Below, in pieces: positions 1 to 64,000 of a DNA stretch of 64,000 bases (the first letter of the stretch is position 1; the number at the start of each line of letters is the position of its first letter). The DNA is from Acidobacteriota bacterium. Its GTDB lineage: Bacteria > Acidobacteriota > Terriglobia > Acidiferrales > UBA7541. Location of the stretch: NCBI GenBank assembly GCA_003225315.1, contig QHZD01000023.1:90347-154346 (forward strand), written 5' to 3'. The position numbers were made by a program, and so were the translations under genes. The notes under the pieces were generated by a model. The model had not been told where the DNA came from. It saw only the letters and a program-made list of their open reading frames with translations, and ran no database searches.

Positions 1-1345
1 GGTACGGAACTTGACCCATTTTCGCAACTTCGTACGTGGGTGACTGCGCGAGAAGATTAAGCACCGAACCGCGAGCATATTGAAGCGCCCAGTTGTACGG
101 ATAGTAGATCGTCTGACGGAGCAAGCCGTTTGCGTTGGTCATGATCGGCGCGATGACATTGATCAATTGGGCCAGGCACGCCACCTTGACTCGGTTCGCG
201 TTGCGCAGCAGGGAGTTGAGCAGGCCACCCACGAGCAAAGCATCCTCCAGATTGTAGACCTCCTCAAGCAAGTGAGGCGCTTCCTGGTGATGCCCGTTCG
301 TGTAATCGCCGCTCCGGGCTCTATACCATACGTTCCATTCGTCAAAAGATAACCACAATTGTTTTGGCGACCGCTTATGTCCACGTACAAGGTCACAAAC
401 TGCGACGGTTTCTGCGATTTGCTGTTCCATGCTGAGGTTCATCGCGAGGAACTTTGAACTATCGCCGCCGGTGTCCGCAGGAGCATTGGTGAAATAGCGA
501 TGTAGGGAAAGACCGTCGACGTAATCGTAGCATTGTTCCAAAACTTCGCGGTCCCATTCAAGATAAGTGGGCATGAACGGGCCGCTTGATCCACAAGCAA
601 TTAATTGAAGGGAAGGATCAACGTAGCGCATCTGCCTGGCGGCGTCCTGAGCCTTCAAACCATACTCAGTCGCCGTCATGTGGCCTATTTGCCAGGGGCC
701 GTCCATCTCGTTACCCAGACACCAGCGCTTCACCTTATAAGGTTCGGCGAAGCCTTGCTTGCGGCGGAGATCGCTCCATTTTGTTCCCTGATCCAGGTTG
801 CAATATTCGACCAGAGCGGCTGCCTCTTCAGGAGTTCCCGTCCCAAGATTGAGGCCCATCAAGGGCTCAGTGCCGGCAGCCTTGCACCACGCCATGAATT
901 CATTGGTGCCGAACTGATTGGTGTTGATCGCATTCCAGGCCTTGTCAAGCACACGGGGACGGCTCACCTTGGGACCCACGCCGTCAAGCCAATTGTAGCC
1001 CGAGACAAAATTGCCCCCGGGGTAACGAACGATGGGAACTCCCATCTGGCGAATTTCACCGATGACATCTTTGCGAAACCCATTGGTGTCCGATAGCTTC
1101 GAACCGGGATCGTAAACGCCCTCGTAGATGGCACGGCCCAAGTGCTCGAGAAAGGAGCCGAAAAGATTGCGGTCGAGCGGGGCTGTAACGCGACGCGAGT
1201 CCACGTAAACGCGGGCGACGTCGTTAGCGCTCAGAGGCGAAGTTTGCGCCCGTAGAAAAGCGCCGCCAAGTAGTGAACTCGCACCCCAGGCGACGCCTGC
1301 ATTCGCAGCTTGATGCAAGAAACTGCGTCGGTCGACGGAAAACAT
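1..1345 (-). CDS. abfA: GH51 alpha-L-arabinofuranosidase, 3' end runs off the window (absent from the supplied ORF track)
   Basis: Manual translation from ATG 1345: MFSVDRRSFLHQAANAG (Tat-like), then FGSFLEHLGRAIYEG, RYPGGNFVSGYNW, WCLGNEMDGPWQIG (acid/base Glu), SFDEWNVW (nucleophile Glu), ACLAQLINVIAPI. No stop before position 1. Confidence 0.93.
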   Translation of the reverse strand, partial: MFSVDRRSFLHQAANAGVAWGASSLLGGAFLRAQTSPLSANDVARVYVDSRRVTAPLDRNLFGSFLEHLGRAIYEGVYDPGSKLSDTNGFRKDVIGEIRQMGVPIVRYPGGNFVSGYNWLDGVGPKVSRPRVLDKAWNAINTNQFGTNEFMAWCKAAGTEPLMGLNLGTGTPEEAAALVEYCNLDQGTKWSDLRRKQGFAEPYKVKRWCLGNEMDGPWQIGHMTATEYGLKAQDAARQMRYVDPSLQLIACGSSGPFMPTYLEWDREVLEQCYDYVDGLSLHRYFTNAPADTGGDSSKFLAMNLSMEQQIAETVAVCDLVRGHKRSPKQLWLSFDEWNVWYRARSGDYTNGHHQEAPHLLEEVYNLEDALLVGGLLNSLLRNANRVKVACLAQLINVIAPIMTNANGLLRQTIYYPYNWALQYARGSVLNLLAQSPTYEVAKMGQVPY

Positions 1346-1394
1346 GTAGGTATTCTCCTCGCAAGTGAAACCGTAGCCCGATTACATTTTTGAT

Positions 1395-1410
1395 TGGTAA
1401 ACGTTTACCA
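1395..1410. promoter_or_regulatory. LacI-family operator-like perfect palindrome TGGTAAACGTTTACCA
   Basis: Perfect 16-bp palindrome with central CG and the AAACGTTT core typical of LacI/GalR operators, 50 nt upstream of the GH51 start. Confidence 0.75.
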
Positions 1411-1667
1411 CACGACTGGTGACTATGGCAAGGCAGATATCGCGAGCTAGCTAAAATACCGCGAGCAGCTATCGAAACTTCTGTTTACCTATAGTTCCCG
1501 CGCCCTCTTGAATGGTGACGAGTTGGTCCGCCCCAACGTTTGGAAGCTTTTCCGCAGCGCCATCTCCCCAGCAGATTGTCAGGTTCACAGCGTTTTCAGC
1601 GCGGATTTAACTAACTATTGCGGTGCTAGCTGCGCCCTTGGATAGTGGTGATTATTGCGTCGGCTGA

Positions 1668-3359
1668 TCACTGCGCCGGCTCAATAGCCTTCAATATCTG
1701 CCCGGCCTTGACGTTCTCGAATCTCTGGACAACCCCGGACGGCCACCGGATTTCGACCAACTTGGCAATGGAATCGCTGCCGAGGCCCGCTATCAACCGT
1801 TTGTCACTAGCTGAAAGATATCCGACGGCCGTATTAACGGTGAAATATTGCGCCAACCCAGACGCGGACACAACTCTTACGCTACAGCCAGTGCCGTCAC
1901 GGTTTGATTTTCTGCCGATGGTTTGTATCCCTAACCACTTTCTGTTGTTCCCACCGTCATTTCGCAGCACGTAAGCTCTTTGACCCACGTTGCTGACCAC
2001 GATGTCGACATCACCGTCGTTGTCGATATCGCCGAACGCCGCACCCCGGCCCGCCCATTCTTTTTGAAAAACGGCGCCGGGAACTACCCTCACGAAATGG
2101 CCAGACTCGTTCCGCAACAGCAGCGGTGGCTCGAGGTATTTCATGTTGGGTGAGGTTTGCTCGATAGTGTCCATCACATGCCCCTGCGCAACGAAGAGAT
2201 CTTTCCAGCCATCATTGTCGTAATCGAACAAATGCGTACTCCAACCGGAAAAAGCGAAAGTCCAGCCGCCCATGCCGGACGGGTTGGTCACATCCTGGAA
2301 GGTGCCTTCGCCGTTGTTGTGAAAGAGGTGATAGCGTTCATTAGAAAGGTCCGTGACGACAATGTCGGGGCGACCGTCATTGTCGTAATCGCTGAAGTCG
2401 GCCCCCATCCCTGCAAACACTTTGCCGTCCTCATTGTAGGCAACGCCTGCGGGAAGGCCGACTTCGGTGAACGTGCCATTTCCGTTGTTGTGGTACAAGA
2501 AGCTAGCCACCGAATCGTTGGCGACAAAGATGTCCGTGAAGCCGTCGTCGTCATAATCGGCAAAAGATACCCCTAGTCCTTTGCCTTCAGGGTTAGCAAT
2601 GCCAGCCTTCGCGGAAACGTCGGTAAATGTTCCGTCCCCATTATTGTGATAGAGGATGTTCGCGACGCCCTTGAAATTGTCGGGGTGACAGTAGGCCCGC
2701 AAGCCGGGTTTCTGTTCTCCACAATAGCGGTTGTTCCGGAAGCTCCAATCCACATAACGGGTCACGAAGAGGTCGAGGTTGCCGTCATTGTCGTAATCGA
2801 AAAACCCGGCGCTCGCACTCCATCCGCCAGCGACAACTCCGGCGCGTTTCGTTACGTCGGTGAAAGTGCCGTCCCCATTGTTATGATAGAGCGTGTTCCC
2901 GCCATAGCCTGTTACGTAGATGTCTTCAAAACCATCATTGTCGTAGTCGCCCACCGCCACACCCATCGGATAGTAGTTCTGCGCCATCCCAGTGAGGCCG
3001 GCTTTTTCCGTCACATCCGTGAATGTGCCATCGGGGTTTTGATGATAAAGCCGGTTCCAAAACCTTCGATCGGTCTTGTCCGGAAGCTTGCCGTCCGGCA
3101 TCGGATCGTCGATCTTCGCGCCGTTGGTGAAGAAGATGTCCAGCCGCCCATCGTTGTCATAGTCCAGGAGGGCCACGCCTCCTCCCATAGTTTCCACCAA
3201 GTACTTGCTGGAAGTTGCCGAGTTTTCGTGCTTGAAATCGATGTTCGTGGACCGGGTGATATCGGTGAAATGCACCTCCGGACCGGCTGTGGCCGCGGTC
3301 ACACAGAAGAAAAGCCCAAAGGACACGACCCAGCGGCGCGCATTTGAATATCTTCCCAT
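1668..3359 (-). CDS. CRTAC1-family protein (FG-GAP/VCBS repeats + C-terminal ASPIC/UnbV), paralog 1
   Basis: Repeated DYDNDGxxD blades followed by HHNxxGTFTDV, GRGAAFGDIDNDGDVD, and C-terminal GYLSASDKRLIAGLG...VEIRWPSG. The ORF track opens at TTG 3455; ATG 3359 (MGRYSNARRWVVSFGLFFCVTAATAG, signal-like) is preferred. Confidence 0.9.
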   Translation of the reverse strand: MGRYSNARRWVVSFGLFFCVTAATAGPEVHFTDITRSTNIDFKHENSATSSKYLVETMGGGVALLDYDNDGRLDIFFTNGAKIDDPMPDGKLPDKTDRRFWNRLYHQNPDGTFTDVTEKAGLTGMAQNYYPMGVAVGDYDNDGFEDIYVTGYGGNTLYHNNGDGTFTDVTKRAGVVAGGWSASAGFFDYDNDGNLDLFVTRYVDWSFRNNRYCGEQKPGLRAYCHPDNFKGVANILYHNNGDGTFTDVSAKAGIANPEGKGLGVSFADYDDDGFTDIFVANDSVASFLYHNNGNGTFTEVGLPAGVAYNEDGKVFAGMGADFSDYDNDGRPDIVVTDLSNERYHLFHNNGEGTFQDVTNPSGMGGWTFAFSGWSTHLFDYDNDGWKDLFVAQGHVMDTIEQTSPNMKYLEPPLLLRNESGHFVRVVPGAVFQKEWAGRGAAFGDIDNDGDVDIVVSNVGQRAYVLRNDGGNNRKWLGIQTIGRKSNRDGTGCSVRVVSASGLAQYFTVNTAVGYLSASDKRLIAGLGSDSIAKLVEIRWPSGVVQRFENVKAGQILKAIEPAQ

Positions 3360-3583
3360 GGCATGCCTGTCGAATCCTCTGGTTGCTAACAATTCCTTCG
3401 CTTTCCTGCAGGACAAAAGGTGATTGGCGTGCGAGCTCAGAAAGCTCTCCTTCAAGCCAGCAGGCCACGCGAGATCTACGCTTTCTACCTTCGTGGCGCG
3501 GCCCAGACCGACTCCTGATTCAGGCTTACCGCTTTCTTAAGGCTATTTTCAGTTCCGGAATACACATGAGCATTCATGGTCAT

Positions 3584-3649
3584 GCTGCCAACGGCCAGTA
3601 TGATAACGCAGCGTCGGGATGCCACCGAAGCTAATCCTCCAAGGTTCGG
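3584..3649 (-). promoter_or_regulatory. Duplicated promoter-like block, copy A
   Basis: About 50 of ~66 aligned positions match 16861-16926, and 23/24 match in the core CCGAAGC(T/A)AATCCTCCAAGGTTCG. The minus strand reads TTCGGT-N18-TATCAT. Confidence 0.6.
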
Positions 3650-3926
3650 AACCGCCTCATTAATAATTGCGAGGACGGATCGTCCGGCCGGAGCTTTGCG
3701 GATTGGTAGGAGTTGGCTTGTCGTCTTTCGAGGATTCGCCGGGATTAGTCGTGGCGGGCTGATAGATCGCGGTATTTGATGAGACTCCGGGGAAATCCCG
3801 TTCGCGAGGAGGAACCGCCGTTTGCCAGCCGGTCCCAGTGCTGGCCTGAGGTACTCACTCGGCTTTCTTTCCAGGCAGCTTTTTCCAGGCGTGCAAGATA
3901 CTTCTTTGATCGTTCGAAAAAACTTC

Positions 3927-3988
3927 TTGACATCAGTGCTTCAGGAGGAGTATCAGTGCACGCAATGCCCTCGGGAAAACGTTTACCG
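3927..3988 (+). promoter_or_regulatory. Sigma70-like promoter with downstream LacI-type operator
   Basis: TTGACA (3927-3932)-N18-TATCAG (3951-3956); GGGAAAACGTTTACCG at 3973-3988 matches the 1395-1410 palindrome at 13/16. Confidence 0.6.
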
Positions 3989-4229
3989 GGGGCTTCAAGT
4001 TAACGGGGTGAACCTGAATCCTGCGTGAAAACGATCGAAATGGAGCTGGAACAGAGCAAATGGTGCGTTTTGAGGACTGGGCCCTTGGTTTCAAACCTCG
4101 CACTTAGGAGCGAGTGTTCCAAAGCCCGGATCAATCTCGAGACTAACTTTCAAGGCTGTTCCAAACCGCCCATCAGATGCTTTCACGCCGGAATGAGGTT
4201 GGGCGCGTAAGTTTGGGGGAGGTGTAAAG

Positions 4230-7200
4230 ATGAAGCGGCCATCAACTCTCGTGGTCCTTCTGTTGTGTGTTTTTGTCGTGTCCAGCGGGCAGAGCCTGTG
4301 TGCCCAGTTGGCCGACCGGGCTGAAATTACCGGTATCGTCACCGACGCAAGCGGTGCGGCGGTTCCCGATGCCAAGGTGTCGATCATCAACCAGGATACC
4401 GGTGCGAAAATAGTGGTGGGCACGAACAGTGCCGGAAACTACAGCACGCCCCCACTCCTCCTAGGTACCTACACTATAGAGGTCGAAAAAGAAGGCTTCA
4501 AGCATGCCACCCACCCCGGCATCATGCTGAGCGGCGCGCAGAGTTTCCGCCAGGATGTGAAGCTCGAACTCGGTTCGGTGACTCAGTCCGTCGAGGTCGA
4601 GGGTGGCGCAGCGCTGATTAACACTGAAAACTCAACGGTGTCTCACACGATTGGCGAGACCTACTATCGCGATCTTCCAGGAGTGATGGGGGCTGACATT
4701 CGTCTTGCCGAGTCCCTGCTGCAACTACAGCCGGGCTTTGTGCCCATGCAGCCGAACGGCGACGCGATTTTCCGCGGCAGCCAATTTACGTCGCGGATCA
4801 ACGGCGGCCAAACCATGGCCACGGAGAATTGGTTTGACGGCGCGGCTTTCGGCTATGCGGAAGGTCACCAAGGGACGCAGGAAAGCGCGGTGCCCTACCC
4901 CTCCGTGCAGGAAATGACAGTCGTCGAGAATACCTTTTCCGCACAGTACGGACACACTAGCGGCGGTTTTATCACCTATGCCACGAAATCCGGCACCGAC
5001 AAGCTGCATGGCAACGTCTACAATTTCTTCACCAACGATAAGCTGGACGCGGGGAACTTCTTTTTTGCCGGCATACCGACAATCCCGAATAAGAAACTGC
5101 CTTTGACCCAAGATAATTGGGGTGCTGCCGTGGGCGGGCCCGTTCCGAAGATTACCAAATGGGGCAAAACGTTCTGGTTCGTCAACGTGGACGGCCTCGA
5201 CTACCACAGCACGGTTAACACCGGTTTTGTGAACACGCTTCCGACGCCTCTCCAGAAGCAGGGCAACTTCAGCGAGTTCCTGGGAGCCCAAGCAACGGAT
5301 AAGTGTCCGGCGGGGACAGCAAATGCGGGCCTGGTTTACCCCGTCAGCGATCTTCTTGGCAATCCTATTCTTAAGGGTCAAATATACAATCCGGATCCGA
5401 CAACTTTCCAGACGGTCACAAAAACCACTGTTGACCCTTGCACGGGGAGTCCTATCACGGTGGTAAACGGTACTGTGCGCACGCCTTACGCGGGCAACAT
5501 TATCCCAGCTAATGACCCGCTGCGGAGCTCATTGGCGGCATTTATGATTCCCAACATCCCGGGGCTTGATCGCAACACATTAGCCGTTAACGGTTTTGGC
5601 GGAAGTTCGGACGATAATAACAAGATTAACGTCAGAACCTGGCTTTTCCGAATCGATCACACGTTCAACAGTAAGTTCTCCGTCAGCAACACCTACTACC
5701 AGAACAACCGGCCGCGCACCGCTCACTGCGGCGGGCCGCAGGGCTGCACCACGGTGCACAATGGACAGACGGATTCCGCGGCAAACGATACCTACATCGG
5801 CCAGGGATTCTTCCAGCGCATTACCAACCATTTCGAACACGTGCAGATGAACTGGGTGATCAAGCCGAACCTCTTCAATCACACCACACTGGCCTACGAC
5901 CGCTGGCATATGCAAGGCAACCAATTATCCGGAGGTGTAGGCTGGAATCAGAAGCTCGGACTCGGCCTGCCCAACCAAGCCATATTCAACAACGCCGGCT
6001 TTCCGTCGATTAACTTCAGTGGACCTCAAGGCTACACCGCTTACGGGACACCTTGGGCAAGCGGAGGGAGCGACATCAACAATCGCTATCAATTTCTCGA
6101 CGACATCACCTGGATTACCGGCAAGCACACGATCAAGGCCGGGCTGGAATTCCGCTATATGACTTTCCCGCAAACCGGCTGGGCCGTCAACACAGGAGGT
6201 AGTTTTAATTTCAGCGCCAACGAAACTGCCAACTACGATTTCAGAGGCGCTAACAGAAGCGATGTGAGTGGGAACGAGTTCGCCTCTCTCATATTGGGGC
6301 AAGTGAACAGTGCCAATTTCTCTGCACCGTTCAGTTATATGCCGAAGATGAGATATGGCTCTCCCTGGATCAACGACGACTTCAAGTTGACGCCCAAGCT
6401 TACGCTGACCTTGGGTATCCGCTTCGACTGGCAATCAGGGCTGTCGGAGCAGCACGGAAAGTTTTCCACATTCGATCCTACCGCTGCCAACCCTGTCGGC
6501 CATCTGGGAGCAACGGTATTCGGCGGCAGCAAGCCTATCGGGAACAGCAGTTGGAGCGTTGGTCCGCGCTTCGGCTTTGCGTATCAGATCAAGAACAAAA
6601 CCGTGATCCGCGGCGGATACGGGATGTACTATGCCGGTGCGCAGGCCGACTCGTGGGATCCTTACCCAGTGGACGGCTACCAAACCAACCCGGTGGCGCC
6701 GAATATAACCAATGGGTTATTTCCGGCGTTCTACTTCCAAGGAACCGGTAGCTGTCCGAGCGTGTATGGTCCCACCAACCCGGCTCCTTGCGGCTGGCCG
6801 ACAGGGTCCATCGTGCTCCCGCCCCAACTCAAGGCCGACGTAGCGAATGGCGGAAACCCCGTGGGCGTGGATCCCAAGACATACACGATGCCCCGCTATC
6901 AGAATTGGTCGATTTCGTTCCAGCGCCAACTGGGCCAGAACATGGCGGTCGATATAGCCTACGTGGGCAATCATGGGACGCGACTGATCGATGGCCGCAG
7001 CTCCGCCGGAGTATATGACAACATGAACCCCGGGAGTGTGCTCGCTTTGGGTAGCGTTCTCACGAACGGGCAATTCAGTAACGGTATTCCCAACCCCGCC
7101 GCGATTGCGGGGGGATTCGCGAGTCCCCCGTACCCGGGTTTCACGGGAACAGTGGCCCAGTCTTTGCGAACGTGGCCGCAGTACCGGCAGATCAATTGGC

Positions 7201-7967
7201 GCTATTTTCCAAACGGCAATAGCCACTACAACGCTCTCCAGGCTTCCTTTGACCGGCGCATGAGCCAGGGCCTGCAGCTCCGTGTTGCTTACACCTATTC
7301 CAGGCTCATGAATAACGGCTCGGAAACTGGGTTGGGAGCCGGGGGACCTCCCGTGCAGAATCCCAGCGATATGAGCGACCTATACACCGTCAGTTCCGAC
7401 GACGTGCCGCACATTTTCACTTTCGGCTGGATCTACCAGTTGCCCTTCGGCAAGAGTAAGCTGGTGGGAAGGAACGCGTCGGGGGTTTTGGACAAGCTCA
7501 TTGGCGATTGGCAAATCTCGGGGACTCAGACTTACCAATCCGGGAGACCGCTGTCCATTACCATGGCGAACAACAGCCTCGGCGGATATCTCTTTAACTA
7601 TACCGAATATCCCAATAAGGTAAGCGGCACCAAGGGATTGACCGGAAACTTCCACGACCCGAACAAGGACACTTACTTGAACTCATCAGCATGGGCCGAC
7701 CCGGGACAATTTGCCTTCGGTAATGCTCCCCGCGAGGATGCGAGCGTCCGTGGTTTTAGGTACTTTAACGAGGACTTCTCCATCTTCAAGGACACACACT
7801 TCGGCGAGGGTCGGTACGTTAGGGTCCAAGCCGACGCTGGCAACGTTCTCAACCGCGTTTTCTTTTGCCCGGTGGGCACGGCTTTAGGTAACGCCAACTT
7901 CGGGAAAACAGGCAGCCAATGCAATGTGCCGAGGCGAGTCCAGCTCGGGTTGCAAATTTTCTTCTAG
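4230..7967 (+). CDS. Acidobacterial Oar-like TonB-dependent receptor (N-terminal carboxypeptidase-regulatory-like domain)
   Basis: 1245 aa; signal peptide; ITGIVTDASGAAVPDAKV; FSAQYGHTSGG...TKSGTDKLHG plug motif; GPRFGFAY; C-terminal RRVQLGLQIFF (terminal Phe); GGAGG RBS. Confidence 0.93.
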   Translation: MKRPSTLVVLLLCVFVVSSGQSLCAQLADRAEITGIVTDASGAAVPDAKVSIINQDTGAKIVVGTNSAGNYSTPPLLLGTYTIEVEKEGFKHATHPGIMLSGAQSFRQDVKLELGSVTQSVEVEGGAALINTENSTVSHTIGETYYRDLPGVMGADIRLAESLLQLQPGFVPMQPNGDAIFRGSQFTSRINGGQTMATENWFDGAAFGYAEGHQGTQESAVPYPSVQEMTVVENTFSAQYGHTSGGFITYATKSGTDKLHGNVYNFFTNDKLDAGNFFFAGIPTIPNKKLPLTQDNWGAAVGGPVPKITKWGKTFWFVNVDGLDYHSTVNTGFVNTLPTPLQKQGNFSEFLGAQATDKCPAGTANAGLVYPVSDLLGNPILKGQIYNPDPTTFQTVTKTTVDPCTGSPITVVNGTVRTPYAGNIIPANDPLRSSLAAFMIPNIPGLDRNTLAVNGFGGSSDDNNKINVRTWLFRIDHTFNSKFSVSNTYYQNNRPRTAHCGGPQGCTTVHNGQTDSAANDTYIGQGFFQRITNHFEHVQMNWVIKPNLFNHTTLAYDRWHMQGNQLSGGVGWNQKLGLGLPNQAIFNNAGFPSINFSGPQGYTAYGTPWASGGSDINNRYQFLDDITWITGKHTIKAGLEFRYMTFPQTGWAVNTGGSFNFSANETANYDFRGANRSDVSGNEFASLILGQVNSANFSAPFSYMPKMRYGSPWINDDFKLTPKLTLTLGIRFDWQSGLSEQHGKFSTFDPTAANPVGHLGATVFGGSKPIGNSSWSVGPRFGFAYQIKNKTVIRGGYGMYYAGAQADSWDPYPVDGYQTNPVAPNITNGLFPAFYFQGTGSCPSVYGPTNPAPCGWPTGSIVLPPQLKADVANGGNPVGVDPKTYTMPRYQNWSISFQRQLGQNMAVDIAYVGNHGTRLIDGRSSAGVYDNMNPGSVLALGSVLTNGQFSNGIPNPAAIAGGFASPPYPGFTGTVAQSLRTWPQYRQINWRYFPNGNSHYNALQASFDRRMSQGLQLRVAYTYSRLMNNGSETGLGAGGPPVQNPSDMSDLYTVSSDDVPHIFTFGWIYQLPFGKSKLVGRNASGVLDKLIGDWQISGTQTYQSGRPLSITMANNSLGGYLFNYTEYPNKVSGTKGLTGNFHDPNKDTYLNSSAWADPGQFAFGNAPREDASVRGFRYFNEDFSIFKDTHFGEGRYVRVQADAGNVLNRVFFCPVGTALGNANFGKTGSQCNVPRRVQLGLQIFF

Positions 7968-7988
7968 GCTCGCCACCTGACTTAACCG

Positions 7989-8025
7989 CCGGTGGGTGGT
8001 CCGCAAAGTGCGGGCCACCTACCGG
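7989..8025. terminator. Stem-loop between convergent genes
   Basis: CCGGTGGGTGGTCCGC (7989-8004) pairs with GCGGGCCACCTACCGG (8010-8025) using two G-U pairs, 22 nt after the receptor stop. Confidence 0.65.
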
Positions 8026-8121
8026 ATTGTCTTTCTCCCTTCTATCCCGGGAGCCATCAATTTTCATATTGTGAAAGGACAACTCTTTCGGTCACCGGGA
8101 AACACCGCACGGCGGAAGTTT

Positions 8122-9996
8122 CTATCGCTTGCCAAATTGGTCGCGCCGAATTATGCCCCGGCCCTCTTGAATCACGAGCAATTGGTTCACGCTAACGTTT
8201 TTGAACGATTCCATCAGTCCCAAAGGCCATTGGACTTCAACCAAGTCTGCCTGCTTGGCCCGGCCAAGCCCAAAGTGCAGGCGAAAGTCATTTTGGGACA
8301 TGTAACTGGAACCGCTCATTACCTCATTGATTTGAGAATGCCGGCCAGTAACCACGCGCACGCGAGCGCCAACGGCGCTCCGATTGGACTTGGTACCGAT
8401 GCACTTGACCTTTAGCCAGTTGTTCCGCGAGCTGCAATCATTGCGGAGAAGCGAAGGCGCCTCGTTCATGTTTAGAACTGCGACGTCCACGTCTCCGTCG
8501 TTGTCGAAGTCTCCGAAGGCAGTCCCTCGGCTGCTGTGCGGCTGAGTTACGCCCGGTCCGGCGCTCGATGTAACATCTGTAAAGCTCCCGTTGCCGAGAT
8601 TCTTGTAGACAGTCTTTCCCTGTTTGAACGTCACGTGTAGTCTCTTCGTGTCGACGGTAGGGAAGACGTGGCCGTTGGACATGAAGATATCCGGCCAGCC
8701 GTCGTTGTCGAAATCAAAAAGTCCTACTCCCCATCCCAGATACTTCGTATTGACGCCCAATCCCGCCTGAAAGACAGCGTCATAAAATGTGCCGTCGCCG
8801 TTGTTATGGTATAGATTGGCGGTCTGGTCGGAATAGTTGGTCTTGACGATGTCGAGCCAGCCGTCGCAGTCGTAGTCGCCAACTCCCACGCCCATGCCGC
8901 CCTGGGCCGTCCCGTTCTCGTTGAGGGCACAGCCCGCGTCGCCGCCTATCTCCTGGAACGTTCCATCTTGATTGTTGTGGTAGTAACGGCTGGGGACGGA
9001 ATCGCACGCTACGTAGATGTCCGGCCAGCCGTCGTTGTCGAAGTCCGCCGCACACACTCCGAGTCCGTAAGAGCCCGCGGGCACCCACTGATTGCTGACA
9101 GAAGTCGGCGCCGTTGAGCCGCGCGGGACCGACACACCTGAGCGCTCGGAAACGTCCTCAAATGTTCCGTCGCCGCGATTGCGGTACAGGATGTTCGTCC
9201 CCCCACTCATCCCTTGCGGTCCGCATCCGACGGACAGACCATAATACCTGCAGTACTGGTTCTCGCCGGGTTGAGGCGCCACTCGAGGATCAAAATTCAC
9301 ATAGTTTGCAACAAACAAGTCGAGGTGGCCGTCACGGTCGTAGTCCACAAAACAGCAACCCGTGTTCCATCGCGGCGCTGGACCGTTTTGAACAAGGCCA
9401 GCCTTTTGCGTGACATCAGTGAATGTCCCATCTCCATTGTTGTGGTAAAGGACGATTGCACCCCAGTAAGTCACGACCAGATCGTCGTATCCGTCGTTGT
9501 CATAATCTCCGACGCAGCACCCCTGACCCCATCCCGAGCGAATCAGTCCAGTTTTCTCCGTTACGTCTGTAAAGGAGCCATCGCGGTTATTGTGAAACAA
9601 GAAGTTGGCCGGCTGATGTTGCGCCGAGATGCCTTCAAATCTCGTCCCATTGACCATAAAGATGTCCAGCCAGCCATCGTTGTCGTAGTCAAAAAGAGCG
9701 ACGCCACATCCGGTTTCCTCTAGGAGCAAGCGCTTATGCGTAACGCCGCCAAAAACGTTAATTGCTCCGCCCAAACCCGCCCTTGCGCTAATATCTGTGA
9801 AAGAAAATCTCGCCGCATGGCCAGGACTGCTCTGGGGTTTCCGGCTTGCAGGTGATGCCGGCGATCTTTGAAGTGCCGTCGCGTCATGCAGCCCTGTCAG
9901 CAGTAGAGACGCGGGCACCACGGAGCCCAAACGGCCAAGTTGGCGGAGAAAGTCACGCCGTGATCCTGAGAGATTGCTGAGCAGACGAAGGCTCAT
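8122..9996 (-). CDS. CRTAC1-family protein, paralog 2 (Tat-like signal)
   Basis: SRRDFLRQLG; repeated D(Y/F)DNDGWxD blades; SRGTAFGDFDNDGDVD; SSYMSQNDFRLHFGLG...VEVQWP. Confidence 0.92.
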   Translation of the reverse strand: MSLRLLSNLSGSRRDFLRQLGRLGSVVPASLLLTGLHDATALQRSPASPASRKPQSSPGHAARFSFTDISARAGLGGAINVFGGVTHKRLLLEETGCGVALFDYDNDGWLDIFMVNGTRFEGISAQHQPANFLFHNNRDGSFTDVTEKTGLIRSGWGQGCCVGDYDNDGYDDLVVTYWGAIVLYHNNGDGTFTDVTQKAGLVQNGPAPRWNTGCCFVDYDRDGHLDLFVANYVNFDPRVAPQPGENQYCRYYGLSVGCGPQGMSGGTNILYRNRGDGTFEDVSERSGVSVPRGSTAPTSVSNQWVPAGSYGLGVCAADFDNDGWPDIYVACDSVPSRYYHNNQDGTFQEIGGDAGCALNENGTAQGGMGVGVGDYDCDGWLDIVKTNYSDQTANLYHNNGDGTFYDAVFQAGLGVNTKYLGWGVGLFDFDNDGWPDIFMSNGHVFPTVDTKRLHVTFKQGKTVYKNLGNGSFTDVTSSAGPGVTQPHSSRGTAFGDFDNDGDVDVAVLNMNEAPSLLRNDCSSRNNWLKVKCIGTKSNRSAVGARVRVVTGRHSQINEVMSGSSYMSQNDFRLHFGLGRAKQADLVEVQWPLGLMESFKNVSVNQLLVIQEGRGIIRRDQFGKR

Positions 9997-10000
9997 TTGA

Positions 10001-11599
10001 TCAGTCGGGTAACAGCAATCGGAGTTTCAAGTCCGTCTGCGAACTCCGCTCTGCCTCAAGCTTGCGTGACTCGGCAAACTGACTATCGGACTCGGCGGTT
10101 CTGCCAAGACGGCGAAACAACAAGCCGAGCTGATAGTGGGCTTGCACGGACCCGGGATCGAGCAGAACCGCGCGTTCAAGTTCTTCCTGGGCTTCGTCAT
10201 AGTGGTGCTGTCTCAAAAGTATGCTCCCCAGCTTGACACACGAAGGCGCATGCTCGCCGTGACTCCTGAGCAGGTCGCGAAACACCACAACAGCCCGATC
10301 ATCCTCGCCAAGCGCATCATAAGTAAGGCCCAGGTAGTAGGAAGCCGCAACCTGATCGGGCTGCGCTTGCAGGCTTTGTTTGAGCAAGGACTCGGCCTCG
10401 GGGTACTTGCCCTGCAGGTAGTTCACTGCCCCGATCGAATACTTCACGACGGCATCATGCGGATGCTTTTGTAGTAGCCGTGCGAATAGCGACGCAGCTT
10501 TGGAGAGGTTGCCTCTAGCGACGTTGGCGGAAGCCAAAACATAGACGTACGGATCCCGGTCGGGTTTTAGCGCGACTGCCTTTTCGAGCGCAGGCAAAGC
10601 ATCCTCCAGCAGATTTCGCTGTAGGCACACTTTTCCGAACTCGAAAAGGATTTCAGGATCTTCAGGATCCAGTTGTTTCGCCGTGACCAGGTACGCCAAA
10701 GCCTTCTCTGTATTCCCTTGCCGCTCCGCAATCTCGGCAAGGCCCTGGTCACAAACCGTGCACGCCGGGTTCAAGTCGAGCGCGCGTTGAAAGTTCTGCT
10801 CTGCTCTGTCCATAACTCCCAGGGACAAGTAGCTTTTTCCGAGCTGCAAGGCTAGCGTGGGGGAAGGATGCTCAGCGCTCTTTACTTCTTCGGCTTCGAA
10901 AACCTGTTTCGCCTCGAGGATCATTCCGAACATCGTCAAGACATTGCCAAATTCCAGGGATGTTTCGTCGGACGCGGCGGGCAACTGCTGCCAGTTACGA
11001 ACCAGGCCCCTAAGGGCTTCTTTTTCCCCCAGCGAACCATAGTCCGTTGCCAGCAACAGAATACCGTCATCGGACTCGCTTAGTTGAGCTATGATCGGGC
11101 CTGCCACTTCCAAGGAATGCCGATAGTTATGGAGAGATGCATCAACCTTGGCCAATTCAAACCGGGCGTTGAAGTTCCCGGGATCGAGCTTCACAGCCTC
11201 CCGGAAGCTTCTCCGCGCCAAATCCGGTTTACCCTGCAATAAGTAAGCGTTTCCCAGACTCGTTCGAGCGCCCACCAAATGAGGATTAAGCGCTAAGGCC
11301 TGGGTTAGAAAGCTCGTGCTCTCTTTATATTTGCCTTCCTCCAGCCGGATCGTTCCCAGCATCGCCAAAGCCAGCGCTCGAGTGGGCGGATTTCCCAGGG
11401 CCTGGCGCGCTTCAGTTTCCGCCTGGTCCATTTGTCCCTGGCTCAGCAGACGCGCCGCCATCTCAATATGGTTGAGCTGTGCCAACCCGACGATGGGGAA
11501 AATCAGAAGTGCAAGACACAGCTTGTACCAGCAGAGTGCGGGCCCAGCCCGGCAAGCGCAGTGCCGGAGGAACTCTGCGCGCTCACCAAAACTGCGCAT
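10001..11599 (-). CDS. Exported tetratricopeptide-repeat protein
   Basis: 532 aa of TPR-like helices (ALALNPHL..ARTSLGNAY, AVLLDPGSVQAHYQLG); stop lies 4 nt before the CRTAC1 paralog 2 start. Confidence 0.88.
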   Translation of the reverse strand: MRSFGERAEFLRHCACRAGPALCWYKLCLALLIFPIVGLAQLNHIEMAARLLSQGQMDQAETEARQALGNPPTRALALAMLGTIRLEEGKYKESTSFLTQALALNPHLVGARTSLGNAYLLQGKPDLARRSFREAVKLDPGNFNARFELAKVDASLHNYRHSLEVAGPIIAQLSESDDGILLLATDYGSLGEKEALRGLVRNWQQLPAASDETSLEFGNVLTMFGMILEAKQVFEAEEVKSAEHPSPTLALQLGKSYLSLGVMDRAEQNFQRALDLNPACTVCDQGLAEIAERQGNTEKALAYLVTAKQLDPEDPEILFEFGKVCLQRNLLEDALPALEKAVALKPDRDPYVYVLASANVARGNLSKAASLFARLLQKHPHDAVVKYSIGAVNYLQGKYPEAESLLKQSLQAQPDQVAASYYLGLTYDALGEDDRAVVVFRDLLRSHGEHAPSCVKLGSILLRQHHYDEAQEELERAVLLDPGSVQAHYQLGLLFRRLGRTAESDSQFAESRKLEAERSSQTDLKLRLLLPD

Positions 11600-11772
11600 A
11601 TTCCTTCATCATAGCAAGCTGCCACAACCGGGGCAACTTCTTAGAGTTTTTGTGAACGCGCGAACACGCGAAAACATTGTGAGCGTGCGTCCGCAGGTGT
11701 AAATTCTCTTGTCAACGAGTTGGACGGTATTCTGCTGAAGTCGTGCAGCTATCTGGGGAGCTCCACAGCTTA

Positions 11773-13512
11773 ATGTTCAATCAGAGAAGGCCGCACATCC
11801 GCTCGCGCCGTGGCTTCCTGAAGCGTCTGCTCGCTGCGCTCGTCGGGGGCTATCTGCCACGCTCCCCACGACCATACTGCCTCGCAGCGCCTCAGAGCGG
11901 TGGCAAGTTTCCGTTTGAGCTTGTCCCGCCTGCGGTGAGCGGGATTACGTGGGTACACCACAACGGGCGCTCCCCGGAGATGTACTTGCCGGAAACCGTG
12001 GGTGCGGGATGCGCATTCATCGATTATGACAACGACGGCTGGATGGACATTTACCTGGTCAACAGCGGCAAGTGTGATTTCTTCGATCCCGAGTCACCGC
12101 TCCGCAATGCGCTTTACCGGAACAATCGCGACGGAACATTCACTGACGTGACCGAAAAGGCCGGCGTCGGCGGCGGCGGGTATGGGATGGGTGTGGCGGC
12201 CGGCGATTACGACGGCGACGGCTTGCCCGACCTCCTTGTGACGCAGTACAACGGCGTCATTCTCTACCACAACAACGGCGACGGCACGTTTAGCGATGTG
12301 ACCAGGAAAGCTGGCCTGCCCACCAAGGGCTGGGCATCGAGTGCCGTCTGGTTTGACTACGACAACGACGGAAAACTTGACCTCTTTATTTGCCGGTTTG
12401 TGGATTTCGACAAGTCCAAGAATAAGTTTTGCGGCAACCCTCAGACCGGCCAACGCTACTACTGCATCCCACGCGTCTACGACCCTATGCCGAGCTGGCT
12501 GTTCCACAACAATGGCGACGGCACTTTTACAGACGTCAGCCACGAGTCTGGGATCTCGAAGTCCCCCGGCAAGGCCTGGGGCGTCGTCGCCTGCGACATC
12601 AACAACGATGGGCGGATGGATTTATTCGTCGCCAATGACACAATGGCGAATTTCCTGTTTGTCAATCGTGGCAATGGGAAGTTCGAAGAGATAGGCCTTC
12701 AGGCCAACGTGGGCTACAGCGCCGAGGGGCGGCCGCGCTCCGGGATGGGGGTGGACTCCGCCGACTACGACCAGGACGGCTGGATGGACCTGTTCGTCAC
12801 CAACGTAGACCAGGAGATGTATTCGCTTTACCGCAACAATCGCGATGAGACCTTCGACGATATGGCCATTCCTTATGGCATTGGCAAGGTCACGCGCCTG
12901 ATGAGCGGCTGGGGTGTGAAATTTCTCGATTACGACAACGACGGCACGCCCGACCTCTTGCTTGCCAACGGCCACCCTGACGACAAAATCCAGGAGCATT
13001 CCAGCGAAGTGAAATACCGCGAGCCCATGTTGCTCTTTCACGGCACGGGCCGAGGATTCGAGAATGTGACGGCTGGCAGCGGTCCCGTTTTCTCAAAGCC
13101 ATATGCCGCACGCGGCATGGCGATTGGCGATTTCAATAACGATGGCGCCCTCGATGTGTTGGTCGCAATCAACAATGGGTCGCCTCTGCTGCTCAAGAAT
13201 CAGGTTGGCCGGCTAAGCCATTGGTTGGGCGTAAGACTGGTCGCGAAGGGAACCAATCCCGACGCTGTGGGTGCGCTGATTACCTGGCAGGCCGGAGACT
13301 TGAAGCGATCACACTTCAGGACGGGAGCGGGAAGTTATCTGGCCTCTCACGACCCGCGCGTGGTGTTGGGCATCGGCAGGCGCACCCAGATCGACTGGGT
13401 CGAGGTGAAGTGGCCGCTGCCAAGCGGCCGCGCGGAACGCTTCACCAATCTCCCAGTCAATCAATACATTACACTCGTGGAAGGGCAGGGGAACCCGCTG
13501 CGAAAACCTTGA
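11773..13512 (+). CDS. CRTAC1-family protein, paralog 3 (Tat-like signal)
   Basis: ATG 11773; [11 protein letters not shown]; [22 protein letters not shown]; [16 protein letters not shown]; [16 protein letters not shown]...VEVKWP. Confidence 0.92.
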
Positions 13513-13700
13513 TTAGTTCTTTGCTGCAGAGAGGTTCCAGATCTTGTAGACGGCCCGGCGACCTTCGTAGGACACAATGAGGATGTTCGCCAAACCTTCC
13601 CAAAGTGGTTTTGCGCCGCGCTACCGTCCCGCCCGAGGAATCCCTTCATCGGAATGCATCTGTAAGAAAGTTGCGGCGTGATTGCGCGCCGCGGAGTCCT

Positions 13701-16700
13701 CTAGTCGCGTTGGCTCTTCGGTTGAGGCGGGTTGGCGGAGCGATTTGCGAGATTTCGCCGCATTTCTTCCAGGTCGCTTGTTTCCTTCTCCAGGCGCGTG
13801 AACGAATCCAGAGCCTTTTGGCTATCTTCCAAGTTCCCAAGCCGCCGATAAATGTGGGCCAGAACGTAATAATACGAAGACGCTCGAGGATTTAATGAAA
13901 TGGCCCGGTTCAGGGCATCGAGAGCATCAATCAGCCCTCCCTGTGCTTCCCTGGCTTTTGCCTGCTGGAACCAGGCGCCATCAGACTTGGGATCGAGTTC
14001 CGACGCGGCCCGGGCGTACGCTAGAGCCTTTTCGGAATCACCCTTCCGATTGTAATACGCGCTGAGGTTCACATGCGCCGACGCGAACTTTCCCTTCATG
14101 GCTTCGTTGATCGCAATGGCTTTCTCATAACTCGCGACAGCTCCAGCGTCATCGCCCAGAGCCTCCTGAGCAAAACCCAGACCATCCAAACTTTCCACGT
14201 ACGAAGGGTCGATATGGAGTGCGGCTTCAAACTCCTTTCGTGCAACGCTCCAATTGTCCTGGATGGAGAATAATTTGCCCAAGTTGAAATGCATCTCAGC
14301 GGATTGCGGGTTGTACCGGATCCCCTGCTCGAACTCCGCCCGGGCGGCGTCGTACCTGCCAATGATCATCAGGTTGCGGCCGAGAATCTTGTGCGCCTCA
14401 GCATTTTGGATGTCGAGTTGGAGCGATTTCGTGAGCGCCTGAATGGATTCGCCGATTTTTCGTTGGGCGAACTGGCTGTAGCCCAAGGCATACCAACCCC
14501 AAGAGGTTTTCGGGTGCTCGTTGACATAAGCAGCCAGGAGCGGCTCAACCTCCTGGAATCGCCCCGCTCGGATGTAGCCTTCAAATTCGGCGATACCTTG
14601 GGAGTCGTCCGCAAGTGCCTGGTCCTTCGAAAGCAACTGGACTTTTTCTCTGGCGAAGACGTCGCCGGGATTGAACCCCACTGCCTTTCGATACGCCGCG
14701 GCAGCACCCTGAGCATCGCCTTCCTTTTCAAGAGCCACTCCCAAGAAATGCTGGGCGTCTGAAGATTCGGGCTGGAGCTCAACCGCGTGCCGAAATTTGG
14801 CGGCGGCTTGATCCAAATCACCTTTGTCGAGCGCCACGCGGCCTTCGACGATATCCAAATCAGCGTTCTGCCTCCGGTCGTCGGAGGAAGCCAATTCGCG
14901 GCTCTTCTGCAACTCAGCAGTGGCCTCATCCTTTTGTCCTGCCCGCGCCAGAGCCAGCCCAAGCTGGTAATGAGCCTTGGTATTCTGTGGCTCAAGCCGC
15001 GCCGCTTCCCGAAGCTCTCCGATAGATTCCTCCACTTTCCCGTCGCTGAGAAGTGCCTTACCCAAAGCGAGGCGCGCACGCGCAAAGTTTGGTTCGGTCG
15101 CGACTACCTTACGCAACTGTTCGATTTCTTTAGCCGGCCCAGAGCTCGGGTCTGACCCGTACGCCACCGCGAGATTGAACTGCGCTTTCAACAGTCCCGG
15201 GGCGAGCGCTACGGCTCGCTGGAGTTCCCGCACGGCCTCTCGACTGTCCGTAGGAATGAGGACGGTGCCTAGATTCGCGTGCGCGTCCGCATAATCGGGT
15301 CGGATGCGCAGAGCCTCACGAAACTCGGCGATAGCTGCTTTGTCCTCGTTGCCCTGCGCTAGCACCAGCCCTATGTTATTGTGTGCATCCGCGAAATCCG
15401 GGCGCAGGCGCACGGCCTCACGAAACTCCGCCAGAACATCTTTGCTGTCTGCACCCTTGCGTCCAAGCAGCAGTCCGAGCATGTTGTGCGCTTCGGCGCG
15501 GTCCGGCTTCGCAGCCAACGCTCCGCGAATGCCTGCAATCGCCATATCCCAATCGGGGCTGGGACCAGACGAAGCGGAAATATTGATCCCGGCCTCGAAT
15601 TGCGCCATCGCTTTATCGAGATCGCCTGCGCGAAGATAAACAGTTCCGAGGTCGATGTATGTGGCGGAGAAGGACGGCAGGAGCGCAATCGCGCATTGTA
15701 GGTTTCGTCGTGCGTTCTCTATCTGGCCCGTTTCGCCCAGAGCGGTTCCGAGAAAGGCGTAGCCAGCGCCTGCCGACGGATCAAGTCGAACAGCCTCTTG
15801 CAGCTCGGAAATGCCTTTGGTTTTCAAACCGCTGTACCACAGCGCAACACCAAAATTGTAGTGTGAGTCAGAAAGGTCCGGCCGGAGCGCTACGGCGCGC
15901 TCCAAGTGGACCAGCGCAGAAGGCAAATCTCCTCTTTGGCCTAGTATGAAACCGAGCAGATTGTGCGCGCCGGCGTGACTGTCATCTTTACTTAGGGCTT
16001 CGCTGAGTAGTCGTTCGGCTTCTTTCAGGTCGCCTTGTGCGGCAGTCTGCTCTCCACGCTTGTAGAGGTCGTCTGCCGGACTCGCCAGAGGCTGGCGTGG
16101 CTTGCGCAGCGATGCAGCCTGCTTCTTCAAGGCCAAGCCGAGCGCATAATAACCTTCGTGGAATTCCGGATTGATGCGCACCGAGCTCTCAAACGCTTCG
16201 ATTGCGCCCTGAAGATCTGCGCTCTGTTGTAGCGTCTGGCCGAACACGTACTGAACATCGGCGCTGTCCGGTTCGCGCTCGGCGACCAGCCGTAGATGCA
16301 CAAGAGCGCCCTTGGCATCACCTTTTTCCCGAAGAGCGACGCCCAGATTCAGGTGCGCCACTAGATTGCCAGGCTCGAGCGCGAGCGCTCTTTGAAAGGC
16401 CCCAACCGCTTCGGACAATTCGCCATTCTTGGCTAACGCCGATCCCAGGTTCGTGTACGCCCGCGCGTATTTTGGGTCAAGCGAGACGGCCTTCCTGAAT
16501 TCAGCGACGGCGCCGGGCAAATCACCTCTCTGCAATGTAGCGACACCTAACCAGTTGTGTGCCTCGGCAGAGGTGGGGCCCAACTTCACCGCGTGCTGAA
16601 AGGCTTCGAGAGCATGCAAGAAATCGTTCCGGTCCCAATACGCCAGGCCAAGCGCGACGTAGAGCTTGGGGCTGTCAGGATGTTGTTTTATTTCATCTTG

Positions 16701-16817
16701 AATCTGGCTGACCGATGCCGGCTCATTTTTACTTAGCTGTGCCCGGCCGGGCAGAATCGAACCCACCAGGAGAACGACCAAGCCTAGAGTTCGATTAACT
16801 TTCGCGCGACTGTCCAT
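13701..16817 (-). CDS. Large exported TPR protein (~1040 aa)
   Basis: More than 20 TPR-like units (AVSLDPKYARAYTNLG, AVRLRPDFADAHNNIG). The ORF track opens at 16919; ATG 16817 (MDSRAKVNRTLGLVVLLVGSILPGRAQ) gives a signal peptide and lies downstream of promoter-like block B. Confidence 0.88.
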   Translation of the reverse strand: MDSRAKVNRTLGLVVLLVGSILPGRAQLSKNEPASVSQIQDEIKQHPDSPKLYVALGLAYWDRNDFLHALEAFQHAVKLGPTSAEAHNWLGVATLQRGDLPGAVAEFRKAVSLDPKYARAYTNLGSALAKNGELSEAVGAFQRALALEPGNLVAHLNLGVALREKGDAKGALVHLRLVAEREPDSADVQYVFGQTLQQSADLQGAIEAFESSVRINPEFHEGYYALGLALKKQAASLRKPRQPLASPADDLYKRGEQTAAQGDLKEAERLLSEALSKDDSHAGAHNLLGFILGQRGDLPSALVHLERAVALRPDLSDSHYNFGVALWYSGLKTKGISELQEAVRLDPSAGAGYAFLGTALGETGQIENARRNLQCAIALLPSFSATYIDLGTVYLRAGDLDKAMAQFEAGINISASSGPSPDWDMAIAGIRGALAAKPDRAEAHNMLGLLLGRKGADSKDVLAEFREAVRLRPDFADAHNNIGLVLAQGNEDKAAIAEFREALRIRPDYADAHANLGTVLIPTDSREAVRELQRAVALAPGLLKAQFNLAVAYGSDPSSGPAKEIEQLRKVVATEPNFARARLALGKALLSDGKVEESIGELREAARLEPQNTKAHYQLGLALARAGQKDEATAELQKSRELASSDDRRQNADLDIVEGRVALDKGDLDQAAAKFRHAVELQPESSDAQHFLGVALEKEGDAQGAAAAYRKAVGFNPGDVFAREKVQLLSKDQALADDSQGIAEFEGYIRAGRFQEVEPLLAAYVNEHPKTSWGWYALGYSQFAQRKIGESIQALTKSLQLDIQNAEAHKILGRNLMIIGRYDAARAEFEQGIRYNPQSAEMHFNLGKLFSIQDNWSVARKEFEAALHIDPSYVESLDGLGFAQEALGDDAGAVASYEKAIAINEAMKGKFASAHVNLSAYYNRKGDSEKALAYARAASELDPKSDGAWFQQAKAREAQGGLIDALDALNRAISLNPRASSYYYVLAHIYRRLGNLEDSQKALDSFTRLEKETSDLEEMRRNLANRSANPPQPKSQRD

Positions 16818-16860
16818 CGACCCGCGTCCAACAGTCAAAGCTACAAATGAAAGTTGCCAA

Positions 16861-16926
16861 GCTGCCCAAGGCCTCGTATGATAGCGCATGATCGGATAAC
16901 GCCGAAGCAAATCCTCCAAGGTTCGA
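16861..16926 (-). promoter_or_regulatory. Duplicated promoter-like block, copy B
   Basis: Homologous to 3584-3649; minus strand TTCGGC-N17-TATCAT; spaced inverted repeat CCGAAGC-N11-GGTTCGA. Confidence 0.6.
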
Positions 16927-16957
16927 ATCGAAAGTCACCCTCACCCGACGAATCTTC

Positions 16958-19045
16958 ATGAAATCTGCTAGAACTAAAAGGGTGAGCCCCGCGATGAGTT
17001 TGGCTCTGTGGTCATCGTTCAGTTTTGTTCTCTGCGGTTTGTATCTCATTTGGCCTGCGCTTCGAGCCCAGCATCAACCAGGCCCGGCTGTCGCAGCAGT
17101 AGAGATCGATGCGGATCGGGTCGAGGGTCAAATAAGCCCGGTGCTCTACGGCCAATTTGATGAATTCATGTTTGAAGGTGTGAAGCGCGGACTGACCGCT
17201 GAACTGATTCGCGATCGAAGTTTCGACGAAGCACCAAATGCGATAGGGCTGCCTCGCTATTGGGAACGCGAACCAGATGACCGCAATGATGACCCAGGGC
17301 TGCACTTCTACTGGGATGACGCAGTGTATTACCCAACGCGCCACGAATTCATGAGTGAGCGAACCGAACATTCGCTGCGGGTGAATCTTGCTGAAGACGA
17401 TGGCCAGCGCCGTGGAATCCGCCAGGGAGAAATCCCCATTCGGCAGGGACTCCCTTACCATGGCTATCTGTGGATCAAGACCGATGTATTCAAGGCTCGC
17501 ATCCATGTTGCTCTGGAAGCGGACAGGACCGGCGGGGAAACCTATTCGTCTGCGGAGATCAGTGATGTTTTCGGAGATTGGAAGAAATACGATTTCACCC
17601 TGACTCCTTCAAAGAGTGATGCGCTCGCAAAGATCGTCATCCTGTTAAGCGGAAAGGGCCGCCTCTGGCTCGACCAGGTTTCTATGTTACCGGGCGATGC
17701 CGTGGATGGCGTGCGCTCCGATGTCTTCCAGAAGATCAAAGCGTTGCGCCCTGCCTTTATTCGCTGGCCAGGCGGAAACGTTGCTCAGGATTATCACTGG
17801 ATGTGGGGCATTGGTCCGCGCGATCAGCGCCTCACATGGACAAACCTTTCCTGGGGCAACGAGCCGGAGCCCAGCGATTTTGGCACTGATGAATTCGTTC
17901 GTCTCTGCCGAAATGTCAGCGCTGAACCCTCGATTACCGTGAATGTCGAGGGCCGCGGCGCAACAGCTACTGAGGCAGCGGCGTGGGTCGAGTATGCGAA
18001 CGGCCCGGTATCTTCCCGTCAAGGCGCCATGCGCGCAGCGAACGGCAACTCCAATGCGTTCAAGGTGAAGTATTGGGAAGTTGGGAACGAAATCTGGGGA
18101 GACTGGGTTCACGGGCACAGTGATGCCAATACCTATGCACAGAACTTTGAACGCTACGCCGCAGCCATGTCCGGCGTCGACCCGTCCATCCAGCTAGTCG
18201 CTGTCGGTGACAACAACATGGACTGGAACCGCACGGTCTTGCAGCTTGCGGGTCCTCATATCGACTATCTTGCGATCCATCATTATTACGGTACCAGGGA
18301 TATGATGGGTGATCCGTCAAACCTCATGGCTCACCCATTGTCCTACGAACGCTTCTACAAGCAACTTGGTGATCTCATTCATGATCTCGTTCCCGGACGC
18401 ACAATCAAACTGGCCATCAACGAATGGAACACCTCGTCGCCCGTGCCGCGCCAACACTCGATGGAGTCTGCCTTATACGCCGCGCGGCTTATGAACGTAT
18501 TCGAGCGCAGCGATATTGTGGCCATGAGCGCCGTGTCCGACATGGTGAACGGGTGGTCGGGGGGAATGGTTCAGGCCAGCCACGACAACCTATTCGTCAC
18601 CCCAACGTACCTCGTCAACGAACTTTACAATCGCCACCTTGGCGCACAACGAATCACCGCGCGCGTAAGCAGCCCTACATTCGACGCAACCAGGGAGGGC
18701 AAAGGCGTGCCTTATTTGGATGTAGTGGCGAGCCGCACTGCTGACGGTAAGCACATCTTCATTAAAGCCGTTAATACAGATCCGCAGAGAGAGCTGCGCA
18801 CCTCAGTTCACATTGATGGGGCGCAGGTCCCTTCCAGCGCCGTCATTGAGACAATCAACGCGGATTCGATGACGTCGGCCAACAGCTTCGCGACTCCGAA
18901 CGCAGTTTCACTACAGCAGAAAACGATCAAAATCGGACCGCATTTTCTGGTCGATTTCCCCCAACACTCGGTTTCCGTCATAACCCTGAATATACTGAGT
19001 CCGACTGCTTTCCGACGTAGTACCGCAGTCGTTAATTCCGATTGA
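16958..19045 (+). CDS. Secreted GH51 alpha-L-arabinofuranosidase-like protein with CBM4/9-like insert
   Basis: LYGQFDEF; ELIRDRSF; IRWPGGNVAQDYHW; FGTDEF; YWEVGNEIWG (acid/base Glu); AINEWN (nucleophile Glu); C-terminal FPQHSVSVI. Confidence 0.9.
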   Translation: MKSARTKRVSPAMSLALWSSFSFVLCGLYLIWPALRAQHQPGPAVAAVEIDADRVEGQISPVLYGQFDEFMFEGVKRGLTAELIRDRSFDEAPNAIGLPRYWEREPDDRNDDPGLHFYWDDAVYYPTRHEFMSERTEHSLRVNLAEDDGQRRGIRQGEIPIRQGLPYHGYLWIKTDVFKARIHVALEADRTGGETYSSAEISDVFGDWKKYDFTLTPSKSDALAKIVILLSGKGRLWLDQVSMLPGDAVDGVRSDVFQKIKALRPAFIRWPGGNVAQDYHWMWGIGPRDQRLTWTNLSWGNEPEPSDFGTDEFVRLCRNVSAEPSITVNVEGRGATATEAAAWVEYANGPVSSRQGAMRAANGNSNAFKVKYWEVGNEIWGDWVHGHSDANTYAQNFERYAAAMSGVDPSIQLVAVGDNNMDWNRTVLQLAGPHIDYLAIHHYYGTRDMMGDPSNLMAHPLSYERFYKQLGDLIHDLVPGRTIKLAINEWNTSSPVPRQHSMESALYAARLMNVFERSDIVAMSAVSDMVNGWSGGMVQASHDNLFVTPTYLVNELYNRHLGAQRITARVSSPTFDATREGKGVPYLDVVASRTADGKHIFIKAVNTDPQRELRTSVHIDGAQVPSSAVIETINADSMTSANSFATPNAVSLQQKTIKIGPHFLVDFPQHSVSVITLNILSPTAFRRSTAVVNSD

Positions 19046-19069
19046 GAAAAACGGCATACTACGAGAGTC

Positions 19070-19091
19070 GTTAGGTACAAGTTAGGTACAA
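19070..19091 (+). repeat. Tandem direct repeat GTTAGGTACAA x2 (integrase arm-site-like)
   Basis: Two perfect adjacent 11-bp copies (19070-19080, 19081-19091), about 70 nt upstream of a tRNA 3' fragment. Confidence 0.75.
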
Positions 19092-19161
19092 CTAAGAGGG
19101 GGAAAATAACTGCTCGTGTCCCGTAAGCGACGCCAGACAAAGCGTTTATGGGATTCAGTTG

Positions 19162-19211
19162 TCTGGTTCGGGACCAGGAGGTCGATGGTTCAAATCCATT
19201 CGCCCCGACCA
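19162..19211 (+). pseudogene. 3' fragment of tRNA-Pro(CGG), att-like remnant
   Basis: Anticodon stem TCTGG/CCAGG with loop TTCGGGA; variable AGGTC; T-arm GATGG-TTCAAAT-CCATT; acceptor 3' strand CGCCCCG-A-CCA. No complementary 5' acceptor strand (CGGGGCG) or D-arm upstream. Confidence 0.88.
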
Positions 19212-19233
19212 CTTCTCTCCGTTGAGGTTTCTT

Positions 19234-19288
19234 CCGAGCGGAATCTCCCACCACCGCGTTCGTTATTTCGCCCTTCGATTTCGCTCGG
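19234..19288. repeat. Inverted repeat downstream of the tRNA fragment
   Basis: CCGAGCGGAATC (19234-19245) vs GATTTCGCTCGG (19277-19288): 11/12 complementary, 12/12 with one G-U pair. Confidence 0.5.
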
Positions 19289-19387
19289 TAAACCGCGGGA
19301 CCTGCCTAATCAACGGATTGCGCTAGATTCACCACCGGCCGATGCCGCTTGACAGCACTACAAAAACAAAGTATCTGAAACGCAGTC

Positions 19388-21313
19388 ATGGATCACCACG
19401 CAGTCTCTCGAAGACCTACGCTGAAATACTTGGGCTTGCTAGGCGCAACTGCGATAAGTCGAATCCTCCTCCTACTGCCGCTCGCGCTAACCATGTCCGC
19501 GCAAGAATGGCGATTTTATGGTGGTGATGCCGGCGGAACGCGGTATTCGCCGCTCAAACAGATCAATCGTCAAAACGTTAAGAACTTGAAAAGAGTGTGG
19601 ACGTATCACATGCGAGAAGTGGACCGCGGAGGCAACGAAACGGATCGCCATAATATTGCGCCATTTGAATCCACGCCAATCGTGATTGACGGAGTGCTTT
19701 ACTTCTCCGCGCCTTCCAATCGTGTGATTGCTTTAGACGCGGAGACTGGTCAGGAGGTTTGGCAGTTCGATCCACAAGCGGGGCGCACCGGGCCTCGCCA
19801 GTTCTTTCAACACCGTGGCGTGGCCTACTGGCAGAGTGAGACAGGAGGAGAAGGCCGAATTCTGTACGGCACTTTCGATGCGCGCCTGATCGCCCTAGAT
19901 GCGAAAACCGGAAAACCTTGCCGGGAATTTGGAAAAGACGGCACGGTTGATCTGCGCGCAGGGGTCGCGGATGCTTATCCACGAGCGGAATATTCGGTGA
20001 CGTCGCCTCCGGCCATCTATCAAGATTTGGTCATTACAGGAGCGGCGGTTCCGGAATATCCGTCGAAAGGTCCGGGTGGTGACGTGCGCGCGTTTGACGC
20101 TCGCTCGGGCAAACTCGTATGGACTTTCCATACCATTCCCCGGACGGGAGAATTGGGACACGAGAGCTGGGAGGGAGATGCATGGAAGCAGCGCACTGGC
20201 GTGAATGTCTGGTCGATTATGAGTGTGGACGTTGAGCACGGTTTGATTTTTCTTCCTGTGGGTTCGGCTTCGTATGATTTCTACGGCGCAGACCGCAAGG
20301 GCATGGATCTGTTCAGCAACTGCCTGGTGGCGCTCGACGCCGCAACCGGCAAACTCGTCTGGCACTACCAGATGGTGCACCACGATGTCTGGGACTACGA
20401 TATGCCTGCGCAGCCCGTGCTGATCTCGGTGCGGCGCGATGGCCATGATATTCCTGCGGTTGCACAGCTAACAAAGATGGGATTTGTGTTTATCCTGGAC
20501 CGGCTTACGGGCAAACCGCTATTTCCGGTAGAAGAACGCCCGGTTCCCAAGAGTGACGTGCCCGGCGAAACCACCTGGCCGACACAGCCTTTTCCGGTCA
20601 AGCCTCCGCCCCTTGTTCGACAGTCTTTCAGCGAAAGCGAGATCAGCACAGTTACGCCGGAATCCAGCCGTTATTGCGCGCAGCTGTTTCATTCGCTCGA
20701 AAGCCACGGAATGTACACACCCTACGGCCGCAAGATGACCTTAGTGGTACCAGGCACGCTGGGCGGGGCGAACTGGTCCGGCGCTTCTTTTGATAGTGCT
20801 TCCGGCTACTTGTTTGTGAATGCAAATGAACTGGGAGCCGTTGGAGAAATGAAGCCGCAGGCCGCTGACGCGCCATTGCGATACCGGAGAGGCTCCAAAG
20901 AAGGCGAGTATGCCCGCTTCTGGGACGAGCACCAATGGCCATGCCAGAAACCGCCGTGGGGGACTCTCAATGCCGTGGACGTAAATACAGGGGAGATTGT
21001 TTGGAAGGTTCCACTTGGAGCTGTAGATGAGCTGAAGGGGAAAACTGGCACGCCTAACCTTGGTGGCACGATTGTGACGGATGGCGGGCTGGTATTTATC
21101 GGGGCAACGATTGATAGCCGTTTTCGGGGCTTCGATGCGCGAACGGGAGAGCAACTGTGGGCCGGCGAGCTGGAGGCAAGCGCGCACGCCACTCCAATCA
21201 CCTACATGGGCAAGAAGTCCGGCAAGCAGTTCGTCGTAATTGCCGCTGGAGGAGGCGGTTATTTCAAAGGGAGAGTGTCCGATGCGCTGGCGGCATTTGC
21301 GCTATCGGACTAG
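19388..21313 (+). CDS. PQQ-dependent glucose/sorbosone-type dehydrogenase (quinoprotein GDH family) lacking the N-terminal multi-TM anchor
   Basis: EWRFYGGDAGGTRYSPLKQINRQNV; FESTPIVIDGVLY; HRGVAYW; QMVHHDVWDYDMPAQP; GGANWSG; PNLGGTIVTDGGLVFIGAT; ATPITY. TTGACA-N17-TATCTG at 19349-19377. Confidence 0.9.
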   Translation: MDHHAVSRRPTLKYLGLLGATAISRILLLLPLALTMSAQEWRFYGGDAGGTRYSPLKQINRQNVKNLKRVWTYHMREVDRGGNETDRHNIAPFESTPIVIDGVLYFSAPSNRVIALDAETGQEVWQFDPQAGRTGPRQFFQHRGVAYWQSETGGEGRILYGTFDARLIALDAKTGKPCREFGKDGTVDLRAGVADAYPRAEYSVTSPPAIYQDLVITGAAVPEYPSKGPGGDVRAFDARSGKLVWTFHTIPRTGELGHESWEGDAWKQRTGVNVWSIMSVDVEHGLIFLPVGSASYDFYGADRKGMDLFSNCLVALDAATGKLVWHYQMVHHDVWDYDMPAQPVLISVRRDGHDIPAVAQLTKMGFVFILDRLTGKPLFPVEERPVPKSDVPGETTWPTQPFPVKPPPLVRQSFSESEISTVTPESSRYCAQLFHSLESHGMYTPYGRKMTLVVPGTLGGANWSGASFDSASGYLFVNANELGAVGEMKPQAADAPLRYRRGSKEGEYARFWDEHQWPCQKPPWGTLNAVDVNTGEIVWKVPLGAVDELKGKTGTPNLGGTIVTDGGLVFIGATIDSRFRGFDARTGEQLWAGELEASAHATPITYMGKKSGKQFVVIAAGGGGYFKGRVSDALAAFALSD

Positions 21314-21396
21314 AGAATCCGGCTAAACGTAAATTGAGGATGCCTCTCGTAGGGGAAACATTGCCCAACGGCTCGCTGAGAATGGAGAACTTAAAG

Positions 21397-22857
21397 ATGT
21401 TCCGGTCACCGACGAGCTTCAGATTATGCAGAGTCCGAGCACGATCGATCGCGAGAAATTGTTGCTTCGGAACGCTACTGCTGCTGGCGACCGGTGGCCT
21501 GGGATTTGCGCAATCAAATGTCGTCGTGGTTCGCCCAAAAGAAATCCACGATGTGCTTGTGAATCCTGGAATGGGCATTACCACGTTCCAGCGATTTAAT
21601 GGGCAAGAGCCAAATCCTCCTTTGAAGTGGTCCGAAGTGGGGCCAGTTGCGAAGCTTCCGCAAGCGCCGACAAAGCCGGATTTTCCTAATACTTCTATCT
21701 CGTATTGTCGCTGGTATTGGAACGTCCTTGAGACGGAACCCGGCAAGTTCCATTGGGAAATTGTGGACCTCGCCCTGGAGGAGGCGAGAGCACATGGGCA
21801 AACTCTTGCCATTCGCTTAATGCCGTACTCGAACCAGGATCCGCTCCCGGCTTGGTATAGCAACTCGGGCGCTCGGCGTGCCAACAAAGCGACAGACAAA
21901 GACGGGGAAATCTGGCAGCCGGATTTTAGCGACCCGCTATTTCTTAAGTACTGGGGCGAGCTTGTGGCTGAAGCGGGGAAACGTTACGACGGGAACCCCT
22001 ATCTGGATAGCGTAGATATTTCGTCAGTGGGCTATTGGGGAGAGGGCTGGAGTCCGTACATGCCGGCATTTGCTTATCAGAAAGAACTTATTGATATTTG
22101 GCTAGAAGCGTTTCAACGCACGCCGCTGCTGATGAATTTTGACGAGCAACAAGCCCTCACGTATGGCACGGCGCACGGCGCGGGATGGAGACTGGATTGT
22201 TTGGGGGACATGCGGACAAGTTCCACGAATCCTTACTTTCCGGCCGAGATGCTGGAGATTTACCCGCAACAAGTGGTGCGGGCGGGAATTCAGGACGTTT
22301 GGCAACACAAGCCAGTCTCACTGGAAGTCTGTTTTACAGTGGCGGGTTGGAAGGAGAGAGGCTACGACGTCGACTACATTCTCGATCAAGCACTGCGCTG
22401 GCATGTGAGCTCCGTGAACATAAAGTCGTCACCGATTCCGTCTGAATGGAAAAGTCAATTCGAGAACTTTCAGAAGAAGATGGGCTACCGTTTTATTTTG
22501 CGGCGCCTGGAATACCCGAAGACAGTTGAAGCCGGCTCGATGATGCCGCTTCACATGTGGTGGCTGAACGCGGGAGTCGCTCCCATTTACAGGGATTTCT
22601 CGCTGGCGGCGGAACTGCGATCTGCCAAGACAGCGACCATCATTCGAATTCCTGTTGACGTGCAGAAATGGCTTCCCGGAGATGCGGTATTCGATGGCAC
22701 TTTGTACGTTCCGGAAAATTTGGCAGAAGGTCCTTACGATTTTCGCGTTGCGATGCTGGACCCGAGGACGGAACAACCGGCGATTCGTTTTGCCATTGAA
22801 GGCCGGCAAGACGACGGCTGGTACGCCATGGGATCGCTCACGGTGAAAACGCGGTGA
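21397..22857 (+). CDS. DUF4832-type secreted GH-A-like (beta-galactosidase-like) TIM-barrel protein
   Basis: VLVNPGMG; YCRWYWNVLETEPGKFHWEIVD; VGYWGEGW; GWRLDCLGD; VSLEVC; KKMGYRFILR; WLNAGVAPIY. Start ATG 21397 has a GGAG RBS (ORF track opens at 21157). Confidence 0.7.
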   Translation: MFRSPTSFRLCRVRARSIARNCCFGTLLLLATGGLGFAQSNVVVVRPKEIHDVLVNPGMGITTFQRFNGQEPNPPLKWSEVGPVAKLPQAPTKPDFPNTSISYCRWYWNVLETEPGKFHWEIVDLALEEARAHGQTLAIRLMPYSNQDPLPAWYSNSGARRANKATDKDGEIWQPDFSDPLFLKYWGELVAEAGKRYDGNPYLDSVDISSVGYWGEGWSPYMPAFAYQKELIDIWLEAFQRTPLLMNFDEQQALTYGTAHGAGWRLDCLGDMRTSSTNPYFPAEMLEIYPQQVVRAGIQDVWQHKPVSLEVCFTVAGWKERGYDVDYILDQALRWHVSSVNIKSSPIPSEWKSQFENFQKKMGYRFILRRLEYPKTVEAGSMMPLHMWWLNAGVAPIYRDFSLAAELRSAKTATIIRIPVDVQKWLPGDAVFDGTLYVPENLAEGPYDFRVAMLDPRTEQPAIRFAIEGRQDDGWYAMGSLTVKTR

Positions 22858-24905
22858 AACATTTAAGAATGATCCGGCCATGCATCATTATGGTCGTGAT
22901 GGCCGGAACGATTGCCTTCTGCGCCCTAGCCGTAGACGATTCGCCGCCAGCGCAAGCTTTCTTTGTTCGTGAACAGCCTTTGCCGCCGGGGCCGCGAATA
23001 ACACCTTTCCTGCAATACCAGGCAGAGCAAGCGTGGAGCGAAGACAACGATCGGATAAAAGCCTGGGACGCCATCCATAACGAGCGAGAATTGCTGAAGA
23101 CGCAGAGCGAACTGCGGCAGAAGCTCTTGCAAATGATTGGAGGATTGCCGGAAGTAAAAACAGATCTGCGTGCACGAGTCACAGGCCGGATTCAGATGGA
23201 TGGATTCACCATTGAAAAGCTAATCTTCCAGAGTCTGCCAGGCGTCTATGTAACTGCTCTTGTTTACGTGCCGGATGATCATTCCAGGAAACATCCTGCG
23301 GTGCTGGTCCCCGCGGGGCACGCGGCGGATGGAAAATTTCATTATCAGGCATTGAGCCAGCGATTGGTGGGGCGAGGGTACGTTGTGATTTCGTGGGATC
23401 CCGTTGGGCAAGGCGAACGCAGCCAGTTCTGGTATGCGACAGCGGGCAAGAGTCGCTACAACCTGATTTGTGGCGAACACGCGGTGATGGGGAATCTGGC
23501 CTATTTGGCCGGAGCCAATCTCGCCAGGTGGGAAATATGGGATGGGATTCGCGCAGTCGATTATCTGCTCACCCGCCCCGAGGTAGATGGTGAGCGAATC
23601 AGCATCACCGGCACGAGCGGCGGCGGCACTCAGGCTGCTTTGATTGCCGCGCTCGATCAACGCATTAAAGTGGCCGTGCCTTCGTGCTATATCAGCGCGC
23701 TGCCGATGAGGATTTCCAACCGCATTTTTGCCGATCCGGACAGCGATCCCGAGCAGGATTTATTTGGCATGATTTCAAATGGCGTGGACCATCCCGGGTT
23801 GCTGCTGCTGATGTATCCGCGGCCGGTATTGGTGGCCGCCACAGTACTCGATTTTTTTCCTATTGAAGGAACGCGCAAAACCGTTCGCGAAGTTCAAAGG
23901 CTTTACGAACGTTTCGCCCATGGAGACCGTATTGCGCTGGCCGAAGGCTACCACACGCATCAATTCTCAGCGGAGAATCAGCAAGCCGCGCTCGACTTTC
24001 TCGACCACTTCAATCAAATGCCGATTCGGCATGGACTTCCAACAGTAAAGGAACTCGCGGGCAAGGCATTGCAATGCACTGAAACAGGGCAGGTCATGCT
24101 CGACTACGGCGACGCAAAATCCTTAATGTCAGTGATCAAGGAGTATTATGACGAGCACAAGTCCGGACCGGCACGCAGCCTCGCGAAGCAATACTACGGT
24201 GACCAATACAATGGAGTGAAAGACTGGCAGGTCAGTGAGTACACCGGCGTCCCGGCCGGGCGAGAGGAAATTACTTGGGAAGCCGCGGGGAACTGGAAAT
24301 CAGGCGACGTTTCGATTGACCGTTACATGCTCCGCCACAGCAAACTGCTTGAAATGCCACTGCTGCGCATTCACAAATCCGCTGCCGACAAACGAACAGT
24401 ACTCCTGTGGTTCAGTGAAAGTGGCAAAGCGACCGCAGCAAACTGGCCTGAAATCAAGAAATACATAGACGAGGGATACGATATCGTTTCGTTTGATTTC
24501 CGAGGCCTCGGTGAGAATCGAATGTCCTATACTGCCGTCTCGCCCGATGATCCGGCATTGGGTGCGTTAGATTTTGACCATGCTTATGTGAATTCCATTT
24601 CAGGCGTGCTGGCAAATCACGTGTACAACTCGCTTTTGATCGGCAGGCCGTATTTTCTCCAGATGATTGAGGACGCAGAAATCGCCGGCCGATTCGCTCA
24701 TGAAAAGTTTGGTGCGAAAGCAGAAGCCGTAACCGCGCCGGGTGATGGATATACGCTCGCTAGCGCTATTGCGGAGACGCTGCCCGGCATCAAACTCTTG
24801 CCCAGGTCGGACGCAAGAGTCTTGAAATGGTCTGAAATCGTGGAGCAGAAACGGGCAACCTGGCCAATCCAGTATCTGCTGCCATCGGGAGCCTACGTTC
24901 ATTGA
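22854..24905 (+). CDS. Secreted acetylxylan-esterase-like alpha/beta hydrolase (two-domain)
   Basis: IEKLIFQSLPGVYVTALVYVP; PAGH; WDPVGQGER; WDGIRAVDYLLTRPEVD; nucleophile elbow GTSGGG. GTG start overlaps the upstream stop (GTGA). Confidence 0.8.
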   Translation: MKHLRMIRPCIIMVVMAGTIAFCALAVDDSPPAQAFFVREQPLPPGPRITPFLQYQAEQAWSEDNDRIKAWDAIHNERELLKTQSELRQKLLQMIGGLPEVKTDLRARVTGRIQMDGFTIEKLIFQSLPGVYVTALVYVPDDHSRKHPAVLVPAGHAADGKFHYQALSQRLVGRGYVVISWDPVGQGERSQFWYATAGKSRYNLICGEHAVMGNLAYLAGANLARWEIWDGIRAVDYLLTRPEVDGERISITGTSGGGTQAALIAALDQRIKVAVPSCYISALPMRISNRIFADPDSDPEQDLFGMISNGVDHPGLLLLMYPRPVLVAATVLDFFPIEGTRKTVREVQRLYERFAHGDRIALAEGYHTHQFSAENQQAALDFLDHFNQMPIRHGLPTVKELAGKALQCTETGQVMLDYGDAKSLMSVIKEYYDEHKSGPARSLAKQYYGDQYNGVKDWQVSEYTGVPAGREEITWEAAGNWKSGDVSIDRYMLRHSKLLEMPLLRIHKSAADKRTVLLWFSESGKATAANWPEIKKYIDEGYDIVSFDFRGLGENRMSYTAVSPDDPALGALDFDHAYVNSISGVLANHVYNSLLIGRPYFLQMIEDAEIAGRFAHEKFGAKAEAVTAPGDGYTLASAIAETLPGIKLLPRSDARVLKWSEIVEQKRATWPIQYLLPSGAYVH

Positions 24906-24993
24906 AACTAGTCTGAACTAGTCTCATTAAGGCTAGATGCTTTGTCCGGCATTTTGGCGGAAGTGAGGCCAGTCGACTATCAGAAAGTCTCAA

Positions 24994-25758
24994 CTAATTC
25001 ACGAGCCGTAAGACTCCAAACCGAGTTGGCACGTGAAATGTCTTTCCTTCGGGAATGATGCTCCATGCCAGAAATTTGCGATGGTCGTCTCGGCCCTTCC
25101 CTGCCGCTCGAAAGAAATTCACCCGCCATTCCGCGCCCGGCCGAATCGCGCTGAGACTCATCGACGAGACTTGTATACGCATTTCGGCGGTCCAAATATG
25201 ATTCTTAGCGTTGATGCTCGTGGCATGCTCAAAGCCAGAATTCCAAGAAGCATCATTAAAAGGGTTTTTGGTTTTATCGATTTCAAGATCGATCCACTGA
25301 TTGTTGGGCGCTACCTCGAACTCATAGTAGTGATTCACTCGCTCCGGCTGAGGGTTCAGGAAGACTTCGGCAACATCACGATCCCAAAGGTGCCATCGCT
25401 CTACCTTTGGGTCTTCACCCTGATAGACATTCAGTGAGTGGTAGCGGCACCAAAAGAAGAAGTAGACATATGTTTCGGTCCAAACGGATGAGACACGCGT
25501 TGAAATTTCGGGAAAGTGGGAGTTGCCGGAGGCGTCAGTGTCAAATTCCACTGACTCGGCATGCTTCCAGGAAGGCTTCTCCGGAACACCGTCCGGCAGG
25601 AAATCCACCGCAGATCGTTTTGCCTGGAGTTGCATGTCGCTAGCATAGGAATGCTGAGGTATGTTCGCGATCTTGCCTTGCCCCGAAAAGGGAAGCATCG
25701 TGAATACGGCCCCCGCGAGAGCGCCGGTCAGAACGCCGATTTTCCAAAGTTCCATCAA
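24994..25758 (-). CDS. Carbohydrate-binding family 9-like protein
   Basis: W.E.YVYFFF; LWDRDVAEVFLNP; YYEFEVAPNNQWID; WTAEMRI; WRVNFFR; TFHVPTRFG. Confidence 0.8.
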   Translation of the reverse strand: MMELWKIGVLTGALAGAVFTMLPFSGQGKIANIPQHSYASDMQLQAKRSAVDFLPDGVPEKPSWKHAESVEFDTDASGNSHFPEISTRVSSVWTETYVYFFFWCRYHSLNVYQGEDPKVERWHLWDRDVAEVFLNPQPERVNHYYEFEVAPNNQWIDLEIDKTKNPFNDASWNSGFEHATSINAKNHIWTAEMRIQVSSMSLSAIRPGAEWRVNFFRAAGKGRDDHRKFLAWSIIPEGKTFHVPTRFGVLRLVN

Positions 25759-25863
25759 AAGATTTCCTTAGTGCAAGGCCGGTCCGGCCTTCTTAGGAGC
25801 GATGTCCGCCGTTTAAGTTTCCGGTCGCTTTAATAGAAGCCGAGCTCGGAGATTTATGCCACT

Positions 25864-25915
25864 TTGACAAGCGAAAGTAAACGATATAGAAGAAGGCAAA
25901 CAAAAAAAGGAAATC
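25864..25915 (+). promoter_or_regulatory. TTGACA box with adjacent AgaR-like GAAAG/A-tract motifs
   Basis: TTGACA 25864-25869 immediately followed by GCGAAAGTA (7/9 match to ACGAAAGCA found at 27222, 34944 and 34966). Confidence 0.45.
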
Positions 25916-25949
25916 GGTGACGACGCGATTGAATAACACTGGAGGACTT

Positions 25950-27158
25950 ATGAGCGGAATCGACCGAAGAAGCTGGTTGGGAAGTATTGGGATGTCTCTC
26001 GTCGCAAGCAGATTACCTCGAACCTCCATAACGTCACCGATGCCGCCGGAAGGTGCGGGGAGGCCGTTGCAGCTCGCGGACTTCCAACCACGCAGCATGT
26101 TGCACGTCCCAGAGACAAAGGTGCCCCGCTCGCGTTATCCGGTCATAGACATTCATACGCACCTTTCTTTTGCCGCCAGGACAGAGAACGGAGTCGGGAT
26201 AGGCGAAGAAATGAAGTACTTGGCACCAGTGGACGCGTTGCTGCCGATAATGGACCGAAAGAACATCCGCATAATGGTCAACCTAACGGGCGGAGTTGGA
26301 AAGGGACTCGATGAATCGATTCGCAAGTATCAGCGGCCCTATCCTGAACGCTTCATAACCTTCACGGAACCATGGTGGGACCGCACGAATCAACCGGCGT
26401 ACAGCAAATTTCAAGCCGATGAGATCGCTCGGGCACAGCAGGCAGGCGCGCGTGGACTCAAAATCCTAAAGACGTTGGGCCTTTACTTGCGCGAGGGAGT
26501 CTCGAAGGGGCCATTAGTGAAAATTGACGATCCGCGTTTCGACGCCATGTGGGAGGCATCCGGCTCGCTGGGGATGCCTGTTGCGATTCATGTTTCGGAT
26601 CCGGAGGCATTCTTCCTTCCCATTGATCGGTTCAATGAACGCTTCGAGGAACTGAATAACCATCCGGATTGGTCTTTCTACGGCGGTGATTTTCCCAGTA
26701 ACGCAGAATTGCTGGAAGCTCGCAACCGCGTATTGGCCCGCCACCCCAAGACGCAGTTCATTGTGCTTCATGTGGGCAATGACGCTGAGAATCTTCCTTA
26801 CGTTAGCGAATGCATGGACCGCTTTCCCAACATGCACGTGGAGCTTGGTGCGCGAATTGGGGAGCTGGGACGCCAGCCGCGTATGGCCAGAAAGTTCTTC
26901 GAGAAATACCAGGATCGAATTCTTTTTGGAACGGATGCCGTCCCCCATGGAACGGACACGCCTCAGCAAGTTTTCGTCGATGAACTTTACGAGATTTACT
27001 ACCGCTTTCTTGAAACCGAAGACGAATACTTCGATTATGCACCAGCACCTACACCTCCTCAGGGACGCTGGCGAATCTATGGCCTGGGATTGCCGGACGG
27101 AATCCTAAAGAAGGTTTACTATGAAAATGCCGCCAGGATCTTGCAAGTCAAGATTTAG
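25950..27158 (+). CDS. Amidohydrolase_2-family metallohydrolase with Tat-like signal
   Basis: GGAGG RBS then ATG 25950; DRRSWLG; VIDIHTH; GARGLK; PVAIHVSD; FIVLHVG; ELGARIGELGRQP; RILFGTD; KKVYYENA. Confidence 0.85.
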   Translation: MSGIDRRSWLGSIGMSLVASRLPRTSITSPMPPEGAGRPLQLADFQPRSMLHVPETKVPRSRYPVIDIHTHLSFAARTENGVGIGEEMKYLAPVDALLPIMDRKNIRIMVNLTGGVGKGLDESIRKYQRPYPERFITFTEPWWDRTNQPAYSKFQADEIARAQQAGARGLKILKTLGLYLREGVSKGPLVKIDDPRFDAMWEASGSLGMPVAIHVSDPEAFFLPIDRFNERFEELNNHPDWSFYGGDFPSNAELLEARNRVLARHPKTQFIVLHVGNDAENLPYVSECMDRFPNMHVELGARIGELGRQPRMARKFFEKYQDRILFGTDAVPHGTDTPQQVFVDELYEIYYRFLETEDEYFDYAPAPTPPQGRWRIYGLGLPDGILKKVYYENAARILQVKI

Positions 27159-27174
27159 CTCCCTTTCAAAAGAA

Positions 27175-27244
27175 TTGACAAAGCAAAGACTTTCTGCCAA
27201 AAAGAAAGCGAAGCAATGGTAACGAAAGCAAAGAAAAGAAAAAG
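27175..27244 (+). promoter_or_regulatory. Candidate AgaR operator array
   Basis: TTGACA 27175-27180; CTTTC 27190; GAAAG 27204 and 27224; ACGAAAGCA-AAGAAAAGAAAAAG with 5-nt periodicity. Confidence 0.5.
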
Positions 27245-29524
27245 ATGATCTTGTTCCTTCTTCGACTTGCCGTTGCTGCAATCCTGCTGGCTTATGGTGG
27301 CGACTCTCGCCCGGGTGATTTCAGGATCATTGGCCCCGGCGGCGGCGGAGCGATGTTCCACCCGACGATTAGTCCTCACGACTCCAACACCGTACTGGTT
27401 AGCTGCGACATGACGGGGTCCTATATCACCCATGATGCGGGCAAGTCCTGGCGCATGTTTAATCTGCGCGGAGTCGTTCAATTCTTCGTTTTCGATCCGC
27501 TGGACCGGAAAGTGATTTATGCACAATCAAATGGTCTGTGGCGTAGCCAAAACGAGGGTGAGTCTTGGAGCCTGATTTATCCAAAGCCGTTTTCCGTGAA
27601 GGGCATCAAAATGAGTTCAGATCATTCGGACGAAGATCTGATTGCGGAGCCGAACCCCCTGGGCAGCCTCACTGCGATGGCAATCGATCCATCGGATTCC
27701 AGGACTTTTTATGTTGCCGCAGGCGATAGGAGAAAAAGCACGTTTGCCCTCTTTACATCGCGGGACGGGGGCGAAAACTGGGTAAGAGAGAGGGATCTCC
27801 CGGGGCTGACCGACAAATTGTGGGTCAATCCACATTCGCCTACCGACGCGCGTATCCTTCTTCTTGCCGGTCCAAATTTTATAGCAAAAAAGACATCGTC
27901 CGGTGTGGAAAGAATATCGGGCCCCTCCGCAAAGACTTTCACAGATATCTCCGTGGGATTCTGGAAGGATGGCAAGGTGTTGATTTACGTTATCGGCGAT
28001 GAGTCCGCCTTTGTGACAGATGATGAAGGAACAACTTGGCGAAAAGGCAGCCTGGGTAAAAGTGGTGGAAAGATGCGAGCGATCGCGACGAGCTTGCGCG
28101 ATCCGGGCACGGCCTATGTTTCCTACAGAGATCTGGAAGAAGGTGGAATCAAATGGCTGGGGGTTGCCAAGACCACCGATGCAGGGCGCAATTGGCAACT
28201 GGTTTGGAAGGAGGACAGCAATCCCGCTGCCCGGGCTGCCACGAATATCCATGACGCATGGATCACGGAACGATTTGGATCGGATTGGGGAGAAAACCCC
28301 TTGGCGCTTACCGTAGCGGAGCAGGATGCCAACTTATGCTACGAGACGGATCTGGGAAGGACCATGCGCACGACGGACGGAGGCGCAAGCTGGTTCGCGG
28401 TTTACTCAAGAAAATCCAGTGAAAACGGATGGGTCTCAACGGGGCTGGATGTAACGAACGCCTACGGTTATCACTTTGATCCGTTCGATCACCACCGGCA
28501 GTTTATCTCCACGACGGACATTGGTCTTTTCCGGAGCGAAGACGGCGGGCGGTCCTGGATTAGTTCCACGCTAGGTGTGCCGAAGGAATGGATGAACACG
28601 ACGTACTGGATGGTATTTGATCCCGTAGTAAAGGGTCGGGCTTGGAGTGTGAACAGCTGGACCCATGATTTACCGCGACCGAAGATGTGGAGAAGAAAAG
28701 GAATCGGGAGTTATCGGGGCGGTGTATGCCGCAGTGATGATGGTGGAAGGACCTGGACTAAGTCGAATGACGGGATGGAGGAAACCGCGGCGACACACAT
28801 ACTCCTGGACCCGACGAGTTCGTCCACCGCGCGTGTGCTCTACGTTGCTGCCTTCGGGCGCGGAATATACAAGAGCGTAGATGGAGGCAAGACCTGGAAG
28901 CTGAAAAATACCGGCATTAATGAGAAGGAACCGTTTGCCTGGAGAATTGTGAGAGATAGCGAGGGAACACTCTACGTGCTGCTCGCGCGCCGTTCAGAAG
29001 ACGGAAGCATAGGGATGGAGGGTGACGGAGCAATTTACAAGTCCACAGATGGAGCAGAAAACTGGAGCCACGTAGCTATGCCCGAAGAAAGCAATGCTCC
29101 AAACGGCTTGGCGGTTGATCCCAATTCGCCGGATCGCCTCTATCTCGCGGCGTGGGCGAGGGACAAAGGAGAGCATGGGGAGGGTGGCGGCATCTATTTG
29201 TCGGTGGATGCAGGAAAGAGCTGGACGCGAGTCCTTGATCGAGATCGCCACGTCTACGATGTCACCATAAACCCGCGTGACGCGAAAAAACTCTACGCTT
29301 CCGGGTTTGAGTCCTCTGCATGGAAATCAAACGACCGCGGCGAAAACTGGGTGCGAATACCTGGTTTTAACTTCAAATGGGGACATCGCGTCATTCCGGA
29401 TCCCGAAGACCCAACGAAGGTTTACATCACCACGTTTGGCGGAGGCGTTTGGCATGGTTCTGTAGATGGGGAGGATCGCCCTTTAGACATCGTTACGCCT
29501 GAGCTTCAGCCGGGACGGAGGTGA
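27245..29524 (+). CDS. Secreted BNR/Asp-box (VPS10/GH74-like) double beta-propeller protein
   Basis: Many S/T-x-D-x-G-x-T/S-W Asp-boxes; GPGGGGAM; VSCDMTG and ISTTDIGLFRS motifs; VYITTFGGGVW. Confidence 0.8.
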   Translation: MILFLLRLAVAAILLAYGGDSRPGDFRIIGPGGGGAMFHPTISPHDSNTVLVSCDMTGSYITHDAGKSWRMFNLRGVVQFFVFDPLDRKVIYAQSNGLWRSQNEGESWSLIYPKPFSVKGIKMSSDHSDEDLIAEPNPLGSLTAMAIDPSDSRTFYVAAGDRRKSTFALFTSRDGGENWVRERDLPGLTDKLWVNPHSPTDARILLLAGPNFIAKKTSSGVERISGPSAKTFTDISVGFWKDGKVLIYVIGDESAFVTDDEGTTWRKGSLGKSGGKMRAIATSLRDPGTAYVSYRDLEEGGIKWLGVAKTTDAGRNWQLVWKEDSNPAARAATNIHDAWITERFGSDWGENPLALTVAEQDANLCYETDLGRTMRTTDGGASWFAVYSRKSSENGWVSTGLDVTNAYGYHFDPFDHHRQFISTTDIGLFRSEDGGRSWISSTLGVPKEWMNTTYWMVFDPVVKGRAWSVNSWTHDLPRPKMWRRKGIGSYRGGVCRSDDGGRTWTKSNDGMEETAATHILLDPTSSSTARVLYVAAFGRGIYKSVDGGKTWKLKNTGINEKEPFAWRIVRDSEGTLYVLLARRSEDGSIGMEGDGAIYKSTDGAENWSHVAMPEESNAPNGLAVDPNSPDRLYLAAWARDKGEHGEGGGIYLSVDAGKSWTRVLDRDRHVYDVTINPRDAKKLYASGFESSAWKSNDRGENWVRIPGFNFKWGHRVIPDPEDPTKVYITTFGGGVWHGSVDGEDRPLDIVTPELQPGRR

Positions 29525-29561
29525 AGGAACTAGTGCTAACGAGAAAGAGAAAAAATAACTC

Positions 29562-30785
29562 ATGGAAAGTGCATCCTTGTTGAACCAGGCGGACTGGGAA
29601 CACGGGCTGACAAACGGTCAAGCGCGGGCAGCCGAATTATTTGGCCGGGCGGAAACGGAGCAAAAACGGCTTGGCTATTTCCACACGCTTAAGGAGATCT
29701 GCCAGCAGCCTTGGACGTGGCTGCGAACTTGCGATCGAATGATTGCGTCTCGAGATAGCCTGAAAAAGGATGTGGCGGGAATTCGAAGCCTCGCACTTAC
29801 GGGATCCGGAAGTTCAGAGTACGCTGCCGAATGCGTGCGGCTCCCTCTTCAAAATGAGCTTGGGATCCACACAGAATCGATCAGCGGCGGATCATTGCTG
29901 ATGTATGGCGGAAAAGCCTTGCCTCTGGGAAGGCCTGGTTTGCTCGTTTCTTTGGCTAGATCCGGTGACAGTCCCGAGAGTAGCGGGGCCTTGGAATTGC
30001 TACTGGACACAGAGCCTGAGTACCGGCACGTTGTGGTGACGTGCAACGAGCAGGGGAGTCTGGCTAGGGCGTGGCGCAACCATGAGAAAGTGCATGTCAC
30101 CACGCTTCCCACCGAAACTCATGATAAGAGCCTGGTGATGACGAGCAGCTTTACGAACCTGCTGCTGGCGGCGCGCTTCATCGGAATGCTGGAAAGACCA
30201 GACGAATACCAGAGAGTGTGCGAGAGATTAAGCCAAATAACAAAGGACCTGATTCGGTCCTATTTCGACATCCTGGCGAAGATTGCCGCATCAGATTTTC
30301 ACCGAGCGATATTTCTCGGCAGCGGGCCGCGTTTCGCGGCGTCGCGCGAAGCGGCGTTGAAGATGCTGGAGCTAACGTCGGGCCGCGTCACGACACTCTG
30401 CGAAACGTACCTTGGATTTCGGCATGGCCCCATGAGCTACGCGCAAGATGACACTCTCATCGTTTGCAATTTATCGTGCGATTCCACGATACGCGCATAT
30501 GAATTGGATTTACTGCGCGAATTGGACCGAAAGAAACTTGGATTGTCCAAAGTCATTGTTGGAGAAAATATTCCGAATTCCGCGGTTAGGGCGGGCGATA
30601 AGGTCATCGAGTGCCGGGGACTGAGTGAACTCGGAGACGAAGAGACGCCGGTCGTGTATGTGATTGTCGCCCAACTTCTGGCCTTTTTTCGCTGCCTTGG
30701 GGAAGGACTTCAGCCGGATTCACCTTCCGAGGGGGGAATTATTAACCGTGTAGTGGAAAAGTTTCCTCTTCACACATCTTCGTGA
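29562..30785 (+). CDS. agaS: Galactosamine-6-phosphate deaminase/isomerase (double SIS)
   Basis: EICQQP; TGSGSSEY; SLARSGDSPES; VMTSSFT; EAALKMLELTSG; LGFRHGP; PDSPS..G.INRVV, all AgaS signature segments. Confidence 0.88.
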   Translation: MESASLLNQADWEHGLTNGQARAAELFGRAETEQKRLGYFHTLKEICQQPWTWLRTCDRMIASRDSLKKDVAGIRSLALTGSGSSEYAAECVRLPLQNELGIHTESISGGSLLMYGGKALPLGRPGLLVSLARSGDSPESSGALELLLDTEPEYRHVVVTCNEQGSLARAWRNHEKVHVTTLPTETHDKSLVMTSSFTNLLLAARFIGMLERPDEYQRVCERLSQITKDLIRSYFDILAKIAASDFHRAIFLGSGPRFAASREAALKMLELTSGRVTTLCETYLGFRHGPMSYAQDDTLIVCNLSCDSTIRAYELDLLRELDRKKLGLSKVIVGENIPNSAVRAGDKVIECRGLSELGDEETPVVYVIVAQLLAFFRCLGEGLQPDSPSEGGIINRVVEKFPLHTSS

Positions 30786-30902
30786 ATTGCATCAGAACGA
30801 AACTCTTTGAGTTGGATGAGCTTGGATGTCGGCATTAAACGTAATCTAGCAAGACTACTTGAAACGCTGCTAGCGAAGGTACGCGCCGCGAGGGCCACGC
30901 TA

Positions 30903-33900
30903 ATGCGATGGACGGTCCTGTTTTTATTCCTAAGTCTTACCGTCGTTCCTATTCGGGCTCAGGTGCGCGTGTGGGAAGGTGTTCTGAACCTGCCAGCATA
31001 CGAAGAGGGGGCGCCAGATCCCAATCCTCCTTTCGACGAGTTTGCGAGTGGCCGATTTAACTACCCCTATACGATGCGGAAGGAAGTCACGGACCGGCGC
31101 GCCGAACACCAATGGCGCGCAATTTATCTTGAAAACGAATATCTGAAATGTTCCGTCTTGCCGGATTTGGGCGGACATATTTATACGTGCATAGACAAAA
31201 TCAGCGGACAGCCGATGTTCTATGCCAACCCTTCCATCAAAAAGGCCAGGATCGGTTATCGCGGAGCCTGGGCTGCTTTCGGAGTCGAGTTTAACTTTCC
31301 TGTTTCCCACAATTGGGTCTCCATGTCGCCTGTGGATTTCGCCTATGCAAGCCACGAGGATGGCAGCGCATCGATCACAGTAGGGAATATCGACAGGGTT
31401 TATGGAATGGAATGGTCGGTCCAACTGACTCTGCCGCCCAGTTCCACCGTCCTCGAACAACACGTTACGCTGAGCAATCGAAGCGATATACGCCATCGTT
31501 TCTATTGGTGGAACAATGCCGCCGTCCAGGTTTGGGACGATTCTCAGATTCAATACCCCATGCGTTTTGCAGCAGCGCATGGATTTGCGGAGGTGCAGAG
31601 GTGGCCAGTCGATCCAAAAGGCAAGGATCTCAGCGTCATTCGTGACCAGACGGATGGACCAGTTTCTCTGTTTGTTCATGGAAGCCGCGAGAACTTCATG
31701 GGTGTATGGCACCCTCGAACAAATACAGGGACCGCACATTTTGCTGACTACGCCGAGCTACGCGCGAAAAAGATCTGGTCCTGGGGTGTCGACGCAGAAG
31801 GTCTTGGTTGGCGTGAAGCACTCTCCGACAACAACAGCGCCTATGTAGAGTTGCAGGCGGGACTCTTCCGAAACCAGGAGACGTATGCATTCCTTGAACC
31901 GCGTCAATCCATTTCATTCACGGAATACTGGATGCCGGTCCGCGATACGAAGGGGATCTCTCGCGCGAATCTCGCTGGCGTGGTTCATTTGGAAAGAAAG
32001 GCCGGCATGCTGGCGGTGTGCCTCAATTCCAACCGGAAGCTGTTGGACGCTACGATCCAGATTCTGGATGGAAACAGCTCCGTGCTCAACGAGAAAGAAA
32101 ATCTTGTACCAGAGCGATTGTGGAAGAGGGACATTCAGATTCCAGACGCCGGCAAAAAGTATACGTTTGAGCTAAGAAACAACGAGGGTGCGCTGCTCTT
32201 GAGGCAGACAGAGGGGAAGTATGACTGGGCGCCTGAATCCGAAATTAAGGTTGGCCCGCAAATTTCGCACAGGATACCGGAAGAGACGCGACGCACCGCG
32301 GGCGATTGGCTTCAGCAGGGCGGAACGGAAGAATTGAACGGCAATCTCCTAGCTGCTTTGCACACCTATCAAAAAGCATTAACGAAGTTCCCCACAGATC
32401 TTGAATTACTGAAGGCTGCAGGACGACTCGACACTAGTCTGATGCGTTTTGAAGAAGCTGTACCTAGACTGGCTGCCGCTCACGCGCGAAGTACTACCGA
32501 TGCCGAGACTTCCTATTATCTTGGAATCGCATACCAGGGCGTTGAGAGAGAGAACGACGGGATCGATGCATACGAGGAAGCTATGCGCTTACCGTCGTAC
32601 AGGGCGGCCGCTGCCTTGCGCCTTTCCGAACTCTTGGCTCGGCGGGGCGCCCTGAAGGAGGCGAGAGATTTCCTGACGAAAAGCCTCGAATCTGCGCCGG
32701 ATGACCTGAGAGCAGGAGAAGAGCTAGTGGCAGTATCGCGCGCAATGGGAAGTAGGGTGGACGGAGAAAAGATGGCAAGGCAACGGCTCGCGCGCTTCCC
32801 TCTGAGCGATTTTCTCCAGGAAGAACTTGGAAAGCCGAATATTTTGCATCTCGCTGCCGATCCTTATCGAGTCCTAAATATTGCATCGGAATACGCGCGG
32901 TTGGGACTATACCGCCGAGCGGTGGAGGTCCTCTCACGGGAGTATCCGTCTCCCGAGGCGGACCAGAGCGAACCCGGTGCGGTTGCCCCCCAGAAGAACC
33001 CTCTGGTGGTCTACTTTCGCGGATACTGCCGTGAGAAACTCGGTGAGTCTGGTGCAAGTGACTATTTGCAAGCTTCTCAACTTTCGACTGTAGCTGTATT
33101 TCCGAACACCATCGAAGACCAGCAGGCGCTCAAAGCTGCGATCCGCGCGAATGAAAAGGATGCAACCGCTCATTACCTGCTGGGGACGTGGTATTTTGCG
33201 CGAGAAAAAACGGAAGAGGCCATTTTGGAATGGCAACAGGCGCGAAAGCTCGATCCCCAAATACCGGTGCTGGAAGCCAGTCTCGGATTAGCACTGCTGC
33301 ACATGAAGAGGGATTTCGCGGGCGCCATGAATGTATTCGCGGAAGGAATAAGAAATGACCCATCGAACGCCGTGAACTATTCCGGTACTGTTGCGGCGAT
33401 GGCCGTACTGGAGAAATCTGCAGCGGAACGAGCGAAAGCACTTGAGCTTTATCCTGACCTGAGCCACATGCCTATTAGTTTGGTCTATGAATTGGCTTTG
33501 AATCGTGCAGAAGAAGGGAATTATGAGGGCGCGATTGATTTGTTCCAGAATCGCTTCTTTGGCAGCGAAGAAGGGGGAACGGACGTTCGCCACGTGTGGG
33601 TGGAAGTAAAACTGCAGCAAGCCATCGGGTTGGCTCGAACCGGCCACTGCGAAGAAGCCCTAGTCGCGGCGAAAGCGCTTGGTTCCCCGGTTCCAAGCCT
33701 TTCGTTCACGCAAGATGGACTAGAACCATTGTTAGATTCCGCCAGAACAAATTACCTGCTCGGGGAAGCCTATTCTGCTTGCGGTCAAAAAGAAGAGGCA
33801 CAGCGAAGGTACCGGCTTTCGGCCCAAGGGACTGACTCTTCGGATGTCGTATGGGAGTGGGCCGCAGCCAAGAAGCTAAGCGGCTATGATGCAAACCTAT

Positions 33901-34118
33901 GGCGAGAGCATCTCACCTCAGCCCTGTCACGAGCGGAGTTCAACGCACAAAACAGCGCGTACCAGGGTTGGTGGGTCTATTCCGCCGGGGTCTTGCAGAT
34001 GGCCCTTGGGCACGAAGCTCAAGGCAAGGCGTCCCTTCGCGAATCCTTGCTCTTGCCCGACAGCCGAATGTCTTACCACTTCAGCCGACTAGCAATGGAG
34101 GGTGCTACACCTCAATAA
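30903..34118 (+). CDS. DUF5107 domain + TPR protein
   Basis: YPY...LENEYLK.SVLPDLGGHI; IGYRGAWAAFGVEFNFP; RFYWWNNAAV; KKIWSWG; YVELQAG; C-terminal TPRs. ATG 30903 gives a signal-like N-terminus (ORF track opens at 30807). Stop overlaps the agaR stop region. Confidence 0.8.
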   Translation: MRWTVLFLFLSLTVVPIRAQVRVWEGVLNLPAYEEGAPDPNPPFDEFASGRFNYPYTMRKEVTDRRAEHQWRAIYLENEYLKCSVLPDLGGHIYTCIDKISGQPMFYANPSIKKARIGYRGAWAAFGVEFNFPVSHNWVSMSPVDFAYASHEDGSASITVGNIDRVYGMEWSVQLTLPPSSTVLEQHVTLSNRSDIRHRFYWWNNAAVQVWDDSQIQYPMRFAAAHGFAEVQRWPVDPKGKDLSVIRDQTDGPVSLFVHGSRENFMGVWHPRTNTGTAHFADYAELRAKKIWSWGVDAEGLGWREALSDNNSAYVELQAGLFRNQETYAFLEPRQSISFTEYWMPVRDTKGISRANLAGVVHLERKAGMLAVCLNSNRKLLDATIQILDGNSSVLNEKENLVPERLWKRDIQIPDAGKKYTFELRNNEGALLLRQTEGKYDWAPESEIKVGPQISHRIPEETRRTAGDWLQQGGTEELNGNLLAALHTYQKALTKFPTDLELLKAAGRLDTSLMRFEEAVPRLAAAHARSTTDAETSYYLGIAYQGVERENDGIDAYEEAMRLPSYRAAAALRLSELLARRGALKEARDFLTKSLESAPDDLRAGEELVAVSRAMGSRVDGEKMARQRLARFPLSDFLQEELGKPNILHLAADPYRVLNIASEYARLGLYRRAVEVLSREYPSPEADQSEPGAVAPQKNPLVVYFRGYCREKLGESGASDYLQASQLSTVAVFPNTIEDQQALKAAIRANEKDATAHYLLGTWYFAREKTEEAILEWQQARKLDPQIPVLEASLGLALLHMKRDFAGAMNVFAEGIRNDPSNAVNYSGTVAAMAVLEKSAAERAKALELYPDLSHMPISLVYELALNRAEEGNYEGAIDLFQNRFFGSEEGGTDVRHVWVEVKLQQAIGLARTGHCEEALVAAKALGSPVPSLSFTQDGLEPLLDSARTNYLLGEAYSACGQKEEAQRRYRLSAQGTDSSDVVWEWAAAKKLSGYDANLWREHLTSALSRAEFNAQNSAYQGWWVYSAGVLQMALGHEAQGKASLRESLLLPDSRMSYHFSRLAMEGATPQ

Positions 34119-34890
34119 CTTCTATGCCCTTCTTACGAAGGGCCCCAGTGAAATCCTGCGTGGCACGGTTATCCGTAATCAGGCGACGGATTCTGTCAAA
34201 GGGGCCGATCTTTGAAACGCTCCTCCGACCGAGTTTGCTGAAATCCGTGACAACATTGACCTCCTTGGCGGAGCGGATCATCACGTTGTTGAGTTGTGCT
34301 TCGAGCACGTCCGGAGTCGAAGGGCCGTTCTCGAGATCGAAACCATCGACCGCTAGGAAAAGACGGTCAGCGTGGAACTCGTTCATCATGGCTTCTGCCT
34401 GAGGTCCGACGAAGGAGCAAGCAACCGGCCGCAGCAGCCCACCGATCATTATTAAGGAAATTCCGGGAGCGTCCGCAAGCTCAACCGCAATGTTCAAGGC
34501 ATTCGTGATGACCGTAAGCGACTGAACTTTCACCCTTTTCAAGTGTCGGGCGACCTCTGCCGTAGTCGTTCCTGAATCAAGGATGATGGTTTCGCCCGGC
34601 TGCACTAACTCGGCCGCGGCTCTTCCGATCCTAATTTTTTCATCCCGGTGAAGAGTTTCTTTGGTACGGAGCGGGTAATCCTGTGTGGCTTCCAGGCGCC
34701 TTACTGCGCCGCCGTGAGAGCGCACCACTGCGCCGATAGAAGCGAGAGAGTCGAGGTCGTTGCGGACCGTGACGGCAGATATTGAGAATCGCTTAACCAT
34801 ATCCGCGACAGTTACTTGGCCCTCTTGGTCGACGAGGTCCAGCACACTCCGGCGCCGCTGTTCTGTTAGCAGACGAGGTTTGGGGGTCAT
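34105..34890 (-). CDS. agaR: DeoR-family transcriptional repressor, AgaR-like
   Basis: EQRRRSVL...SAVTVRNDL...RSHGGA HTH; IILDSGTTT; VITNALNIA; DRLFLAVDG; located beside agaS and lacD. Confidence 0.8.
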   Translation of the reverse strand: MTPKPRLLTEQRRRSVLDLVDQEGQVTVADMVKRFSISAVTVRNDLDSLASIGAVVRSHGGAVRRLEATQDYPLRTKETLHRDEKIRIGRAAAELVQPGETIILDSGTTTAEVARHLKRVKVQSLTVITNALNIAVELADAPGISLIMIGGLLRPVACSFVGPQAEAMMNEFHADRLFLAVDGFDLENGPSTPDVLEAQLNNVMIRSAKEVNVVTDFSKLGRRSVSKIGPFDRIRRLITDNRATQDFTGALRKKGIEVIEV

Positions 34891-34910
34891 GCACTGTTTC
34901 CGTATGGGAG

Positions 34911-35040
34911 AGTATAGGGCGTCACTTCAACTCGGGTCAAATGACGAAAGCATAGCGCAGGCGAATGCTTTCGTATTCTTTCTCTTTGTGTCGTTCATGC
35001 TTTGTTTGTTGTTGCGTTTGCTTTTCTACTATGGTACATC
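34911..35040. promoter_or_regulatory. Divergent promoters with AgaR-type operator
   Basis: Minus strand: TTGACC (34940-34935)-N18-TATACT (34916-34911). Plus strand: TTGCGT (35012-35017)-N17-TACATC with extended TGn. Perfect inverted repeat ACGAAAGCAT-N11-ATGCTTTCGT (34944-34974) and CTTTC-N5-CTTTC (34968-34982). Confidence 0.7.
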
Positions 35041-35072
35041 GTTCCTCTGGATTATTTTGGGGGAGGTTCGCC

Positions 35073-38000
35073 TTGAAGTACAGAGTCACGTTTGTCTGTG
35101 TTATTTGCTTGGCACTTCTATTCTGTGTGTCCGCAGCAGTATTCGGCCAGGGAACGGATCTGGGCACGATTCGAGGAACGGTGACAGACTCCACAGGGGC
35201 TGTCATTCCAAGCGCCTCGGTGACGATTACCGACGCCCTTACCAACACCGCACGGGAAACAAAAACGAATGCTCAGGGCAATTACGAAATGTTCGGGCTG
35301 AAACCCGGCACGTATAGAGTGACAATCACAGCCCCTGGAATGAACAAGAGAGAAACCACGGACATTGTCTTGAACGGCAGCGACACGGTGAGCGTCGATG
35401 CCGTGCTCAAGGTGTCTGCGGCGCAGGAAAGCGTGGTCGTTACGATGGAAGCGCCAGCCATCAATACGGAAAACCAAACCATTAGCACCGCAATTTCTAA
35501 CCAGGAAATTATTGAGCTTCCCCGCGACAGTCGCGACGTGTATTCATTCCTTTACTTGAACCCTAACATCACGCAGGGCGTTAGTGATGGCGAATTCAAG
35601 TTCCTGGGTTTCCAGAGTTACGGGGCCAATTTTACAATCGACGGCCAGCGCTCCACCAACACGATTTTCGGTTCGCCCACCACCAGTGAGCCTTCGCTGG
35701 AGGCCGTCGGCGAACTCAATGTTCTCTCCACTGATTTCAGCGCTGAATACGCTGGAATTGGCAATATTCGCATCACCACCAAGCGAGGCCAATCGCAGTT
35801 TCACGGCTCGGCTTTTTACAACAACAAGAATTCGGCCCTGGCGGCTTTGCAGATACAAGACAAACAGGGCATTGCGGATTTTGTGCCGACCCCAGGCGTC
35901 AGCAAATATCCCACTCCGTATTTCAATCTCAACGATATTGGTGGATCCCTGGGAGGACCGATTCTCGGCATCAAGAAGACCTGGTTCTTTGTGGCCTATG
36001 AACGGAACTACTCGAGGGCCTCTGTACCCATTTCGGACCAAAGGTTGCCGCATCCAGCATTTTGGGTCGGCGACTTCTCGCCGGCCATAAATCCTGCCGC
36101 AGCCAATCCCGCAAAGCTCCTCCCGGACGTGCCTGCCGGCGTAACTCTGACGCCTGCTGAAGTATTGGCAGACACCTATCTGGGCTTGGGGCAGAAGTTT
36201 GTGACCATACCTTCGCGCCTGTTGGACCCCAATGTGCAACAGCTCATTAGTACTTACTTTCCCAAGATAAGCCCATTGGTGCCGATCAATTTAGCGAACG
36301 GCCGGATTGCGAACCTATTTCAGACGCTGCTTCCGGGCAGTTCAACTCGTGATCTGGGAACACTCCGGGTGGATCACGATTTCACAGACAAAGATCACGT
36401 TTATGGAGTTTACAACGTCTCCGGTTTCGTCGGTGCCACGTCGCCGGTCAGGAACCCCTTCACAGGACTCGGCCTGGTTCAGAACGACCGCCGAAATAAT
36501 ACGGTTTCGGGCTCCTATGTGCGCACGATTCACAACAATCTGATTAATGAGGCACGCGGCGGATTCAATCGGGAATACAGCTTTCGACACAGCAACACCA
36601 CTCTGGCGGGATTCCTTTCTAGCATCGGGTTTGATTCAAATGCCATAGATGCGTATGGGGCAGTCGTAGGCCAGGCACAGTTAAGCACGCACGGACACCC
36701 TGTAATCAATTTCGGCTCTACTTACACCACCTTTGACCGAAGCGGCAATCGCACCACTGAACGGCTGTTAAGCCAGTATCTGGCGACTTTTGGAGACACG
36801 CTTACCTGGGTGATCAAAAAACACAACCTGAAAATGGGCGCGGATTTTGTGCGCAACGTGGGACAGGATGGGTTCGCGACTGCCCGTGGGAATCCACGCG
36901 GAACGATGACGTATACCGTCAGTGGGGCGCTAACCAACCCGTTCGCACACTTTCTACTCGGGCTTGCGCCCACTAGAGTCACGTACATCGCGCAGCCCCG
37001 GCCCCCCATGGACGTACACAACTGGGAGCAGGGGTACTTCTTCCAGGACGATTGGAAGGTTACGCCCAGGTTGACTGTCAATCTCGGCGTGCGCTATGAG
37101 CTGGTTTCGCCATTCGTTGACAAGAACGACATCATGCTCAATTTCGATCCGACCTTCGGAAACAATACTGGGCGTTTTATTATTGCCTCTGACAAGACTA
37201 CTCAATTCCTGGATCCCCGGATAGCTACGACTTTGCCAGTGGTCACTGCCGCCCAATCAGGGCTTGGCATCGGTCGAGGTCTGGTACGGACCGACAAGAA
37301 TAATGTTGCGCCCCGCATCGGCGTTGCCCTGGGCCTGGGGGAGAAGTCCGCGGTGCGCGGCGGATACGGGATGTACTTCCCAACTGCGGCTGCTCAGGGG
37401 ATTCGGGACCCGCTTTCAACCAACGCCTTCAATCAGGCACTTACTAAGTCGAATCTGGGCATAAACCCGCAGCAGCTCCAGCCTTGGCCGACCCCCCTGA
37501 CCGGAGGCGACGTTAATAACCTGGCTGGCCTTCTCTCATTCAATGCGGTGCCCGTTGGGCTTCACCAGCCTCTCATTCAACAGTACAACGCGACCTTCGA
37601 ACGTGAACTCGGGCTAAAAACTTCCGTACGTTTTTCTTACCTCGGCACCACTGCGCATGGGCTGATTGCGGGCACAGACCTGAACGAACTCAGACCCAGT
37701 GATGTTGGTTGGAACACCACCACAGGCGACGGAGTCACCCCCTGCGATACTGACGCTGGAGACTGCGAACCGACGCCCGCGCAAACTGCAGCGCTTCCCT
37801 ATCCCGCGCTGGGAGACTTCTTGCTAAGTTTTGGAAACTTTGGCCACAGCCAAGCGAACGCCTTCCAGACGCAGCTGGCGCGTCGCTACGGCAGCGGATT
37901 GATGTTTAATGCGTCTTACACCTATCTGGACCAGAAATCTACGGGCTTGGATGTCGGCGAATCCAGCCTTGGCGGTGTGGCTTACAATCCGTTCAATCCT

Positions 38001-38738
38001 GAACAGGATTACGGCCAAGATGGGTGGGTATCTCGCCATCGGTTCGTTCTCTACGGAGTATATGACTTGCCAGTGGGGCGGGGCAGAAAGGTCGGCAGCT
38101 CTCTTTCAAGGTGGGCCGACACTGTGATCGGAGGCTGGCAGACAACTTTTCAGATGTTTGCCAAGAGCGGCACCGGATTCACGCCGTATTGGACTTGCGA
38201 TAATTGTTTCAACAGTGACCATTACATTGGTCCGGGAAATATCGCCACAGGCTCGGTGGATGCTGTCGGGGACTTTGAGGGAGGCTACAGGCCTTTGGTC
38301 GTGGGGAACTACAAGCGCCATGTTGGAGACCAGCTCTACGATCCTGCAGCATTTGGACTTCCCCCGATGGGCGCCGACGTGTTTGATAATCCCCAGGTCG
38401 CCAAACGAAACCTGTTGTGGGGGCCCGGTGCCTGGGGAGTGAATTTTGGTCTGCACAAAGACTTTAGATTCGGCGAGCGAGTCAACGCCACCCTTGGGGC
38501 AGACTTTAACAATGTTTTCAATCACCCGCTGCGAGCGCCGAATCACGATGGCGGAGACACCTTCTCCAACCTCGGCAGCTTCAGCGTCGAGGTAGATCCG
38601 GCCACATTGAAACTGCGGCCCTCAACTGTCGATCCGGTTGTTCCTAATCCGGATTTCGCAAATCCGCGCCAGACTTTCTCGCAGGAGGGCGTGGACAGCA
38701 GGCGTACCGTGCGATTGAGGCTGCGGATCACGTTCTAA
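35073..38738 (+). CDS. Acidobacterial Oar-like TonB-dependent receptor
   Basis: TTG 35073 after GGGGAGG; IRGTVTDSTGAVIPSASV; ELPRDSRD; DFSAEYAGIG...TTKRG; APRIGVA; C-terminal RLRLRITF. Confidence 0.92.
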   Translation: MKYRVTFVCVICLALLFCVSAAVFGQGTDLGTIRGTVTDSTGAVIPSASVTITDALTNTARETKTNAQGNYEMFGLKPGTYRVTITAPGMNKRETTDIVLNGSDTVSVDAVLKVSAAQESVVVTMEAPAINTENQTISTAISNQEIIELPRDSRDVYSFLYLNPNITQGVSDGEFKFLGFQSYGANFTIDGQRSTNTIFGSPTTSEPSLEAVGELNVLSTDFSAEYAGIGNIRITTKRGQSQFHGSAFYNNKNSALAALQIQDKQGIADFVPTPGVSKYPTPYFNLNDIGGSLGGPILGIKKTWFFVAYERNYSRASVPISDQRLPHPAFWVGDFSPAINPAAANPAKLLPDVPAGVTLTPAEVLADTYLGLGQKFVTIPSRLLDPNVQQLISTYFPKISPLVPINLANGRIANLFQTLLPGSSTRDLGTLRVDHDFTDKDHVYGVYNVSGFVGATSPVRNPFTGLGLVQNDRRNNTVSGSYVRTIHNNLINEARGGFNREYSFRHSNTTLAGFLSSIGFDSNAIDAYGAVVGQAQLSTHGHPVINFGSTYTTFDRSGNRTTERLLSQYLATFGDTLTWVIKKHNLKMGADFVRNVGQDGFATARGNPRGTMTYTVSGALTNPFAHFLLGLAPTRVTYIAQPRPPMDVHNWEQGYFFQDDWKVTPRLTVNLGVRYELVSPFVDKNDIMLNFDPTFGNNTGRFIIASDKTTQFLDPRIATTLPVVTAAQSGLGIGRGLVRTDKNNVAPRIGVALGLGEKSAVRGGYGMYFPTAAAQGIRDPLSTNAFNQALTKSNLGINPQQLQPWPTPLTGGDVNNLAGLLSFNAVPVGLHQPLIQQYNATFERELGLKTSVRFSYLGTTAHGLIAGTDLNELRPSDVGWNTTTGDGVTPCDTDAGDCEPTPAQTAALPYPALGDFLLSFGNFGHSQANAFQTQLARRYGSGLMFNASYTYLDQKSTGLDVGESSLGGVAYNPFNPEQDYGQDGWVSRHRFVLYGVYDLPVGRGRKVGSSLSRWADTVIGGWQTTFQMFAKSGTGFTPYWTCDNCFNSDHYIGPGNIATGSVDAVGDFEGGYRPLVVGNYKRHVGDQLYDPAAFGLPPMGADVFDNPQVAKRNLLWGPGAWGVNFGLHKDFRFGERVNATLGADFNNVFNHPLRAPNHDGGDTFSNLGSFSVEVDPATLKLRPSTVDPVVPNPDFANPRQTFSQEGVDSRRTVRLRLRITF

Positions 38739-38769
38739 CTCGCGAGTGCAAATAATTGACAGCGGAAAG

Positions 38770-38799
38770 AGGGGCGGGGCCAGGATTCGCCCCTTTTTT
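38770..38799 (+). terminator. Rho-independent terminator
   Basis: AGGGGCG...CGCCCCT followed by TTTTT, 32 nt after the receptor stop. Confidence 0.75.
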
Positions 38800-38930
38800 A
38801 TCTGGGACTATGCTTGCCGTGCAGATTCTTGGCACTTTGGCATCGTCTAGGTGATGAAATAGGCGATAGAAGATATGCCTGTGGATTCCGCACATTCGAT
38901 TCGTAATCGTCCTTGGAGCGGAGGATTGGA

Positions 38931-39932
38931 GTGAGGCTGTCGCCCGGCAAGCGAAAAAGGCTCGAAGGTGTCTCGGATCCTCGCGGCGTCATTGGCGCTC
39001 TTGCGATTGACCAACGCGACGCGTTGCGCCGTCTTTTCTCCGCCAAATTGAAGATTGAAAAGAGTTCGGTTCCACGAGACCAGCTTGAGGAATTCAAATC
39101 CATTGTCGTTCGCGTGCTCTCCCCGCATGCCAGCGCCGTCCTGCTTGAGCCCGAGTACGGCTTGCAGGCTGCCGGTCAGCGTGCTCCATCCGCAGGCTTG
39201 CTGATGGCTTATGAAGTTAGTGGGTATGATCCTGCCGTTCCTTCCCGCCTTCCTCGGCTTCTTGAGAACTGGTCCGTGCGTAGATTGGTCGATGCGGGCG
39301 CGCAGTGCGTAAAGGCTCTTTTGTACTATGCCTTGTCCGACCCACGTGAAATACAGGAACGCAAACGCGTTTGGGTCGAACGTGTCGGCTCGGAATGCGC
39401 CGGCTGTGACGTGCCCTTCTTCCTGGAAATTGTTCCATACCAGGATGGACTGGACGAAAAAAGTCCTCAATTTGCGCGCCGCAAGCCGGCTATTCTCGTC
39501 AGCGCAATGCAAGAATTCTCAAAACCTCACTATTGCGTGGATGTTTTGAAAGTTGGTGTGCCTGTAACTATGGCCTATGTCGAAGGTTCTTCGGATTCTT
39601 CGGGTGTGTTCGTGCATACACGCGCCGAAGCTCTAGAGCTTTTTCGAAATACTGCGGCGGCAACTGACAAACCGTTCTTGTTTCTCTCTGCGGGAGTTAG
39701 CAATCGCGCGTTCAATGAGGCCCTCGCACTGGCCTCGGAAGCGGGCGTCCATTTTTGTGGAGTGCTCTGCGGACGCGCAACGTGGAAGGATGGTGTAAGC
39801 GTGTTCGTCCGCGGAGGAGCGGATGCGCTTCGGGAATGGCTAGAGACCCAGGGCGCGCAAAACATGCGAAGTATCAACGAAAGCCTGAAAGCTGCCACGT
39901 CTTGGTGGGAAAATTATCCCGCAGATGAATAA
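38931..39932 (+). CDS. lacD: Tagatose-1,6-bisphosphate aldolase (class I)
   Basis: ALAIDQR; LLEPEYG; LLMAYE.SGYD; VKALLYY; ERVGSEC...PFFLE; DVLKV (Schiff-base Lys); FLSAGVS; GVLCGRATW. GTG 38931 after GGAGG. Confidence 0.9.
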   Translation: MRLSPGKRKRLEGVSDPRGVIGALAIDQRDALRRLFSAKLKIEKSSVPRDQLEEFKSIVVRVLSPHASAVLLEPEYGLQAAGQRAPSAGLLMAYEVSGYDPAVPSRLPRLLENWSVRRLVDAGAQCVKALLYYALSDPREIQERKRVWVERVGSECAGCDVPFFLEIVPYQDGLDEKSPQFARRKPAILVSAMQEFSKPHYCVDVLKVGVPVTMAYVEGSSDSSGVFVHTRAEALELFRNTAAATDKPFLFLSAGVSNRAFNEALALASEAGVHFCGVLCGRATWKDGVSVFVRGGADALREWLETQGAQNMRSINESLKAATSWWENYPADE

Positions 39933-40911
39933 TCCAGCTGCCCAACCCAATCAACGCGCAGTCGCATTTTTTTGCGTGAGCTTGAATCCCGCGATCGACA
40001 CGCGACTGACAGTGAAGGGATTAATTCCAGGCCGAGTCAATCGCGCCGTGGAAGTTTGTCGAACCCCGGGAGGCAAGGCTGCTCACGTTGCCATGGCACT
40101 CAAGGGCTTGGGAGCGACTCCGACCTGGATTGGTTTCTCCGGCGGTGCCACAGGCGGCGAGTTGGTTGCTGGGCTGGGCCTCTTGGAGATAGCAACTATG
40201 CCGGTGTCCACTGGCGAAGCATCTCGCGTCAATCTGGAAATCTTGGACACAGAGGGAGGAGTCACTGAAGTGCTTGAGCCGGGAGGAACAATTACTCCGT
40301 CCGAATGGTCAGAATTTCAGCAAGTTTGTGCCAGCGCCTTTCAAATTGCAGTCAGCAAGAAAATCGTGCTGATCTCTGGAAGCCTGCCTCCCGGCGTTCC
40401 AACCGAGGCTTACGCCGCAATCGCCAGCTCAGCCCGATCAGCGGACTGTCTGGCGTTTGTCGATTCCAGTGGCTTACCACTCTCTAAAGCGTTGGCCGCC
40501 GGACCAGACCTGGTCAAGATTAATCGGGAGGAAGCGGAGTTTGTCACTGAGGTTGCCATACGGGATCCTATTTCCGCGGCGCAAGCCGCGCGCAGGCTGC
40601 TTGACCTGGGTGCGAACTCCGCCGCTGTCAGCCTCGGCGATCGCGGCATTGTCGGTATTCGAAAACCTGGGCAGCTGGCAATTCACGCCTGGACCGCTCC
40701 CGTGCACGGAAAATCCACCGTCGGCTGTGGTGATTCCGCGCTGGCGGGATTAGCCTTTGCTGCAGCAACTGATCTTTCATTCGAACAAAGCCTGGCACTC
40801 GCCGTTGCTTGCGCAGCGTCGAATTGCCTGGCCGCGCTCCCCGGCCGCATCGTGCGGGGGGATGTTTCGCGCTTTGAGCAAAGCGTTCACATGGAACGGT
40901 TGCAAGTCTAA
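39925..40911 (+). CDS. 1-phosphofructokinase-family hexose kinase (LacC/tagatose-6-phosphate kinase-like)
   Basis: VSLNPAID; PGGKAAHVA; ISGSLPPGV; FVDSSG; VKINREE; STVGCGDSALAG; overlaps the lacD stop. Confidence 0.85.
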   Translation: MNNPAAQPNQRAVAFFCVSLNPAIDTRLTVKGLIPGRVNRAVEVCRTPGGKAAHVAMALKGLGATPTWIGFSGGATGGELVAGLGLLEIATMPVSTGEASRVNLEILDTEGGVTEVLEPGGTITPSEWSEFQQVCASAFQIAVSKKIVLISGSLPPGVPTEAYAAIASSARSADCLAFVDSSGLPLSKALAAGPDLVKINREEAEFVTEVAIRDPISAAQAARRLLDLGANSAAVSLGDRGIVGIRKPGQLAIHAWTAPVHGKSTVGCGDSALAGLAFAAATDLSFEQSLALAVACAASNCLAALPGRIVRGDVSRFEQSVHMERLQV

Positions 40912-40923
40912 GGAGACAGGTCG

Positions 40924-41859
40924 GTGAAGCGTTTTGATATCAGCGTTCTTGGTGAACTGAACTGCGATTTGATCCTCTACGGTCTTCCCCCAGGGCTTGA
41001 ACCCGAGAGAGAGCACTTGGCCAGTGATTTTGCGCTGACGCTCGGCAGCTCCTCTGCAATTTTCGCCCACAATATTTCTCTTCTCGGTAGCCGTGTTGGC
41101 TTCACTTCCTGCATTGGAGGCGACCCGCTCGGCAAGTTTTGTGTAGAGCGCTTGTCAGAGAGCGGCGTTGACGTTTCGGGCGTGAAACGCCTTCCGAGCA
41201 GGAATACCGGCGTAACTGTGATCCTTCCTATCGCCGAGAAGCGGCATATTCTGACTTATCCGGGCACGACTTTTGATTTGGACCAAACGCATCTTGACTT
41301 GGACTATCTGCGGGACGCGGCGCATTTTCACCTTTCCTCCTTTTTTCTGTTACGCAGGCTCCGTCCCAAACTGCCTGAACTGTTTTTTCAAATGAAGCAG
41401 GGTGGCCTTACCACGTCACTCGATACCAACGATGACCCGGATAATCTTTGGGCCGATGACGTCAAGGCCGTGCTCAAAAGCGTCGATGTTTTTCTGCCGA
41501 ATGAACACGAAGCTTGTAAAGTCGCAGGCACAGGAGACGTTAATACTGCGCTCGATATCTTGTCGCATCTCGTTCCCGTCATTGTCATCAAGTGCGGTGC
41601 GCAAGGCGTGCTCGCCAAACGCGGGAAAGAGCGCTTTCGCGCTGCTTCACTCCCCGTTCAGCCCGTCGATGCTGTTGGGGCAGGAGACAGTTTTAACGCT
41701 GGCTTCCTGCACAAATTCATTCGCAGAGCAGGCCTTCAAGATTGCCTTGAATTCGGCAGCGTGAGTGCCGGCCTCTCTACCACCCGAGCCGGCGGCACGG
41801 AAGCTTTTCGCGATCGCGAGCACCGCGCAGAGTTTCTGCAGCGCCACGTGAGGGCGTAG
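40924..41859 (+). CDS. PfkB-family carbohydrate kinase
   Basis: VLGELNCDL; LGSSSAI; IGGDPLG; SLDTNDD; FLPNEHE; DAVGAGDSFNAGF. Confidence 0.88.
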   Translation: MKRFDISVLGELNCDLILYGLPPGLEPEREHLASDFALTLGSSSAIFAHNISLLGSRVGFTSCIGGDPLGKFCVERLSESGVDVSGVKRLPSRNTGVTVILPIAEKRHILTYPGTTFDLDQTHLDLDYLRDAAHFHLSSFFLLRRLRPKLPELFFQMKQGGLTTSLDTNDDPDNLWADDVKAVLKSVDVFLPNEHEACKVAGTGDVNTALDILSHLVPVIVIKCGAQGVLAKRGKERFRAASLPVQPVDAVGAGDSFNAGFLHKFIRRAGLQDCLEFGSVSAGLSTTRAGGTEAFRDREHRAEFLQRHVRA

Positions 41860-41887
41860 AGACTTGAGCCAGGCGGTTGCAGGCGGT

Positions 41888-43192
41888 TCATATGCGCCGT
41901 ACCAAGCCTTGATCGGTTGCACGCGTATTGCGGACGAGTAGCAGGACCAGGATCATCCCAATAAATGGAATAAGTCCGGCGACGACCACAATCGGGTCGA
42001 AAGTATGAGTGCCCGACGCCTGGCGCGCATCGGAAAAGTGTCCGATCAGTTCGAACGCGATGATGGTACCGATTCCCGCCCCGGTTCCGCTCAGGCCGCT
42101 CACCGTAGCAACGGAATCGCTGGCATAGAGGTCCGTAGGCAGCACGTTTGCGATTGTCGAAAAGGATGCGTAGGAAAACGTGGCGAGCGCGAAAAGCATC
42201 GCAATCAAGTACAGATTTACGGTGAAAATTGTCGGGATAAGAAGCAATACGCCGACGCCGCCAAAGACAACCAGCGCTTTACGCGCAGCGCCGAGCGACC
42301 AGCCACGCCGAATCAAATACCCAGAAACGCCACCGCCAAAAAAATTGCCCAAGTCCGCAGCGAGAAAGGGAACCCAAACAGCCAGAAGGCCGCTCTTGAG
42401 CGAAATCCCTTTCGCGACCAGGTAAATGGGAAACCAATCGGTGACGAAAAACCAAACGGGATCGGTAAGGCCTTTCGAAATGATCGTTCCCCAAGTCTGG
42501 GGCAGCTTCAAAAGGTCGCGCCAACGCAACCGCGGTTTTCTCGGGTTTTGTGCCTCCAGCGTCTCGGCAAGAATCATGTTTCGCTCAGCATCGCTGATAC
42601 GCGGATGATCCTGAGGAAGGTGATACATCCGGCGCCACGCGATCAGCCACAAGAATCCGAGCAGACCCGGAATGACAAACGCAACGCGCCATCCCCAGCG
42701 AAAGTACACCGGCAAAATCAGGAAAGGCGCAACCGCGCCCCCGACGGATGAGCCACTGTCGTAGAACGCCGCCGCCAGTCCGCGCTCGCGTTTAGGAAAC
42801 CATTCCGAAACAGCCTTGCTCGCGCCGGGCCAGTTAGCGGATTCGCCCGCCCCGAGCAGAAAGCGAAACACGGAAAAGCTCGAAAAGCCATTCGCGAGCG
42901 AAGTCATAAGGGAGACGATCGAATACCACGTAACGCTGATGGTCAGTCCGCGCCGCGTGCCGACGCGATCCATGAGCCGCCCGCACACAGTTTGTCCGAG
43001 GGAATAGGCGATGCGGAAGGCGATGGCGATGTTGGCGTAGTCCACATTGGTCCAGTGATAGTCCTGCTTCAAATAAGGTGCAAGAATGGAGAGTGTCTGC
43101 CGGTCGATGTAATTAATTACGGTCGAGGCGAACAGAATTCCGCCGATCCACCAGCGCAAGGAGGGAATAGACCGAGGCTCCGCCGTATTCAT
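41888..43192 (-). CDS. MFS transporter (ExuT/ACS-like)
   Basis: [10 protein letters not shown]; [12 protein letters not shown]; [13 protein letters not shown]; EWFPKRERG; DPVWFF..W.P.YL; 12-TM pattern. Confidence 0.9.
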
Positions 43193-43267
43193 TTGTCCGC
43201 TATCGCCACAGAAATCCTATGTAAGCTAATGTGAGTAACATGGTCAGGAAAGTCATGCGGTCACGCA

Positions 43268-44032
43268 TCAAGCGGGCGCAGCAAGCGCAATGAGCGCCCC
43301 GGGACTAAGCAAACTGGCTGATCCCCGGTCTAGATAAACCGTGGCCGCCGAATGTGTCCGCAGAATGGAAGCCGGCGCCATCGGACTGACTTCTCCATCG
43401 AAACACAACTTGACCGCTGGAGCTTTGCGCGCGTCAGGAACGACGCAAATAATCTCCTTTGCTTTCAGGATCTGTCTTATCGACATGGAGATGGCTTGCC
43501 GAGGGACTTCCGAAATACTTGCAAACCAGCCCTCTCCGACTTGCTGGCGCAGGCAAGCGTCATCGAGTTCGACGATGAGGTACGGCTCTTCTGTCTGGAA
43601 ATTCGCCGGAGGATCGTTAAACGCCAGATGCCCGTTCTCTCCGATGCCGACGAAGGCAACATCGACGGGCGCTGATCGCAGAGCTTTGCCAACGCGGCGG
43701 ACAACTTCAGCAGGATCACCGTCGCCGTCAAGCAGGTGATACTTCGCAATCCCCACCTTGTGAATCAAACGTACCAGAAGATACTTGCGGAAGCTGGCGG
43801 GATGAGTGATTGGAAGCCCAACGTACTCATCGAGGTGAAACATCTCCACTCGCTGCCAGTCGATGTTTCTCGCATTGGTTAGCGCGTCCAAAAAATCCAA
43901 TTGGGATGTTCCCGTCGCGGCAATGATCCGGGCGTAGCCGCGATCGTGGATCGCACTGCGCACTGCGGCGGACGCTTGCTCGGCAGCGGCCTTGCTGAGA
44001 GAAAGCTCATCTTCAAAAACTCTAACGATCAT
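43268..44032 (-). CDS. nagB: Glucosamine-6-phosphate deaminase family (NagB/AgaI-like)
   Basis: ATGTSQ; FHLDEYVGL...HPASF; [13 protein letters not shown]; VPRQAISM; [11 protein letters not shown] 44032 after GGAGA. Confidence 0.82.
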
Positions 44033-44163
44033 GCTGGTATTCTCTCCGTGGCCGCAGACATACAAGTGCTTTGTACCCGCTTCATAGAAAGAGTTTTATA
44101 TCACAGCCTGTGACTGTAACAATGGATTTGACATTCACGGCAATCGACTGCCGGGCGCAGTTG

Positions 44164-44178
44164 CTTTGCGGTTCTTTG
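44164..44178. promoter_or_regulatory. Possible AgaR-type site CTTTG-N5-CTTTG
   Basis: Direct repeat with 10-bp period in the nagB/oxidoreductase divergent spacer; TTGACA at 44128-44133. Confidence 0.35.
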
Positions 44179-44312
44179 CTGTGCGGTTGTCATTTCCGAT
44201 ACGCCATCTGACATCAATTGAGTACATTCTGTCGGTATTGCAAATGGACGTAGAATCGCGAGTTAGAAAGAGACTGAGCTCTGCGACAACTTCAAATCCC
44301 GAGGAGAAACCG

Positions 44313-45647
44313 ATGGACAGACCAGACACAAAGACCAACCGGAGGGAGTTCTTGCAGAAAGGTGCATTTGTGGCGGCCGGAAGCGCGACATTGAGCACCA
44401 CGGCGTTGTCATATGCGCGTATTGCCGGAGCAAATGACCGGATTTCACTTGGGCACATCGGTATTGGCAATCGTGGCAGGGAGCTCGACGGCATAGTCAC
44501 GTTGCTCAAAGACAAAAAAAACGTGGAAGTGACGGCGGTCTGCGACTTATGGGCTCACAATCGCGAACAAGCGGTTGCCGCCAACCAAAAGTATTTCGGT
44601 AAAACGCCCCGCTCGCTTCAACATCCGCAAGAGCTACTGGCCCTAAAGGATGTGGACGCGGTGATGATTTCCACTCCCGAGCACTCGCACTCGCCGCTGC
44701 TGCAAATGACAGTCGAAGCGGGCAAGGACGCCTACTGCGAGAAGCCCATGGGCAATATTCTTGAAGAGGTCAAAGCGGCGCGCGATGCAGTCGTTGCCCG
44801 GAATCTCATCGTCCAGATTGGCACCCAGCACCGCAGCGAACCATATCAGATTGCCGTGCGTGATCTGGTACTTTCCGGCGTGCTCGGCGAAGTCACAAAG
44901 TACGAAATTGAATGGAACTATCATGGGCCTCGCTGGCGCGGTCGTCCCGAAGTGAAGATGATTCGCGAACAGGATACGGACTGGCATGCCTGGCTAGTGA
45001 ACAAGCCGCACCGCCCGTTTGATCCACAGCTTTATTTTGAATTTCGTCTCTACAAGGAGTTTTCCAGCGGCATCTCTGACCAGTGGATGAGCCATGGCAT
45101 TGATCTATGTCACTACTTCATGGACGAGAGCTTTCCGCAGTCGGTCGTGACAAATGGCGGCATTTTCGCTTGGCATGACGGCCGCGAGAATCCCGATACC
45201 TTCCATGCCCTATTCACCTATCCAAAAGGTTTTCTGGTGAGCTATGCCACGAGCTTCGGCAATGATGCGCCCAGTTTCACGCGCATCATGGGAAAGAAAG
45301 CCACAATGATCAATCACGGTGGAGAAGGCAGCCCGCGCTGGCAAATGGTGGAAGAGAAGGGAAATCATGAAGATGACACCGAAGTCGACAAGCAGCGCGC
45401 CGTCAAAGACATCCTGCTACCCGGCAATAAGACGCTTCCCCCAATGGGAATAGGCGACGAGGATCCGTCGCACATGGTTAACTGGCTGGATTGTTTGCGC
45501 AGCCGGACACAGCCGAACGCCACCGTGCACAACGGGTTTTCGCACTCCGTAGCCTGCATGATGGCCGCGCGCGCCTATTGGTCCGGGAAGAAGATTTATT
45601 GGGATACGAAGACTGAGGCGATTCTCGACCATCCACCAGGGGCATAG
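44313..45647 (+). CDS. Gfo/Idh/MocA-family NAD-binding oxidoreductase with Tat signal
   Basis: GAGGAG RBS; NRREFL; GHIGIGNRG; DVDAVMISTPEHSH; AYCEKPM; QIGTQHRS; WMSHGID. Confidence 0.9.
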   Translation: MDRPDTKTNRREFLQKGAFVAAGSATLSTTALSYARIAGANDRISLGHIGIGNRGRELDGIVTLLKDKKNVEVTAVCDLWAHNREQAVAANQKYFGKTPRSLQHPQELLALKDVDAVMISTPEHSHSPLLQMTVEAGKDAYCEKPMGNILEEVKAARDAVVARNLIVQIGTQHRSEPYQIAVRDLVLSGVLGEVTKYEIEWNYHGPRWRGRPEVKMIREQDTDWHAWLVNKPHRPFDPQLYFEFRLYKEFSSGISDQWMSHGIDLCHYFMDESFPQSVVTNGGIFAWHDGRENPDTFHALFTYPKGFLVSYATSFGNDAPSFTRIMGKKATMINHGGEGSPRWQMVEEKGNHEDDTEVDKQRAVKDILLPGNKTLPPMGIGDEDPSHMVNWLDCLRSRTQPNATVHNGFSHSVACMMAARAYWSGKKIYWDTKTEAILDHPPGA

Positions 45648-45676
45648 CCCCAACAGCGCGAGCAGAAAACTTTACA

Positions 45677-48178
45677 TCACGGTCGCGCTCCCTTGGGTTG
45701 CTGATAACGCTGCTTTTCTGCAGGGGCAAACCTCGTCGACACTGAACCGGCTACCGTGAGGCTGAAGTGCTCTTCTGTCGAAAGACCTCCCAGACCGGCT
45801 GCAGTTACGACGACCTGATACGTTCCCGGTTTTGTATAAGCATGAGAAACTTCTGGGCCCTCTAGCGTGACACCGTCCCCAAAATTCCAACTAAAGCTAA
45901 CCACAGTGTCGTTGGAAGTCGCTGGCTGAGCACGAAAGGTTGCGACCGCTACTGTCTTAATGCTTGGCATATTGTCAACTTTGATAATCGGTGACTGTGC
46001 GGGAGCACCCGTGTTTACGATCTTGAGCACGCGAGCTGAATGAGGAGGCAGGTCCACAACGACGGAGTTCGGATTCGGAGTTGCTATGGCTTTGCCATCG
46101 AACACATCCGAGACCGTGTACTGACCTGAAGGTGGTAAGCCCAGCCTGGAGAACTCGATGGAACGCGAATGATGTTGGTCGGTCCAGTTGAAGATTGTCA
46201 GCATGCCCTGGCGACGATCTTCCTCAAGCCAAAAAATGCTTGGCTGGCTATCCTCGGGCGAATAGCTCATGAGGTCTAGCGGTTTCGAGGCCCTGCCCAA
46301 TTTAATCGTCTCGATCAGGTCTTGATTCTGAATCAACGCCAGGCGTTGCGGATCTCCTCCGAGAGTAGGGAGATCGTCACCGATTTCGTACATTCCGCCT
46401 GAAACTGCGGAAAGAGCGATGGACGCTTTGGCCTCGTCAAGAGTGAGGGGAACTTTGCCGCCATGCCAGGGCTGATCCGTCACAATCTGCGTGGAAACGG
46501 AAAAAGCATCGGGATCGCTGACAAAGAAATTTCGGTTCATATAGTATCTTGCCGCTATTCCCGGAGCGGCATCTCTCGTTGCCTCGAAAGTGTGGCCGGT
46601 GTCGAGAGAAATGCGCCCGGTGTCAACGATACCGACGGGATTGAGCATCGGGCTGCCGTCTTTATCTAGAAGCACATGTTCTCCGACGGTTTGCCGAATG
46701 ATTTGTAGACCGATTTTTTGAGCTTCGAGTGCTGTAGTATTGGGCCGGTAATAGCGACCTTCGACGGCTGTATCTTCCATGAAATCCAATTTGATATATC
46801 CGATGCTCCATTCGTTTACCAGCGTCGAGTAAGTCTTGCGCAAGTATTCCTGGGCGCCGGGATTCGTCGCATCTAGCACGAATAACTGGTCCTTGCCAGC
46901 AACCTGTCCGATGCGGATCGGCTCACCTTTCGTGTTGCGCACCAGCCAGTCGCGATGATTTTCGTAGACCCAAGACCGGTCGGCAACCTCGAACGGCGCA
47001 GTCCACACGCCTGGAATCAAACCTTCGCTGCGAATCTTTCGTTCCATCGCAGCCATCCCATTCGGGAAAAGTGCGGAATCTGGAGTAGCGTATTCGCCGC
47101 GGGCGTACTGATAACCCTCGTCAATGTGGAAGAACCGGTATCCCACGGACTTCAAATGTTGAGCCAGCCAGTGAGCGTTGGTAAGTGCGCTTCCCTCGTT
47201 GAGGCCGAAATAATAAGCCGTCCAGCTCCACCAGCCCATCGGAGAGGGAAACGAAATCCGCGCGTGATGGAGCACACGGATCAATGAACCATACATTTCC
47301 AATTGAGAGTGGTAGTCGCCGCTAACCCCGAAAAAGAGTTTCTCGGAATCCAAAGCTCCACCTGGCGGAAGAACAAGGCTCAGTTCCATTTGATCTTCGG
47401 GCGGCGACTGTTTCAGGGAGTTCTCTTTAGTCAATTCGGTCGTACCAGTGGAGTCAACCTCGAATGCTTGGATTTGCGGGGCGTTTAATGAGCCGCCGAC
47501 GTGAACACGGGACACGGTCAGAAAGCGATTGGAAGTGAGTACCCCGACAAAAAAACTAAGGCGACTTTCCCGATTGTACAAGAGCTGGCTGCCGACTCCG
47601 CGATGAACACTTTCCCCATCTCCAAGGTCGCGTATTTTCAAGGCGGGGCGGTCTTCGCTATAGCTGTCAGAGAGAACCCGGTCTAAAGCAACTGGCCCGC
47701 CCAAATCGAGAATCTTGCCTTGTCTCGCTTCGATTGGACGAATGGCCTCGATATGGATTGTCCGGCCAGCGCTATCGACGACGCGAACTTGGATGTCGCC
47801 GAATGGTTTGTCCGCATAAGAATGCAGTGTACAAATCAGCTCGGGAGCGCCTTTTAGTCCTGAGTGCCTCACCGTCCATTCATGGGCCATTCCCAAATCG
47901 TCGTTTGCGGTGGACTCTGTGATTGAATGTCGCGGATAATCGCGAGCGTGAAGCCACTGCCCATCTACCTTAGCTGCGACATTGGCGGTCAATACGCCCC
48001 CAACGTTGTCTGCTTGTCCGATGGCATAGTCTCCCGTCGTAGGACTAACCGTTACGCGCAAACCCCGTGAGGCTGACGTCGTATCCTCAGCCAGGATCGC
48101 GTAATTTACCGAGCCCAAGAGAAGTCCCAGGACACCGATCGAAGTCACCGATCGACAATAAATGAATGACAGATTCAT
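45677..48178 (-). CDS. Clan-D (GH36/GH27-like) alpha-galactosidase with C-terminal PKD domain
   Basis: GWWSWTAYY; IDEGY; FPNGM; PGVWTAPF; LDATNPGA; IKLDF (nucleophile Asp); RISLDT; WNFGDG...SHAYTKPGTY (PKD). Confidence 0.85.
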   Translation of the reverse strand: MNLSFIYCRSVTSIGVLGLLLGSVNYAILAEDTTSASRGLRVTVSPTTGDYAIGQADNVGGVLTANVAAKVDGQWLHARDYPRHSITESTANDDLGMAHEWTVRHSGLKGAPELICTLHSYADKPFGDIQVRVVDSAGRTIHIEAIRPIEARQGKILDLGGPVALDRVLSDSYSEDRPALKIRDLGDGESVHRGVGSQLLYNRESRLSFFVGVLTSNRFLTVSRVHVGGSLNAPQIQAFEVDSTGTTELTKENSLKQSPPEDQMELSLVLPPGGALDSEKLFFGVSGDYHSQLEMYGSLIRVLHHARISFPSPMGWWSWTAYYFGLNEGSALTNAHWLAQHLKSVGYRFFHIDEGYQYARGEYATPDSALFPNGMAAMERKIRSEGLIPGVWTAPFEVADRSWVYENHRDWLVRNTKGEPIRIGQVAGKDQLFVLDATNPGAQEYLRKTYSTLVNEWSIGYIKLDFMEDTAVEGRYYRPNTTALEAQKIGLQIIRQTVGEHVLLDKDGSPMLNPVGIVDTGRISLDTGHTFEATRDAAPGIAARYYMNRNFFVSDPDAFSVSTQIVTDQPWHGGKVPLTLDEAKASIALSAVSGGMYEIGDDLPTLGGDPQRLALIQNQDLIETIKLGRASKPLDLMSYSPEDSQPSIFWLEEDRRQGMLTIFNWTDQHHSRSIEFSRLGLPPSGQYTVSDVFDGKAIATPNPNSVVVDLPPHSARVLKIVNTGAPAQSPIIKVDNMPSIKTVAVATFRAQPATSNDTVVSFSWNFGDGVTLEGPEVSHAYTKPGTYQVVVTAAGLGGLSTEEHFSLTVAGSVSTRFAPAEKQRYQQPKGARP

Positions 48179-48342
48179 CGAATCACCTCAGCTTGATCGC
48201 TGCGACTCGTTTCTGCAGGCTTGCATGAGGAGTCTACCTCACACTTATATGCCGTAAGATTGGAGTAGCCTGTCGAAACTACAGGACACAAATTTGTCGG
48301 TACTGAAATAGCCGGATTGGCAGGCTTTTCTTCAATTGAGGA

Positions 48343-50727
48343 CTACTCTCCGTAGGGAACCCAAATGTTTTTCACTTGGACGGAGTGGTCGAGGAACCAG
48401 CGGCCTTCGCCTTGTTTGACGTCGAACCAGTTGATGGCGCGGCCTTCATTTGTAAAAACCTGCTTCAGATTGCCGACCGAAAGAGCTTTCACCGCCGCGG
48501 CGCTGGCCTCATCCGTGAAACACCAGAGGGCGTCGACGTCATCGTGTTCCGCCAGCGTCTTCATCAGTTCCGCGGCGCGGCCAGTGACGATGTTAACCGC
48601 GCCATCCGGCAAATCGCTGGTTTCGAAAACCTGATAAAGATCGGCAGTAATCAGCGGATATTTTTCCGAAGGGATGGCGATGACCGTGTTGCCTGTCGCA
48701 ATGGCCGGCATCACGAGAGAAAGGAACCCAAGCAAGGGTGCGTCAGCGGGACAGATCACTCCTACCGTGCCAATCGGCTCCTTCATCGCCAAGGCGACGT
48801 TGCGGAACGGCGGGTTATGCACCGCGCCGTCGTACTTGTCGGCCCACGCGGCATAGGAAAAGATGCGCTCGATGCCGAGGCTGATTTCGGCCTCCGCTTG
48901 CTTCTTTCCAACCACATCGGACAAGCGGCTGGCAATTTCTTCGCCACGCTGGGAAAGATTCTCCGCAATATAGTAGAGCACCTGCGCGCGATTGTGCGCG
49001 GTTACTTTGCTCCAGCCTTCTGCTTTGCGCGCCGCTTCGACGGCGTTGCGAATGTCCTTGCGGTTTCCAAGCGGCGCTTCCCCGAGTAAGCGCCCGTCTG
49101 CACCGTGCACCGCCATGCTGTAACCCGAGTCCGGCCGCGCCTGCTTCCCGGCGATATAGAGTTTCACCGTGCGGTCGATCGGAGGAGCCGCGAAGTTTAC
49201 CCGCTGCTCGGGCGGCTGATCGATGGCTAGCGGTTTGGCGCGAAGAGGCGGCGCCTGCTTGAACCACGCGGGCTCCAGATATTCGACCAGACCTTCGCGT
49301 CCGCCTTCGCGTCCGAAGCCGCTTTCCCGATAGCCACCGAAGCCGCACGCAGCGTCGAAGAGATTCGTGCAGTTGACCCAAACGACGCCGGCTTTGAGCT
49401 GTGCCGCAACGTGCAGTGAAACATTGATGCTTTCGCTCCATACGCACGCGGCCAGTCCATACACCGTATTGTTGGCGAGTTCCACGGCTTCCTGCGGAGT
49501 GCGGAAAGTCATCGTCGCAAGTACCGGTCCGAAAATCTCCTGCTGCGCCACGACGGAAGTCGGATGAACATTGCTTAGCAATGTCGGCGGAAAATACAAG
49601 CCACGCGAAGGTACAGGAATGGACGGTTGCCAGCACGTCGCGCCCTCTGCCACACCTTGATCGACCAGTCGTTGAATGCGCTCGAGCTGTACGCGCGCGA
49701 CGATGGCGCCAATGTCGATTGCTTTATCGAGCGGTGGACCGATTCGCAGCGTGTTCATGCGGTCCTGAATCTTGCCGATCAACCTTTCCGCGATGCTCTC
49801 TTGCATCAGCAGCCGTGAACCCGCGCAGCAAACCTGTCCCTGATTGAACCAGATGCCATCGACAAGGCCTTCCACGGCGCTGTCCAGATCGGCATCCTCA
49901 AAAATGACGAAAGGAGACTTTCCGCCAAGTTCGAGCGAAAGTTTTTTGTGGCCCTGTGCCGTGACTCTGCGAATCGCGCGGCCTACTTCCGTCGAACCAG
50001 TGAACGCAATCTTGTCAACGTCGAGATGCTGCACCAGTGCTTCGCCGGTCGATCCATCGCCGGTGATGATGTTTACGACGCCAGCGGGGAGGCCGACCTC
50101 CTGGCAGATATGCGCAAAAGCGAGCGCCGTCAGGGGCGTGAACTCCGCGGGCTTCAGCACGACGGTATTCCCAGTGGCGAGCGCGGGCGCAATCTTCCAT
50201 GCCAGCATGAGTAATGGAAAATTCCACGGAATGATTTGGCCCACGACGCCGCATGCGGTGTATCCCGGAAATTCCTGTTCAAGCAACTGCGCCCAGCCCG
50301 CATGGTGATAAAAATGACGTGCGACCAGAGGAATGTCGATGTCGCGGCTTTCGCGAATCGGCTTGCCGTTGTCCAGCGTTTCGAGCACCGCGAGCCAGCG
50401 AGAATGTTTCTGTACCTGGCGGGCCAGCGCATAAAGATATCGAGCACGCGCATGAGGAGTGAGGGATTGCCATCCAGGTAAAGCAGCGCGCGCGGCTTTC
50501 ACCGCGCTATCAACATCCGCGGCCGAACCTTGTGCCACCGTCGCAAGTTTTTCACCAGTGGAAGGATCTGTGGTGTCGAAATAAGCGCCTTCAGCGGGCG
50601 CCTGCCATGTGCCGTTGATGAAGTGTCCGAAGCGCCGGCCATTGCGGTCCAGCCACGCAAGAGCTTCGCGCGGGTCCTCTGGCGCAGGGCCATACTCCAT
50701 GGTTATGAATTTTTCGACAATGCTCAT
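48343..50727 (-). CDS. ALDH16-type aldehyde dehydrogenase (complete ALDH + extra non-catalytic domain)
   Basis: ATG 50727 (MSIVEKFITMEYGPAPE); IIPWNFP; LKPAEFT; FTGSTEVG; LELGGKS; GQVCCAGSR; EIFGPV. Second Rossmann-like half (YAAWADK, GNTVI) lacks the catalytic Cys domain. ~794 aa. Confidence 0.88.
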   Translation of the reverse strand: MSIVEKFITMEYGPAPEDPREALAWLDRNGRRFGHFINGTWQAPAEGAYFDTTDPSTGEKLATVAQGSAADVDSAVKAARAALPGWQSLTPHARARYLYALARQVQKHSRWLAVLETLDNGKPIRESRDIDIPLVARHFYHHAGWAQLLEQEFPGYTACGVVGQIIPWNFPLLMLAWKIAPALATGNTVVLKPAEFTPLTALAFAHICQEVGLPAGVVNIITGDGSTGEALVQHLDVDKIAFTGSTEVGRAIRRVTAQGHKKLSLELGGKSPFVIFEDADLDSAVEGLVDGIWFNQGQVCCAGSRLLMQESIAERLIGKIQDRMNTLRIGPPLDKAIDIGAIVARVQLERIQRLVDQGVAEGATCWQPSIPVPSRGLYFPPTLLSNVHPTSVVAQQEIFGPVLATMTFRTPQEAVELANNTVYGLAACVWSESINVSLHVAAQLKAGVVWVNCTNLFDAACGFGGYRESGFGREGGREGLVEYLEPAWFKQAPPLRAKPLAIDQPPEQRVNFAAPPIDRTVKLYIAGKQARPDSGYSMAVHGADGRLLGEAPLGNRKDIRNAVEAARKAEGWSKVTAHNRAQVLYYIAENLSQRGEEIASRLSDVVGKKQAEAEISLGIERIFSYAAWADKYDGAVHNPPFRNVALAMKEPIGTVGVICPADAPLLGFLSLVMPAIATGNTVIAIPSEKYPLITADLYQVFETSDLPDGAVNIVTGRAAELMKTLAEHDDVDALWCFTDEASAAAVKALSVGNLKQVFTNEGRAINWFDVKQGEGRWFLDHSVQVKNIWVPYGE

Positions 50728-50771
50728 TCGCTTTTTCTCAGTCTCTCGCCACGAAATCAAGATTCCGAAGC

Positions 50772-51833
50772 TCACGCAATCGGATGGCGATAGTCCGCCG
50801 AATAGCGTCCCGTTACATGATGCTCCAGTTGCCGCTCGATATCGGCCAACATGCCACTCGCGCCAAACCGGAACAATTCCGCTTTTAGCCAGGAGTCGCC
50901 GAGTTCTTCTTTCATCAGCGCAAGCCACTCGAGCGATTGTTTCGCGGTACGAATGCCGCCCGCCGGCTTGAAGCCCACCGCCATTCCGGTTTCCTGCGCG
51001 TATTCGCGAATGGCGCGCGTCATAACCAAACTCACAGGCAGCGTCGCGTTCACCGCTTCTTTGCCAGTGGACGTCTTGATGAAGTCTGCTCCGGCCATCA
51101 TGGCAACGAAACTGGCGCGCGCAACGTTGCGCAGGGTCATCAAATCACCAGTGCCTAGAATCACCTTCAGATGCGCGGGTCCACAAGCGTTCTTGAACGC
51201 GGCGATCTCATCGTACAGCGCTTGCCATTTCGCGCCGAAGACGTGCGCGCGTGTAATGACCACGTCAATCTCGTCCGCGCCGGCTTCCACCGAGCGGCGA
51301 ATTTCCGCGACGCGCTCTTCAAACGGAGAAAGACCGGCGGGGAATCCCGTGGACACTGCTGCCACATGAATGCCGCTGCCTTCAATGGCGCGCCGCGCGG
51401 TTTCGACGAAGGTATGATAAACGCACACGGCTGCGACCTTGATGTCTAGACTCTCGATAGCAAGCTTCTGCACGAGTTCCTGCTGAAGCGGCTGCCGCGC
51501 CTTCGCACACAAGCGCCGCACACGCTCGTCCGTGTCGTCTCCGGAGAGCGTCGTCAAATCCATGCAGGTGATGGCGCGCAGGAGCCAAGCCGCTTGCCAT
51601 TCCTTCTTTACCGTTCGCCGCGTTCCGATGGTTTGCGCGCGGCGCTCGACGGCGCTCGTGTTCACGCGTACCGCGTTTACCCAATCTAAATTGAGCGGTA
51701 CGCCGCGGTTGGGCTGGAGATCACGCCCCGCGTAATTGGCAATGGCGGTATCGGAAGGTGAAATCGGTGCACGAAGAACGGGGCGATCCAGACTTGACGG
51801 GCTGCCGATTCGCGGATTGTCGCGCAGAGTCAT
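50772..51833 (-). CDS. deoC: Deoxyribose-phosphate aldolase (long, eukaryote-like type)
   Basis: RRTVKKEWQAAWLL; MDLTTLSGDDT; AAVCVY; STGFPAG; EIDVVI; HLKVIL; FIKTSTGK; GFKPAGGIR; RFGAS. ATG 51833 preferred over the ORF-track start. Confidence 0.93.
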   Translation of the reverse strand: MTLRDNPRIGSPSSLDRPVLRAPISPSDTAIANYAGRDLQPNRGVPLNLDWVNAVRVNTSAVERRAQTIGTRRTVKKEWQAAWLLRAITCMDLTTLSGDDTDERVRRLCAKARQPLQQELVQKLAIESLDIKVAAVCVYHTFVETARRAIEGSGIHVAAVSTGFPAGLSPFEERVAEIRRSVEAGADEIDVVITRAHVFGAKWQALYDEIAAFKNACGPAHLKVILGTGDLMTLRNVARASFVAMMAGADFIKTSTGKEAVNATLPVSLVMTRAIREYAQETGMAVGFKPAGGIRTAKQSLEWLALMKEELGDSWLKAELFRFGASGMLADIERQLEHHVTGRYSADYRHPIA

Positions 51834-51898
51834 GAGATGGTCACCACAAGTGATAAAGCAATCAGGAACCTCCATCTTAGCACTTAGACAAAGCCGGT

Positions 51899-52837
51899 TT
51901 ACAGGCGCCCTCCGCGATTCCGCCACTCCTTCTCGAATTCCTGCCGGCTGTAGAAGGATTTCTGCGTCCCTACTTTGGTTGTGGACAGAGAGGCGTAAAG
52001 ATTTGCGCGTGGCAATGCTTCCTCCTCCGACAAGCCTTTGCTCAAAAAAACCGCCAGGCTGCCAATGAAGGCGTCGCCCGCGCCGGTAGTGTCCACGGCT
52101 TGGACCTGGAATGCCGGAATGAGCTCCATGCGATCCGCTCCTGCTGCCAAGCAACCGCGCTCGCCAAGAGTAATGACCACGCGCTGCATTCCCTGGCGCA
52201 GAAGAAACTCGGCGCACTTTTTTGCATCGTCGATCGAGTGAACTGGTATTCCCGTAATGACTTCAGCTTCGCTCTCATTGGGGATGAAATAATCTGCGGT
52301 GCCTACTTGCTTGAAGTCAACCGGCTGTGCCGGAGCGGGATTCACGATACAGCGAATCCCGTTGGCCTTCGCGAACTTCACGGTGTGATAGACGGTTCGC
52401 AGCGGGACCTCAAACTGCAGGATGATGGCGTGCGCCTTGCGGAGCAGCGGCGCGGCAGCGTCCACGTCTTCTGGCGAAAGCGTGTCGTTCGCGCCCTTCA
52501 CGACGATGATGCGATTTTGGCCGCTCGGATCCACGAAGATTGGAGCGACCCCGCTGGAGACGCCTTCGGCGATGCGCACGTACGTCGCGTCAATCCCTAG
52601 CGATTCAAAGTTTTTAATCGTGGCTGGGCCGAAAAGGTCACTCCCGACTTTCGCTACCATTCCTACGTTCGCGCCGCAGAGACGTGCCGCAACCGCCTGA
52701 TTCGCGCCTTTGCCGCCGAACCCAAGATCGAACTTCTTGCCGAAGATGGTTTCTCCCGGCCGCGGGAAGACGTCATTGAACGTTGTAAGGTCCACGTTTG
52801 CGCTGCCCACCACCGCAATCAAAGGTCGCTCGGTCAT
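51899..52837 (-). CDS. rbsK: Ribokinase/deoxyribokinase
   Basis: GSANVD; GGKGANQAVAA; SSGVAPIFV; KGAN; NPAPA; IPNESE; VTLGERG; DTTGAGDAFIG. Confidence 0.9.
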   Translation of the reverse strand: MTERPLIAVVGSANVDLTTFNDVFPRPGETIFGKKFDLGFGGKGANQAVAARLCGANVGMVAKVGSDLFGPATIKNFESLGIDATYVRIAEGVSSGVAPIFVDPSGQNRIIVVKGANDTLSPEDVDAAAPLLRKAHAIILQFEVPLRTVYHTVKFAKANGIRCIVNPAPAQPVDFKQVGTADYFIPNESEAEVITGIPVHSIDDAKKCAEFLLRQGMQRVVITLGERGCLAAGADRMELIPAFQVQAVDTTGAGDAFIGSLAVFLSKGLSEEEALPRANLYASLSTTKVGTQKSFYSRQEFEKEWRNRGGRL

Positions 52838-52886
52838 TTTTTCAGCTTTGATCAGTCCGACAAACGCCAGACACTCGGTATGGCTG

Positions 52887-53816
52887 CTATCCAGTGAAAA
52901 CGTTGCGCACTATGAACCATAAATTCGCCGGCCGTTCCGCAAGCCTCCGCACAAACCACGGATACCAGTAGCTGCCGTAAGCGACTAGCACAATGGAAGT
53001 GCAGCCCTCGCTGGCGAGGCGTTCCTGCTCGGCGCCCTGGATGCCGTAGAGCATTTGCACCTCAAATTCCTTTTTTGCGAAGCCTTCCTCGGATGCGCAA
53101 TTGGCCAGCCGCCGGATCAGCGTCACATCATGTGTGCCGAAAGCGGCGCGCATACAACGATTTTCCTTCTTGGCTCGCAGCATCTGCCTTCCAAGTTGGA
53201 AATAGTTTTTGTCGACGTCCTGTTTGCGCGGGAACGCGATTGTTGGCGGCTCGTTGTATGCGCCTTTCACCAAACGTATCGAAGGCCGCAGTGGAAGAAG
53301 TGTCCCCAGGTCATCCTTCGTCCGATACAGGTAGGCTTGCAGGCAGATGCCGACATTGGGATGCGCCATCAGTGCGCGGCGATAGAGATCCAGTGTCGAG
53401 TCCACATAGTTACTGGCCTCCATGTCCACCCAGACGATGGAGTCTTTTGCCGCCCGCTCGATAATGGCGTTCAAATGCTCGAAGCAGAGATCCGCCGAGA
53501 GATCCAGCCCGAGTTGCGTCAATTTGACGGATATCTCTGCTTGCAGACTTTTTTCTCTGATACGCTTCAATACTTCGAGATAATGTTCAGCAACCTGCTG
53601 CGCCTCCCCGCGGTCTTTGATATTTTCTCCGAGGTGCGTGAATACCGTCCCAATCCTATTGCTTCGCAGCGTCTCCGCCGCTCCAAGCGCGTCGTCCAGC
53701 GTTTCTCCGGGCATAAACCGCAACACTGTGCCGCGTACAAAGGAGTATTGCGTGGCATGATCACGGAGCCATCGATTCTGCGAGGCAGCCAGCAACAGGG
53801 AACGCATCAAACCCAT
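52887..53816 (-). CDS. putB: Monofunctional proline dehydrogenase
   Basis: RFMPGETLDDA; HLGEN; ISVKLTQLGL; VWVDME; GICLQAYL; RLVKGAYNE; FGTHD; FEVQMLYGI; YGSYWYPWFVRRLAERPAN. Confidence 0.9.
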   Translation of the reverse strand: MGLMRSLLLAASQNRWLRDHATQYSFVRGTVLRFMPGETLDDALGAAETLRSNRIGTVFTHLGENIKDRGEAQQVAEHYLEVLKRIREKSLQAEISVKLTQLGLDLSADLCFEHLNAIIERAAKDSIVWVDMEASNYVDSTLDLYRRALMAHPNVGICLQAYLYRTKDDLGTLLPLRPSIRLVKGAYNEPPTIAFPRKQDVDKNYFQLGRQMLRAKKENRCMRAAFGTHDVTLIRRLANCASEEGFAKKEFEVQMLYGIQGAEQERLASEGCTSIVLVAYGSYWYPWFVRRLAERPANLWFIVRNVFTG

Positions 53817-53856
53817 CCTCTTCTCCACTCCTGTTTAACCGAAGATTTCGCTTACT

Positions 53857-54594
53857 TCAGGAAATTGCGAGCAGCCGCAGAAGCACACCGGCCAGCACGC
53901 CGCCGACGAGCGGTCCAACCACGGGAATCGGCGCATAGCCCCAATCCGAGCCGCCTTTCCCCGCAATCGGTAGAATGGCGTGCACGATGCGCGGCCCGAG
54001 GTCTCGTGCCGGGTTGATAGCGTATCCGGTGGTAGCTCCAAGAGACAGACCGATGCCCCAGACCAGGCTTCCTACGAGATACGGGCCGAGACCCGCTGCA
54101 GGACCAGACGCAGAAACGCTCTTTGAGAAAATCGCGCCAACCACGAAAACAAGCACGAAGGTTCCAATGACTTCGCTCAGCAAATTCGCCACAGTATTGC
54201 GAATCGCCGGTGCCGTGCAAAAGCATGCTAGCTTCGCAGCAGCATCCGGCGTTTCTTTCCAGTGCGGAAAGTAGTGCAGCCACACGAGCGCTGCCCCCAC
54301 GATTGCTCCAAGCACTTGCGCTGCAATGTAGGAAGCAAGCTTGGCAAAACTGCCGTCCCGCATCGCGAAGCCGATCGTCACCGCGGGATTCAGATGCGCA
54401 TCGTTGCTCCCACAGGCAATTGCCGTGAACACGCCCGCCATCACCGCGAACGCCCAGCCGGCGGTGATCACCATCCAGCCGCTCCCTTCCGCTTTCGATC
54501 GCTTGAGCAGCACGGCCGCGACAACTCCATCGCCGAGCAGTATGAGAATCATCGTGCCGAAAAATTCACCAGCCAGCGGTGAGGTCATAAGCAA
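53857..54594 (-). CDS. glpF: Aquaglyceroporin / glycerol uptake facilitator
   Basis: GEFFGT; HLNPAVT; GYAINPARDLGPR (the NPARD GlpF signature). Confidence 0.9.
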   Translation of the reverse strand: MLMTSPLAGEFFGTMILILLGDGVVAAVLLKRSKAEGSGWMVITAGWAFAVMAGVFTAIACGSNDAHLNPAVTIGFAMRDGSFAKLASYIAAQVLGAIVGAALVWLHYFPHWKETPDAAAKLACFCTAPAIRNTVANLLSEVIGTFVLVFVVGAIFSKSVSASGPAAGLGPYLVGSLVWGIGLSLGATTGYAINPARDLGPRIVHAILPIAGKGGSDWGYAPIPVVGPLVGGVLAGVLLRLLAIS

Positions 54595-54603
54595 GCGCCT
54601 CCA

Positions 54604-56106
54604 TCAGGATTCCATCCAGTCAAAGGATCGTGTGACTGCTTTCTTCCATTGCTTATGCAATTGCTCACGTTCCGTTTCGGCAAGATGCGGCTTCCAGGTG
54701 CGATCGACGGCCCAATTGGCTCGCAACTCCTCCAGGCCGGAAAAGAATTTCACAGCCAAGCCGGCAGCATAAGCCGCGCCCAGCGCCGTCGTCTCTTGAA
54801 TCACCGGTCGCACGACTTCACGGTTCAAAATATCCGCCTGAAATTGCATCAACAAATCGTTAGCAACCATGCCCCCATCCACGCGAAGACTGGCGAGGCT
54901 GATATGCGAATCTTTCTCCATCGCCTCGACCACTTCCCGCGTCTGAAATGCCGTGGCCTCCAGCACGGAGCGGGCGATGTGCCCTTTGTTTGCGTAGCGT
55001 GTCAAGCCGGCAACCACGCCGCGCGCATTCTCCTTCCAATAGGGCGCGTACAACCCGGAAAACGCTGGAACGAAGTAGACGCCGCCATTATCATTAACGG
55101 TTCGCGCCAGCGCCTCGACGTCGGAACTCTTCTCAATCATTCCTAGATTGTCGCGAAGCCACTGCACCAGCGCCCCGGCAATCGCAACGCCGCCTTCCAG
55201 TGCGTAGTTTGCAGCCCCATCGCCTAATTTGTACGCGACCGTAGTGAGCAGGCCAAAACTCGAGGGTACCATCCGCTCCCCGGTGTTCATCAGCAGAAAG
55301 CAACCTGTGCCATATGTGTTTTTGACTTCGCCCGGGCGAAAGCACGCTTGGCCGACCAGCGCCGCTTGTTGATCGCCCAGGATTCCAGTGACAGGAACTC
55401 CCCCGATCGCTTTGAGAGTTGCTTCCCCATAGACTTCGCTGCTCGAACGCACCTTCGGCAGTACCGCACGCGGAATGTCAAACGCCGCGAGCAACTTTTC
55501 GTCCCAATCCAGTGTTAACAAATTCAGGAGTTGCGTTCGACTCGCGTTGGTCACGTCTGTCACGTGCACGCCGCCTTGTGGGCCTCCTGTTAAGTTCCAG
55601 AGGAGAAACGTATCGATATTTCCGAACAGCAACTCGCCCGCGGTTGCCTTTTCCCGCGCCTCCGGAACATTTTCGAGCAGCCAGCGCAACTTCAAACTGC
55701 TGAAGTACGTGCTCAGCGGCAATCCCGTCTGGGGCCGGAAACGGTCTTGTCCGCCGTTGCTGGCAAAGCGCCCGACATCTTCCGTAACCCGCGTGTCCTG
55801 CCAAACAATCGCATTGGCAACCGGCTTGCCGGTTTTGCGCTCCCACAGGACCGTGGTTTCCCGCTGATTGGTGATTCCGATCGCGGCCAAATCCGCAGCG
55901 CGCAACCCTCTCTGCTCCAGGGCCGAGGCAATCACTTCTTCCGTGCGCCGCTGAATTTCCAGCGGATCGTGCTCCACCCAGCCCGGCTTCGAAAAGATCT
56001 GTTCGTGCTCTTTTTGCGCCACGGCCGCGATACGCGCCGACTGATCAAAAACCATGAATCGCGTGCTGGTCGTGCCTTGGTCGATTGCTCCAATGTAGTT
56101 TTTCAC
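54604..56106 (-). CDS. glpK: Glycerol kinase
   Basis: IDQGTTSTR; PGWVEHDP; GITNQRET; AIVWQDTR; DVTNASRT; GDQQAAL; KNTYGTGCF; YALEG; [11 protein letters not shown]; LRVDGGM; ETTALGAA. Confidence 0.95.
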
Positions 56107-56293
56107 CGCGCCGGTCCTCTTTGCAGACGCAGCAGCATACTACGCAATTGCCGCGCCGTGCTTCACGCAAATGGCTCCCATCACCTGTAACAGCAAACGC
56201 CTTGCTCGCGCTCAACCGGGAATCGGCTCCTTATACGTCCGCCGGGCCGATTGTTGCATCTAAGAGTAAGGGGATAGGTAAGAGGAAAAAACA

Positions 56294-57223
56294 ATGATCA
56301 AGAAAATAAAGTCCAACCGTATCGCCGGGATGATCGGGGCATTCGTCGTGGTATCCGGACTATTTGTTACAAATGTCACCGCCGCCGCACCGGGAACCGT
56401 CAGCATGACGGTAACCGCCGTCGGTAAGAAAGACACCAGTCCGCCGCTCGTTACTAAAGACGATGTCCAGCTTTACCTAAACAAAGAGCGCACCCAAATT
56501 GCCGACTGGAAGCACGGCGGAAAACTATATCTAGCCGTTCTAATTGACGATTCGCTGGCCGCGAGCATCGCCAATCAGTGGAACGATCTGAAGGCGTTTC
56601 TCACCAGCCAGCCTGACACCACTTATGTTTCTGTGTCCTATGCGCGCAATGGCACGGCCATGCTCGTCCAGGATTTTACTAATGACCACGAACTTGCGAC
56701 TAAAGCGCTGCGCATCCCGCTCGGCGGCGGGGGGGCGTTCTCAAGCCCCTATCTCACGCTTCTGGACCTGATGAAGCGTTGGCCCGCTTCCGCGGATAGG
56801 CGCTCCATCCTCTTGATCTCTTCCGGCATCGATTATTTTCGCGGCGGTTTTGACTTTAGGAGCCCGGATCTCGATTCCACTATCAGCCGCGCGCAAAAGC
56901 AAAATATCAACGTTTGGACAATCTATGCTCCGGATGCGGGGCACCGTGGGCGCGGATTCTTCATCGCCAACCGAGCGCAATCGAATCTCAGCCAGCTATC
57001 CGACGAAACGGGCGCCGAATCCTTTTACCTTGGTACTGGTGCTCCCGTCACGCTCAAGCCCTATTTTGATGAGCTCTCCACGCATCTCAGCAACCAGTAC
57101 CTTCTGACGTTCAAAGCCAGTGGGAGTGCGAAAGGACGCTTCGAGCGTGTCCGCGTTGCAACCGAGCTGCCTTACGTTGAATTTTTGGTGGCTTCCCAGG
57201 CTTTTTTGCCAGCAGCGAAATGA
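56294..57223 (+). CDS. Secreted acidobacterial VWA-like hypothetical protein
   Basis: Signal peptide; LAVLIDDS; RSILLISSGID; WTIY; LSQLSDETG; L..QYLLTF, a VWFA-like pattern with a degenerate MIDAS. Confidence 0.6.
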   Translation: MIKKIKSNRIAGMIGAFVVVSGLFVTNVTAAAPGTVSMTVTAVGKKDTSPPLVTKDDVQLYLNKERTQIADWKHGGKLYLAVLIDDSLAASIANQWNDLKAFLTSQPDTTYVSVSYARNGTAMLVQDFTNDHELATKALRIPLGGGGAFSSPYLTLLDLMKRWPASADRRSILLISSGIDYFRGGFDFRSPDLDSTISRAQKQNINVWTIYAPDAGHRGRGFFIANRAQSNLSQLSDETGAESFYLGTGAPVTLKPYFDELSTHLSNQYLLTFKASGSAKGRFERVRVATELPYVEFLVASQAFLPAAK

Positions 57224-57250
57224 GCAGTTGAATCAATTCAGCGTAGAAAC

Positions 57251-57285
57251 AAAAGAGAGCGGACCATTCAGTCCGCTCTCTTTTT
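57251..57285. terminator. Bidirectional rho-independent terminator
   Basis: Perfect 14-bp inverted repeat AAAAGAGAGCGGAC-CATTCA-GTCCGCTCTCTTTT between convergent genes. Confidence 0.88.
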
Positions 57286-57355
57286 ATGACTTAGATCGTT
57301 GTCATGCGCAATTCTGCCCGGGCGAAGTGATTTTGACGTTGAAGGGACGTAATCT

Positions 57356-58477
57356 TCAATCGTCAGAACTGCTCAGAACCGCCGCTTGCGTGGAATCGCG
57401 GATCACCAGTTCCGGGTTCATCTTGTGGCGCGAAATGCTCCAGTCGCGTTTCTCGAGCCCGGCGTTGACGCCTTCCATAACGATATTCACGGCCAGATTT
57501 CCCATCGCTTCCAGCGGCTGCCTGACCGTTGTCAATGACGGTGCGGACAACGAAGATAGCGGCACGTCATCAAAACCTACGACTGAACAGTTCTCCGGCA
57601 CTTTCACGCCCGCTTTCGTCAGCGCTCGAATCGCGCCGAGGGCCGTCAAGTCGTCGAAGGCCATCAAAGCCGTGAAGCGTTTTTTTCTCTGCAGCAATTC
57701 TTCGGTGAACCGGTATCCGCCTTCGAAGCCGGAATTGGGGTCGAACGAATCCGGCAGTTGCAGCACCAGTGCCGGATCGATCTCCAGTCCGGCCGAGTGC
57801 GCGAATTTCTGGATGCCTTTCCAGCGCGGTGCACTGTCAATCAACATTTTAGGCCCGCGGATGAACGCGATCTTGCGATGCCCCAAGTGGTGAAGATGCT
57901 CTAGCGCGAGCCGCCCTCCCGCTTCGTTGTCCACCATCACCGAGCTGACGTCGTTGCCGGGCATCTCCCACCCGATGGTCGCCGCCGTGATGTTTCGCTT
58001 GCTGAGGTCCGCGAGCAGTTGGATGTCCACGAAGAGCCAATTGGCTACCACGATCAACGCCTCGACGTGATGCTCCAGCAGCATTTCCAGGTACCGTTCG
58101 AACCGGTTTCTCTGGTTGTGGGCGTCGGCGAAAATCGGGACATACGATGATTGATAAAGCGCGTTCTCGATGCCCCGCAAAACCGGCGTGCAAAAAGGGT
58201 CCGTGATATCGAAGAACATCACTCCGACGCTATGGCTTCGTTTGCTGCGAAGAAAACGTGCCATCGCATTTGGCCGGTAGCCGAGTTTCTTGGCCACTTC
58301 TTCAATTCGTTTTTTTGTGGTTGGTGCGATGTACCGGGCCAACGGCGCATTGTTCAGCACAATGGAAACCGTCGCCGGTGAGAAGCCGCTGGAATTCGCG
58401 ACATCCCGCATCGTGATGGTTTGGTTCTTTCCGCTATGACGTTTCACCAAGACGGGGTTCTCCGATTGCATCATCAT
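57356..58477 (-). CDS. LacI-family transcriptional regulator
   Basis: TMRDVA...SPATVSIVLN; LGYRPNAMARFL; LGHRKIAF; DDLTALGAI; SVVGFDDV; LTTVRQP; LVIRDST. Start about ATG 58477. Confidence 0.93.
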   Translation of the reverse strand: MMMQSENPVLVKRHSGKNQTITMRDVANSSGFSPATVSIVLNNAPLARYIAPTTKKRIEEVAKKLGYRPNAMARFLRSKRSHSVGVMFFDITDPFCTPVLRGIENALYQSSYVPIFADAHNQRNRFERYLEMLLEHHVEALIVVANWLFVDIQLLADLSKRNITAATIGWEMPGNDVSSVMVDNEAGGRLALEHLHHLGHRKIAFIRGPKMLIDSAPRWKGIQKFAHSAGLEIDPALVLQLPDSFDPNSGFEGGYRFTEELLQRKKRFTALMAFDDLTALGAIRALTKAGVKVPENCSVVGFDDVPLSSLSAPSLTTVRQPLEAMGNLAVNIVMEGVNAGLEKRDWSISRHKMNPELVIRDSTQAAVLSSSDD

Positions 58478-58523
58478 CTGTCCTGAGCCACCGATATGCA
58501 AACGCCCTTTCCTCGCCGAGTCG

Positions 58524-59867
58524 TTATTCCACAGGTACTTCAAAAGAGAGCTGTTCCCGGAACCCGCGCGTTTTCCACACTCCGAACGCAATTCCCGCGG
58601 TCATCCAGATGGCCCCGATAATCTGTGCCATGTGATCGAGGCTTAGCCACAGGCCAAAGCAGATTAAGAAACCGAAAATTGGCGGGATCAGATTGCCCAA
58701 TTGCTTTTCCGGATTGCGAACGTAGTAGCGCAGCAAGGCCGCCACGTTCACGCCCATGAACGCGATCAATGCGCCAAAGTTCAAGAGATTCAATCCCCGC
58801 TCGTAGGTGAGGAAAAAGGAGCCGACGAGAGCAATTGCACCTACAAAGAGGACGCTGTTTCGCGGGATGTGATGTTTCGGATCCACGGCACCGAAAAACG
58901 ATTTTGGAAGAGCATTGCTCCGGCCCATTCCGTAGAGTAGCCGTGCAGCTCCAAGCTGCGCACCCAAGCCCGATCCAAAGTTCGCGACAATCAACGTAAT
59001 TCCCACAATCTTAAAAAGTGGCAGCCACGCGCGTGCGGCAACGAAGACATAAGCCGTATCCGGATTTTGAAACGGTTCGGAGACCGGCCAGATCAGTTGC
59101 GCGACATACACTTCCAGTGCTGAGAGCAGGCCGATCACCACGCACGTCAGCACCGTCGCCAGCATGATGTTTCGCCGCGGATTTTCAGCCTCCTCGGAGA
59201 GCGTGGAAATGCCATCGAAGCCTATGTACGTCAGGACGGCAATCGATGTGCAGCCAAAGAGTCGCGCGTAAGTGAATGTTTGCGGATCGTAGAACGGGCG
59301 CGCAAAGAACATGGGGTCGTTATGTGGGTGGCCAAGTATGTAGCGAGCCGCCGCGACGAATACGATTACGATTACAGCGCTCATTGCCGCAGCCATCCCC
59401 GCGTTTACCCGCGCCGACGTCTTAACGCCGCGGATGTTCAGCAGAGTAAAAATACTCGCAAAGAAAATCTGCCATCCCCATACCGGAAGGCCGGGGGCAA
59501 AGTCATGGGCCTGCTGCGCGCACCAGATCGTGCAGATAAGTGGATTGAGCATGTAGTCCATCACCATGCTCCACCCCGTAACGTATCCTGCGGCGGGATG
59601 AATTTCCTGGGCCACATACGTGAAGGCAGAACCAGCACTCGGATAGGCGCGTGCCATGCGTCCGTAGCTGATCCCCGTGAACAGCATGCCCACCATGGCA
59701 ATGAGAATGGCTGTGACCACGTGGCCATGACCGCGATCGCTGAGCGCGCCGAACGAGGACATTGGCGCCACCGGCTGAATCACAATCACGCCGTACAGAA
59801 TCAGGTCCCAGAGCGTCAGAGTGCGCCGCAGACATGGCGCGGAACTCGCCGTGCCTTCCTCGCTCAC
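58524..59867 (-). CDS. APC-family amino acid/polyamine permease (PuuP/PlaP-like)
   Basis: LRRTLTLWDLILYG; YGRMARAYPSAGSAFTY; GWSMVMDY; YIGFDGISTLSEE; RLLYGMGR; NFGALIAF. Confidence 0.88.
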   Translation of the reverse strand: MSEEGTASSAPCLRRTLTLWDLILYGVIVIQPVAPMSSFGALSDRGHGHVVTAILIAMVGMLFTGISYGRMARAYPSAGSAFTYVAQEIHPAAGYVTGWSMVMDYMLNPLICTIWCAQQAHDFAPGLPVWGWQIFFASIFTLLNIRGVKTSARVNAGMAAAMSAVIVIVFVAAARYILGHPHNDPMFFARPFYDPQTFTYARLFGCTSIAVLTYIGFDGISTLSEEAENPRRNIMLATVLTCVVIGLLSALEVYVAQLIWPVSEPFQNPDTAYVFVAARAWLPLFKIVGITLIVANFGSGLGAQLGAARLLYGMGRSNALPKSFFGAVDPKHHIPRNSVLFVGAIALVGSFFLTYERGLNLLNFGALIAFMGVNVAALLRYYVRNPEKQLGNLIPPIFGFLICFGLWLSLDHMAQIIGAIWMTAGIAFGVWKTRGFREQLSFEVPVE

Positions 59868-59942
59868 GCAATTCTCCTTTTCCTGGGGAACTATCGTTCG
59901 AATGCGGCGTCACTGTAACATGCATGTGGCGCAAGCAGACTC

Positions 59943-59998
59943 TTGCAATCGTTTGGCCTGCCTCGCATGTTCATTCGGCCTTATTCAATCGTTTCAAT
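59943..59998. promoter_or_regulatory. Pair of LacI-like operator candidates
   Basis: CAATCGTTT at 59946-59954 and 59986-59994 (exactly 40 bp apart), each CG-centred and pseudo-palindromic, upstream of the permease-LacI genes. Confidence 0.45.
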
Positions 59999-60243
59999 GT
60001 TCAATAGTGTGCGCAATCCAACCGCGCCGCGCAACTGCAAAAGCTTCCTTGTCCGCCCAAACTTCCAACTTGAATTGCGCCTGCGCATTTTGTCCTGTCC
60101 TTTCGTACAGGGCGTAAATTTTCCACAGAACGTTATCTTTTGTCTAACCCCATCCTCGAATCTCGGCAACGGCGAAACCTCCTGCGTAGTCTAATTAAGT
60201 AGACGCTCAGTCGCGAAAACAAAGGAAAGTTGCGAATACCCCT

Positions 60244-61554
60244 ATGGGGGAGGCCCCTCTCACACACCGTCGCAGCAACGCCAAGGTCTTCTTGGCGCAT
60301 GTCAGTGCCTTTCTTTTAGTGGTTCTAGCTGCTTACTGGCTTCGTCGCATTGCTCTTCAGCCGGATGCCATTCTTCAAGGCTACCTGCAGGTCATTGGCG
60401 CTCTTCTTGCCTTTGTTTTCGCCGCTGTTACCCTGGTCCGTTTCCAGGGGACTCAGGACCGCATCTCGCTGATACTCGGCGCTGGATTTCTTCTCTCCGG
60501 TGCTGTACTAACCGCCACCAGCATTCTCTTTTTTCAAATTTTTCCAGAAGCTCCTTTTCGCCTGCTCTGGGCGCCTCTCGCCTGGTGGCTTGGCCGCCTG
60601 GCTCTGGCGCTTCTGCTCGTGGTGGCGCTTCTCGTCGAGCACTTCCTGCCGCGTTCGCGTCATCCACGTCGTGAAATCGCCGGCGCTTTGCTCACTGTAG
60701 TTGCTCTCACTTATGTTGTCTCCGCCGCCCTTCGCCGCCTGCCGCCGGAAGTTTCTCACCATCCCAGTGCCTTTTTCCCGTATCCGGAGCAATTGCTGCC
60801 CGGCGCGATTTTCCTTGTGAGCCTCATCTGGTTCCGTCGCCGCTTGTCCGTCGAGGATTCCTCTTTCGATCGCACGATCTATGCTGCCACCTGGCTGAAT
60901 CTGGCCGCTCAGCTTTCCGCAGCCCAATCCACGCGCTTGCTGGACGCTCCGTTTGTCTTCGCACAGGCGCTCATGGTTTTGGGCTACACCGTCGCGCTGT
61001 GCGGAGCCCTTCTCGACAATGCGCGGCTCTTTGAACAGGTGCGCCATCTTGCCGTGAGTGATCCGCTCACCGGACTCGCTAACTACCGCCGCCTGCTCGA
61101 CGTCCTGGAAGCCGAGACTGACCGCACCGATCGCAACGGTCGGCCGTTCTCTGTTTTGCTGCTTGATCTCGATGGCCTGAAAAAAATCAACGATAACTTT
61201 GGCCATCTCGTCGGCAGCCGCGCCATCTGCCGTCTTGCCGATGCCCTCCGCATCCACTGCCGGGCAGTCGATACCGCCGCGCGATATGGCGGCGACGAAT
61301 TCGCCCTGGTTCTTCCAGAGTCTCAGGAGGACGAAGCGCGTCGTGTCGCCAACCGCATCCGCGAAGTCCTTGCTAGCGACACGGAACAGCCGGTCCTTTC
61401 TGCGAGCATTGGCATTTCCACGTACTGCGGCGACGGCGAGCGCATCGAAAAATTGCTCTCGGAAGCGGACCACGATCTCTATGCGGAAAAGGCTCGCAGG
61501 GTTAGACGAGCCGCCGCTGCGGCTAATCCCCGCCGTCATACCCCGAAATCCTGA
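60244..61554 (+). CDS. Membrane (MASE3-like) diguanylate cyclase
   Basis: About 7 hydrophobic segments, then DPLTGLANYRR, DLDGLKKINDNFGHLVG, RAVD (RxxD I-site) five residues before GGDEF, SASIGIS, ADHDLY. Confidence 0.9.
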   Translation: MGEAPLTHRRSNAKVFLAHVSAFLLVVLAAYWLRRIALQPDAILQGYLQVIGALLAFVFAAVTLVRFQGTQDRISLILGAGFLLSGAVLTATSILFFQIFPEAPFRLLWAPLAWWLGRLALALLLVVALLVEHFLPRSRHPRREIAGALLTVVALTYVVSAALRRLPPEVSHHPSAFFPYPEQLLPGAIFLVSLIWFRRRLSVEDSSFDRTIYAATWLNLAAQLSAAQSTRLLDAPFVFAQALMVLGYTVALCGALLDNARLFEQVRHLAVSDPLTGLANYRRLLDVLEAETDRTDRNGRPFSVLLLDLDGLKKINDNFGHLVGSRAICRLADALRIHCRAVDTAARYGGDEFALVLPESQEDEARRVANRIREVLASDTEQPVLSASIGISTYCGDGERIEKLLSEADHDLYAEKARRVRRAAAAANPRRHTPKS

Positions 61555-61568
61555 ACTGTTCAGGCTGT

Positions 61569-62972
61569 CTATTTGTTCGAATCGCTCGTCGTTGCGTAAG
61601 GCGCTAGTTGTTCGCTAATTTTCGCTTTGTCTCCCACCACCACGATCGTCATTTGCTCCGGCTTGATGTACTGCGCGGTCATGCGCTGCACGTCGGCTGG
61701 CGTGACAGCGTTGACTTTCTGCACGTAGGTTTTCAGGTATCCTTCGCCCAGCCCCTGCAGGTCTACGTAACGAAGCTGTCCGATCAACGCTCCGCGCGTA
61801 GAATTCTGAATCACGAAGAGGCCCGACAGATAACTCTGGATGCCCTGCAATTCCGCCGCGCCTGGCGCTTCTTTCTGCAATCGCTCCACCTCGCCGAAAA
61901 TTTCCTTCAGCGAAGGCCCGGTCGCCGCCGTCGTCACATCCGCCGTTTCCACCCAGTACGCGTCGTGCAAACGCCGCGAAATCTGGCTGCTCGGCGAGTA
62001 TGTGTAGCCCTTCTGCTCGCGGATGTTCGAGGTAATGCGCGACCCAAATGATCCTCCCAGCAAGGTGTTCATCACGCTCAGGGGAATATTGTCCGGGCTG
62101 TTTGCCGGAGGCACTGGCAGTCCCACATAGATCGTCGATTGCGCCGCACCCGGCCGGTCCGTCACGTCCAGCAAGTGCTTTGCCTGTGCCTTCGGCGGCG
62201 CGTTCGCCGCTGGCGCGCCCTTTGCCCAGCCTGCGAAGCTTTCGGCAATCGCCTTCTTCACCGCTGCGCTGTCAAACCGCCCTGCAACATAAAGATGCGC
62301 CCGCGCCGCGACGAAATTTCCTTGATAGAACGCCCTGGCATTCTCGATACTCTGTTTCTGGATGTCCTCAGGCGTGGGCAGAACGCGCCCGTAAGGATGA
62401 TCCGGATAGAGTATCTTGCGGAATCGTTCGTTTGCGATTTGCTGCGGGATCGACCGCGCAATCGTCACCTGCCGCACTGCATCGTTCTTCAGCCGAGCGA
62501 GCTCGGATTCCGGCAGCAGCGGATGTTGTGCAACATCAGCCAGCAGCTTCACCGCCTCCGGACCGAATTCGCTCAGCACGTCTGTCGTGAAGGAACTCTC
62601 ATCCTCGCCAACGCCCACGTTCAAGTCGCCGCCCATCTGCGCGAATTCCTCCGCGAGCTGCTTGGCGCTTCGCGTGGCAGTACCTTCCTTCAGCAAATTT
62701 CCCAGGATCGATGCCACCCCGTATTGTTCCGCCGCCTGGTTCGCGCTTCCGGCTCGCACCACCAGGCTCGCCGTAACTTTTGGAATCGCCCCGTACGGCA
62801 CCAGCGTCACCTGGAATCCGTTCGGCAGGGTGTAACTCTCGTGCGCGGGCAACGTAAATGCCTTCGGCGGACCTCCGGCGGGTGGCGTCTGCTTCTGTGC
62901 AAACGATGGGGCAGCGGCAAGAGTCATCGCCGCGAAAACCAGCAAGAACCTCTGTATGGATGTCCGATTCAT
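61569..62972 (-). CDS. M16 (insulinase-family) peptidase, non-catalytic-type subunit
   Basis: Signal peptide; TLPNGFQV; no HxxEH motif (GVASILGNLL); LGGSFGSRI...REQKGYTYS (R/Y pair); VTPADVQ; IVVVGD. Confidence 0.9.
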   Translation of the reverse strand: MNRTSIQRFLLVFAAMTLAAAPSFAQKQTPPAGGPPKAFTLPAHESYTLPNGFQVTLVPYGAIPKVTASLVVRAGSANQAAEQYGVASILGNLLKEGTATRSAKQLAEEFAQMGGDLNVGVGEDESSFTTDVLSEFGPEAVKLLADVAQHPLLPESELARLKNDAVRQVTIARSIPQQIANERFRKILYPDHPYGRVLPTPEDIQKQSIENARAFYQGNFVAARAHLYVAGRFDSAAVKKAIAESFAGWAKGAPAANAPPKAQAKHLLDVTDRPGAAQSTIYVGLPVPPANSPDNIPLSVMNTLLGGSFGSRITSNIREQKGYTYSPSSQISRRLHDAYWVETADVTTAATGPSLKEIFGEVERLQKEAPGAAELQGIQSYLSGLFVIQNSTRGALIGQLRYVDLQGLGEGYLKTYVQKVNAVTPADVQRMTAQYIKPEQMTIVVVGDKAKISEQLAPYATTSDSNK

Positions 62973-62988
62973 GTTTTCTCCGTTCCTC

Positions 62989-64000
62989 TCACTGGTTCTT
63001 GGCAGGCGCGGCGAGCGCTCCTGCGGGCGTTTGAGCTTGCGGATTCAAAACAATCACCGTTCGATTTCCTGGACGCAGATATTCCTCTGCTGTCTTCTGG
63101 ACGAGTGCCGGAGTGACCTTTCCAAATTCAATCGTCAAACAGCGCAAAGCTCGCCAACAGATCTACAAGTCCGAACCCGCCCTGGCTCCCGATCGTGTCG
63201 TACAAATCCGAACGCAGCTTCACCAGCGCGCGATCCAGCGTCTTTTGGTCTACAGGCTTCATGCGCAGAGGTTCCACGACTCCATCAATCGCCCCCAGGA
63301 TCGCGTCCGGGTTCGTCGATAAGTCATACACGAAGTTGGTGATGAACAGCATCGGCCCGTTGTAGTCGTACGCGTTGCCCAGCAGGTTGATCCCGCCATT
63401 GACGCTGCCCGTCATCCCGCGTTTCTGCACCAGTTCCTGATGCAGCAGGCTGTCGTCGCCTTCGATCAGCATCGAATCGATCGCCGCCATCGCATAGTAT
63501 TCCGGCGTGTTGCGTTCCGGCATGTGGTAACCCACGGCGATCGCCGGCCTCTTCGCCAGCGGATCGGTCTTGGTTATGCGCTTTTCTTTTTCCTGCCGCG
63601 GTTCACTCAAGCCCGGTTGCGGGGGAAGATTTGATGCCTTCAGCGGCCCGAAGTATTTCTCCACAAATTTTTTCGCTTCCGTGGCGTCAAAATCTCCCAC
63701 AATCGCCAGCGCCGCGTTATTCGGCGCATAGTACGTTTTGAAAAACGCCTGCACGTCCGTGAGCGTCGCCGCTTCGATGTCCTTCAGGTCTCCGTAGAAG
63801 TTGTGCGCGTTGTACCAGTTGGTGTTCGCGGCCATCGGCATGTCAATCCACGGGAAGCCACCATATGGACGGTTCAGCACGTTCACTTTCACTTCGTTCC
63901 CGACTACGCCCTGCTGGTTCTTCAAATTGTCTTCATTCACCGCCAGCCCGCCCATGCGGTCTGCTTCGGCCCACAGCGCGGTCTCCAGTTTGTTTGCAGG
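62989..64000 (-). pseudogene. M16 peptidase (catalytic-type partner), 5' end outside the window, frameshifted near the 3' end
   Basis: LETALWAEADRMGGL..NEDNLKNQQGVVGNEVK; FFKTYYAPNNA. Frame stops at TGA 63130-63128 after SFALFDD, while the expected C-terminus EFGKVTPALVQKTAEEYLRPGNRTVI...KNQ* continues in the +1 frame (63129-62989). Confidence 0.8.

Follow-up and report, generated by a model that had tools for sequence, protein, structure and literature searches.

The deoxyribose-phosphate aldolase DeoC (DERA) and the two-part aldehyde dehydrogenase ALDH16 are linked across bacteria beyond local chance, and the gene pair found in the window (the whole stretch of 64,000 nucleotides of DNA from a soil bacterium of the Acidobacteriota that was analysed) is an ordinary member of this module. 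The two proteins probably constitute a two-enzyme module that breaks down deoxyribose and deoxynucleosides, in which ALDH16 would remove the acetaldehyde released by DeoC, most likely within a physical complex. We favour this reading because the catalytic residues are intact, the genes co-occur almost obligately and lie next to each other, natural fusions exist, and the neighbouring genes are nucleoside-catabolic. So far, ALDH16 has been known from a bacterial structure with no assigned physiological role and from human ALDH16A1, a pseudoenzyme genetically tied to gout without a mechanism. The near-obligate partnership with long-form DERA, for which we rely on co-occurrence, gene adjacency, natural fusions, a split form, and a fusion that contains a dead enzyme, places this orphan family in deoxynucleoside breakdown, that is, in purine-related metabolism, and gives it a testable job.

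Organization of the DeoC–ALDH16 locus

The pair and its immediate neighbourhood comprise the following features.

48343–50727, minus strand: ALDH16, 794 aa, start ATG at 50727
49228–50727, minus strand: catalytic part of ALDH16 (residues 1–500), with ALDH1/2-like NAD-binding and catalytic domains; Asn169, Glu266, Cys300, neck Phe463
48343–49227, minus strand: C-terminal non-catalytic pseudo-Rossmann domain of ALDH16 (residues 501–794 and the stop codon), aligned to 6MVR ~493–766
50728–50771, minus strand: DeoC–ALDH16 spacer, 44 nt, with the purine-rich stretch GAGAGACTGAGAAAAAG ahead of the ALDH16 ATG
50772–51833, minus strand: DeoC, 353 aa, a deoxyribose-phosphate aldolase of the long, animal-like form; its N-terminal extension has a conserved core at ~residues 45–85
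51899–52837, minus strand: PfkB/ribokinase-family sugar kinase (Pfam PF00294), a probable (deoxy)ribose kinase feeding DeoC

DeoC ends in a TGA at 50772–50774, and the ALDH16 ATG follows after 44 nt. The first-pass annotation had described a deoC gene 44 nt upstream of a two-domain dehydrogenase with its catalytic Cys and Glu; both genes, the spacer, and the full Asn/Glu/Cys triad are borne out. An in-frame ATG at 51875, 14 codons upstream, provides an alternative DeoC start. The source genome carries a single DeoC and a single ALDH16. The transcription unit is deduced from spacing only, since a promoter and terminator scan returned sites no more numerous than in shuffled sequences. The genes for GlpK, GlpF, and proline dehydrogenase further upstream were considered and placed outside the module, since their conservation is limited to close relatives (L026, L057).

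The sugar kinase scores 342 bits against the TIGR02152 ribokinase model (cut-off 299.65), and a PfkB kinase adjoins the DeoC–ALDH16 pair in 18/96 loci from several phyla. Further recurrent neighbours of the pair are a pyrimidine-nucleoside phosphorylase, a CNT nucleoside transporter, and a nucleoside hydrolase. The order DeoC–ALDH16–PfkB is found at Burkholderia and Paraburkholderia loci (L068, L079, L091), and a kinase/aldolase pathway is important to these genera when they grow on deoxyribose (PMC6365646); that paper, supplements included, contains nothing on an aldehyde dehydrogenase.

Both proteins retain their catalytic residues

The window DeoC scores 166.3 bits against TIGR00126 deoC (EC 4.1.2.4), above the equivalog cut-off of 117.3, and matches Pfam PF01791. 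In an alignment with E. coli DERA, Cys137, Asp190, Lys223, Lys253, Lys289, and Tyr348 correspond to Cys47, Asp102, Lys137, Lys167, Lys201, and Tyr259, so that the Schiff-base lysine (Lys253, E. coli Lys167) and its catalytic partners are present. The E. coli enzyme (PDB 1JCL, 5EKY) is a class I aldolase with the same fold family and catalytic residues, and the same reaction would be expected of the window protein. E. coli-type DeoCs, in contrast, lack the N-terminal extension of ~40–80 residues, align to the long form only from about residue 85, and never stand alongside ALDH16 in the sampled genomes; it is this extension that goes hand in hand with ALDH16. The first-pass annotation had called DeoC eukaryote-like and had singled out the segment at residues 72–85, RRTVKKEWQAAWLL. 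The likeness holds up: a bird protein matches the window DeoC through its DERA part with 54% identity over 309 residues, from DeoC residue 47 inside the extension, and animal DERAs cluster with the window-type DeoC in a quick tree (SH-aLRT 93). Animal DERA, too, is of the long form and shares the extension, the bacterial gene being operonic with ALDH16.

Residues 41–486 of ALDH16 match Pfam PF00171 (E 8.5e-198), and residues 1–793 of 794 align with the crystallised Loktanella sp. ALDH16, 6MVR (E 1e-289; further entries 6MVS, 6MVT, and 6MVU). The two proteins share the two-part architecture, the Asn/Glu/Cys triad, and the Phe neck: Asn169, Glu266, Cys300, and Phe463 correspond to Asn165, Glu261, Cys295, and Phe453 of 6MVR, and the roles of these residues are described in PMC12041015. 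The window protein has the features of ALDH16 (CDD cd07111), namely the catalytic core, the extra C-terminal domain, and the triad and aromatic neck of the active subgroup. The Asn-Glu-Cys-Phe set is kept in 88/88 bacterial ALDH16 ORFs read at the loci, with the neck Phe as in ALDH1/2, and the nearest families of the catalytic domain include the acetaldehyde dehydrogenase ExaC and ALDH2. The C-terminal domain (~290 residues) shares ~30% identity with the N-terminal half of ALDHs; it mimics the partner subunit of the classical ALDH dimer and builds the ALDH16 dimer (PMC8160307, PMC12041015).

The Loktanella enzyme (Liu and Tanner 2019) is reported in PMC12041015 to act on medium-chain aldehydes, hexanal among them, and this observation speaks against the module reading. 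At loci from Loktanella's family, Rhodobacteraceae/Roseobacteraceae (L065, L072, L094, L098, L105), DeoC lies immediately upstream of ALDH16. The reviews PMC8160307 and PMC12041015 make no mention of a link between Loktanella ALDH16 and DeoC and give the physiological role as unknown.

DeoC and ALDH16 co-occur and are adjacent across phyla

We surveyed 653 genomes (301 Acidobacteriota, 201 Alphaproteobacteria, and 151 Chloroflexota; the counts take in three unpublished genomes, G024, G345, and G650). The ALDH16 C-terminal domain is present in 87 genomes, long DeoC in 90, and both in 86, and in 648 of the 653 neither gene occurs without its partner, related genomes being non-independent samples in these counts. 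Among the Acidobacteriota, 19/301 carry the domain and the identical 19 carry long DeoC (E ≤ 1e-72); the best DeoC match below this set is only 33% identical. The domain occurs in 15/201 Alphaproteobacteria, again the identical 15 that have long DeoC, and 23 other alphaproteobacterial genomes have E. coli-type DeoC only and no ALDH16. Chloroflexota contribute 53 genomes with the domain and 56 with long DeoC, 52 of them in common.

Of the 69 informative loci, which span at least eight phyla, 64 have DeoC at most 600 nt upstream of ALDH16 and in the same direction; adjacent pairs occur in Acidobacteriota, Gemmatimonadota, Chloroflexota, Alpha- and Betaproteobacteria, Myxococcota, Verrucomicrobiota, SAR324, and Limnochordales. 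Where the dehydrogenase and its C-terminal domain are encoded by separate genes, their position relative to DeoC is unchanged. The first-pass annotation had named a lack of conserved gene linkage among the findings that would count against its proposal; the 86 genomes with both genes and the adjacency at 64 of 69 loci establish that the linkage is strongly conserved.

It is possible, if rather doubtful, that the two enzymes are pathway neighbours only, drawing on a free acetaldehyde pool with no stable complex or channel, and that they occur together because a convenient two-gene cassette is transferred as a unit. Most pairs are indeed separate genes with spacers of 10–200 nt, the genes are unlinked in several Chloroflexota genomes (on different contigs or ~7 kb apart), and DeoC and ALDH16 vary in step in their identity to the window proteins (r 0.93), as they would in a co-inherited cassette. 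However, a cassette alone leaves unexplained the both-or-neither pattern, in which the unlinked genomes take part, as well as the repeated fusions, the retention of a dead ALDH in one of them, and the compact AlphaFold2 models described below.

Natural fusions make a physical association plausible

Single chains containing DeoC, the ALDH, and the C-terminal domain (P0124, P0273, P0274, P0275, P0290, and P0276) come from at least two lineages, and one of the chains sits on a 1.3-Mb Rhodospirillales contig (P0275). AlphaFold2 folds P0274 (pLDDT 91.4, pTM 0.90) and P0290 (pLDDT 88.2, pTM 0.88) into compact bodies, and the linker of P0274 is structured. These pTM values are predictions for fused chains, and no more than six rows of the alignment were fused; by our own estimate, a pTM of ~0.7 would be expected were the DeoC third of the chain unplaced. 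The ALDH16 part of the fusion model, a monomer, superposes on 6MVS with 1.7 Å over 749 residues. Because of the natural fusions and the compact models, a physical association of DeoC and ALDH16 is plausible, and the two probably form a complex. Two other candidate fusions were rejected: P0293 is a frameshifted artefact with arginine-rich junk, and the 'Artemia' DeoC and ALDH protein P0279 is probably a bacterial contaminant and not an animal fusion, since it is 61% identical to the window ALDH16.

The first-pass annotation had proposed that the non-catalytic C-terminal domain of ALDH16 docks DeoC so that acetaldehyde travels by a protected path, a version that we consider unlikely. The domain occurs only with long DeoC, even as a separate gene, and the fusions and predicted pTM values would support docking somewhere. 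However, the domain already has an assigned structural role, as pseudo-partner subunit and dimer interface, and there are equally good candidates for the contact in the DeoC N-terminal extension and in the ALDH16-specific N-terminal arm to which the linker of the fusions connects.

In one of the fusion lineages, P0276 (three full-length members), the ALDH triad is gone and Glu-Asn-Val-Arg is present instead; its DeoC is intact. This lineage counts against the module reading; its closest protein relatives are ~53% identical, and a metagenome scan for it found only distant ALDHs. With a dead ALDH joined to an intact DeoC, ALDH16 may therefore serve DeoC otherwise than by oxidising its product. 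It would be a considerable step further, and one we think very improbable, to regard ALDH16 as mainly a non-catalytic scaffold or regulator of DeoC, with the dehydrogenase activity secondary and the scaffold role surviving in ALDH16A1, the pseudoenzyme of animals. The P0276 lineage fits such a role, as does the absence of the triad in 6/6 animal ALDH16A1 representatives read, together with an animal DERA of the same long type. However, all 88 other bacterial ALDH16 sequences keep the full triad, which argues that catalysis is under selection, and P0276 is a single isolated lineage whose only known sources are short metagenome contigs.

There is likewise little chance that ALDH16 oxidises a different pathway aldehyde, such as glyceraldehyde-3-phosphate, open-chain deoxyribose-5-phosphate, or an aldol side product such as crotonaldehyde, even though DERA forms longer aldol products from acetaldehyde. 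The medium-chain hydrophobic preference reported for the Loktanella enzyme in PMC12041015 would suit such a substrate, but the pocket resembles that of ALDH1/2, with an aromatic box and Phe at the neck, where an arginine-lined site would be expected for a phosphorylated substrate, and the acetaldehyde dehydrogenase ExaC and ALDH2 are among the nearest families of the catalytic domain.

A proposed module for deoxyribose catabolism

In the two-enzyme module that we favour, a ribokinase-family kinase (elsewhere a phosphorylase and a mutase) would supply 2-deoxyribose-5-phosphate, which the long-form DeoC, judged by its sequence, would cleave to glyceraldehyde-3-phosphate and acetaldehyde. ALDH16, as an active ALDH1/2-like enzyme, would then oxidise acetaldehyde, which we infer to be its substrate, irreversibly to acetate with NAD(P)+. 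This oxidation would pull the aldol equilibrium, which otherwise lies towards synthesis, and would clear a product that is toxic and, in addition, inactivates the aldolase. DeoC and ALDH16 would most likely function in this way as a physical complex. If this is true, the module is a second, structurally unrelated case of aldolase–dehydrogenase coupling for acetaldehyde. Such a case would also be of practical use, since inactivation by acetaldehyde limits DERA as an industrial biocatalyst.

Animal ALDH16A1 (Limulus, platypus, cichlid) shares the full-length architecture of the window ALDH16 (34–38% identity over residues ~6–794); the catalytic triad, absent from the animal representatives read, sets the two apart. 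ALDH16A1 is a pseudoenzyme with a gout-associated P527R variant, and its reported partners are maspardin and HPRT1. We tentatively raise the somewhat improbable idea that the long form of DERA and ALDH16 are obligate protein partners from bacteria to animals, with ALDH16 binding the aldolase via the DeoC N-terminal extension and/or its own extra domain. Binding would then outlive catalytic death in the bacterial fusion lineage as well as in the ALDH16A1 of animals, and the human pseudoenzyme would be a DERA partner, its association with gout and uric acid arising via deoxynucleoside and purine catabolism. A human DERA–ALDH16A1 interaction that the first-pass annotation had mentioned could not be traced: neither it nor a DeoC–ALDH16 link appeared in the literature and supplements searched, where only gene and protein lists name both, and the BioPlex 3.0 preprint supplement holds abundance rows and no DERA–ALDH16A1 interaction.

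Comparison with known coupled systems

In DmpFG, BphIJ, and MhpEF, an acetaldehyde-releasing aldolase is coupled to the consuming dehydrogenase through a protein tunnel. The coupling logic resembles that proposed for DeoC and ALDH16, whereas the folds and chemistry are unrelated, these systems pairing a metal-dependent pyruvate aldolase with a CoA-acylating, GAPDH-like dehydrogenase. PutA of types B and C offers a different parallel: its C-terminal domain is likewise Rossmann-like and non-catalytic and takes the place of a partner subunit, and its intermediate is channelled (PMC12041015). The partner reaction of PutA is different, however, and the placement of both activities in one chain, which is the rule in PutA, is the exception for DeoC and ALDH16.

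Gene order and proteins at the locus

As the first-pass annotation had described, a DeoC gene is followed by an ALDH16 gene at 48343–51833, with 44 nt between the DeoC stop and the ALDH16 start; both lie on the minus strand, and a purine-rich stretch precedes the ATG. The pair lies at the end of six genes in one direction, with short gaps from 56106 into deoC–ALDH16:

54604–56106, minus strand, glycerol kinase (glpK)
53857–54594, minus strand, MIP channel (glpF)
52887–53828, minus strand, stand-alone proline dehydrogenase
51899–52837, minus strand, PfkB kinase of the ribokinase family
50772–51833, minus strand, DeoC
48343–50727, minus strand, ALDH16, a 794-aa aldehyde dehydrogenase

The next gene past ALDH16 encodes a secreted, alpha-galactosidase-like protein. 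A promoter and terminator scan gave a result not better than shuffles. The full six-gene order is conserved only in the window's close relatives (loci L026 and L057), and only in these near kin do GlpK, GlpF and proline dehydrogenase stand beside DeoC–ALDH16. The source genome, an acidobacterial assembly of 57 contigs that is 97.6% complete, contains one DeoC and one ALDH16.

The window DeoC exceeds the TIGR00126 equivalog cut-off and keeps all E. coli DERA catalytic residues. It carries an N-terminal extension, and E. coli-type enzymes match only from about residue 85. Bird DERA is 54% identical over 309 residues, in an alignment that starts at residue 47 and so includes part of the extension. 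In a quick maximum-likelihood tree with the short DeoC type as outgroup, which is indicative only, animal DERAs cluster with the window's type (SH-aLRT 93) and E. coli-type DeoC forms its own clade. The bird match and this grouping bear out the earlier description of the enzyme as eukaryote-like.

The Loktanella ALDH16 structure 6MVR matches the window ALDH16 over residues 1–793 (E 1e-289), and the structure matches that follow, to ALDH1A2, ALDH2 and betaine-aldehyde dehydrogenases, span only residues ~35–486. The catalytic Asn165, Glu261 and Cys295 of 6MVR and its neck residue Phe453 (PMC12041015) align with Asn169, Glu266, Cys300 and Phe463. The Cys and Glu noted at first reading are thus kept, together with the Asn. 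Because the 6MVR match runs over residues 1–793 and all four residues are retained, the window protein is, by its residues, a full and catalytically competent ALDH16.

Conserved linkage of DeoC and ALDH16

We ran a pattern scan over 185,579 species genomes, using an alignment of the C-terminal domain, and obtained 80 loci, spanning Acidobacteriota, Gemmatimonadota, Chloroflexota, Alpha- and Betaproteobacteria, Myxococcota, Verrucomicrobiota, SAR324 and Limnochordales. Among the 69 informative loci, those where the DNA reaches 1.1 kb or more upstream, 64 have a co-directional DeoC, 60–87% identical, within 600 nt upstream; inserted genes separate DeoC and ALDH16 by 2.3–4.8 kb in three, and DeoC is absent nearby in two. 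Four other genes recur beside the pair: a PfkB kinase in 18 of 96 loci, a pyrimidine-nucleoside phosphorylase in 16, and a CNT nucleoside transporter and an inosine-uridine nucleoside hydrolase in 12 each. The neighbourhood is one of deoxynucleoside and deoxyribose catabolism. Two acidobacterial loci (L010:9087-10493 and L011:8769-10175) have a second, ordinary ALDH directly downstream of ALDH16, 46% identical to its catalytic part.

We also searched three whole-genome samples with the ALDH16 C-terminal domain and DeoC as queries. The domain and the long DeoC were both present in 86 of 653 genomes; related genomes in this total are not independent samples, and three unpublished ones (G024, G345, G650) are counted.

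Occurrence of the ALDH16 C-terminal domain and long DeoC by sample
Sample; genomes; C-terminal domain; long DeoC; both
Acidobacteriota; 301; 19; 19; 19
Alphaproteobacteria; 201; 15; 15; 15
Chloroflexota; 151; 53; 56; 52
Total; 653; 87; 90; 86

In Acidobacteriota, where long DeoC was defined by E <= 1e-72 and at least 46% identity, the two sets of 19 genomes are identical, domain and DeoC share contig and strand in 18, and 154 further DeoC genomes have the short type only (<=37% identical). In all 15 alphaproteobacterial genomes long DeoC adjoins ALDH16; 23 more have only E. coli-type DeoC and no ALDH16. The five Chloroflexota exceptions to pairing lie on contigs with high numbers, pointing to assemblies in fragments. 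Both genes are present on separate contigs in six Chloroflexota genomes (G553, G604, G649, G565, G631, G536) and about 7–9 kb apart in four (G580, G598, G607, G616); co-occurrence therefore outlasts lost adjacency. The linkage between the two genes is strongly conserved.

In one alphaproteobacterial genome (G460:C3:2433311-2433802), the C-terminal-domain match is limited to query residues 7–168, has an internal TGA and adjoins an intact long DeoC; this ALDH16 is possibly decaying. Locus L028, titled Betaproteobacteria bacterium (DeoC/ALDH16 82–89% identical to the acidobacterial window), and contig G642:C139, in a bin named for another phylum (C-terminal-domain match 68% identical), are probably mis-binned.

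Split, two-gene and fused forms

The pair occurs in three architectures. The split form has three genes: DeoC, then an ALDH of ~500 aa, then a C-terminal-domain gene of ~292 aa, with the ATG of the last overlapping the stop codon of the ALDH (in locus L020, 4679–5605, 5626–7131 and 7128–8006, respectively). This form is known from three acidobacterial families and many Chloroflexota; it was seen in L018, L019, L020 and L021–L025, and its DeoC and C-terminal domain diverge most from those of the window (44–52% and 36–40% identity, respectively). The window form has DeoC followed by fused ALDH16. In the third, all three parts form a single chain of 1082–1184 aa (proteins P0124, P0273, P0274, P0275, P0290 and P0276), several on independent contigs, including ones of 225 kb and 1.3 Mb. 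Because the linkers vary by lineage and the DeoC part of P0276 clusters with Ktedonobacteraceae in a quick tree, the sequences argue that fusion arose at least twice.

The P0276 lineage (three full-length members: P0276, P0314, P0316) has Glu-Asn-Val-Arg in place of the ALDH triad, intact DeoC catalytic residues and a C-terminal domain that has lost its first ~30 residues; its closest relatives, in Ktedonobacteria, are only ~53% identical. Asn-Glu-Cys-Phe is kept in 88/88 other ALDH16 ORFs of the loci. Three further proteins (P0277, P0294, P0295) join long-type DeoC either to a metalloenzyme domain resembling phosphopentomutase or to phosphoglucomutase/phosphomannomutase domains.

Two natural fusions were predicted as single chains, using an alignment of six fusions with 35 DeoC and 35 ALDH16 sequences, the window's pair included. 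The P0274 model (mean pLDDT 91.4, pTM 0.90) has a structured linker, and its ALDH16 part superimposes on the Loktanella structure 6MVS at 1.7 Å over 749 residues (Z 55); the P0290 model has mean pLDDT 88.2 and pTM 0.88. DeoC makes up ~30% of each chain, and we estimate that pTM could not rise much above ~0.7 if DeoC were placed freely. Because both values exceed this ceiling, the predicted folds suggest a defined DeoC–ALDH16 arrangement in the fused chains.

Proposed function

We think it fairly probable that DeoC cleaves deoxyribose-5-phosphate, releasing acetaldehyde, and that ALDH16 oxidises this acetaldehyde, probably within a complex with DeoC. The DERA equilibrium lies on the synthesis side, and the enzyme is inactivated by acetaldehyde and its condensation products. 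A nearby irreversible dehydrogenase would therefore both pull the DeoC reaction and protect the aldolase.

The interpretation in the first-pass annotation is partly supported. The conserved linkage is the part that stands; the specific mechanism, in which the extra ALDH16 domain would dock DeoC to channel acetaldehyde, is neither backed nor contradicted by these results. In the aldolase, it is the N-terminal extension of DeoC whose presence follows that of ALDH16, and a structural role of the ALDH16 C-terminal domain is already published (PMC8160307, PMC12041015).

These two papers, recent reviews of the ALDH superfamily, describe ALDH16 without pathway context, and a link to DeoC or deoxyribose was not found in the literature searched, the primary ALDH16 structure paper lying outside that search. 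The DeoC–ALDH16 module is widespread, appears undescribed in the searched literature, and includes the window's pair as an ordinary member. Our additions are co-occurrence counts from three genome samples, a fusion with a dead ALDH, the N-terminal-extension correlation and the two fusion folds. With the module, ALDH16 gains a function that can be tested.

Animal ALDH16A1 proteins (Limulus, platypus, tick, cichlid, thrips) align over their full length with the window ALDH16 at 34–38% identity and, unlike it, are without the catalytic triad. Given these pseudoenzymes and the dead-ALDH fusion P0276, ALDH16 may also have a role as a partner that does not depend on catalysis.
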